Notes under the pieces: generated by a model | Seen by the model: only the letters and a program-made list of their open reading frames with translations | Told to the model about the DNA's origin: nothing | Databases searched by the model: none | Position numbers and translations under genes: made by a program | Shown: positions 1-64,000 of the stretch, piece by piece | How positions within the stretch are numbered: the stretch's first letter is position 1 | How the letters are laid out: every line of letters starts with the position of its first letter | NCBI RefSeq assembly: GCF_009914755.1 | Contig: NC_060940.1 | Reading direction: 5' to 3' (one strand) | DNA: 64,000 nt | Source of the DNA: the human T2T-CHM13v2.0 reference genome, Homo sapiens

Positions 1-413
1 TGCCCAGGCTAGACCTGAACTCCTGAGCTGAAGAGATCTGCCCACCTCAGCCTCCCAAAGTGCTAGGTTTATAGGCATGAGCCACCATGCCTAGCCATAT
101 AATTTATTTAGAGTTAATTTTTGTATATGCTGTGAGGAAAGCATACAACTTCATTCTTTTGTATTGGATATTCAGTGGTCCTAGCATTTAATGTTTGTTT
201 TTATTATTATTATTATTTTTTTTTGAGACAGAGTCTTGCTCTGTCACCCAGGCTGAGGTACAGCAGCACAATCACAGCTTACTGCAGCCTTGACCTCCCA
301 GGCTCAAGCAACGCTCCCACCTCAGCCTCCCAAGTTGCTGGAACTACATATGTGCCCCACCACCCTGGTTAATAATATTTTTTTTAGAGATGAGATCTCA
401 CTATGTTGCCTAG

Positions 414-515
<102 letters not shown>

Positions 516-560
516 TAAGACTATTTTCCCTCCACAGAACTGTCTTGCCACCTTTGCTGA

Positions 561-1285
<725 letters not shown>

Positions 1286-1713
1286 TCTTGGGGAACCTGA
1301 AGCCCAGTAGGTGCTCCAGTCCTGTGGGCTGACCAGCTTGACCAGCTAAGCCTCTTATCCTGGAGGAAGTCCCAGGACTGGCTTCTTCTTGGCTACCTTG
1401 TCCTCCAAATGGAGAGTATGAGGAGATCTTCATAACCTTCACTTCTCTGAGATTCTGTGGAATTATTTCTCTGCAGCTTCATGAGCTAGAGCAAATATCA
1501 TGGTTTTTAAGAGCAGAAGTAACTTTTTAAGTTAAAAAGTCATGGAAGCAAATTTATTATTGCACTACTTAGGAGGTGTGCATGGGACTAATTGTAGAAA
1601 AGAAATATTTGTCATTTTTGAAAATGAGGTATTAAACACTATGATTAACTGAAATTTGATATTCAGAAAAGTATCACTTGTGTTTTTCCAGAACGCATAA
1701 AAATGATTCATAA

Positions 1714-2056
<343 letters not shown>

Positions 2057-3005
2057 TAGCCAGGATGGTCTCAATCTCCTGACCCTGTGATCCACCCGCC
2101 TCAGCCTCCCAAAGTGCTGGGATTAGAGGCGTGAGCCACTGCGCCCGGCCAACCTTTACTTTTAAAGAAAAAGCACTAGAAAAGACTATATTAAAAAAAA
2201 AAACTACCTGAAAAAGAGCAAAGTTGCTTATGCTGGGTTTTCTGTGATAAAATAGTTAATGTTTTGGGTCATATTAATGCAGCTAGCTACTTACCTTTAA
2301 AAAAAACTTTTTATTTTGGAATTATTTTAGCTTTATAGAAAAGTCCGAGAGGCAGTACAGAGTCCCTATAGATCTTCCCCACCCCCAGCTTCCCCTCATG
2401 TTAACATCTCATATAATAAATTATTGTTGGTACAAGACTACAGAACTGGGCACAGTGGCTCACACCTGTAATCAAGAACTTTGGGAGGCCAAGGCAAGCA
2501 AATCTCTTGAGGTCTGGAGTTCGAGACCAGTCTGGACGACATGGTGAAACCGTGTCTCTATTAAAAATACGATAATTAGCCAGGCGTAGTGGTGCGTGTC
2601 TGTAGTCTCAGCTACTTGGGAAGCTGAGGTGGGAGGATCACTTTGAGCCCATGAGTGTGAGGTTACAGTGAGCCATGGTTGTATCACTGCACTCCAAGCA
2701 ATATACCAAGACCCTGTCTCTCAAAAAAAGAAAACTAACCTATAGACTTTATTTGGATTTCATCAGTGTTTTCACTAATGCCCTTTTTGTGTTCGGAGGT
2801 GTAATCTGGGATCTGATCCCACATTCATTTTTGTGTGCGTGTGTGTGTTTTTTTGTTTTTGTTTTTTTTTTGTTTTTGTTGTTTTTTGGTTTTTTTGAGT
2901 TGGAGTCTCGCTCTGTTGCCCAGGCTGGAGTGCAATGGTGAGATCTTGGCTCACTGCAACCTCTGCCTCCCAGGTTAAAGCAGTTCTTCTGTGTCTGCCT
3001 CCTGA

Positions 3006-3288
<283 letters not shown>

Positions 3289-3921
3289 TGATCCACCCGC
3301 CTCAGCCTCCCAAAGTGCTGGGATTACAGGCATGAGCCACTGCGCCCAGCCACGCCTGACTAATTTTTATATTTTTACTGGAGAGGGAGTTTAGCCATGT
3401 TAGCCAGGCTGATCTTGACCTCTTGACCTAAAGTAATCCACCCACCTCAACCCCCCAGAGTTCTGGAATTACAAACGTCAGCCACCTCGCCCAGCCCAGA
3501 TTGTCATCTTTGGAAATGCACTAAGCCCAGCCAACAATCAAGGGAGGGGACTTAAGCTCCATTTCCTGGAGGGGGAAGTGTCCGCACATACTGTTTAGAA
3601 TTCCTCTTAAGGAAGATTTGTCCCTTCTCCAACATTTATGTATTCAGTTATTTGTATCAGCTTGGACTCATGGATATTTATTTTGTTATCTGGGTTATAA
3701 TCCCGACCACTGGCTTCCAAGGCAGGACCTCAGCTCTGAGGATCAGTTTTCTTTGTAACTGGCATTTCTGACTTCAAGCATCTGCTGCCCAAGGCCATTG
3801 GCTCTGGACCAGGCCTCCATCTCCCCAGGGACAGAGTGGAGTGATGGGGACACTGGGAAGGGAGGTTGTTGGGTAGCAGTAATAGAGGTCATGGTTGACA
3901 TAATAGGACTTTTTTTCCTGA

Positions 3922-4215
<294 letters not shown>

Positions 4216-4439
4216 TAGTAGAGATGGGGTTTCACCGTGTTAGCCAGGATGGTCTTGATCTCCTGACCTCGTGATCCACCCGCCTTGCCTCCCAAAGTGC
4301 TGGGATTATAGGCGTGAGCCACCGCGCCTGGCCTCTCTCTTTTATTTTATTTAATTTGTTTATTTTTTATAGTGATGAGGTCTCGCTATGTTGCCCAGGC
4401 TGGTCTCGAACTCCTGGGCTTAAGTGATCCTCCCGCCTT

Positions 4440-6090
<1,651 letters not shown>

Positions 6091-6232
6091 GAAAGAGCCC
6101 AATTTACGTATTTCACGATTCCCTTCTTGTTACAGCTTAACGAGATTTTTTTATTTTCCTGACTTTTCGCTTTGGAGAATTAGTCAATAGTTTAGGTCTG
6201 TCTTGTTCGTTTACTATGGGGTTTGAATTTGA

Positions 6233-6513
<281 letters not shown>

Positions 6514-6665
6514 TGATCCGCCCGCCTCGGCCTCCCAAAGTGCTGGGATTACAAGCGTGAGCCACCGCGCCCGGCCCCTTTGGGGCCCTTTTGTACAGCT
6601 CAGAGTTGGCCTGGCTGCAGGGCTGGGACTATGGAATGGCAAGGAGGTGCCTCAGGTGCCAAATA

Positions 6666-6742
6666 TTAGGTTGGTGAAAATTAATTGCGGTTTTGTCATT
6701 GAAAGCAATGGCAAAACCGCAATTACTTTTGCACTAACCTAA
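6666..6742. mobile_element. MADE1 (Hsmar1-derived MITE)
   Basis: About 77-bp palindrome TTAGGTTGGTG...AATTGCGGTTTT / AAAACCGCAATT...CACTAACCTAA flanked by TA (6664-65 and 6743-44). Confidence 0.9.
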
Positions 6743-6999
6743 TATAAGGAGGCGTGCAGTCTGGGGGTCAGAGTGAGTGTGGAGGTCTCGGAGAATGGCT
6801 GCTGGCCTGGAGGAGGCTGCTAGGTCTGGGTCCCTGCCAGCCTTGTGGGGACCAACTGCTGTATCTTGCAGGAATTTGCACGCTGGGTATGCAAGAGGCT
6901 TCATCTTTTTTGGAGTCTGGGAGCGCTGCAGTGGCAGAACCGACACGGCGGGAGGCGCTAGAGGACCCGGGGTGGACTCGGACGTGGGGTCAGGGAACC

Positions 7000-7330
7000 T
7001 GGCATTTATTCCTGCCCGGACCGCCCACTCATGCTGCGGAGTGTGGGAGGCGTGGGGAGATCGGCCGCCAGAGGGACGTGCGCCGTAGCCAATCAGCGTG
7101 TGAAGCAGGGCGCTATGTGGTTGGGGCCTCCCGTAACTCTTTACGGCCCCAGAGTGGCCCCCAGGTCCCCGGCATCCCCACATCGCCCTGTGAGGCAGAT
7201 GAGCAGAGCCGGAAGGGCCGCACGGGAGGAACAGGGGTTGGCTTGTCCGGAGGCGGACGGATAACGCGACCCCGATCCCTGCGGTACTCTGCAGTCATGT
7301 GACTCGCCGCCTGGCGCATTTCTTCAAGTG
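7000..7330 (+). promoter_or_regulatory. CpG-rich internal/alternative promoter of FLYWCH2 with CCAAT box
   Basis: Local CpG enrichment, GCCAATCAG at about 7088 and ETS-like CCGGAAG at about 7209, lying 0.6 kb upstream of a good internal exon. Confidence 0.6.
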
Positions 7331-7858
7331 CCCACCCCCTCGAGAAGGTGCCCCTGGGGTGGGGGCTTCACATCTGCTTTTGTTTAGTGGTCAGAGGACG
7401 ACAGAGGGAAGCTCTCAGGACAAGGCCCCCAACCCTGTACTCCAGTCCTGCATCCTTAGGCCCCTCTCATGGACAATAGGGTCTTAGAAAAAGCACCAGG
7501 GTGCTGGGCATGGACCCCTCAGGACAGACGCATTGGGAGGGGTCCAAGGTAACCATGAGAACCTCAAGCCCAGGTTGGGGAATCGGCCCGAGGGGAAAGT
7601 GGGTGTCTCTGGGCCTTGTCCTGCCTGGGTCCTGGACAGGGGGCTAGGTGGCTGCCCAAGCTGCAGTCTTGTGTCTAGGCTAAAACTGTAAGCTGGGAAA
7701 GACCCCATGGTCTGCCCACCACCCAGTCGACCCCCAAAAGACAGAAAGGCCACCCCACACTGGCCTGGAGCCCCAGTCCTGAGGTGCTGCAGCACCAGTG
7801 TGGGGTGGCCCGGCACTTGCCCCTACAGGGTTACAACCCATCCTTTCTGCTTCTCCAG

Positions 7859-7959
7859 GCCAGAAGCCAAGGAGTCCTCAGTGACCGTGGGATCCACAAC
7901 ATCTCCACATCGCTGTCCCCACCCAGCCAGGGCAGCGCCAGCACTAGCTCAGACGCAAG
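7859..7959 (+). other. FLYWCH2: FLYWCH2 5'-UTR exon (non-coding)
   Basis: Acceptor cctttctgcttctccAG (7857-58) and donor AAG|gttggt at 7960; a homologous exon-like segment exists at 41429-41522 in FLYWCH1. Confidence 0.6.
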
Positions 7960-9088
7960 GTTGGTGTGAGAACCAGTGGGTGTGGCCAGGCGCGGTGGCT
8001 CACGCTTGTAATCCCAGCACTTTGGGAGGCTGAGGCGGGCAGATCACGAGGTCAGGAGATCGAGACCACGGTGAAACCCCGTCTCTACTAAAAATACAAA
8101 AAATTAGCCGGGCGTGGTGGCGGGCGCCTGTAGTCCCAGCTACTCGGAGAGGTTGAGGCAGGAGAATGGCATGAACCCGGGAGGCGGAGCTTGCAGTGAG
8201 CCAAGATCGTGCCACTGCACTCCAGCCTGGGCGACAGAGCGAGACTCCGTCTCCAAAACAAACAAACAAAAAGAACCAACGAGCAGAGGAGCATGTGGGC
8301 CTTCAGACAGGGATGTGGCTGGATCTGGTTGTCCCACCTGCCAGGGCCAGCTGCAGTGCTATGGTCTGCAAAGTGCTGGCAGGTGCCTGGCCCATGCTCC
8401 CTGTGACAACACAAACTGAGCTAATGTCCCCAGAGTGTTTAGCTCTGATGCTTGGTGCCCAGGGACACTGATGTCTGTTAACATGGACAAAGTACACCAG
8501 ATGCTGTGTGGTCATGGGCTCTGTGTCCACTCCATCTCTGCCACTCTGTGGCTGTGTGGATCACCCTGGCATGTCTCAGTGTCCTCAACTGTGACTGGGT
8601 CCATAAGAACAGCCTGCTGTCATAACAGGGGTGGGAGGTGGGACTGGAAACAGTCCTCAGGGTGGAAACCCTTCGTCCGTGCTCAGCATGTGAGAGGCCC
8701 ATTGGTAGTGGCTGAGTTCTTAGTCCATTAGTCATTCTGATGGCCCCTTGTGGAGGGTGTTTACTGTGCACCTTTTCCAGATGGGGAAAGTGGGGTTGGA
8801 TGGGGCTGACGTACCCAAGGCTGCCAGGAGAGGAACTGGCAGAGCAGAAGCCTAGTTCCATCAGGCCCCCTGTCAGTCTTGGCCCCAGCGAGCAGTGAGG
8901 CAGCCCCATCTGCCCCACCTCCCTCCCAGATCCACGTCTAGAGCCTCCCAAGGGCTTCCACCACTGACGGGATTTTGCTTCCTTCCTTAGGACGGAACCG
9001 CTGGACTCCAGGTTCCTTGCCTGGGAGTAGGAGAAATCCACCTGCTGGGGGCTGAGTGTGGCCTGAGGGACAGGCCCTGGGTCCCGGG

Positions 9089-9410
9089 ATGCCCCTGCCC
9101 GAGCCCAGCGAGCAGGAGGGTGAGAGTGTGAAGGCCAGCCAGGAGCCATCCCCCAAGCCAGGCACAGAAGTCATCCCGGCAGCCCCCAGGAAGCCCAGAA
9201 AGTTCTCCAAACTGGTCCTGCTCACAGCCTCCAAAGACAGCACCAAGGTGGCGGGGGCCAAGCGCAAGGGTGTGCACTGTGTCATGTCCCTGGGGGTGCC
9301 CGGCCCCGCCACCCTTGCCAAGGCCCTCCTCCAGACCCACCCCGAGGCCCAGCGGGCCATTGAGGCAGCCCCTCAGGAGCCTGAGCAGAAACGGAGCAGG
9401 CAGGACCCAG
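9089..9410 (+). CDS. FLYWCH2: FLYWCH family member 2, first coding exon (exon 8991-9410)
   Basis: ATG at 9089, MPLPEPSEQEGESVKASQEPSPKPGTEV...RSRQDP; acceptor ttccttccttAG at 8990; donor CAG|gtgagg at 9411, phase 1. Confidence 0.95.
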
Positions 9411-10596
9411 GTGAGGCTCCACAGCGGCCCCCCAGGACAGCTCGGCACCTCCCAGGGTGGCCCCCACAGCCGCGCTGGCTCCATCAGGCGCTTCTCCCTG
9501 GCATGCGGGTCCTTGTTCCCTGACTTTGACCACGTGTGGAGAGCAGTGGCACAGGGGTTAGGGCACAGGCCTGGGCATCCGCCGACCTCCAACCCTGCCT
9601 CTGAGCGGCCTTGCCTCTCTGTGTCTGTTCCCCACTCTGGAATGCGCTGCCCACTGGCTCCTTCACAAGGGAGGGTCTGAGGGTGCGGCGGGGCCCACAG
9701 GCAGCTGCCGTCAGCTTCAAGGTCTTGGCTCGCAGCTGTTCGATGAGGGTCTCTAAGACCGGGGGCTTGATGGGTCACCTTTCCATATGTTCTAGAAAGC
9801 TTCTTTGGTCTCACTCACCGTTCAGTCACTTAGTAACATCCACTGAACAGCAGCTGTGTGCAGGCTGGGCTCTGGAGACTCGAGTCACGCAGGATGAGAC
9901 TCCCAGCAGACTAAGGCAGTGACCTCAGCCTGGCTCTCCGGGACTGCCCCTGCTCTCCCTACCTCCTCTGCACAATCACCCCCCACCAAGCCTCCGGGGA
10001 GATACAGCTCAGGGCTCACAGGTCCCATGGGAGAGTGGGGCTGGGGGTGTGGCCCTAGCTGCTGCGGGCTGGCTGGAGGTGATGGGGCAGGTTCATTCCC
10101 TGTGCTTTGCTGTGGGAGTGATGGGATGGATGGAGGCACTGAGCATCTTCAGTCCCTGCTCCCACTCCCCAGGGCCCTTGGCTCTGCCCCTGCTGTGTAC
10201 TAGACCTTTCAGCTAGACTTGGGGAACATAGTCAGGTGGGCCATGGTAGCAGAGATGGGATGAGAGCAGGGCTGCCCCTTTCCCTGCACCCAGCTCTCCC
10301 TGAGGTGGCCCAGGCCATGCCCTGCTGTCCCCTGCAGGAGGACAGGTCCCCTCCTGGCCCCACAGCAGGTCCTGCCTCTGGGCTCTACCAGGGCAGGCAG
10401 CGGTGGGGGCAGGGCCCTAGGCAGCAGAGGAAATGGGCTGGGTACACCTTTTGAACTGGAAGTTCCAGGGAGATGGGGCAGGGGGCTGCCCAGTGGGTGG
10501 GAAGAAGGTGAGTTGGGGTTTCTTCCCAACTGGGAGTGGGCTCTGCCGTGCCCTGAGAAGAAGAGGCGTAGCAGGTGGCCTTGGCTTGTGACCTCT

Positions 10597-10651
10597 GAAC
10601 AGGTGGTCCCCTGGGGTCAGCCAGAACAGGTGGTCCCCTGGGGTCAGCCAG
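10597..10651. repeat. 27-bp tandem duplication
   Basis: gaacaggtggtcccctggggtcagcca x2. Confidence 0.9.
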
Positions 10652-11687
10652 GGCACTCAGCCTGGCAGCCCATTGTGAGAAAAGGTTCCTTCAGTTTGCT
10701 GGCCGTGCAGGGACCCTGCCTCACTGATGGAAATTGAGGGGTGAGTGGCCTGAGGTCACAGAGGGTCACAGCCCCACAGCCTCCCTGGGGCTGAGACCCC
10801 AGAATGCCTGAGATGGTGGTGTCCGCAGCCACAGGCTTGGAGCTTTCAAGGAACCTAATGGACCCCTCGGCCTCCATCCCTCTGCTGGAGTCTCAGGCCT
10901 GGTGTGAGCAGTGCTCTGGGACTCAGAGGGACCCCGTCCTCCCAGAGCCGGTGGGAGTGCCTGGCTCTTACTGCGAAGCCCCCACCATCCAGTCCTGCTC
11001 TGAGAGCCTCTGCCTGTCCCCCTGGCTTCTCCTGCCAACCTTGGGCAGAGGATGCAGTCCCCATGGCCTGTGGGAGGCAGGGCTCAGAGGAGCGAAGTCG
11101 CCACTCTGAGGCCACCAGGAGGTCCCTGCAGAGGGCAGAGGGGGTTGGAGTCTGGCTCAGGATCTGTTACACCTGAGCTCTGTGGAATGAGACCATCTCA
11201 AGGTCCTCCCAGCCCCTTTGAGACTCCTGCTCACTGCTGGGATCCATCTAGGCCTGGGGCCGTGGTGCCTTTGTGAGAATTGGAGCACAGCCATCTTCGC
11301 CAGATGAAAGGCAGAGCAGGGCTCCATCAGGCGCCAGGGGTCCCGCAGGCAATCACCCTCAGGCATCGACCACCCCCATCTGCCAACTCCTCCATCCTTC
11401 CATCCCCACCCCAGGTCCAGCAGAGGCGATGGCTGCGGCTTCCCAGTGCTCAGCACAAACTTGGCCTCAAGTTTCCTGGAAATGACTTTAGCAGCTTTTG
11501 TGGCCCTGGCCTGGTGGCCTTGGGAGCAGCGTCCCTGAGTGGCAGTCACTTCTCAGTCAGGCAGAGGCTTCTGGCCCTGGAGCATCCACTGGTTGGGGTG
11601 AGAGTGAGGCCTGGTAGACCCCCAACAGCCAAGCTGAGCCCTCCCATCTCCATTGACACCAGCCTGATCCACCCTCTTCTCTCGCAG

Positions 11688-11788
11688 GCACAGACAGAAC
11701 AGAAGACAGTGGATTAGCAGCGGGGCCTCCTGAGGCTGCTGGGGAGAACTTTGCCCCCTGCTCTGTGGCGCCCGGCAAGTCCCTGTAA
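11688..11788 (+). CDS. FLYWCH2: FLYWCH2 last coding exon
   Basis: Acceptor ctcttctctcgcAG; continues the frame as GTDRTEDSGLAAGPPEAAGENFAPCSVAPGKSL*; total CDS 322+101=423 nt = 140 aa. Confidence 0.93.
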
Positions 11789-11974
11789 CCTTGACAACAG
11801 GCGCATCCTCCCAGGCCACCAACCCAGCCATAGGCTCTTCTCTGTCCGCAGGGCTTCTGGGGCCAAATGGGTGAATCTTTGCTTTCAACATTGTGTGATT
11901 TCTTTTCTTTTTTTTTTTTTTTTTTAGATCAAGTATAAGTTACTTTTGTAAGCAGAAAAATACTTTCAAACAAG

Positions 11975-11980
11975 AATAAA
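11975..11980 (+). terminator. FLYWCH2 polyadenylation signal
   Basis: AATAAA about 190 nt after the stop codon, preceded by a U-rich 3'UTR. Confidence 0.8.
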
Positions 11981-12499
11981 AGAAGCTGTTCGCTAGACCC
12001 CATAATGGGCAGGTTTTAAACATCCCAGGCTTCTGGGTCCTTTGAGGCTCAGCTCTGATGCCACCACCCCTGGGTCTCCGCACCCCAGCCCTTACTGGGC
12101 CCTTCCAAAGTGCCCCTTAGTCACTGCCCTCCCTGACCCAAGTCTCGCTTCCTCCATGAAGCCTCCCAGACTGACAGCTCCCAGGCACTAAGGGAGCTCA
12201 GGCTTGCTGAGAATGGTAGCTCCAGGATTCTGCTGAGGGAGAGGTAGGCCTGCAGCTCATGGGTGGGTTCAGGGAGGAACCTGACAAAAGCACATGCGGC
12301 CTGCCTGTCATGTTCTTTCCAGGGGATTTGTGGGCTGAGGAAACCTGAGTTCCTGCCCTGGCCCCCTGGGTGCCATCCCTGCTGGAGGGGAGATGAAGGA
12401 AGCACAGCTACCCTACTTGAGCTCCCAAGTCAGCGAGCCTCCAGGAGGCTTCCCATGAGTCCTCATTCTTTGACAACTGCCTCTGGGCTCAAGGCAATG

Positions 12500-16520
<4,021 letters not shown>

Positions 16521-16829
16521 TATGTTTTTTCATAATGTGTTACAAATGTCTTCCTTCTTATGAATGCTGCACAACATTCTTTTTGCTGCTTGATGCCCAC
16601 TGCAGGGATGCGTGAAATCCACTAGCTCCAGTGGCCAGACACATCCCGGTTGCCTCCAGGTTGTAAGCAATCCTGAAATAGCCTCGTATGTTCCTAGGAC
16701 AGAGTTCTAGAAGTGAGATTGCCGAACTGGAAGAATGCAAGTTACATTCAACCCACGTCCTGCGAATGCCGATCTCTCCGGCATTTGTCAACACCTGGTT
16801 TTATCATCAAGAAGAAAACAGTAATAACG

Positions 16830-18130
16830 CGTCCTCCGCTTGGCCCTAGCGTGCACAGCCTCTGCGCTTTTCACCTCGAGGTCTCATTTTCCTTGGACAG
16901 CACCGAGCGCTGGGCAGGGCCTCATCCGGGTTCAGGGCCGGAATCTGGAGACGTTCTGGCCGATGCTCCTGACGGCCGGGAGAGGGCGCGCGCGGACTCA
17001 GCGGCGGCCCAGCAGCCTCCCCAGGACCCAGGCAGTGCTGGCAGCCAGGAGTGCGGTTCCGCCCCGCAGCCTCAGTCCCGCTCCGCCCACCCGCCTGACC
17101 CCCACCCGGGCTCCTTACGGCCCAGACACCGGCTCTAAGGTGGCTTCTGCAGGGATGGGAGGTGGGCGACTGGGAGGGGTGGAGGGGGCCTGTGTGTTGA
17201 CCCTGCGGGTGGCAGCCGTTGGGAAATTGCAATGGCGTCCACACTGTCGCTGCCCAGGGCGCGAGCCGCAGCCTCTCCTCCCGTCTCGCTTCCTCCGACA
17301 GGCGCCCGACTCGGACACACGGCGCCCCTGTGGTTACCACATCCACTGCTTTTTGGTCTCCTCACCCAACCCCTTAACATAAACTCGACACCAGGGAAGG
17401 CATCTTGGACGATTTTGGTCCCTGAGGGTCCTAGTGCGAAGGGCAGGGAGAGAGGGAGCGGTGTGGTGCAGGGGGATACAGAACGCGGAGGACATCTAGG
17501 GGCTGAGGATGCGGGGACGAGGAGCGCGCGGAAGAGCCGAGGTTCCGGGGTCGGGGGGTGCGGATTTCAGAGGAACCGCCGGGGATGTGGACGGACTCGG
17601 AAGGAAGGGGTCCCAGAGAGGACGCGGGCGGCTGCAGGACACAAGAGGTGCGGGACGCAGGAGGCCGTGGGGTCGTGCGGGAGCCCAGGGCACCTCGACA
17701 TGGACCCGCCAGACCTGTGGCTCCTCCAGCGGCCGCTTTAGAGCGAGAGGAGGTGCGCAGGCCGTGAGGCGGGTCTCCCTGGGGTCTCCCAGGGAGGAGC
17801 GGCGCCCTCCCCGAGCCAGCCGAGGACGCGCAGCCAGAGGGGGGTCGGGCGGAGAGAAGAGTGCGGGCGGACCGGGACGACCCCTGGGTGATAGGAGAGC
17901 CGCAGTGAGCCCAGGGCACGGTGCTGGGGCTGCTCTGGCCGCCGCCGCCAAGCGTCACAGGAAAACAGCAACCAGGACCCCGCGGCTCCTGGCGCTTGGA
18001 CTCAGCCCGGTACCGCACCGCGTTGCTGGAGAATGTGTCCTTGGCGCGCGCTGAGCCAGGAAGGGACAGCGGGAAGGGCGGGGCCCGTGGGCAGGGGAGG
18101 GACCAGTGGGCGGGGACCGAATCAATTCGC
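16830..18130. promoter_or_regulatory. Intergenic CpG island between FLYWCH2 and FLYWCH1
   Basis: About 1.3 kb of repeat-free, very GC- and CpG-rich sequence; no recognisable protein in any frame. Confidence 0.8.
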
Positions 18131-18139
18131 TAGCGGTGA

Positions 18140-18690
18140 GCCAGTGGTCGAGGGCTAAACCAATGGGCAAGGCCTGGACCAATGGGCGAGTGCTGGACAT
18201 CAATGAATGGGGGCTGAACTAATGGGCGGGGTGGGGCCAAGGGGCGGAGCTGAGCCAATAGAAGGGAGCGGAACCAATGGGTGGGGCTGAACCAATGGGC
18301 GGGGCGGGGCCAATGGGCTAGGGCTGGGCCGGGGCTGGGCCAATGGGCGGGGCTGGACCAATGGGCGGGGCGGGGCAAAGGGCGGGGACTAAGCCGACGG
18401 AAGGGGTGGAACAAAAGGGCGGGGATGGACCAATGGGCGAGGGATGGGCTGGGCCAATGGGCGTGGCTAGACCAATGGGCGAGCGACGGGCCAATGGGCA
18501 GGGCGGGGCCAAAGGACGGGGTCTGAGCCAATGGAAGGGGGCGGTACCAATGGGTGGGGCTGAACCAATGGATGGGTTGGACCAATGGCAAGGGCTGGAC
18601 TAATGGACGAGGGATGGGCCGGGGCTGGACCAATGGGCGAGGGCTGGACCAATGGCCACGGGCTGGGCGGTGGCTGGGCCAATGGGAAAA
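18140..18690 (+). repeat. Degenerate ~18-bp tandem array of CCAAT + GC boxes
   Basis: 19 perfect CCAAT counted between 18160 and 18683, all in the same orientation; unit approximately GGGCGGGGCTGGACCAAT. Confidence 0.9.
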
Positions 18691-19153
18691 GGAGGATTTC
18701 ACCTCGTGGAATGCTCAGGGGATGAAGGGAGTATTCCTTTATCTAGCTTCTACTTTGACATAATTTCTCACCTACAGAAAAGTTGCAAGAATCCCAAAAG
18801 GAGGTTGACTGGGGTGGCTCACGTCTGTTTCCCAATGCTTTGGGAGGCCAAGGAGAGAGAATCGCTTGAGCTCAGGAGTTTGAGACCAGCCTGGGGAACA
18901 TAGGGAGACCACGTCTCTAGTAAAAATTAAAATTAAGACCGGGAGGGGTGGCTTACGTCTGTAATCTCAGCACTTTCGGAGGCCAAGGTGGGTGGATCAC
19001 CTGAGGTCGGAAGTTAGAGAGCAGCCTGACCAACATGGAGAAACTCAGACTCTACTAAAAATCCAAAACTAGCCGGGCGTGGTGGCGCATGCCTGTAATC
19101 CCAGCTACTCAGGAGGCTGAGGCAGGAGAATCACTTGAATCCGGGAGGCAGAG

Positions 19154-20665
19154 TGCAGGGACCAGCCCCACAGGGTCGGTGGGTCTCTCCCCGTGTGCGG
19201 CGATGAGAGAGTGTAGAAATAAAGACACAAGACAAAGAGATAAAAGAAAAGACAGCTGGGCCCGGGGGACGACTACCACCAATGTGCGGAGACCGGTAGC
19301 GGCCCCGAATGTCTGGCTGCACTGTTATTTACTGGATGCAAGCAAAAGGGGCAGGGTAAAGAGTGTGAGTCATCTCCAATGATAGGTAAGGTCACGTGGG
19401 TCATGTGTCCACTGGACAGGGGGCCCTTCCCTGCCTGGCAGCCGAGGCAGAGAGAGAGGAGACAAAGAGAAAGACAGCTTACACCATTATTTCTGCATAT
19501 CAGAGACTTTCAGTACTTTCACTAATTTTCTACTGCTATCTAGAAGGCAGAGCCAGGTGTACAGGATGGAACATGAAGGCAGACTAGGAGCGTGACCACT
19601 GAAGCACAGCATCACAGGGAGACGGTTAGGTCTCCGGATAACTACGGGCAAGCCTGACTGATGTCAGGCCCTCCACAAGAGGTGGAGGAGCAGAGTCTTC
19701 TCTAAACTCCCCCAGGGAAAGGGAGACCCCCCCCCTTTCCTGGTCTGCTAAGTAGCGGGTGTTGTTCCTTGACACTTTTCGCTACAGCTAGACCATGGTC
19801 CCCCTGGCAACGGGTGTCTTCCCAGACGCTGACATCACCGCTAGACCAAGGAGCCCTCTGGTGGCCCTGTCCGGGCATAACAGAAGGCTCGCACTCTTGT
19901 CTTCTGGTCACACCTCACTATGTCCCCTCAGCTCCTATTATGGTATGAGGCCACCACTTCTCCTGTTGTCCTTCCCAGTTTCTCCCCAACCTCCCCTTTT
20001 CCCTAGTTTATAAGACAGGAGAAAAGAGAGAAAGCAAAAAGTTGGAAAGAAACAGAAGTAAGATAAATAGCTAGACGACCTTGGCGCCACCACCTGGCCC
20101 TGGTGGCTAAAATAATAATATTATTATTAACCCCTGACCAAAACTACTGGTGTTATCTGTAAATTCCAGACATTGTATGAGAAAGCACTATAAAACTTTT
20201 TGTTCTGTTAACTGATGTTTGTAGCCCCCAGTCACGTTCCTCATGCTTACTTGATCTATTACGACTTTTTCACGTAGACCCCTTAGAGTTGTAAGCCCTT
20301 AAAAGGGCTAGGAATTTCTTTTTCAGGGAGCTCGGCTCTTAAGACACGAGTCTGCTGACGCTCCCGGCCGAATAAAAAAACCTCTTCCTTCTTTAATCCG
20401 GTGTCTGAGGAGTTTTGTCTGCGACTCGTCCTGCTACACTATCTCTGTATGGCCTGGTTTTTCCTAGGTTATGATTATAGAGCGGGGATTATTATAATAT
20501 TGGGATAAAGAGTAATTACTACAAACTAATGATTAATGATATTCATATATAATCATGTCTAAGATCTATATCTGGTATAACTATTCTTGTTTTATATTTT
20601 ATTATACTGGAACAGCTTGTGTCCTCAGTCTCTTGCCTCAGCGCCTGGGTGGCTTGCCGCCCACA
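19154..20665 (-). mobile_element. LTR13 solo LTR (ERVK class), inserted in an Alu and interrupted by LTR2B
   Basis: Minus strand begins TGTGGGCGGCAAGCCACCCAGG and ends ...CCCTGCA; 6-bp TSD gcagag (19148-53) / gcagaa (20666-71); the Alu resumes in register after it. Confidence 0.85.
19939..20438 (+). mobile_element. LTR2B-type solo LTR (HERV-E/ERV1)
   Basis: 500 bp, TATGGTATGAGGCCACC...CTCGTCCTGCTACA, AATAAA at 20371, perfect 4-bp TSD ctat (19935-38 / 20439-42). Confidence 0.8.
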
Positions 20666-24031
<3,366 letters not shown>

Positions 24032-24329
24032 TAAGAAAGAACTGTCCCTTCTCCCCCGTTGACTTATTTCCTTCAGTTTGGACTCATATCGTAGTCAAGG
24101 TTATAATCCGTTGCTATCGCTGTTTATTTGAATCTCACACTGGTTCCGCTCTGGGGTAGGGTCACTGGGGGCGTCAATGAGATGCATGAGAATCGCCTTC
24201 CCACGGGGTCAGGAAACTGACAGGCCCAAGAGTGCATCTCAGCAAACGCTCCGTTTCCTGCGGGCAGCCTCAGATACTGGGGACCGTCCTGGGGTCTCAA
24301 TTAAGCGCCCCCTACTCCAGCCCCTTTAC

Positions 24330-25220
24330 GCCAAGAGCGTCCTGTTCAGCTCCCCCATCCTAGCTCCGCCCCTGGACGCCGCCGTCCAATCTCGGGATGG
24401 CCCCGCCTTTTCCGTGAGTTACGTCCCCGCCCCCATGCGCTGACAGGCCAGGCCTGCGGCTCGGCGCCGCGCAGGGAAGACCCGGAGCAGCGGTTTACCT
24501 AAGGAACGGGCCGCGCGGTCTTGCTGCGCATGCTCTGAAGTAGCGCGCCTGAGCGTTCCGCAAGGCCGGCTCCCCGGCGGGGTCGCGCGCGCGCGGTCAC
24601 GGGGCTCGCTCCCGAGGGGCAGGTCGGGGCTGGGAGCTGGTGCCGGGGTCGGGGTGGCGGCGGCGGCCTGGGCCGCGAGGTCGACGCTCGCTGCTGCAGC
24701 GGCAGAGGTTAAAGGATCCGCCGCGGCGCTGTCGCCGGAGAGGGAGGGCCCCGCTGCCGTCGGTGAGGACAGGCCCCTGCGGGCGGGGAATGTCCCGCGT
24801 CCCCGGCGTGGACGCGCCCGCAGCCCGGCTCTCCCGGGGGTCCCGAGGGTTGCGGGTGCTGGGGAGGGGTCTGCGTCCCGGCGCTCAGGCCGCCTCCTGT
24901 GGGGTCTCCCGCGATTCCCTCCTTGCTCCTCGCCCCTCCATCCCCACCCCCCCGTCCCCTGGCCTAAGCCCGACACCCCCACATCAAGGATCCCCGCACT
25001 CGTCCGCCGTTTCCTGGCGGTGTCTGCCCCGCCCAGCGCTGCCTTCCTGGACCCGCAGCATCAGCCCCGTCCCACGGTTGCAGCTCGGGCGGTCCCAGTG
25101 ACCTTGCACTTTTGCGGGTCGGGACGCACCCCGCTCCCGCTTCTGACCCTATAGATCTCCGGTGACGGCTTTCGAACTTTGTTGACCCACAGCCGACACT
25201 GAGAAATGCCTTTTACGCGT
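24330..25220 (+). promoter_or_regulatory. FLYWCH1 CpG-island promoter
   Basis: Dense CpG; GC boxes (about 24364, 24425), CCAAT (about 24387), NRF1-like GCGCATGC (about 24526). Confidence 0.85.
24590..24762 (+). other. FLYWCH1: FLYWCH1 exon 1 (non-coding; start approximate)
   Basis: Donor TCG|gtgagg at 24763 inside the CpG island. Confidence 0.65.
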
Positions 25221-26059
25221 GTACTCTGTGCCTGTGGGTCTGGATGACTGAAGCACAAGTTTAAAGGGAGACGCTTGTTTAAGCTCACATGACGCAGCTG
25301 GATCTGTTCGGATTAAATTCCGTTCCATTCTCTTCCACCCCGTTCCAAAAGGCTGCTTCTAACCCATGGAGCCTGCACATAACGGGTCTGACGTAGTTGA
25401 AACCCTCGCTCTAAACCCTGCCTGTTGTTCCTTTATTCCTTGTACTGGAAGCTGAACTCCCATAGTCAGATAATCATGTGCAAACTCCAATTCCAACGAA
25501 ATGGCTTATTTTTATTTGCATATTTCTGCTTTCCAAGGGCCAATATGATTTCCAGGGCTTGATCTAGATTTTCTCGTGTGATTATATCATGTTTCTCTTG
25601 TTCCTTTCCCAAGTGCTACTGGCGGGACGTGTGGAAGGAACAAGGCTGAGGTTGGGGCTAGATTGCGGAGTGTTTATGACGCCCAGCTGATGATGCACTA
25701 AGGCTGGAGATGGAGATGATTTAATTGGGGAGAGACATGCTGAAAGTTAAGCTTTAGGAAGAGTGACCTGTCAGCACCCTATGTGGAGAATTGGAGTGGC
25801 TGCTTGCCAAAGCTGGCAAGATCGTTCAGAGGCTTTGGCTTGGGCTAAAGAGGTCGTGGTAAGGGATGATGTCCTGAGTTGGTGGGAGTGGGAAGGAGAG
25901 GGAAGATGGGTATATCAGGCATAAAGGGAGAGAGATTTGAGGATGCATTAGGCTGTGGGAAGGAGTAAATAAACTTATATTATGATGGAGGGTGACTGGG
26001 GAATACCGGGCTGGGGGGGTCTCATTGGCCAAGCTCTCCCTTTCTGTGCGCTCTAATTT

Positions 26060-26270
26060 CTAAGTTGCTTTGGAGCTGTGGCTCTTGGGCAATTCTGCAC
26101 CCCAGGGAACGTTCTGCAGTGTTGGTGGTCACAATGTGTGGTAGGGCATGACAGTGGGATCTGGCAGGTAGAGACCGGGGTTGCTGCTGAACACCCCACG
26201 CTGAACAGGACAGCCTCCCACAGCAGAATCATCCGGCCCAAAATGCCAACGGTGCTGAGATTGTGAAGTT
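26060..26270. mobile_element. MER20 DNA transposon remnant
   Basis: Matches recalled MER20 motifs (GTAGAGACCGGGGTTGCTGCTGAACA...AGGACAGCCTCCCACAGCAGAATCATCCGGCCCAAAATG). Confidence 0.65.
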
Positions 26271-26784
26271 CATTTTTAGAGTAAATTTTAATTATCTGGG
26301 CATCTCTGCCACCTTCAACCTCTTCAGGAGGAATGTCTGTGTGCACCCACTGAGCCTGTGATGTCACCATAGTGGTTCATGTCTGAGGCAAGTGCACCTC
26401 CAACGCTCATGGTTCAGTTGCGGGTAGGTGGGAGGTGGGTAGACACTGGAGTCATCCAGGAGCTTTAAAAAAAAATTTTTTTTAGTAGAAATGGTGGGGG
26501 CGAGGGGCAGGTCTCACTATGTTGCCTAGGCTGGTCTCGAACTCCTGGGCTCAAACAATTCTCTCACCTGAGCCTCCCAAACTGCTGAGATGACAGGTGT
26601 GAGCCACCGTGCCACCGGCCCATTCAGAAGCTTTTTAAACAGAGGGCCTTCCCTCCTCCCGCTCCTATCACTCAGGACCCCTACTGCACCTGGATGCCGA
26701 ACACCTTGTTCTTGTCTAATGGTCGACAGTTCATGGAATAATTTCACCTGCAGTATTTCATTTGCCACTTTACTTTCTTCACAG

Positions 26785-26898
26785 GTGAAACCAGCCCAGA
26801 GAAGTTACGGGATTTGCCCCCGGGGCTCCTGCCCAGCAAGCCAGCGCCGTGACCCAGGTGTGGGGGATGATGGTGACGCTTCTCACTCACATGTGAAG
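26785..26898 (+). other. FLYWCH1: FLYWCH1 exon 2 (5'-UTR)
   Basis: Acceptor tttactttcttcacAG and donor AAG|gtaatt; 114 nt of unique sequence. Confidence 0.65.
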
Positions 26899-27206
26899 GT
26901 AATTCTGTGGCTCCATCAGCTGCCGACAGAGCCGCCTGGTTTTCGAGCCTTACTGATTAGAGTTTGGACCCCTTGGTGTCTGAGAGACACCTGACAGTTG
27001 CTAACATGTGACCCTTAGGTCTACGCTGAGCCCTTGTGGTCACCAGCAGGACCGCAGCGTCCCAGTAGGCCATCTGGCATTGCACTCAAATTGCTCCGCA
27101 CCCTCAATTCTGGGAGAAGGGGAGAGAGGACAGGAGAGTGATGCACCATGAACTGAGACTTTGGAGCTTTCCATGCAAATCTGCCGGCCTGTGCTCCATT
27201 CACTTA

Positions 27207-27338
<132 letters not shown>

Positions 27339-29534
27339 CTATACTAAAAATACAAAAAATTTAGCTGGGCGTGGTGGCGCACACCTGTAATCCCAGCTAC
27401 TCAGGAGCCTGAGGAGCAGAATCGCTTGAACCTGGTTCAGGGATTCAGCGGAGGTTGCAGTGAGTCAGGATCGAGCCACTGCACTCCAGCCTGGGCGACA
27501 GAGTGAGACTCTGTCTCAAAAAAAAAAAAAAAAAAAGAAATTTGTACTGAATGAAGATTGAACATTACAAAAGAAACACATTAGGGCCCCTGTATCTACT
27601 GTAAAACAATGGGTATCTACTGTAAAAAAAAAAAGCACTTAAACTAGAGTAACAAAAGTTTCTAATTTTTATTAAATGAGATATTTATTGAATTTATTAA
27701 ATAATATAAATGTATTAAAATGTACTCATTTTTATTACATGCACTGAAATTTTTTTTTTTTTCCCTGAGACAGTCTCATTTTGTTGCCTAGGCTGGAGTG
27801 CATTGGTGTGATCTTGGCTCACTGCAACCTCCATCTCCCCGGTAGGTTCAGTGAGTTCTGCCTCAGCCTCCTGAGCAGCTGGGATTACAGGCATGCACCA
27901 CGCCCGACTAATTTTTTTGTATTTTTAGTAGAGACAGGGTTTTACCGTGTTGGCCAGGCGGCAAACTGGGATTACAGGCCTGTGCTACCAAGCCCAGCTA
28001 ATTGTTGTATTTTTAGTAGAGACAGGGTTTCACCATGTTGGCCAGGCCGGTCTCAAACTCCTGAGCTCCACCTTACTGGCTAACGGTAAGTAAAATCTTT
28101 AACATGTGTTTGCTTTATATGAGTATAAAAGAATTGTATTTCCTTTGTTTTGGTCTAGGGCACTGTTTTTGAAACTGCTTAGTCATTGGTCCTAAAATCA
28201 TTAGGTTCCAGTCAGCAATTTTTAAAATTACATGGGCTGGTCACAGTGGTTCACGCCTGTAATCCCAGCACTTTGAGAGGCCAAGGTGGGCGGATCACGG
28301 GAGGCAGAGGCACCAGAATGGCTTGAGCCTGGGAATCGGAGGTTGCAGTTAGCTGAGATCTAGCCACTGCTCCCCAGCCTGGGAGACAGAGCAAGACTCT
28401 GTGTCGAGAGAAAAAAAAAAAAAAGAGAGAATCCAAAGAAGAATCTACAAGATTCTAGATCAGGAATATTGAAATGAATGTGCAAATGGAGGCAAAACTG
28501 GCCTCTTCTACAGTGGCCAAGGAAACATATTTTTGATTATAAGGCTGATTTCATCATATTTGGCCTGATTATGTAGTGCAGCAATAGTACTGATTCACCA
28601 GATAAGCCTACCTGAGTTTGCCTGCCTGGAAGTCTCCATAAGGAAACTTAGACTTTTTAAAGTCTGTTGTTTTGGCCAGGTGCCGTGGCTCACACCTGTA
28701 ATCCCAGCATTTTGGGAGGCAAAGACGGGCTGATCACTTGAGGTCAGAAGTTCGAGACCAGCCTGGCCAACATGATGAAACCTCATCTCTACTAAAAACA
28801 AAAGTTAGCTGGGCGTGTTGGTGCGTGCCTGTAATCCTAGCTACTCAGGAAGCTGAGTCAGGATAATTAACCTAGGAGGCAGAAGTTGCAGTGAGCTGAG
28901 ATCATGCCACTGTACTCCAGCCTGGGCAACAGAGTGGGACTCCATCTCAAAACAAAAATACAGGCCAGGTGTGGTGGCTCACGCCTGTAATCCCAGCACT
29001 TTGGGAAGCTGAGGCAGGCGGATCACGAAGTCAGGAGATAGAGACCATCCTGGCTAACATGGTGAAACCCCGTCTCTACTAACAAAATACAAAAAATTAT
29101 CCAGGCCTGGTGGCAGGTGCCTGTAGTCTCAGCTACTCTGGAGGCTGAGGCCGGAGAATGGCGTGAACCCAGGAGACAGAGCTTGCAGAGAGCCGAGATC
29201 GCACCACTGCACTCCAGCCTGGGTGACAGAGCGAGACTCCATCTCAAAAAAACAAAACAAAACAAAAAACAAAAAAAAGAAAAAAGAAATTAAAAAATTC
29301 GTTGTTTGATATCCTGAGACACAGAAGGCAAGTCCAGGATGCTTTCTCCATCAGATTTTACCTGTAGTACTTAAAATTTGGGCAAATTCCTCTCTTCTTG
29401 AGGTTCCCCAAAATACCCCTAAGGTTCCTGAAACTTGTTAAATTGCTAATACTTTCAAAAACGAGGAAATCGGCCAGGCATGGTGGCTCACTCCTGTAAT
29501 CCCAGCTCTTTGGGAGGCCGAGGGGGGTGGATCA

Positions 29535-30190
<656 letters not shown>

Positions 30191-30369
30191 TGAGATGATG
30201 TAGATAAAATACTTCAGGTATTTTAGTGCCCAGCACAAAGCAAACCTCAGGTGTTGCTTAGGTTCGTCGCTTAGCTGCAGTCTTCTGTTTCCCAAGGTCA
30301 TCTATTCTAGTGTTTGTCAAAGTCTAGTTCACAGTCTATCAGTATCAGGAGGATTTGTGAAAAATCTAG

Positions 30370-30672
<303 letters not shown>

Positions 30673-30675
30673 TGA

Positions 30676-30958
<283 letters not shown>

Positions 30959-31454
30959 TAGCCAGGATGGTCTCGATCTCCTGACCTCGTGATCCGCCTG
31001 CCTTGGCCTTCTAAAGTGCTGGGATTACAGGCGTGAGCCACCGCGCCAGGCTTTTTTTTTTTTGAGAGGGAGTTTTGCTCTTGTTGCCCAGGCTGGAGTG
31101 CAATGGCAGGATCTTGGCTCACTGCAACCTCCACCTCCCGGTTTCGAGTGACTCTTCTGCCTCAGCCTCCTGAATAGCTGGGATTACAGGCATGCACCAA
31201 CATGACCATCTAATTTTTGTATTTTCAGTAGAGACGGGGTTTCTCCATTTTAGTCAGGCTGGTCTCAAACTCCCGACCTCAGGTGATCCGCCTGCCTCGG
31301 CCTCCCAAAGTGCTGGGATTAGAGGCGTGAACCACCGTGCCTGGCCTTAAATGTTTTTAAGTTATAAACATGTAAAATAAAATTCGCCAATGAATAACAA
31401 ATATGACCAGAATAGAAAGGAAATAGTAGGAAAGACCAGTGGATTGAGGGCTAG

Positions 31455-31805
<351 letters not shown>

Positions 31806-31833
31806 TGAGCCACCACACCCAGCTGCTCTCTGA

Positions 31834-32150
<317 letters not shown>

Positions 32151-32442
32151 TGAGCCACCGCGTCTGGCCTATTTTTTGTTTCTTGAGATGGGGTCATGTG
32201 ATGTTGCCCAGATTGGCTTCAAACTCCTGGGCTCAAGCCATTTTCCTGCCACAACCTCCCAAGTGGCTGGGACTACACATACGCACCACCATGCCCAGCT
32301 CGAAGTACTACTTTTTGTAAATATAACATTTTGGAAATCCTCTTGAATTTTTTTTCCAACTTGGAAAAATTTCCAAATTCTTGTTTGAAAACATTGCCAC
32401 CCGTGTAATTTTACCAAGGCAATAGGAACATTTCAGGAGCAA

Positions 32443-32476
32443 CACCACCATCTTGTGGCCATATGGAGTATTGCTG
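32443..32476 (-). promoter_or_regulatory. Candidate CTCF site with upstream motif
   Basis: Minus strand GCAATACTCCATA-TGGCCACAAGATGGTGGTG resembles the CTCF core plus U motif, in an Alu-free island. Confidence 0.5.
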
Positions 32477-33416
32477 CTGAGGATTTAAATTTGCGCTTCC
32501 CCCGTGACGGGTGGTCCTGCCTTATGTAATGGTCCTTTGGAAAGACTCCAGGTGGCCTCTGGTGGGGGCTTCCTGCTCTCGAGGGGGATACAGTAGCAGA
32601 CATGATTGAACGCAGTGTGTGCTACAGAAAAGCAAGCGCCTTAAAGGCATTAGTTCAACAATGGAAGTAGTTGTGCATTTGAGTGGCAGGATTAGGGGTC
32701 ATTTTAGTATTATAGTCTTAACATTCTGAAATAGTTTCTATATATTTTTAGAATATGATATTAGAACTTAGAAAATTTCACAACATATAATGCATGCCAC
32801 CCCTTCTTTGATGAGTAAACCAAACCCAAGAACAAGAAGCTTCTGATGTTTAGTAGAGCACCTGTAATCCCAGCACTTTAGGAGGCAGGTAGGTAACTAG
32901 AGGCCAGGAGTTCGAGACCAGCCTGGCCAAAATGGTGAAACTCCATCTCTACTAAAAATACAAAACAAAATTTAGCCATGTGTGGTTTCAGGTGCCTATA
33001 ATCCCAGCTACTCAGGAGGCTGAGGCCTGAGAATCGCTTGACCCAGGAGGCGGAGGTTGCAGTGAGCTAAGATTACGCCATTGCACTCCAGCCTGGGTGG
33101 CCGTGAGACTCTGTCTTAAAAAAAAAAAAAAACACTTTTCCACCAAGAGACCCTTGGAATCTGAGTCATTCTGACCATTGTTTGTTTGTTTGTTTTTGTT
33201 TTTTTGAGATGGAGTTTTGCTCTTGTTGCCCAGGCTGGAGTGCAATAGCGTGAGCTCCTGCCTCAGCCTCCCGAGTAGCTGGGATTGCAGGCATATGCCA
33301 CCATGCCTGGCTATTTTTGTATTTTTAGTGGAGACGGGGTTTCTCCATGTTGGTCGGGCTGGTCTCAAACTCCCCACCTCAGGTGATCTGCCCACCTTGG
33401 CCTCCCGAAGTGCTAG

Positions 33417-33651
<235 letters not shown>

Positions 33652-33811
33652 TAGCCCGGATGGTCTCGATCTGCTGACCCCGTGATCTGCCCGCCTCGGC
33701 CTCCCAAAGTGCTGGGATTACAGGCGTGAGCCACCATTCCCAGACAGGGATTGTTTTTCAATAACTTTCCTGAGATATAATTTACATAATACCATATGAT
33801 TTCTCCATCTA

Positions 33812-33961
33812 AAGTCTACAATTCATTGCTTTTAATATATTCAGAAAGCTGTCCAAGTATCACCACCATCAATTTTAGGACTTTTTAAGTCTACAATTCA
33901 TTGCTTTTAATATATTCAGAAAGCTGTCCAAGTATCACCACCATCAATTTTAGGACTTTTT
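33812..33961. repeat. 75-bp perfect tandem duplication within an old L1 fragment
   Basis: aagtctacaattcattgc...ttttaggacttttt present twice (33812 and 33887). Confidence 0.9.
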
Positions 33962-34561
33962 TTTTTTTTGCTTCTAAAGCCAGAGGGAGGATGGTTGCTC
34001 CCTTTCTCTGGACAGGGAAGCGGGTGAGAAGAGCTTATAGAGGCATCCATCCGGTGCTTGGGAGGCTGAGGTGGGAGGATCGCTTGATCCCAGGAGTTCA
34101 AAACCAACCTGGAAATATAGCAAGACCCTGTCATTACCAAAATATTTTTTTTTAATTTAATTAAAAAACCAGGCTGGGCAACCTGGCAAAACCCCGTCTC
34201 TACAAAGAATACAGAAATTAGCCGGGCATGGTAGTGTGCGCCTGTGGTCCCAGCTACTCTGGAGGCTGAGGTGGGAAGATGGCTTGAGCCTGGGAGGCAG
34301 AGGCTGTAGTGATCACGCCACCACACTCCGGTTTAGGCTGTAGTGAAATCCTGCCACTAAAATAAAAAATAAAAGGTATTCATTCTGGCCGGGTGTGGTG
34401 GCTCACACCTGTAATCCCAGCACTTTGGGAGGCCAAGACAGGCAGATCATGAGGTCGGAAGTTCGAGACCATCCTGGCCAATATGGTGAAACCCCATCTC
34501 TACTAAAAAATACAAAAATTTGCTAGGTGTGGTGGCGCGCGCCTGTAGTCCCAGCTACTCA

Positions 34562-34711
<150 letters not shown>

Positions 34712-35207
34712 TCATATTCTGAATCATGGCGGGATAACTTTAGTTACTAGAAAATCTACCTTGTAGGGAGAAGCTTATTCACTGATAATGTTAGGGAAAT
34801 GGGGTGTTTTGTGTATAGTTTGTTACAGATGGCTCGTGTGTGTGTGTGTGTGTGTGTGTAGGGTTAAATATACATGACGTAAAATTTACCATATTGGTCA
34901 TTCATGTAAATTGCATCCTACAACCCTTGGTCTTTGTGAGCAGCTGCTCTCCCTGAGCCTCGATGTTGAAGTGTCCAGGTCAGCGGTTCACATTCATTGT
35001 TCATCCGTCACCACCGTCCATCTCCAGAACCTTTTCATCTTCCCCAACGGCTGCTCTGTGCCCATGAAACACTCCCTCCTCATCCTCCTGCCCCTGGCAC
35101 CCCCATTCTACTTTCTGTCCCCATAAGTTTGACTGCCCTGGGGACCTCATACAAGTGGAATCAGACAGTGTTTGTCCCCTTGTGCCTGGCATGTCGTATG
35201 TTGCAGA

Positions 35208-35846
35208 TTTTTTTATGGTGAAAAGATATACATATATTTAGAATTAGCCAGCCGGACTCGGTTTACATGATCTCCATTTTGTTGGCCACACCCAAAGCAT
35301 CCTGATCAGGAGCCAGTGGAACATGTGCCTTCTTCTCTCCATCAGGCCCAATCAGGGTATTGACCTGGGCCACAACCACCTCACAGAGTTCTTCACAGCC
35401 TGTTTGAGCTGGTGCTTGTTGGCTTTAACATCCACAGTGAAGACAAGTGTGTTGTCTTCTGTCTTCTTCATGGCAGACTCAGTGGTCGGTGGAAAATTGA
35501 TGATCGCATAGTGGTCAAGCTCGTTTCTCCTGGGGGCGCTCTTCCGAGGATATTTGGGCTGCCTCCGGAGTCGCAGTGTCTTGGGCTGCCAGAAGGCGGG
35601 TGACGCGCGGATCTTTTTTTGGGGGGGCTGTTGTGTGGATCTTTTTTTGTGTGTGTGTGGCTGTTGTGCGGATCTATTTTTTTTATAGTTTGTTTTGTGT
35701 GTGTGGCTGTTGTGAGGTTCTTTTTTTGTGTGGCTGTGGACGCCTTTCAACGCTGCCGCCTTGGCCTTTAAAGCCTTTGCTTTGGCTTCAGCTTTACAAG
35801 GGGCAGGAGCTCCCTTCTTCGCTTTCAGCGCCATCTTGTGAAGAGG
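35208..35846 (-). pseudogene. RPL23A (uL23) processed pseudogene
   Basis: Intronless; [25 protein letters not shown]...[51 protein letters not shown]; frameshifted C-terminus; retains 5'UTR (TTCACAAGATGGCG), 3'UTR and a short polyA. Confidence 0.93.
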
Positions 35847-36347
35847 CTGTTTTTGTTTATTTTTATTTTTGAAATGGAGTCTCGCTCTGTCGCCCAGGCT
35901 GGAGTGCAGTGGTGCGATCTCTGCTCACTGCAACCTCTGCCTTCTGGTTCAAGCGATTCTCCTGCCTCAGCCTCTCGAGTAGTTGGGATTACAGGCGTCC
36001 GCCACCACGCCCGGCTAATTTTTGTATTTTTAGTAGAGACGGGCTTGCCTATGTTGGCCAGGCTGGTCTCGAACTCCTGACCTCAGGTGATCCGCCCGCC
36101 TCAGCCTCCCAAAGTGCTGGGATGGCAGGCGTGAGCCACAGCGCCCGGGCAGTGCAGATGTTTTAAAATGCATACTTCTCCTTTGCTGTCCCTTATACTT
36201 CATATTTTTGTTTCCCTCGTTACAAGCCATTTATATGCACCCATCTGGGGGATGTGGTGTTTGTGTTGCACAGCATATGGCAATCTGGAGCTCACACATA
36301 GTTTTATGTCAGATATTTCATAACCGTTTGCATTATTCCATCTATTA

Positions 36348-36494
<147 letters not shown>

Positions 36495-37799
36495 TTAGCC
36501 AGGCATGTTGGCGGGCACCTGTAATCGCAGCTACTTGGGAGTCTGAGGCAGAATAGCTTGAAACTCAGGAGGTGGAGGTTGCATTGAGCTGAGATCGTGC
36601 CACTGCACTTAGCCTGGGCAACAGAGAGACCCTGTCTCAAAAAGGTAAAAAGCTGGCCGGCACGGTGACTCACGCCGGTAATCCCAGTACTTTGGGAGGC
36701 CGAGGCAGGCGGATCACGAGGTCAGGAGATCAAGACCATCCTGGCTAACACGGTGAAACCCCGTCTCTACTAAAAATACAAAAAATTAGCCGGGCGTGGT
36801 GGCGGGCGCCTGTAGTCCCAGCTCCTCGGGAGGCTGAGGCAGGAGAATGGCGTGAACCCGGGAGGCGGAGCTTTGCAGTGAGCCGAGATCCGAGCACTGC
36901 ACTCTAGCCTGGGTGACAGAGCGAGACTCCATCTCAAAAAAAAAAAAAAAGTAAAAAGCCAGAACCCACTAGAGTCACTTACTTGCCAAGCATATCAGCT
37001 ATTGTGTAGCATACGACCCATGATCTTACTGGCTTGAAATAATAGGAGTTCCCCAGTGAACAGGGTTCTGTGGGGTTCCCAGGCTCCTTCATGTCTGCAG
37101 GCATCTAAGAGACTGCTGGGCTGCAGGGTACAAGGTGGTTTCCCTGAATGTGGCAGTGCTCTGCACATGGCCTCTCCTACAGCTGCCTTCCCTGCAGACT
37201 CAGGGCCCTGGCCCGTGAGGCGTGGGAATGTGTACCCTACGCTCCTGCCACGCTGTGGGTCACGCAACCCCCCCAGGCTAGTCAAGGTTCAGGCAGGTGG
37301 AGACAAAGCCCGGTTGCTGAGGGGCCTGTGGACTTTAACGGGCGGAGTGGCGGTGGGTCAGCATCTACCATCCAAGAGCCTGAACGGGCAAGAGTGGGAA
37401 CGGGTCCTCAGCCTTCCACAAGCCGGCGGTCAGGGCCTTTTCTTGTATTGGAACTTTTTCCAGATCTGTTGAAGCACATGTGTCTTGGAAGCCCTTTAAA
37501 CAGAAGTGGGAAGTGGTCGCCAGAGGACTGCGCTCTCTCCTGTCACTTCCTGTGACTCGGGTACAGCTCCATGGGAATGTGGGGCTTTCCTTGTCAGGCC
37601 AAGCTTGACGCAGTCCCCACCTTCACTCTGACGGCCTGGGACAGGCCCCTGCCCGCCTGCACTCCCATGGCGCAGCTGTGTCCTGCAGGACCAGCTGGCG
37701 GGGTGAACAGTGTGCGAGTCACTGTGCCAGCCTGCATAGTCTGGGAGGCCTCTGTCAGGAGCAACCTGGCGTCCCCATGCCTCGCCCTGGCTGGGAGGG

Positions 37800-38480
37800 A
37801 GGCCGGGAATCACGGCAGTTCTCAGGGAGGTGCCTCCCCAGGAACAAAGGGGACTTTCTCCAGAGGGCGGGGGCCTCGCGGGACCTGGGCTGGGGGGACC
37901 CCGGGAGGGTGCAGGGTCAAGGAACTGCCACGTCCATCGTCCATCCATTCCCATACATCCCGGTTCATGCTGTCCTGCCTCGTCCTGCCCTCATCCTCAT
38001 CCTTCCTGGTTTAGCCTCACCCGGTCCCACCCGGTCCCACCCAGTGCCATTCAGTCCCACTCAGTCCCACTCATCCCCATTCATCCCTGGAGCTCAGAGC
38101 GAGGGAGCGGGAGGGGCGGGCTGCCGGTAGAAGGACTTGTGCCCAGGCCAATCAGCGCGCGCGGGGTAGGGGGAGTTGCGGGGGGAGGGGGGTACGGGGC
38201 TTTCCGCCCTAACCTTTTCCTGCCTGGAGCCGCTCTGCTCGAGAGGCGCCTGCGAAGTCAGCTGGGGTTGCCCCTGCACCTCGTGTCACCCTGTGGGGCG
38301 GCATGAGTAGGCCCAGAAGGACGGCATGGAGGAACAGGCTGGGCCGGGGCTGGGGGAGGTGTGGTGGGACTGGCCCTCCTGGTACCTGTGATTTCCTGGG
38401 GACCGGGCCTTAATGGAGTTAAGGAGCCGCTCCCCTCTGCGTTGTCTCCGGAGCCGACCAGGCCTTCGGGAGTGGAATGT
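37800..38480 (+). promoter_or_regulatory. Intronic CpG-rich alternative promoter of FLYWCH1 (paralogue of 7000-7330)
   Basis: GGGGCGGG box, GCCAATCAGCG at about 38147, visible homology to the FLYWCH2 internal promoter. Confidence 0.55.
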
Positions 38481-38764
38481 GGGGCCCCAGGCCAGGGAAC
38501 TTTGGATCAAAGTGGGAGACCAGTGGGAACTGGAGCTGCAGCATGTGAGGTGGGGGTGAGGACGCTGAAAATGTCAGGGACTGCAGTCTCGATTCCAGGC
38601 TGAGAGGTGGGAAAGACCCCACCATCTGCCCACACTCAGTTGCCCCAAAAAAGCCCCACCCCACACCATGACTGCCACTGACTGCCCCCAGGTCCCTGCC
38701 CCATTCCCCATTATTTGCCCTTTCTGCCTCTCCAGGCTGGAACCCGTGGTGACCACGGGATTAA

Positions 38765-40265
38765 GTTAGAGCCTGTACAGAAAATCTAACTATGCTATTT
38801 CAAACAATAGAACAATTCTGCCCATGGTTTCCAGAACAAGGAACTTTAGATCTAAAGGATTGGGAAAAAATTGGCAAAGAATTAAAACAAGCAAATAGGG
38901 AAGGTAAAATCATCCCACTTACAGTATGGAATGATTGGGCCATTATTAAAGCAGCTTTAGAACCGTTTCAAACAGGAGAAGATAGCGTTTCAGTTTCTGA
39001 TGCCCCTGAAAGCTATGTAATAGATTGTGAAGAAGACAAAGGGACAGAATTCCAGAAAGGAATGGAAAGTTCACATTGTAAGTATGTAGCAGAGTCTGTA
39101 ATCGCTCGGTCAATGCAAAATGTTGACTTAAACAAGTAAGGGTTATTTGCCTCAGGGCCTGGGAAAAAAATTCATGGACCCAGGAACCACCTGCCCGTCT
39201 TTTAATTCAATTAGACAAGGCTCTAAAGAGCCCTACCCTGACTTTGTGGCAAGATTGCACGGTGCCGCTCCAAAATCTATTACAGATGATAACACCCAAA
39301 AGGTTATTGTAGAATTAATGGCCTATGAAAATGCAAATCCGGAATGTCAATTGGCCATAAAGCCATGTTGACTACAATCAATTACAGGAGGTAACATATC
39401 CTGAATCATCAAAATTGGGGGGAAAAGTGGGGCCATCAGAGTCTAAACCACAATGGCCAACTCCTCCTCCCGTGGTTCAGATACCTGTAACATTACAACC
39501 TCAAATGCAGGTTAGACAAGTACAAACCCCAAGAGAATATCAAATAGAAAAGGATAGTCTCTATCTCGGCAATGCCAATCCAGATACAGTATCCACAATA
39601 TCAGCCAGTAGAAAATAAAACCCAACCGCCATTAGCTTATCAATACTGGCTGCCAGCCGAGCTTCAGTATTGGCTGCCTCCAGAGGTCCAATACAGACCT
39701 CAAGTGGTGTGTGCCATGCCAAATTGCACGGCATCGTACAAGCAACCCACGGCGGTGGTGTTTAATACGTCAGCACCACAGGGCGCGGCGCTGTGTCCTC
39801 ACCCGCCCACTATGAGACTTAATCCAACAGCACCACCTAGTGGACAAGGTAGCACACTGCACGCGGTCATTGATGAAGCTAGAAAACAGGGAGATCTTGA
39901 GGCGTGGCAGTTCCTGGTAATTTTACAATCGGTACCGGCCGTGGAAGGGGCTCCAGCAGGAGCACCTGTGGTGGCTAATGCTAGATATGAACGCTTCACC
40001 ATGAAAATGTTAAAAGACATGAAGGAAGGAGTTAAACAATATGGACCCAACTCACCTTCTATGAGAACATTATTAGATTCCATTGCTCCAGCAGGAGTTG
40101 ATGTAGTTACAGAATATGTGAAGGCTTGTAATGGGATTGGAGGAGCCATGCATAAAGCTATCCTAATGGCTCAAGCAATGACTGGGGTTGCTTTAGGAGG
40201 ACAAGTTAGAACATTTGGGGGGAAATGTTATAATTGTGGCCAAATTGGTCGTCTAAAAAAGAATT
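38765..40265 (+). mobile_element. gag: HERV-K(HML-2) gag remnant, truncated and rearranged
   Basis: MA (IEQFCPWFPEQGTLDLKDWEKIGKELK), p15 (IQYPQYQPVENKTQPP), CA pieces (KDMKEGVKQYGPNSP; RQGSKEPYPDFVARL MHR) and NC knuckle (KCYNCGQIG); frameshifts and stops throughout. Confidence 0.95.
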
Positions 40266-40341
40266 CCCCGGCTGGCTCAGTCAGTAGATCATGAGACTCT
40301 TAATCTCAGGGTCGTGGGTTCACGCCCCACACTGGGCGCCA
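40266..40341 (+). tRNA. tRNA-Lys(CTT)-derived full-length copy with encoded CCA (non-functional, retroviral primer copy)
   Basis: 73 nt + CCA; anticodon CTT at 40299-301; 8 differences from recalled tRNA-Lys-CTT; B box damaged (TTCAC for TTCGA); its 3' 18 nt form the PBS of the adjacent LTR. Confidence 0.9.
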
Positions 40342-40343
40342 GG

Positions 40344-41327
40344 TGAAGGAGGCCTGCCGCTCCACACCTATGGATATTTCTCGTCAGGTGGAGATGAGAC
40401 TGATAAAAGAAATAAGACACAGAGACAAAGTATATAGAAAACAGTGGGCCCAGGAGATGGGCACTCTATGTGCGAGGACCCGCACTGGCGCTGGTCTCTG
40501 AGTTCCCTCAGTATTTATTGATGACTATTTTTACTATCTTGGCAAGGGGAGTGTGGCAGGGCAACAGGGTGATGGTGGGGAGAAGGTCAGCAGGGAAACA
40601 TGTGAGCAAAGGAATCTGTATCATGAAGAAGTTCAAGGAAAGGTACTGTGTCTGGATGTGCATGTAGGCCAGATTTGTGTTTCACTTCACACAAACATCT
40701 CAGTGTAGCAAAGAGTAACAGAGCAGTATTGCTGCCAGCGTATCTTGCCTCCAGCCACAGGGTGGTTTTCTCCTATCTCAGAATAGAACGAATGGTCGGC
40801 TTTACACTGAGACATGCCATTCCCAGGGACGAGCAGGGGACAGAAAGCTTCCTCTTACCTCAACAGCAAAGAGGTTTCCCTCTTTCACTCCTCCTCCTCA
40901 GCACAGACCCTTCACAGGTGTCAGGCTGGGGGATGGTAAGGTCTTTCCTTTCCCATGAGGCCATATCTCAGGCTGTCTCAGTGGGGGGAAACCTTGGACA
41001 ATACCTAGGCTTTCTTGGGCGGAGCTCCCTGTGGCTTTCCACAGTGCATTGTGTCCCTGGTTAATGGAGAATGGCAGTGACTTTTACCAGGCATACTGTC
41101 TGCAAACATATTGTTAACAAGGCACATCCTGCACAGCCTTAAATCCATTAAACCTTGATTCAGTACAGCACATGTTTCTGTGAGCACAGGGTTGGGGTTA
41201 AAGTTACAGATTAACAGCATCACAAAGCAGAGCAATTTTTCTTCGTACAGATCAAAATGGAGTTTCTTATGTCTTCCTTTCCTACATAGACACAGTAACA
41301 ATCTGATCTCTCTCTCTTTTCCCCACA
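40344..41327 (-). mobile_element. HERV-K(HML-2) LTR5 (older LTR5B-like), full length
   Basis: Minus strand TGTGGGGAAAAGAGAGAGAGATCAGATTGTTACTGTGTC...GGCAGGCCTCCTTCA, 984 bp, followed by cc-TGGCGCCC PBS. Confidence 0.92.
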
Positions 41328-42288
41328 CAAAAAGCCCCACCCCACACCATGACTGCCACTGACTGCCCCCAGGCCCCCACCCCAGCCCTGTGCTGGTTCC
41401 CCATTATCTGACCTTTCTGCCTCTCCAGGCTGGAACCCGTGGTGACCTCAGAATTCTCCAGACACCACCACAGCCCCGTCCCCGACCAGCCGAGGCAGCC
41501 ACAGCAACAGCTCCGGCACAAGGTGGCTGCCACTGTGGGGCCCTGGTATCTCCTGAAGTGGGGGTGGCCTGGGGCCTCCAGGCTAGGATAGGGACTGGGT
41601 CTGCCTGAGCCCAGAAAGGGCTTTCTGCCTCCCAGGCCGTGATGTGGTGCCGTCCTCTGGAAAGGGCTCTGCGTACCAGGCCCACATGCCTGAGACAGGT
41701 GCCTGGCGTCCTGGTGAAGCACATGGTTTCCAAAAAGGTCCTGACAAGTCCCTGGGCATCTGAGCAGAAACGGGTCTCAGCTTCCCGCCTCTTCAGCCTC
41801 AAGTGTATCACAGGTGTCTGTGCCTCACTATCCTCGTCTATAACTGGGTCAATAAGAACGTTCTGCCGTCATAATGTAGGGACTGGAGGGGGGACTGGAA
41901 ACGCGGGTGGAAACCCTTCGTCCGTGCTCAGCATGTGGCTGAGCTCTTAGTCCATTAGTCACTCTGATGGCCCCTTGTGGAGGGTGTTTATTGTGCACAT
42001 TTTCCAGATGGGGAAAGGGGTTGGATGGGGCTGACGTACCTAAGGCTGCCAGGAGAGGAACTGGCAGAGCAGAAGCCTAGTTCCATCAGGCCCCCGGCCA
42101 GTCTTGGCCCCAGCGAGCAGTGAGGCAGCCCCATCTGCCCCACCTCCCTCCCAGATCCACGTCTAGAGTCCCCCAAGGGCTTCCACCACTGACGGGATTT
42201 TGCTTCCTTCCTTAGGACGGAACCACTGCACTCCAGGTTCCTTGCTGGGTGCTGAGCGTGGCCTGAGGGACAGGCCCTGGGTCCCGGG

Positions 42289-42613
42289 ATGCCCCTGCCC
42301 GAGCCCAGCGAGCAGGAGGGCGAGAGTGTGAAGGCCGGCCAGGAGCCATCCCCCAAGCCAGGCACGGACGTCATCCCGGCAGCCCCCAGGAAGCCCAGGG
42401 AGTTCTCCAAACTGGTGCTGCTCACAGCCTCCGACCAAGATGAGGATGGGGTGGGATCCAAGCCCCAGGAAGTGCACTGCGTCCTGTCCCTGGAGATGGC
42501 TGGCCCCGCCACCCTCGCCAGCACCTTGCAGATCCTGCCAGTTGAGGAGCAGGGAGGGGTGGTCCAGCCAGCCCTAGAGATGCCTGAACAGAAGTGCAGC
42601 AAGCTGGATGCAG
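42289..42613 (+). CDS. FLYWCH1: FLYWCH1 first coding exon (exon 42216-42613), N-terminal domain
   Basis: ATG at 42289, MPLPEPSEQEGESVKAGQEP...CSKLDA; donor CAG|gtgagg, phase 1. Confidence 0.95.
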
Positions 42614-43012
42614 GTGAGGTGTGGCTTCCCGCCCCTGCCCAGCCACCCCGTGGGTTCCAGCGCTCCCAGCAGGCCCTGTACACCCTGCTTCAAGCATAGT
42701 GTCTTGTCCTTGCTCCAAGCTCAGCCTCTTGGTCTCTGATCCTGAGCGTGTCCGAGGCTGGTGGGATGATCACAGTCAGGTACCAGGAGCTCCTGGGAGT
42801 TGCAGTGACGTGCAGAATTCCTTCAGCTCCCTAAAAACATCCACTACCACCCCCAAAATAAAAACCAGCCCTGGGAGTCTGGGCTTCTTGCTTGGGAGCA
42901 GGAGGAGAAGGCACCTGCCATACTCAGGATCCCCACGCCCTCCCTGGCTCTCTGTGCCTGCGACCCTGAGCTTTGCTCTAGCTTAGCTAACCTAGCCTTC
43001 CCGTTCCCCCAG

Positions 43013-43483
43013 CAGCCCCTCAGTCCCTGGAGTTCCTGAGGACACCATTCGGGGGCCGCCTCCTGGTGCTGGAGTCCTTCCTGTACAAGCAGGAGAAGGC
43101 AGTGGGGGACAAGGTGTACTGGAAGTGCCGCCAACATGCTGAGCTGGGCTGCCGGGGCCGGGCCATCACCCGAGGCCTGCGGGCCACAGTGATGCGGGGC
43201 CACTGCCACGCGCCCGATGAGCAAGGCCTGGAGGCCCGGCGCCAGAGGGAGAAACTGCCCAGCCTGGCCCTGCCAGAGGGCTTGGGAGAGCCCCAGGGTC
43301 CTGAGGGCCCTGGAGGCCGAGTGGAGGAGCCCCTGGAGGGGGTGGGCCCGTGGCAGTGCCCTGAGGAGCCCGAGCCCACTCCTGGGCTGGTGCTGAGCAA
43401 GCCGGCCCTGGAGGAGGAGGAGGCACCCCGAGCCCTGTCACTGCTGAGCCTGCCGCCCAAGAAGCGCTCGATCCTGGGGCTGG
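43013..43483 (+). CDS. FLYWCH1: FLYWCH1 coding exon, FLYWCH zinc finger 1
   Basis: CAGCAG acceptor; EFLRTPFGGRLLVLESFLYKQEKAVGDKVYWKC..C..HCH; donor TGG|gtgagt; 471 nt. Confidence 0.95.
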
Positions 43484-43624
43484 GTGAGTACAATCCACTC
43501 CCCTGCTGCGTCCACTCGGGGCAGGGGACCCGAGGGCCCTTCCTCAGCCCAAATAGAAATGTGGGGTCCCACAGGGTCTTTTAAAATGTACTCAAAGCTA
43601 AAATGACTTTTAAAAATATAAATG

Positions 43625-44900
<1,276 letters not shown>

Positions 44901-45420
44901 GGCTGGTGGGAGAGTCTTGGGTTTTGGGTCCTAGGTTCAAATTTCAGCCCTCCCTGATGGTAGCTCTGTAGCCTCAGAAAATTGGCTTAATTTCTGGAGT
45001 TTCAGGAGCTTTATCCTAAGGTGGCTGTGATAACCTGGATTGTTGTGTAAATTGCACATTTGGGGCTTGGCAAGTGGCAGATGGGAGTTCTGGCTGTTTT
45101 ATTACCAGTAACTGGGACATGGGCTTGGGTTCGAGGAGGCCACGTGCCTCCTGACACAGCCTTAAGGATCTGAGGTGGCCCCTGCCCTGGGCACCTGGGG
45201 TGGGAAGGGAGGTGCAGGGAACAGGGAGACTTATTTTTCACTGTGATCTTTTCGAACCATTTGAATGTATTATACCTTGTGTGTTTTATTCAAAAATGGG
45301 TAGATTTTTTAAACAAAACCTAAAAAAAATATGAGCAGGAATGACAGAAAACAGAGACCACTGAGTCTGAGTCCAGGTTGGCCCCTCCTGGTGTAACCTT
45401 GATGCAACATTGAGCAGGCC

Positions 45421-45562
45421 TGAGCTGGGGTGACCTCACTGACAGCTAGGAGAGGAATGAGACTCTCCTCTGGGTCACTCAGTGGTAGGGGTGAGCTGGG
45501 GTGGCCTCACTGACCGCTAGGAGAGGAATGAGACTCTCCTCCGGGTCGCTTGGTGGTAGGGG
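45421..45562. repeat. 71-bp x2 imperfect tandem repeat
   Basis: tgagctggggtg.cctcactgac.gctaggagaggaatgagactctcctc.gggtc... at 45421 and 45492. Confidence 0.85.
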
Positions 45563-45730
45563 TTCAGTGGGAATGGGTTTGGGGCCTCTGACATATCTGG
45601 CTCAGGAAGCCAGGGTAAATTTCAGCCTTAAAGGAGAAAGGCTCGTGTCAGCCCCCACAGTCTGCAGGGGCTGTCCCTCCTGGGCTCCTCTCCACCCCTG
45701 GTGATGTGACCACTTGGGTCTCTCCTCTAG

Positions 45731-46183
45731 GACAGGCTCGGCCCCTCGAGTTCCTGAGGACGTGCTACGGGGGCAGCTTCCTGGTACACGAGTCGTTCCT
45801 CTACAAGCGGGAGAAGGCTGTCGGGGACAAGGTGTATTGGACCTGCCGGGACCACGCGCTGCACGGCTGCCGGAGCCGGGCCATCACCCAGGGACAGCGG
45901 GTGACTGTGATGCGTGGGCACTGCCACCAGCCCGATATGGAGGGCCTGGAAGCCCGGCGGCAGCAGGAGAAGGCCGTGGAGACGCTGCAGGCTGGGCAGG
46001 ACGGCCCTGGGAGCCAAGTGGACACGCTGCTCCGAGGCGTGGATAGTTTGCTCTACCGCAGGGGTCCGGGTCCCCTGACTCTGACCAGGCCTCGGCCCAG
46101 AAAGCGAGCAAAGGTCGAAGACCAGGAGCTGCCAACCCAGCCCGAGGCCCCAGACGAGCACCAGGACATGGACGCAGACCCGG
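45731..46183 (+). CDS. FLYWCH1: FLYWCH1 coding exon, FLYWCH zinc finger 2
   Basis: Acceptor tctcctctAG; EFLRTCYGGSFLVHESFLY...HCH; basic RPRPRKRAK; donor CGG|gtgagc; 453 nt. Confidence 0.95.
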
Positions 46184-46316
46184 GTGAGCTGCCTTCCTTT
46201 GGGGCTCACCGGCCCTGCCTTGACTCTTGCCTCCAGAGGTCCAGGGAGGGAAGGGGGTGCGATCAGGCCTACCCAGCCCCTGTCCCCTCCCCTGACTGCC
46301 TCTTGAACCTCCCCAG

Positions 46317-46580
46317 GAGGCCCTGAGTTCCTGAAGACGCCCCTGGGGGGCAGCTTCCTGGTGTACGAGTCCTTCCTCTACCGGCGGGAGAAGGCGGCTG
46401 GGGAGAAGGTGTATTGGACCTGCCGGGACCAGGCCCGCATGGGCTGCCGCAGCCGCGCCATCACCCAGGGCCGACGGGTGACTGTCATGCGTGGTCACTG
46501 CCACCCGCCCGACCTGGGAGGCCTGGAGGCCCTGAGGCAGCGGGAGAAACGCCCCAACACGGCGCAGCGGGGGAGCCCAG
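46317..46580 (+). CDS. FLYWCH1: FLYWCH1 coding exon, FLYWCH zinc finger 3
   Basis: Acceptor cctccccAG; GGPEFLKTPLGGSFLVYESFLY...; donor CAG|gtacct; 264 nt. Confidence 0.95.
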
Positions 46581-47405
46581 GTACCTGGGGGTGGGCTGGG
46601 AGCTGGGCCCCAGGAAGCAGGCAGGAGCCCCACACTGCCTTTCCCTCTCCATGCTGCGGCTCCCCCTGGCAAACGTCCTCTTCCCTTCTTTGAACATCCT
46701 AGAAGGAACTATGGCCCTGGCCTCCTACTCCTTGGCCCCCCTGATGCCGCTTTCAATGGGTCTCACCTTCCTGCTCAGCCCAGCCTCCCCCTTCCAGCCT
46801 GACCTGCCCCACAGTAGCAGCAGCAGGGATAGACCTCCCTGCCCTCCTCTTCCTCCGTTTGTCTTAAGAGTTCATAGTAGTAATAGAGGGTGTTGACTGC
46901 ACATGGTCAGTCTCGTTGCTATGGTGGAAGGCTGTCTTAACGTCTGAGTGGTTAAGGATTGAGGAGGTGATATTTACTTACATGCAGCCGGTTTCTCCTC
47001 TCGGCCCGCTGTTCCATAGACACCCATAATGTCCTGAAACGCTGGCCTGAGGAGGGTCCCGGCTGTCTCCATCTTTATCCACACGGTCGGCCCCCTGCAG
47101 TGCCTGGTGTTTTGACTTCACAACCACAGTTGCGTAAATGTCCCCATAGCGTCTGGCTGAGGAGCCATTTCATCGTGGCCTCCTCCACTCACCTGCTCTT
47201 CCTTCACGCCCCAAGGCGCTGGCCTCTCTTTCCAGTGGCTCTTCCGGATCCTGCAGCTTTTGGGTCATGTGAGTTGCCTCATGGCCCTAAAGTTCTCTCG
47301 GACTTGAGAGCTGTGATTGTCTTTCTCTTTTTGTTCCATCTCCAGAGAGACAGTGCTGCGAGGTCCCCGCCTCGTCCTCACCCCCGCTCCTGACCCCACA
47401 AGTAA

Positions 47406-47837
<432 letters not shown>

Positions 47838-48506
47838 TAGCCTAGAAACCTGCTCGCGGCTGACTGGGGGGTGCTCTGTGGTCCCATCTTCCTAACACAG
47901 CTCTGTCTTCTCTGTGGGGTGGCAGCTGCTGCGTTTGTTTGCCTGCTTTTGTGTGCCCAGGTCGACCCCACCTGGATCCGATCATCCACAACCGCAGGTT
48001 GCTGGAACCTCCCAGTGCAGCCTGGCCTGGGGGCAGAGGCCGGGCCCAGCTGTCCCTCGGGGTTCACTGTGCTGACTCCCTGCTTCTGGGCCTGCCTTTC
48101 TCTTTCTTGGTTTTCTTTATAATTTTGTGGTTTGGAGAAGTCCTGCCTCCCGTCGTTTCCTGGGCCGGTCCCGGGAGGTAGCACGTTGAGGCCTTTCATG
48201 TCTGAAATGTCTGTCGCTTCCCTCCGCCGGAGGGGCAGCCTGGCCTCCGTGGTGTCACAGGTGCAGAGCCTGCCCTTGAACGTCCCTGCCGCTTTTGCGT
48301 GACTGATCCTCTGTGTGCCGTCAGCTTTGCTTGAGGTTTTAGGGTCTTTGCTCCCTCCCAGCTGTACCTGGCTGTGCTGGGGGCCTTTTTAGGCTTTGGG
48401 CTTGTGTCCTTCATCGTGGGGTCATCCTCTCGTGCTCTTTGTTAACTTCCCCATCATCATCCCTTTCTGTTGCTCCTGTTAATCAGATGTTGATCCTCCC
48501 AGATGA

Positions 48507-48632
<126 letters not shown>

Positions 48633-48648
48633 TGAGTAGCTGGGATTA

Positions 48649-48951
<303 letters not shown>

Positions 48952-49672
48952 TCAGGGTCCTCCTGCCTCCCGAGCCTCCCTGCTCCACATGGCCCCTGCC
49001 CAGCCCTCTCCATCCCTCTTGAAGGTAGTTCCACAGCCAGACACCCTCCCGCCCCCCGCTGGCCTCTCCTCTAGGGCTTGCTACCCACCCCCATCCCCTG
49101 CTTCCACTGCCACCCGATGTGTCCACGATGCCCCAGGCCACCTCCCCACCTCTGTGGCCCCTGAGCCTGCACGGAGGAAAGGGTATCCTCTGGGCAAGGC
49201 ACAGCCACCCGCCAGGTCCTCCCTCTCACCACATCCAGGACAGTGGACGCTGCTCCCTGCCTCTTCCTCAGAGTCCTGGGGTCACACCTCTACCTGCGCG
49301 GCTCTCGGGGGCCACCCCTCTCAGCCCCATCCGGCTCCTGAGCAGCTTTGTCCCCAGAGGGCCCCGGGTCATTCCTCTGACCAACCAGGCACGGCGCACC
49401 CTGCATGCAAGCCTGGGCGGGTGCTGGGGACGGACGACTGACGCAGCAGACACTGCCTCCCTGAAGGCATGGCAAGGTGGGACGCTTGGCCGCCACCTGC
49501 AGGGGCCTCACCTGACCAGTCCCCAGCCTCAGGAGGCGGACCCCAGCAGCTGGAGCCCCAGCAGAGTTGGGGGGATGGTGGCATCTGTGTCCTGGGCTCT
49601 GGGGCCACCTCACTGTGAGGAGGAGGTGTGGGCGTTGTGGGAGGTCTCATCTCGGGGCCATGCTGATCTGGG

Positions 49673-49756
49673 CTCTGAGAGCTGGTGTCCGCTGCTCCTC
49701 CCCTCCCATTTCTCCTCTGAGAGCTGGTGTCCGCTGCTCCTCCCCTCCCATTTCTC
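49673..49756. repeat. 42-bp perfect tandem duplication just upstream of a splice acceptor
   Basis: ctctgagagctggtgtccgctgctcctcccctcccatttctc x2. Confidence 0.92.
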
Positions 49757-49761
49757 AACAG

Positions 49762-50025
49762 GAGGCCCCGAGTTCCTGAAGACGCCCCTGGGGGGCAGCT
49801 TCCTGGTGTACGAGTCCTTCCTCTACCGGCGGGAGAAGGCGGCCGGGGAGAAGGTGTATTGGACCTGCCGGGACCAGGCCCGCATGGGCTGCCGCAGCCG
49901 CGCCATCACCCAGGGCCGGCGGGTCATGGTCATGCGCAGGCACTGCCACCCACCGGACCTGGGCGGCCTGGAGGCCCTGCGGCAGCGGGAGCACTTCCCC
50001 AACCTGGCGCAGTGGGACAGCCCAG
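49762..50025 (+). CDS. FLYWCH1: FLYWCH1 coding exon, FLYWCH zinc finger 4
   Basis: Acceptor tttctcaacAG; near-duplicate of the previous exon; donor CAG|gtgcgt; 264 nt. Confidence 0.95.
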
Positions 50026-50836
50026 GTGCGTGTGGAGGGTGCTGGGCTGGGTCTGCCTGGTCTCCCAGGACCTGTGCCCCACACGCTGGCTGGAGGCTGC
50101 CCGTGGGGTGTTGTGTGTTGTGCATGGTGGTCTGACAGCCGGGGCCATAAACTCCCCAGGGGCAGGAGGCTCCATCTGCGGGCTCCGAGCTCCTGCAGCT
50201 GGTCCTCTGGGTAGTGGGGACTGGCTGTCGGAGGTAGAAACCCACTCAGCTCTCTAGAGGAAGAGGATGGTGGCCAGGGGTGGCATTGGCAGCCACAGAG
50301 AGTGCTTGGCATCTGCTGACGGGCCGTACGGTGGATCCTGGACACTCTTGGTCTACCCCCACGCCACCCACACTGCTTCTAGTCTCACGGGGTTCTCTCT
50401 GGCCACCCCAACATCATGTGACCTTTTAGTTCAGCTTGTTAAAAGTCAGCTGCCAGCTGGCTGAGGGGTAGGCTGAGGGGTAGGTGGACAGGGAGCCAGG
50501 AGGCCCTGGTGCCCAGCCCAGAAAGGCTCAGCCCCTGCCCTGGGGGATGCACCTGCAAGCATGAGGTCTGAGGGGTTGGGAGAGTCCTTCAGGAGCATTC
50601 AGGGTCCAGTGCTTGCCAGGCCACGTGCCCAGTCATCCCCAGAGCCCTTGGAAAGGGCCAGCCAGCGTGGGAGTCTGGGCTGCAGGGCCCAGAGGGGAGG
50701 AGGGCAGGGACCACCGTGCAGCGTGCTAGGGGATCGCAGATTCCTGGTGGGGCCTGGCTGGGGGATACAAATCAGACCCCCAGCCCTGCCACCCAGGCCC
50801 CTGTGGCCCCACTCACAGTGTCACTTTCCCTTTCAG

Positions 50837-51109
50837 ATCCTCTCCGGCCCCTGGAGTTCCTGAGGACTTCCCTGGGGGGCAGGTTCCTGGTGCACGAGTC
50901 CTTCCTCTACAGGAAGGAGAAGGCGGCTGGGGAGAAGGTGTACTGGATGTGCCGGGACCAGGCTCGGCTGGGCTGCCGCAGCCGCGCCATAACCCAGGGC
51001 CACCGCATCATGGTCATGCGCAGCCACTGCCATCAGCCTGACCTGGCAGGCCTGGAGGCCTTGAGGCAACGGGAGCGGCTCCCCACCACGGCCCAGCAGG
51101 AGGACCCAG
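50837..51109 (+). CDS. FLYWCH1: FLYWCH1 coding exon, FLYWCH zinc finger 5
   Basis: Acceptor tttccctttcAG; DPLRPLEFLRTSLGGRFLVHESFLY...; donor CAG|gtacag; 273 nt. Confidence 0.95.
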
Positions 51110-51199
51110 GTACAGGCAGGCTGTGGGGCAGAGGCAGGGCTGTGGGCATCCTCATCTCTTCCAGCTCAGAACTGATGCCCCAGGCCAGGCACCCACTGA

Positions 51200-51469
<270 letters not shown>

Positions 51470-51578
51470 TAGCCAGGATGGTCTTGATCTTCTGACCTCG
51501 TGATCCGCCTGTCTTGGCCTCCCAAAGTGCTAGGATTACAGGCGTGAGTCACTGTGCCCAACCTTTTTTTTTTCTTGA

Positions 51579-51776
<198 letters not shown>

Positions 51777-51986
51777 TAAGGGCCATGTCCTGTATAACAG
51801 TAACAAATCCAAGTTGGCCAGGCACAGTGGCTCACGCCTGTAATCCCAGCACTTTGGGAGGCTGAGGCAGGCGGATCACCTGAGGTCAGGAGTTCGAGAC
51901 CATCCTGATCAACATGGAGAAACCCCGTCTCTACTAAAAATACAAAATTAGCTGGACATGGTGACGCATGCCTGTAATCCCAGCTA

Positions 51987-52106
<120 letters not shown>

Positions 52107-52122
52107 TCAAAAAAAGAGAAGA

Positions 52123-52227
52123 AAAGAAAACAGCCTGGCCAACATGGTGAAACCTTGAAAGAAAACAGCCTGGCCAACATGGTGAAACCTTGAAAGAAAA
52201 CAGCCTGGCCAACATGGTGAAACCTTG
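52123..52227. repeat. 35-bp x3 Alu-derived tandem repeat
   Basis: aaagaaaacagcctggccaacatggtgaaaccttg x3. Confidence 0.92.
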
Positions 52228-52718
52228 TCTCTAAAAAAAAAGTTTATAAATCAGCTGGGCACAGTGGTGCACGCTTGTGGTCTGAGCTCCTCAGAAAAGG
52301 GGAGGATCACTCTAGCCCGGGAGGTTGAGGCTGCAGTGAGCCATGCACTGCAGTCCAGCCTGGGTGACAGAACAAGACCCTGTCTTTACAAGAAATTTTT
52401 TTGAGAAAAGGATTTCTTTGAGAAAGCCACTATCGAGCTTACAGAGAAAGTTGTGCTGGAGGCCTGGCCTTTCATCTTTGATGTCTAGTTGACCCCCACT
52501 ATTTTCCATGACAGCAGCTGAAGGTCAACTCTTAGGAGCTCAAGTAGCTGCTGTTACCTGGGAAGGTAATTGATGCGTTGAATTCCCAGCGTTGCTTCAC
52601 CCGGTTGTCTTTCTCCTCACAGCCTTGAGGGCGTCGTTAACAAGGTGTGTGTCCTTGGTTCTGTCAGCTTCAACAAGAGAAGAATTATTAATTCATATTT
52701 TCAATTATTTTTCCACAG

Positions 52719-52779
52719 AAAAGATTCAAGTTCAGCTGTGCTTCAAGACGTGTTCTCCTGAAAGCCAGCAGATTTATGG
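52719..52779 (+). CDS. FLYWCH1: FLYWCH1 penultimate exon
   Basis: Acceptor tttttccacAG; EKIQVQLCFKTCSPESQQIYG; donor TGG|gtaatt; 61 nt. Confidence 0.88.
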
Positions 52780-52785
52780 GTAATT

Positions 52786-53335
<550 letters not shown>

Positions 53336-53492
53336 TGAGTCTCAAACTTCTGACCTCAAATGATCCTCCTGTCTCGGGTCTCCCGAGTGCTGGGATTACA
53401 GGCAAGAGCCACTGTGCCCAGCCTTGTTATTGGTTTGTAATTACATCCCACTATGGTCAAAGAACATACTTTGTATCATTTCAGTCCTTTCA

Positions 53493-53630
<138 letters not shown>

Positions 53631-55298
53631 TCAGGCATGGTGGTACATGCATGTAATCCAAGCTATTCGGGAGGCAGAGGTTGCAGTGAGCCAAGATTGT
53701 GCCACTGCACTCCAGCCTAGGTGACAAACAAAAACCAAATCAAAAACAGAGAAATTTGGGAAACTCAGAAATACGTAGAAATTAAAGAACACACTTATAA
53801 GAAACCAGTGAGTCAGACTGGGCATGGTGGCTCACGCCTGTAATCTCAACACTCTGGGAGGCAGAGGCAGGAGGATCACTTGAGCCCAGGAGTTTGAAAC
53901 CAGTTGGGGCAACAGAGCATGACCCTGTGTGTAATTTAAAACAAACAAAACAATGAGCCAAAGAAGATAATTATAAAATACTTTGAAATAAAACTTAGGG
54001 GATGCACTGAAAGCCGTGCTTAGAGGGAAATCTATAGCTAAAAACACTTCTATTAAAAAGGAAGAAGCCTGGGCAACATGGTGAGACCTCGTCTCTGCCA
54101 AAAACTCAGCCAGTCATGGTAGCATGTGCTGGTAGTATCGCTTGAACCTGGGAGATTGAGGCTGCAGTGAAGCATGATTGTACCACTGCACTCCAGCCTG
54201 GGAGACAGAGCAAGATCCCATCTCTAAATGAATAAACAGGGCCAAGCATGGTGGCTCACACCTGTAATCCTAGCATTTTGGGTGGCTAGGGTGGGAGGAT
54301 CGCTTGAGCCCAGGAGTTCCATACTAGCATGGGCAAGACCTCATCTCCACAAAAAATAGAAAAACTAAAAAAAAAAGAACTAAAAGTCTGGGCGTGGTGG
54401 CTCACACCTGTAATCCCAGCACACTGGGAGACCGAGGGAGGTAGATCACGAGACCACGGGTTCAAGACCAGCCTGACCAACATGGTGAAACCCCATCTCT
54501 ACTAAAGATAGAAAAATTAGCCAGGCGTCGTGGTGGGAGCCTGTAGCAGGAGAATTACTTGAACCCAGGAGGTGGAGGTTGCAGTGAGTCAAGACTGCGC
54601 CACTGCACTCCAGCCTGGGCGACAGAGCAAGACTCATCTCAAAAAAAAAAAAAAAAAAAAAAACACTGAAGCAGAAGGAAGGAAATAAATAATAAATGAA
54701 ACCAAAAGTTGGTTCTGTATAAGGATCAATAAAATTGACAAATATTTAGCTCTACCTACAGATCAAAAAAATTGAAAAGCAAGAATACTGAAAATACTAA
54801 AATCAGGAATAAAGATGAGACCTTACTATGGACCTCATTCTGGCAGAGTCTCATTCTGACACCCAGGCTGGAGTGCAGTGGTGCCATCTCAGCTCACTTG
54901 AACCTCACCCTCCTGAGTAGCTGGGACTACATGCACGCACCACCACGCCTGGCTAATTTTTCTATTTTTAGTAGAAACGGGGTTTTCCCATGTTGTCCAG
55001 GCTGGTCTCCAACTCCTGGGCTCAATCAGTCCACCTGCCTTGGCCTCCCAAAGTGCTGGCATTACAAGCATGAGCCGCAATGCTTGGCCCCAGCTCATTC
55101 TCTAAGACCAGTATCACCCTGATATCAAAACCAAGCAAAGGAATCACAAAGAGAAAACTACAGACCAGTATTTCTTAGGAACGTAGAATACCAGCAAACA
55201 GAATCCAGCAACATAAAAAAGGATTATATACCATGACCAAGTAAGATTTATCCCAGGAATGCATCAACATGCAAAACCAATTAATGTAACACAGCATC

Positions 55299-56160
55299 TG
55301 TACAGATCAGCCTTAACACGGCAGGCCTGAGACTGCTGCCCTAAGAACAGCCTGTGTGCAAGGTTCACCCTTGGCTGGCATCTGGGAACTTTTTTTTTTT
55401 TTTTTTTTTTTTTTGAGACGGAGTCTCACTCTGTCGCCCAGGCTGGAGTGCAGTGGTGTGATCTTGGCTCACTGCAAGATCACTGTGAGTGATCCCAGGT
55501 AGCTGGGATTAGAAGTGCGCACCACCACGCTCAGCTAATTTTTGTATTTTTAGTGGAGACGGGGTTTCGCTATGTTGGCTAGGCTGGTCACGAACTCCCG
55601 ACCTCAAGTGATCCACCCGCCTCGGACTCCTAAAGTGCTGGGATTACAGGCATGAGCCACCACGCCCAGCTGGCATCTGGGAACTTGACTGGTAAAGAGC
55701 TCCTATGTGGATACAATACTATCCCCAAATAACAACTGCTCACTCTTTTCTATACAAATCATGTGATATTTGCTGAACACTTGCTTTTCTTCTGAGCCTG
55801 GCATTTCGGTGACCATATTCAGTCACGCAGGCACAACGTACCTACATGAGCAACCCCCAGTGAAAACCCTGGACTCCTGGGCTCAGGCAGGCTTCCCTGG
55901 TAGAGAACACTTTGCACATGTCACAGCTCGAGGCTGGAGGATTCAGCACATTCTGCCGGAGGGGACCCCAGGGGAGGGGACTCTGGGGGCTTGTACCTGG
56001 TTTCCTCCGGCCCTCACCCCAAATGCATCTTCCTGTTACTAATTCTGCGTCGCATCTTTTCACCGTAGTAAATCCCAGCCACTAGTATGATGGTAGGCTA
56101 AGTCCTGTGAGTCCCTCAAGTGCAGTCACCAAGCCTAGTGTGTGATGGGGATGCCTGCAT
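55299..56160 (+). mobile_element. MER68-like LTR inside L1 sequence, interrupted by an Alu
   Basis: GCAGGCCTGAGACTGCTG...CCCTTGGCTGGCATCTGGGAACTT; the Alu is flanked by duplicated tggcatctgggaactt. Confidence 0.6.
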
Positions 56161-56257
56161 ACCAGATCAGTAGAGAAAAGGACAAAAACCGTGTGATCAC
56201 TGAATAGACACAAAACATTTGACAACCTCCAACACGCTTTCATGATAAAAACATTCA

Positions 56258-56605
<348 letters not shown>

Positions 56606-56920
56606 CTACAAAAAAATTTAAAAATTAGCTGTGTGTGGTGGTACATGCCCAGCTACTTCGGAGGCTGAGATGGAAGTGTCACCTGAGCCTGGGAGGTTGA
56701 GGCTGCAGTGAGCTGTGATCATGCATCTACACTCCAGCCCAGCGGACGGAGAGAGAACCTGTCTCAGAAATAAAAGTAGAGCACGACAGCTCCCACCTGT
56801 CATCCCAGCACTCTGGGAGGCTGAGGCGGGCGGATCACCTGAGGTCAGGAATTCCAGACCAGCCTGGGGAACATGGAGAAACTCCGTCTCTACTAAAAAT
56901 ACAATAGCCAGGCTTGGCTA

Positions 56921-59118
<2,198 letters not shown>

Positions 59119-59294
59119 TAGCTCGGATTACAGGCGTGTGTCACCACAACTGGCTAATTTTTTGTATTTTTAGTAGAGATGGGGTTTCACCATGTTGGCC
59201 AGGCTGGTCTCGTACTCTTGACCTCAGGTGATCCACCTGCCTCAGCCTCCCAAAGTGCTGGGATTATAGGAGTGAGCCACTGTGCCTGGCCCAG

Positions 59295-60284
<990 letters not shown>

Positions 60285-60327
60285 TTAGCTGGGCGTGGTG
60301 GCACACACCTATAATCCCAGCTACTCA

Positions 60328-60456
<129 letters not shown>

Positions 60457-60493
60457 TTACAGTACTAAAACAGAACCTGATCACATGAGTTCA

Positions 60494-60721
<228 letters not shown>

Positions 60722-60777
60722 TTAATTAAAGGAGAACTTTGTGTTTCTTGATGAAGAACCTTGAGGCTTGGGTGTCA

Positions 60778-61083
<306 letters not shown>

Positions 61084-61357
61084 TTAGCTGAGCATGATGG
61101 CATGCACCTGTAGTCCCAGCTACTCAGGAGGCTGAGGTGGGAGAATCACTTGAACCCAGGAGGCGGGGGGTGCAGTGAGCCGAGATCGCACCACTGCACT
61201 CCAGCCTGGGTGACAGAGCAAGATTCCGTCTCAAAAATAAATGTTCTAGACTGTGGCATCCCCAGGAAAAAGGATTCCAGGAATCCTGAACTTTCTGGGT
61301 TATCTATTTCCACCATGTTTTGATGTGTGCAATGAACATGTGTCTCTTTGTAATTAG

Positions 61358-61397
61358 GGACATCAAAGACGTCAGACTGGATGGCGAGTCCCAGTGA
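61358..61397 (+). CDS. FLYWCH1: FLYWCH1 last coding exon
   Basis: Acceptor tctttgtaattAG; [12 protein letters not shown]; the coding exons sum to 2151 nt = 716 aa + stop. Confidence 0.88.
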
Positions 61398-62459
61398 GGC
61401 GATGTGGGCAGAGGAGCTCCGAGCCGCCCACCCAAGGTGGCTTCACATCCACACAGGCACTTCCCATCCACCTAGGTTTGGCTTAGCAGAAACTTCTTTT
61501 CATTCTTCCAAAGCATCGATGGTCTTCGCGTCTCCTCAGGAGGTCTCCCAGGAGGAATTCTTGGATGGTGTCCTCATGTTGGCGGAGAACAGTGCTCAGA
61601 GCTGGCGCTTGCAGACGCAGCTGTCGTGGGGCAGGGCGGTGGCGCCTTCCTGACCTTTGGAAGACATGACAAAGCTGCCTGGACACGGACGCCCCTGCTG
61701 TACGGCCACAGCACCCCTGGGTTTGCAGAGCACGCAGCCTTCCTAGGGCTTTCCACCTGGCGAGGCCCCGCTCTGCTCAGCACGGTGCAAAGTGAATGCT
61801 GCTGTCTTGGAGCCTGGGCACGTTTGGGGAAGTTCCTGCTTCAAACTGAGCTGCCCCGCATAGGCCAGGTCAACCCACACCAATCTTTTCTGGACAGGTG
61901 CTGGGTAGGCCTTCCTGGTCTCTGGCCGCCTGCTGCCAGGGTGTGGCCATCCCCAGCAACCGGAGCCGGCCAAACCAGAGGCCTCGCTCCGCACTCCACA
62001 CTTTCCTTTCTGTGCTCCTTCCAAGTTAAATTAAACCCCCTCTCCACGATTCCCACGGCAGGCGTCATTCCCGAGATGGGAGCCAGTCCAGGGGTCAGCA
62101 GGAGCCAGCGCTGGGCACACGTGCCCTGGCTGAGGCCAGCGGCATCCTGGGTGGCCCAGGTCCATCCTGGGCAGCAAAGGCGTGTCCCCTTCTGTCAGAC
62201 AGCTTCACAGAGTGTGGCTTCACCAGTCAGAGGGAGCAGTCCGGAGAGGCAAGATGACCCCACCGGGACTGCAGAGCCTCCTCCTTACTAACAAGGACCT
62301 GTCCGCAGCCGCGAGGTCCTTCACTCCCACCCTGTAATTGTGGGGGGAGTGCCAGCAACAGGCCTGTCCCCTGGCAAGTTGGCCACGGAACCCACCATGC
62401 ACTGCAAGGCTGTGACAGCCTGGGCACCCCTGCTTCTCCTCTGCTTGTACGGTTCCCCC

Positions 62460-62465
62460 AATAAA
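62460..62465 (+). terminator. Proximal polyadenylation signal (candidate)
   Basis: AATAAA with GT-rich sequence downstream. Confidence 0.55.
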
Positions 62466-63850
62466 TCCTATTTTCCATCTCACCGTGTGGAGCTGGTACT
62501 TGTTCACATCCCTCTTGCAGCAACAGTTGGCCGCCGTGAAACCACACTCCGTCACATCTCCATGCCAGTGCCCAGGGGGAGACCCCTCCCCATGCCTGGG
62601 CTGTTACAGTCACCTGGCCCAGACGTAACCTGGACCAAGAGTGGACGGAGACACCTGGGGTTGGGGCCTCTGGAAGGGCTGCTGAGGGGCCAGCTGCAGC
62701 CTGTGGCCTCTCCCAGGCCCGGATATGGCAGGACATTTGCGTCGTGTTGCTGGAAGAGGCAGGATGCTCTGTTCTCGCCATTAGCCTGCGTTACGCCTAG
62801 ACTCATCTGCATAAGCCTGGGCAAGTGGCACCCCTGGGCCAAGGGCAGACTTGCCCACCCGTCCATCCTTTGCCTATGGCAGAGGACACACAACACAGTG
62901 GCTGCGCTTTGGGCACTGTTCTCGGCCCTGAAGCATCCTGCCCCGAGGCTGACCTAACTGCCCCCAGCTGGACTCATGGCCAAGGCTACAGACCCAGTAC
63001 TCCAATCCCGACTCCCACTGTGTGGTCCAAATGTGTACGCCCACAGGAGGCAGCCATGCCCGAGGAAGGTACTTGCTGAAAGATGGTCCAGTTCATGCCG
63101 CCACCAGCTGGACCTCTGATCAGGCCCCCTGCAGAAGGGGAAGCTCTCCACATGCCCAAGATACGAGAGAAACGCCCGGGTCACAGCAGCCTGAGTCACT
63201 GCAGCCTCTGCTACCTGCCAAGCCTGCGCCCTCCACCTGTGGGCTCCTTGCCTCTGTGATGGGGCCTCCACGGCCAGCATCTTCCCGCCATGGTCACATG
63301 ATGCCATGCCCTGCTCTGGGCACCCCTAAGCGGGTATGAGGCGAATCAGAGGAAGAATATCGGCTTCTCTTCCCTTTTGGATATTTGCGTCATTGACCGG
63401 GACTGGCCCACTCTTCCTCTGCCTCACGCCTGCTTTGACCTTAGAAGACAGACGGCAGCTCGCGTTGCTGGGCTGAGATTCTCCAATGGACGTGAATTTA
63501 GATGATGCTGTTGCCTTGGGTGGCTTCATGGCCACCAACCCGCACCCTGGTGGCCACTCAGCCATGACAAGGGCCTGACAGCCACTAAGTGAGCTTCAGA
63601 GCCTTCCCCTTGCAAAGTTCCAGGGCCACCAGATGTCGCCTGCCCAGTCACTGTCACAGAGTTAAAGCGTGCGGGTGAACGCTGGCCGCGGAGCGTGCAG
63701 CCCGGCAGCAGCTCAGCGGGGCAGCTCCTGCTTCCAGCCCTGCCTCTGCTGGTGCTTCGCCCACAAACCCTGCTGTATGACATTTGCACCACATGGTGTG
63801 TGTCCGTGCCCTTTGACATGACAGTGCCAACAACATCTCATGAAATTTAA

Positions 63851-63856
63851 AATAAA
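63851..63856 (+). terminator. Distal polyadenylation signal of FLYWCH1
   Basis: AATAAA in an AT-rich context at the end of the unique segment. Confidence 0.7.
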
Positions 63857-64000
63857 TCCCCAAGGCATCAGAAACGTATCAACTAAGAACTCTAAGTTTG
63901 AAAATGGGGGTGGGGCAGTGGCCAGTTCCGGGAGCCCCTGGCCCCCCGGGACCTGACCCACAGTCATAAGGTGGGCCCCATTCCCCAGTGGTCCCAGCCT

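What the first reader, a model, noticed from the sequence alone, without database searches (positions are those of the whole stretch)
38765..40341. gag lies inverted relative to its LTR and joins the tRNA 5' end by microhomology
Seen: gag is on +, the LTR on -. gag stops in the first NC zinc knuckle (CTA AAA AAG AAT TCC CCG) exactly where the tRNA begins. Recalled gag continues AAT TGC CCA and the tRNA starts GCCCGG, so they share GCCC. Inference: a single nascent DNA strand ran U3-R-U5, PBS, whole tRNA, then jumped via GCCC onto viral RNA and continued as minus-strand synthesis towards the gag 5' end. This explains the whole LTR-tRNA-inverted-gag layout without a later genomic inversion.
Basis: partly seen in the sequence, partly recalled or inferred. 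Interest (0 to 1): 0.8.

Follow-up and report, generated by a model that had tools for sequence, protein, structure and literature searches.

The report
Fossil of a failed HERV-K reverse transcription
A 2.6-kb insert in a FLYWCH1 intron looks like a dead-end product of HERV-K reverse transcription: one LTR, a full copy of the tRNA primer and a scrambled, backwards piece of gag, pasted into the genome as a single unit without the usual integrase footprint.

Summary
Sense gag (38764-40265) abuts a complete tRNA-Lys(CTT) copy with CCA (40266-40341). Its last 18 nt are the primer-binding site (PBS) of an antisense, complete HML-2 LTR (40344-41327).

First, a ~107-115-bp target duplication, unique in the genome, brackets the whole 2.57-kb unit. 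So it was one insertion, not a later inversion and not a standard integrase event. Second, gag is not collinear. Its blocks run A-C'-B-D, with three more junctions at 2-3-nt microhomologies, a 16-17-nt re-copied stretch, and about 240 nt missing.

The gag/tRNA junction shares GCCC, checked against 4 of 4 proviruses and 3 of 3 tRNA genes; the window has C at the first position.

The genome holds parallels. Six more LTR5-type loci continue the PBS into the tRNA. In one, 28S rRNA is joined to tRNA base 1 through 8 shared nt. At 7q34/7q22.2 an LTR-PBS is joined to antisense pol through 7 shared nt.

Best reading (0.75): plus-strand strong-stop DNA read through the primer tRNA, switched onto plus-sense gag template, and was captured largely or wholly without integrase.

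The locus is catalogued (16p13.3) only as an LTR-less gag fragment. It is a new variant of a known aberrant pathway.

The parts
38648..38754 (.). Left copy of the target-site duplication (host intron DNA). It may extend 8 nt further, to 38762.
   Evidence: It matches 41329-41447 with 5 substitutions in 107 aligned positions plus one 12-nt gap. The next 8 nt match at 5 of 8. The flank occurs only twice in the genome, and both copies are here.
38764..39135 (+). gag block A (matrix, Gag_p10 part). It starts roughly 80 nt into gag and is antisense to the LTR.
   Evidence: Pfam Gag_p10, E 1e-22. It is 92-94.5% identical to proviral gag, for example C9:149.02 and C22:23.98. The upstream end was mapped.
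39136..39366 (+). gag block C' (piece of the capsid C-terminal domain), displaced to lie between A and B.
   Evidence: Pfam Gag_p24_C, E 9.5e-25. It maps to L002 2467-2700, downstream of block B in collinear proviruses. Junction microhomologies are CAA on the left and AT on the right.
39367..40088 (+). gag block B (from the end of matrix into the start of capsid). Its first 15 nt, together with the shared AT, repeat the end of block A: 39365-39381 against 39120-39135.
   Evidence: Maps to L002 1501-2241. The duplicated stretch is visible. PDB 8c9m_A residues 189-341.
40089..40265 (+). gag block D (end of capsid to the first NC zinc knuckle). It ends at the last Cys codon of the knuckle.
   Evidence: Maps to L002 2714-2901. 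PDB 8c9m_A up to residue 560. TC microhomology with the end of block B.
40266..40341 (+). Reverse-transcribed mature tRNA-Lys(CTT), bases 1-76 including CCA. 40324-40341 is the PBS. Base 58 (40323) reads C instead of A.
   Evidence: Rfam RF00005, 36.1 bits. Aligned to 3 tRNA genes.
40342..40343 (-). 2-nt spacer between the U5 end and the PBS.
   Evidence: The same 2-nt spacing is seen in other HML-2 copies.
40344..41327 (-). Complete HML-2 (LTR5-type, old lineage) LTR, from its first TG to its terminal CA.
   Evidence: 40 other full or partial copies scored, best 91% identity. Tree.
41329..41447 (.). Right copy of the target-site duplication, possibly extending to 41455. 41328 is one extra or mutated base.

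Best explanation
The insert is a dead-end product of HML-2 reverse transcription, fixed in the germline of an Old World primate ancestor.

1. Plus-strand strong-stop DNA started at the U3 boundary and copied U3-R-U5 and the 18 nt of primer tRNA that make the PBS (inferred from the canonical pathway; the structure fits).
2. The RT did not stop at methylated A58. It copied the rest of tRNA-Lys(CTT) to base 1 (shown by the sequence).
3. The run-off 3' end paired through GCCC with the NC-coding part of a plus-sense gag template. It then continued as antisense gag (junction shown; template inferred). Genomic RNA is the most likely template, because it is still uncopied at that stage.
4. Three more switches followed at TC, AT and CAA. 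They skipped about 240 nt, copied one block out of order and re-copied 16-17 nt (shown).
5. After second-strand synthesis the 2.57-kb linear DNA had only one LTR end. It was inserted between nicks about 110 bp apart in a FLYWCH1 intron, by host repair or at most a one-ended integrase reaction (duplication shown; route inferred).
For: - Full tRNA with CCA, contiguous with PBS, spacer and U5.
- The LTR is complete to its first TG.
- GCCC is shared between gag (4 of 4 proviruses) and the tRNA 5' end (3 of 3 genes).
- Blocks A and B overlap by 16-17 nt. A single molecule that broke and was rejoined cannot give this.
- None of the 150 listed matches (of 179 found) continues collinearly across a block junction, apart from the locus itself; a few run 10-16 nt past one on local similarity. 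So the rearrangement is private to this locus.
- A duplication of about 107 bp of unique host DNA flanks the whole unit.
- Parallels in the same genome:
  - A pattern for U5+PBS+T-arm hits 8 places at 7 loci, with 0 control hits.
  - At C19:38.12, 28S rRNA is joined to tRNA base 1 through 8 shared nt (11 of 12). This shows a switch from the tRNA end onto an RNA.
  - At C7:143.07 and C7:106.06, LTR-PBS is joined to antisense pol through 7 shared nt.
- A58 is changed in 3 of 7 independent tRNA copies. It is the only site outside CpGs and the isodecoder pair changed that often (P about 0.001 for a pre-specified site; about 0.04-0.07 over the 52 sites counted).
- Published parallels (passages read): read-through of the primer tRNA in HIV-1 proviruses (PMC12657518) and m1A58 as the stop signal (PMC8599865).
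Against: - Microhomologies of 2-4 nt are also what microhomology-mediated end joining leaves.
- The first base of the shared GCCC is C in the window, so the match is 3 of 4 as it stands today.
- The template (RNA or DNA) and the insertion route cannot be read from the sequence.
- The LTR end is flush at TG, as after integrase processing. Integrase may therefore have joined that one end.
- The LTR falls in a clade made only of solo LTRs. None of the 13 sampled proviral LTRs lies in it, so common origin of LTR and gag is shown only as compatible.
- The duplication differs by only 5 of 107 positions. By the 0.24-0.45 %/Myr rates quoted in PMC3228705 this gives 10-20 Myr, younger than sharing with rhesus implies. 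With 5 events the interval is wide.
Confidence: 0.75

Rival explanations
1. Several separate retroviral cDNA fragments were captured together at one chromosome break and ligated by microhomology-mediated end joining. The fragments would be a read-through strong-stop DNA plus pieces of gag cDNA. No single strand would have been synthesised continuously.
For: - Junction microhomologies are short (2-4 nt).
- The long target duplication shows host repair acted at the site.
- 8-9 nt at the gag end may be filler.
Against: - All four gag blocks have the same orientation.
- The tRNA is joined exactly at its base 1.
- A and B overlap by 16-17 nt, so at least two source molecules would be needed.
- The A/C' junction sits in a 25-nt stretch of 16/25 similarity, as in copy-choice recombination (my reading of the sequences).
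- The rRNA-tRNA and LTR-PBS-pol junctions elsewhere use 7-8 nt at natural strand ends.
Confidence: 0.17
2. A normal provirus integrated here and was later inverted and deleted by genomic rearrangement.
For: HML-2 proviruses are known to undergo rearrangements. PMC3228705 mentions such rearrangements in general terms (passages read).
Against: - A provirus contains only the 18-nt PBS, not the other 58 nt of the tRNA or its CCA.
- There is no 5-6-bp duplication. Instead a duplication of about 110 bp brackets exactly this unit.
- No pol, env or second LTR is present in the window region read.
Confidence: 0.03
3. Two unrelated insertions landed side by side: an LTR-plus-tRNA product and a gag fragment. 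Alternatively, an L1-driven retrocopy of a chimeric RNA.
For: LTR+tRNA units without gag do exist elsewhere, at C5:26.30 and C19:55.01.
Against: - One duplication flanks both parts.
- They abut exactly at tRNA base 1, with shared bases.
- There is no poly(A) tail and no short L1-type duplication.
- The other locus with a long duplication has no T-rich nick site.
Confidence: 0.03

Closest known systems
HIV-1 defective proviruses with tRNA-Lys3 inserts ('deferred second-strand transfer'; Hardy et al. 2025, PMC12657518, passages read)
   Same: Plus-strand synthesis runs past position 58 of the primer tRNA. The extra tRNA bases mark the junction where the strand switches template.
   Different: - The HIV inserts are 7-54 nt; here all 76 nt are present.
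- HIV products switch onto minus-strand DNA and stay collinear, giving a deletion. Here the switch is onto a plus-sense template, so gag is inverted.
- HIV cases are two-LTR proviruses in somatic cells. This is a one-LTR unit with a target duplication of about 110 bp, fixed in the germline.
Murine leukaemia virus circle with a tRNA between the LTRs (Colicelli and Goff 1986). Seen only as described in PMC12220202; the original is not held.
   Same: A reverse-transcribed tRNA lies next to an LTR end, as a by-product of reverse transcription.
   Different: That was an unintegrated circular DNA from an engineered mutant, with a spurious tRNA-Gly. It had no inverted viral sequence and no chromosomal insertion.
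HML-2 elements at C7:143.07 and C7:106.06. By position these are probably 7q34 and 7q22.2 of PMC3228705 (my matching, not checked by sequence).
   Same: LTR-PBS is followed directly by antisense viral sequence (pol, gag, leader, PBS, 45 nt of U5). The junction is at the 3' end of strong-stop DNA, with 7 shared nt.
   Different: The stop is at the normal 18 nt, with no tRNA read-through. The antisense part is long and essentially collinear.
28S rRNA / tRNA-Lys / U5 chimera at C19:38.12 (L038)
   Same: A complete tRNA with CCA is attached to the PBS side of U5. A foreign sense-strand sequence is joined at tRNA base 1 by microhomology. The blocks of that sequence are out of order.
   Different: The acceptor template is ribosomal RNA, not gag. 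Only about 22 nt of U5 remain.
L1-type chimeric retrocopies such as U6-L1 (recalled, not looked up)
   Same: A reverse transcriptase reaches the 5' end of one RNA and continues on another.
   Different: Those carry poly(A) tails, short duplications and L1 target sites. None of these is seen here.
Strong-stop-DNA model for the origin of tRNA-derived SINEs (Ohshima, Okada and colleagues; recalled). Search one search found no paper on it.
   Same: That model postulates germline insertion of a tRNA-Lys primer joined to U5/R. These loci have that layout (tRNA, then antisense U5-R-U3).
   Different: No sign that any of these units was later amplified. Here the whole LTR is present.

Membership tests
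HERV-K (HML-2) element | LTR of the LTR5 group with TG..CA ends | tested here: met
   The 984-bp LTR is 82-91% identical to the 40 other copies scored. It lies in a well-supported clade with 11 solo LTRs (99/99).
HERV-K (HML-2) element | PBS complementary to the 3' end of tRNA-Lys, 2 nt after U5 | tested here: met
HERV-K (HML-2) element | Betaretrovirus-type gag | tested here: met
   Pfam Gag_p10, Gag_p24, Gag_p24_C. PDB HERV-K Gag 8c9m_A, E 2.9e-81. 92-94.5% nucleotide identity to proviral gag in block A.
HERV-K (HML-2) provirus made by integrase | Two LTRs in direct orientation, collinear genes, 5-6-bp target duplication | tested here: not met
   One LTR, gag inverted and scrambled, duplication of about 107-115 bp. 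For contrast, the C18:46.28 and C1:39.37 read-through units have 6-bp and 5-bp duplications flush with both LTR termini.
Plus-strand strong-stop DNA with primer-tRNA read-through | U3-R-U5-PBS continues into tRNA bases upstream of position 58 | tested here: met
   52 of 58 upstream bases match the tRNA gene. Normal proviruses score 11-16 of 58.
Plus-strand strong-stop DNA with primer-tRNA read-through | The tRNA is the mature form (CCA present) | tested here: met
   CCA at 40339-40341; absent after 3 of 3 genomic genes.
Plus-strand strong-stop DNA with primer-tRNA read-through | The strand starts at the U3 5' boundary | tested here: met
   The LTR is complete to TG at 41327, and host duplication follows after 1 base.
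Plus-strand strong-stop DNA with primer-tRNA read-through | Misincorporation opposite m1A58 | tested here: inconclusive
   A58 is C here and T at two other loci, 3 of 7 in all. P is about 0.001 for a pre-specified site and about 0.04-0.07 family-wise. The sample is small.
Functional tRNA gene | Intact cloverleaf, no encoded CCA, own flanks | tested here: not met
   ARAGORN finds none. 8 differences from the gene, including stem mismatches. CCA is encoded.
L1-mediated processed or chimeric retrocopy | Poly(A) tail, 7-20-bp duplication, TT/AAAA-like nick site | tested here: not met
   No A tail at either end; duplication of about 110 bp. The nick next to the LTR follows a T run on the - strand, which is weakly reminiscent only.

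The most novel reading that the evidence does not exclude
HML-2 left a small but recurrent class of failed-reverse-transcription fossils in the primate germline, at 7 or more loci.

- These are strong-stop DNAs that read through the whole primer tRNA. Some then primed on whatever plus-sense RNA offered a few matching bases (gag, 28S rRNA).
- They entered chromosomes both with integrase (5-6-bp duplications) and without it (54-bp and roughly 110-bp duplications).
- They may still carry the misincorporation scar of m1A58.
- They are natural examples of the tRNA-plus-strong-stop insertions postulated for the origin of tRNA-derived SINEs.
Probability: 0.45. Interest if true: 0.7.

Novelty: new variant of a known kind. 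Interest (0 to 1): 0.6.

Why it matters
Reverse-transcription errors of extinct viruses are normally invisible, and this locus preserves one base by base.

- **What it records.** It shows that the HML-2 enzyme could run through the tRNA stop signal. It shows where the enzyme switched templates, and that such a one-ended DNA could still reach the germline largely or wholly without integrase.
- **Annotation.** It corrects the published catalogue. The 16p13.3 entry is listed as a 1.5-kb gag fragment with no age, in a paper that mentions seven LTR-less proviruses. The adjacent LTR would count as a solo LTR and the tRNA as a pseudogene.
- **Mechanism.** The parallels found here turn a curiosity into a small class that could be surveyed across primates. 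They may also bear on how tRNA-derived retroposons arise.
- **Host gene.** The event duplicated a FLYWCH1 splice acceptor and brought in an LTR that RefSeq marks as an enhancer.

Tried and rejected
- **ARAGORN** found no tRNA. The Rfam model did.
- **Editing or hypermutation.** I tested whether the higher divergence of block B reflects it. Pairwise spectra against 4 proviruses show no G>A/A>G or C>T/T>C asymmetry. B differs from them by 12.5-16.9%, the same as they differ from each other there (12.6-17.8%). Rejected.
- **Snap-back palindrome at 38755-38758.** Dropped, because these bases may simply be the end of the target duplication (5 of 8 match).
- **L1 endonuclease.** The nick next to the LTR follows a T run, but there is no poly(A). 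The other locus with a long duplication has no such site. Not pursued.
- **C17:44.19.** Its PBS-U5 hit belongs to a different LTR family (65% identity over 429 nt to an HML-2 locus). Set aside.
- **Target duplications at C5:26.30 and C15:93.55** could not be defined.
- **Literature.**
  - Searches for an earlier description of this structure found nothing specific.
  - In PMC3228705, 'inverted' and 'inversion' occur 0 times, and 'tRNA' occurs only in a nomenclature passage and the reference list.
  - I did not see its additional files, Reus et al. 2001, or Olsen and Swanstrom 1985, any of which might describe it.
- **PBS hits.** Of the 57 hits, 30 were inspected, plus C19:38.12 separately.
- **Primate orthologues** are not available in these tools.
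Full report
**What is there**

The window is T2T chr16:2914001-2978000, and the whole genome could be searched. Reading 38500-41600 shows a 2.57-kb foreign unit in FLYWCH1 intron 2. From left to right on the + strand it contains:

| Coordinates | Feature |
|---|---|
| 38764-40265 | gag, sense |
| 40266-40341 | tRNA-Lys(CTT), sense, with CCA; its last 18 nt (40324-40341) are the PBS |
| 40342-40343 | 2-nt spacer |
| 40344-41327 | 984-bp HML-2 LTR, antisense, complete from its terminal CA to its first TG |

- Rfam's tRNA model matches 40266-40338 end to end (36.1 bits against a gathering score of 29). ARAGORN finds nothing.
- Three genomic tRNA-Lys-CTT genes are identical to each other over 73 nt and are not followed by CCA. 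The window copy differs from them at 8 of 73 positions and does carry CCA. It therefore derives from a mature tRNA.
- Pfam finds Gag_p10, Gag_p24_C and Gag_p24 in the + strand frames.
- A solved HERV-K Gag (8c9m_A, 666 aa) aligns up to residue 560, at the last cysteine of the first NC knuckle.

**The gag/tRNA junction**

- In the 4 of 4 proviruses that hold this part of gag (L002, L005, L003, L007), gag continues ..TTGCCCAG...
- The tRNA genes begin GCCCGG. The window reads ..ATTCCCCGGCTGG...
Today's sequence has C at the first of them, either a later change or an error made at the switch.

**One insertion event**

- 38648-38754 and 41329-41447 are direct repeats: 5 substitutions in 107 aligned positions plus one 12-nt gap.
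- The next 8 nt match at 5 of 8, so the repeat may reach 38762/41455.
- A 198-nt query of the left flank finds only these two places in the genome.
- The repeats bracket exactly gag + tRNA + LTR.
- This is a target-site duplication of about 107-115 bp. The three parts therefore arrived together.
- It was not a standard integrase reaction. From general knowledge, HML-2 integrase leaves 5-6 bp, and two related loci below show exactly that.

**gag is scrambled**

Against collinear proviruses the 1507-nt gag stretch falls into four blocks.

| Block | Window | Position in C22 provirus (locus L002) |
|---|---|---|
| A | 38764-39135 | 1145-about 1517 |
| C' | 39136-39366 | 2467-2700 |
| B | 39367-40088 | 1501-2241 |
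| D | 40089-40265 | 2714-2901 |

- All four blocks are sense on +.
- L002 2242-2466 (225 nt) and 13-14 nt between C' and D are absent.
- The junctions share CAA (A/C'), AT (C'/B) and TC (B/D).
- The A/C' junction lies in a stretch where the two source sites are 16 of 25 alike (my reading).
- The end of A (39120-39135) and the start of B (39365-39381) are the same 16-17 nt, so this stretch was copied twice. One molecule that broke and was rejoined cannot give that; replicative template switching can.
- None of the 150 listed matches (of 179 found) continues collinearly across a block junction, except the locus itself; a few run 10-16 nt past one on local similarity. The scrambling is private to this insert.

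**Reading along the - strand**

This is the only polymerisable direction, because nothing can be added to a tRNA's 5' end. The nascent strand would have run as follows:

1. U3-R-U5, the PBS, and the complement of the tRNA down to base 1.
2. Antisense D.
3. A jump over 473 nt, then antisense B.
4. A jump back to antisense C'.
5. A jump to antisense A, re-copying 16-17 nt.
6. An end roughly 80 nt into gag.

**Same lineage for LTR and gag?**

- Block A is closest to the proviruses at C9:149.02 (94.5%) and C22:23.98 (93.6%). These two also rank second and fourth of the 17 proviral 5' LTRs compared with this LTR (84.4% and 83.4%; C6:42.73 scores 84.35%).
- In a tree of 30 LTRs this one sits in a star-like clade of 11 solo LTRs (88-91% identity to it, picked as its best hits). 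Its terminal branch is 0.057. None of the 13 proviral LTRs falls in that clade.
- The ratio of LTR distance to gag-A distance between this element and 13 proviruses is 1.84-2.76. That lies inside the 5-95% range of 78 provirus pairs (1.37-2.81).
- The refuter 'different ages' is therefore not met, but the test is weak.
- Published data: Subramanian et al. 2011 (PMC3228705, passages and table rows read) list this locus in their Table 2.
  - The entry reads 16p13.3, K(OLDAC004034), chr16(+) 2976160-2977661 (hg19), oldest common ancestor 'Rhesus', age N/A.
  - The span equals the gag part only.
  - The text has 0 occurrences of 'inverted' or 'inversion'. It mentions tRNA only in a nomenclature passage and the reference list.
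- Age:
  - The 5/107 divergence of the duplication gives 10-20 Myr by that paper's rates, with a wide error.
  - The LTR branch of 0.057 gives roughly 25-47 Myr at half those rates (my arithmetic).

**Parallels in the same genome**

A pattern requiring the tRNA T-arm next to PBS and U5 finds 8 places at 7 loci, with 0 in the reversed-pattern control. A looser PBS+U5 pattern finds 57 places, control 0. I inspected the 30 fetched loci:

- 20 continue into the normal leader.
- 7 rows (6 loci) continue into tRNA, matching 48-52 of 58 bases. Normal leaders match 11-16 of 58.
- 3 are odd.
- The other 27 were not inspected, except C19:38.12.

The read-through loci:

| Locus | tRNA extent | Other features |
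|---|---|---|
| C5:26.30 | from base 1 | host flank follows directly |
| C19:55.01 | from about base 5 | 54-nt target duplication with 2 mismatches |
| C15:93.55 | from about base 12 | duplication not definable |
| C18:46.28 | bases 7-76 | 53 nt of the U5 end + tRNA + full LTR; GGGAAG duplicated flush with both LTR termini |
| C1:39.37 | from about base 12 | two and a half tandem units of tRNA + part-LTR; CACTT duplicated flush with both termini |
| C19:38.12 | from base 1 | see below |

- **C19:38.12.**
  - Rfam finds LSU rRNA (162 bits) and tRNA (49.6 bits) on one strand.
  - Against an rDNA unit, the rRNA runs into tRNA base 1 through 8 shared nt (11 of 12).
  - Its blocks are again out of order.
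  - This shows that the enzyme, on reaching the tRNA's 5' end, could switch onto an RNA by microhomology.
- **C7:143.07 and C7:106.06.**
  - These are two of the three odd loci; by position they are probably 7q34 and 7q22.2.
  - Both have LTR-PBS stopped at the normal 18 nt.
  - The PBS is joined through 7 shared nt (GTGGGGC) to antisense pol.
  - At C7:143.07 the antisense part runs on through gag, leader and PBS into 45 nt of U5; the stretch fetched at C7:106.06 ends within gag.
  - This is the same layout as here, without read-through.
- **C17:44.19.** The third odd locus belongs to another LTR family.

**A possible scar of the tRNA modification**

- Position 58 of the tRNA copy is C here and T at C19:38.12 and C19:55.01.
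- That is 3 of 7 independent copies changed. No other site outside CpGs and the isodecoder pair reaches 3.
- With the observed non-CpG rate of 0.028-0.036 per copy-site, P is about 0.0007-0.0014 for this pre-specified site, and about 0.04-0.07 over the 52 sites counted.
- m1A58 is the normal stop for plus-strand strong-stop DNA (PMC8599865, passages).
- The result is suggestive, not proof.

**Mechanism**

- Timing (inferred from textbook reverse transcription). Strong-stop plus DNA is finished while most genomic RNA is still uncopied. A strong-stop DNA that cannot make the proper second transfer has intact plus-sense gag RNA at hand.
- Read-through makes the strand non-complementary to its normal acceptor (PMC8599865; PMC12657518).
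- The sequence shows the read-through, the four switch points, and the single insertion with a long duplication.
- The sequence does not show whether the acceptor was RNA or plus-strand DNA, how the second strand was made, or how the DNA entered the chromosome.
- The flush TG end would fit integrase joining that one end. The gag end must have been joined by the host.

**Rivals**

- End-joining of separate cDNA pieces at a break explains the short microhomologies. It does not readily explain the uniform orientation, the use of tRNA base 1, the 16-17-nt re-copy or the parallels (0.17).
- A later inversion of a normal provirus cannot supply 58 extra tRNA bases with CCA or the bracketing duplication (0.03).
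- Two adjacent insertions, or an L1 retrocopy, are contradicted by the single duplication and the lack of poly(A) (0.03).

**Comparison with what is known**

- Read-through of the primer tRNA is documented in HIV-1 defective proviruses: 7-54-nt inserts in 44 sequences, all described as deletion junctions (PMC12657518).
- It is also documented in a cloned MLV circle (Colicelli and Goff 1986, seen only through PMC12220202).
- Inverted products primed by strong-stop DNA were, as far as I recall, described for avian retroviruses in the 1980s. Searches did not retrieve that paper.
- What differs here:
  - a complete tRNA copy;
  - a switch onto a plus-sense template, giving inverted gag;
  - further copy-choice scrambling;
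  - insertion with a duplication of about 110 bp;
  - fixation in the germline;
  - a handful of sister loci.
- Seven literature searches found no description of this locus's structure or of such HERV fossils. The library lacks most subscription journals, and I did not see supplements.

**Verdict**

- It is a new variant of a known aberrant pathway, of moderate to good interest (0.6).

Noticed in passing
window 38735-38754 and 41428-41447: The target duplication includes the 3' splice site (..ctctccag|gctggaac..) of the alternative FLYWCH1 exon annotated at 41429-41522. The left copy therefore places a second, identical acceptor directly upstream of gag.
   Followed up: no
window 40755-41264: A RefSeq 'enhancer' feature lies wholly inside the antisense LTR (40344-41327).
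   Followed up: no
L038 (G000:C19:38119352-38122385), about 1207-1545: A chimera of 28S rRNA pieces (out of order), a complete tRNA-Lys with CCA, and about 22 nt of HML-2 U5. The rRNA/tRNA junction shares 8 nt (11 of 12).
   Followed up: partly
L093 (G000:C7:143063000-143072500) 3945-8963; L094 (G000:C7:106058500-106066500) 3772-7829: Two loci share one junction: LTR-PBS (normal 18 nt) joined through 7 shared nt to antisense pol, then gag; in L093 also leader, PBS and 45 nt of U5, while L094 runs out within gag. By position they are probably 7q34 and 7q22.2, the latter listed as human-specific in PMC3228705. A shared junction suggests a duplication of one event.
   Followed up: partly
L037 (C18:46.28), L032 (C1:39.37), L035 (C19:55.01), L033 (C5:26.30), L034 (C15:93.55): Five further LTR5-type units carry near-complete primer tRNA after the PBS. 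Two are mini-elements with both LTR termini and 6-bp or 5-bp duplications (integrase-type). One has a 54-nt duplication. They fall in at least three LTR lineages (4 label changes on the tree).
   Followed up: partly
window 40323 and the same tRNA position in L038 and L035: tRNA position 58 (m1A in the mature tRNA) is substituted in 3 of 7 independent retro-copied tRNAs (C, T, T). No other site outside CpGs and the isodecoder pair is changed that often.
   Followed up: partly
window 39548-40270: A 241-codon frame without stops runs through the second half of block B, across the B/D junction, to the tRNA. The rest of gag is broken by stops and frame shifts. Probably chance.
   Followed up: no
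tRNA positions 29 and 41 in the seven loci: Two tRNA-Lys-CTT isodecoders served as primers: A29/T41 in four loci including this one, and G29/C41 in three.
   Followed up: no
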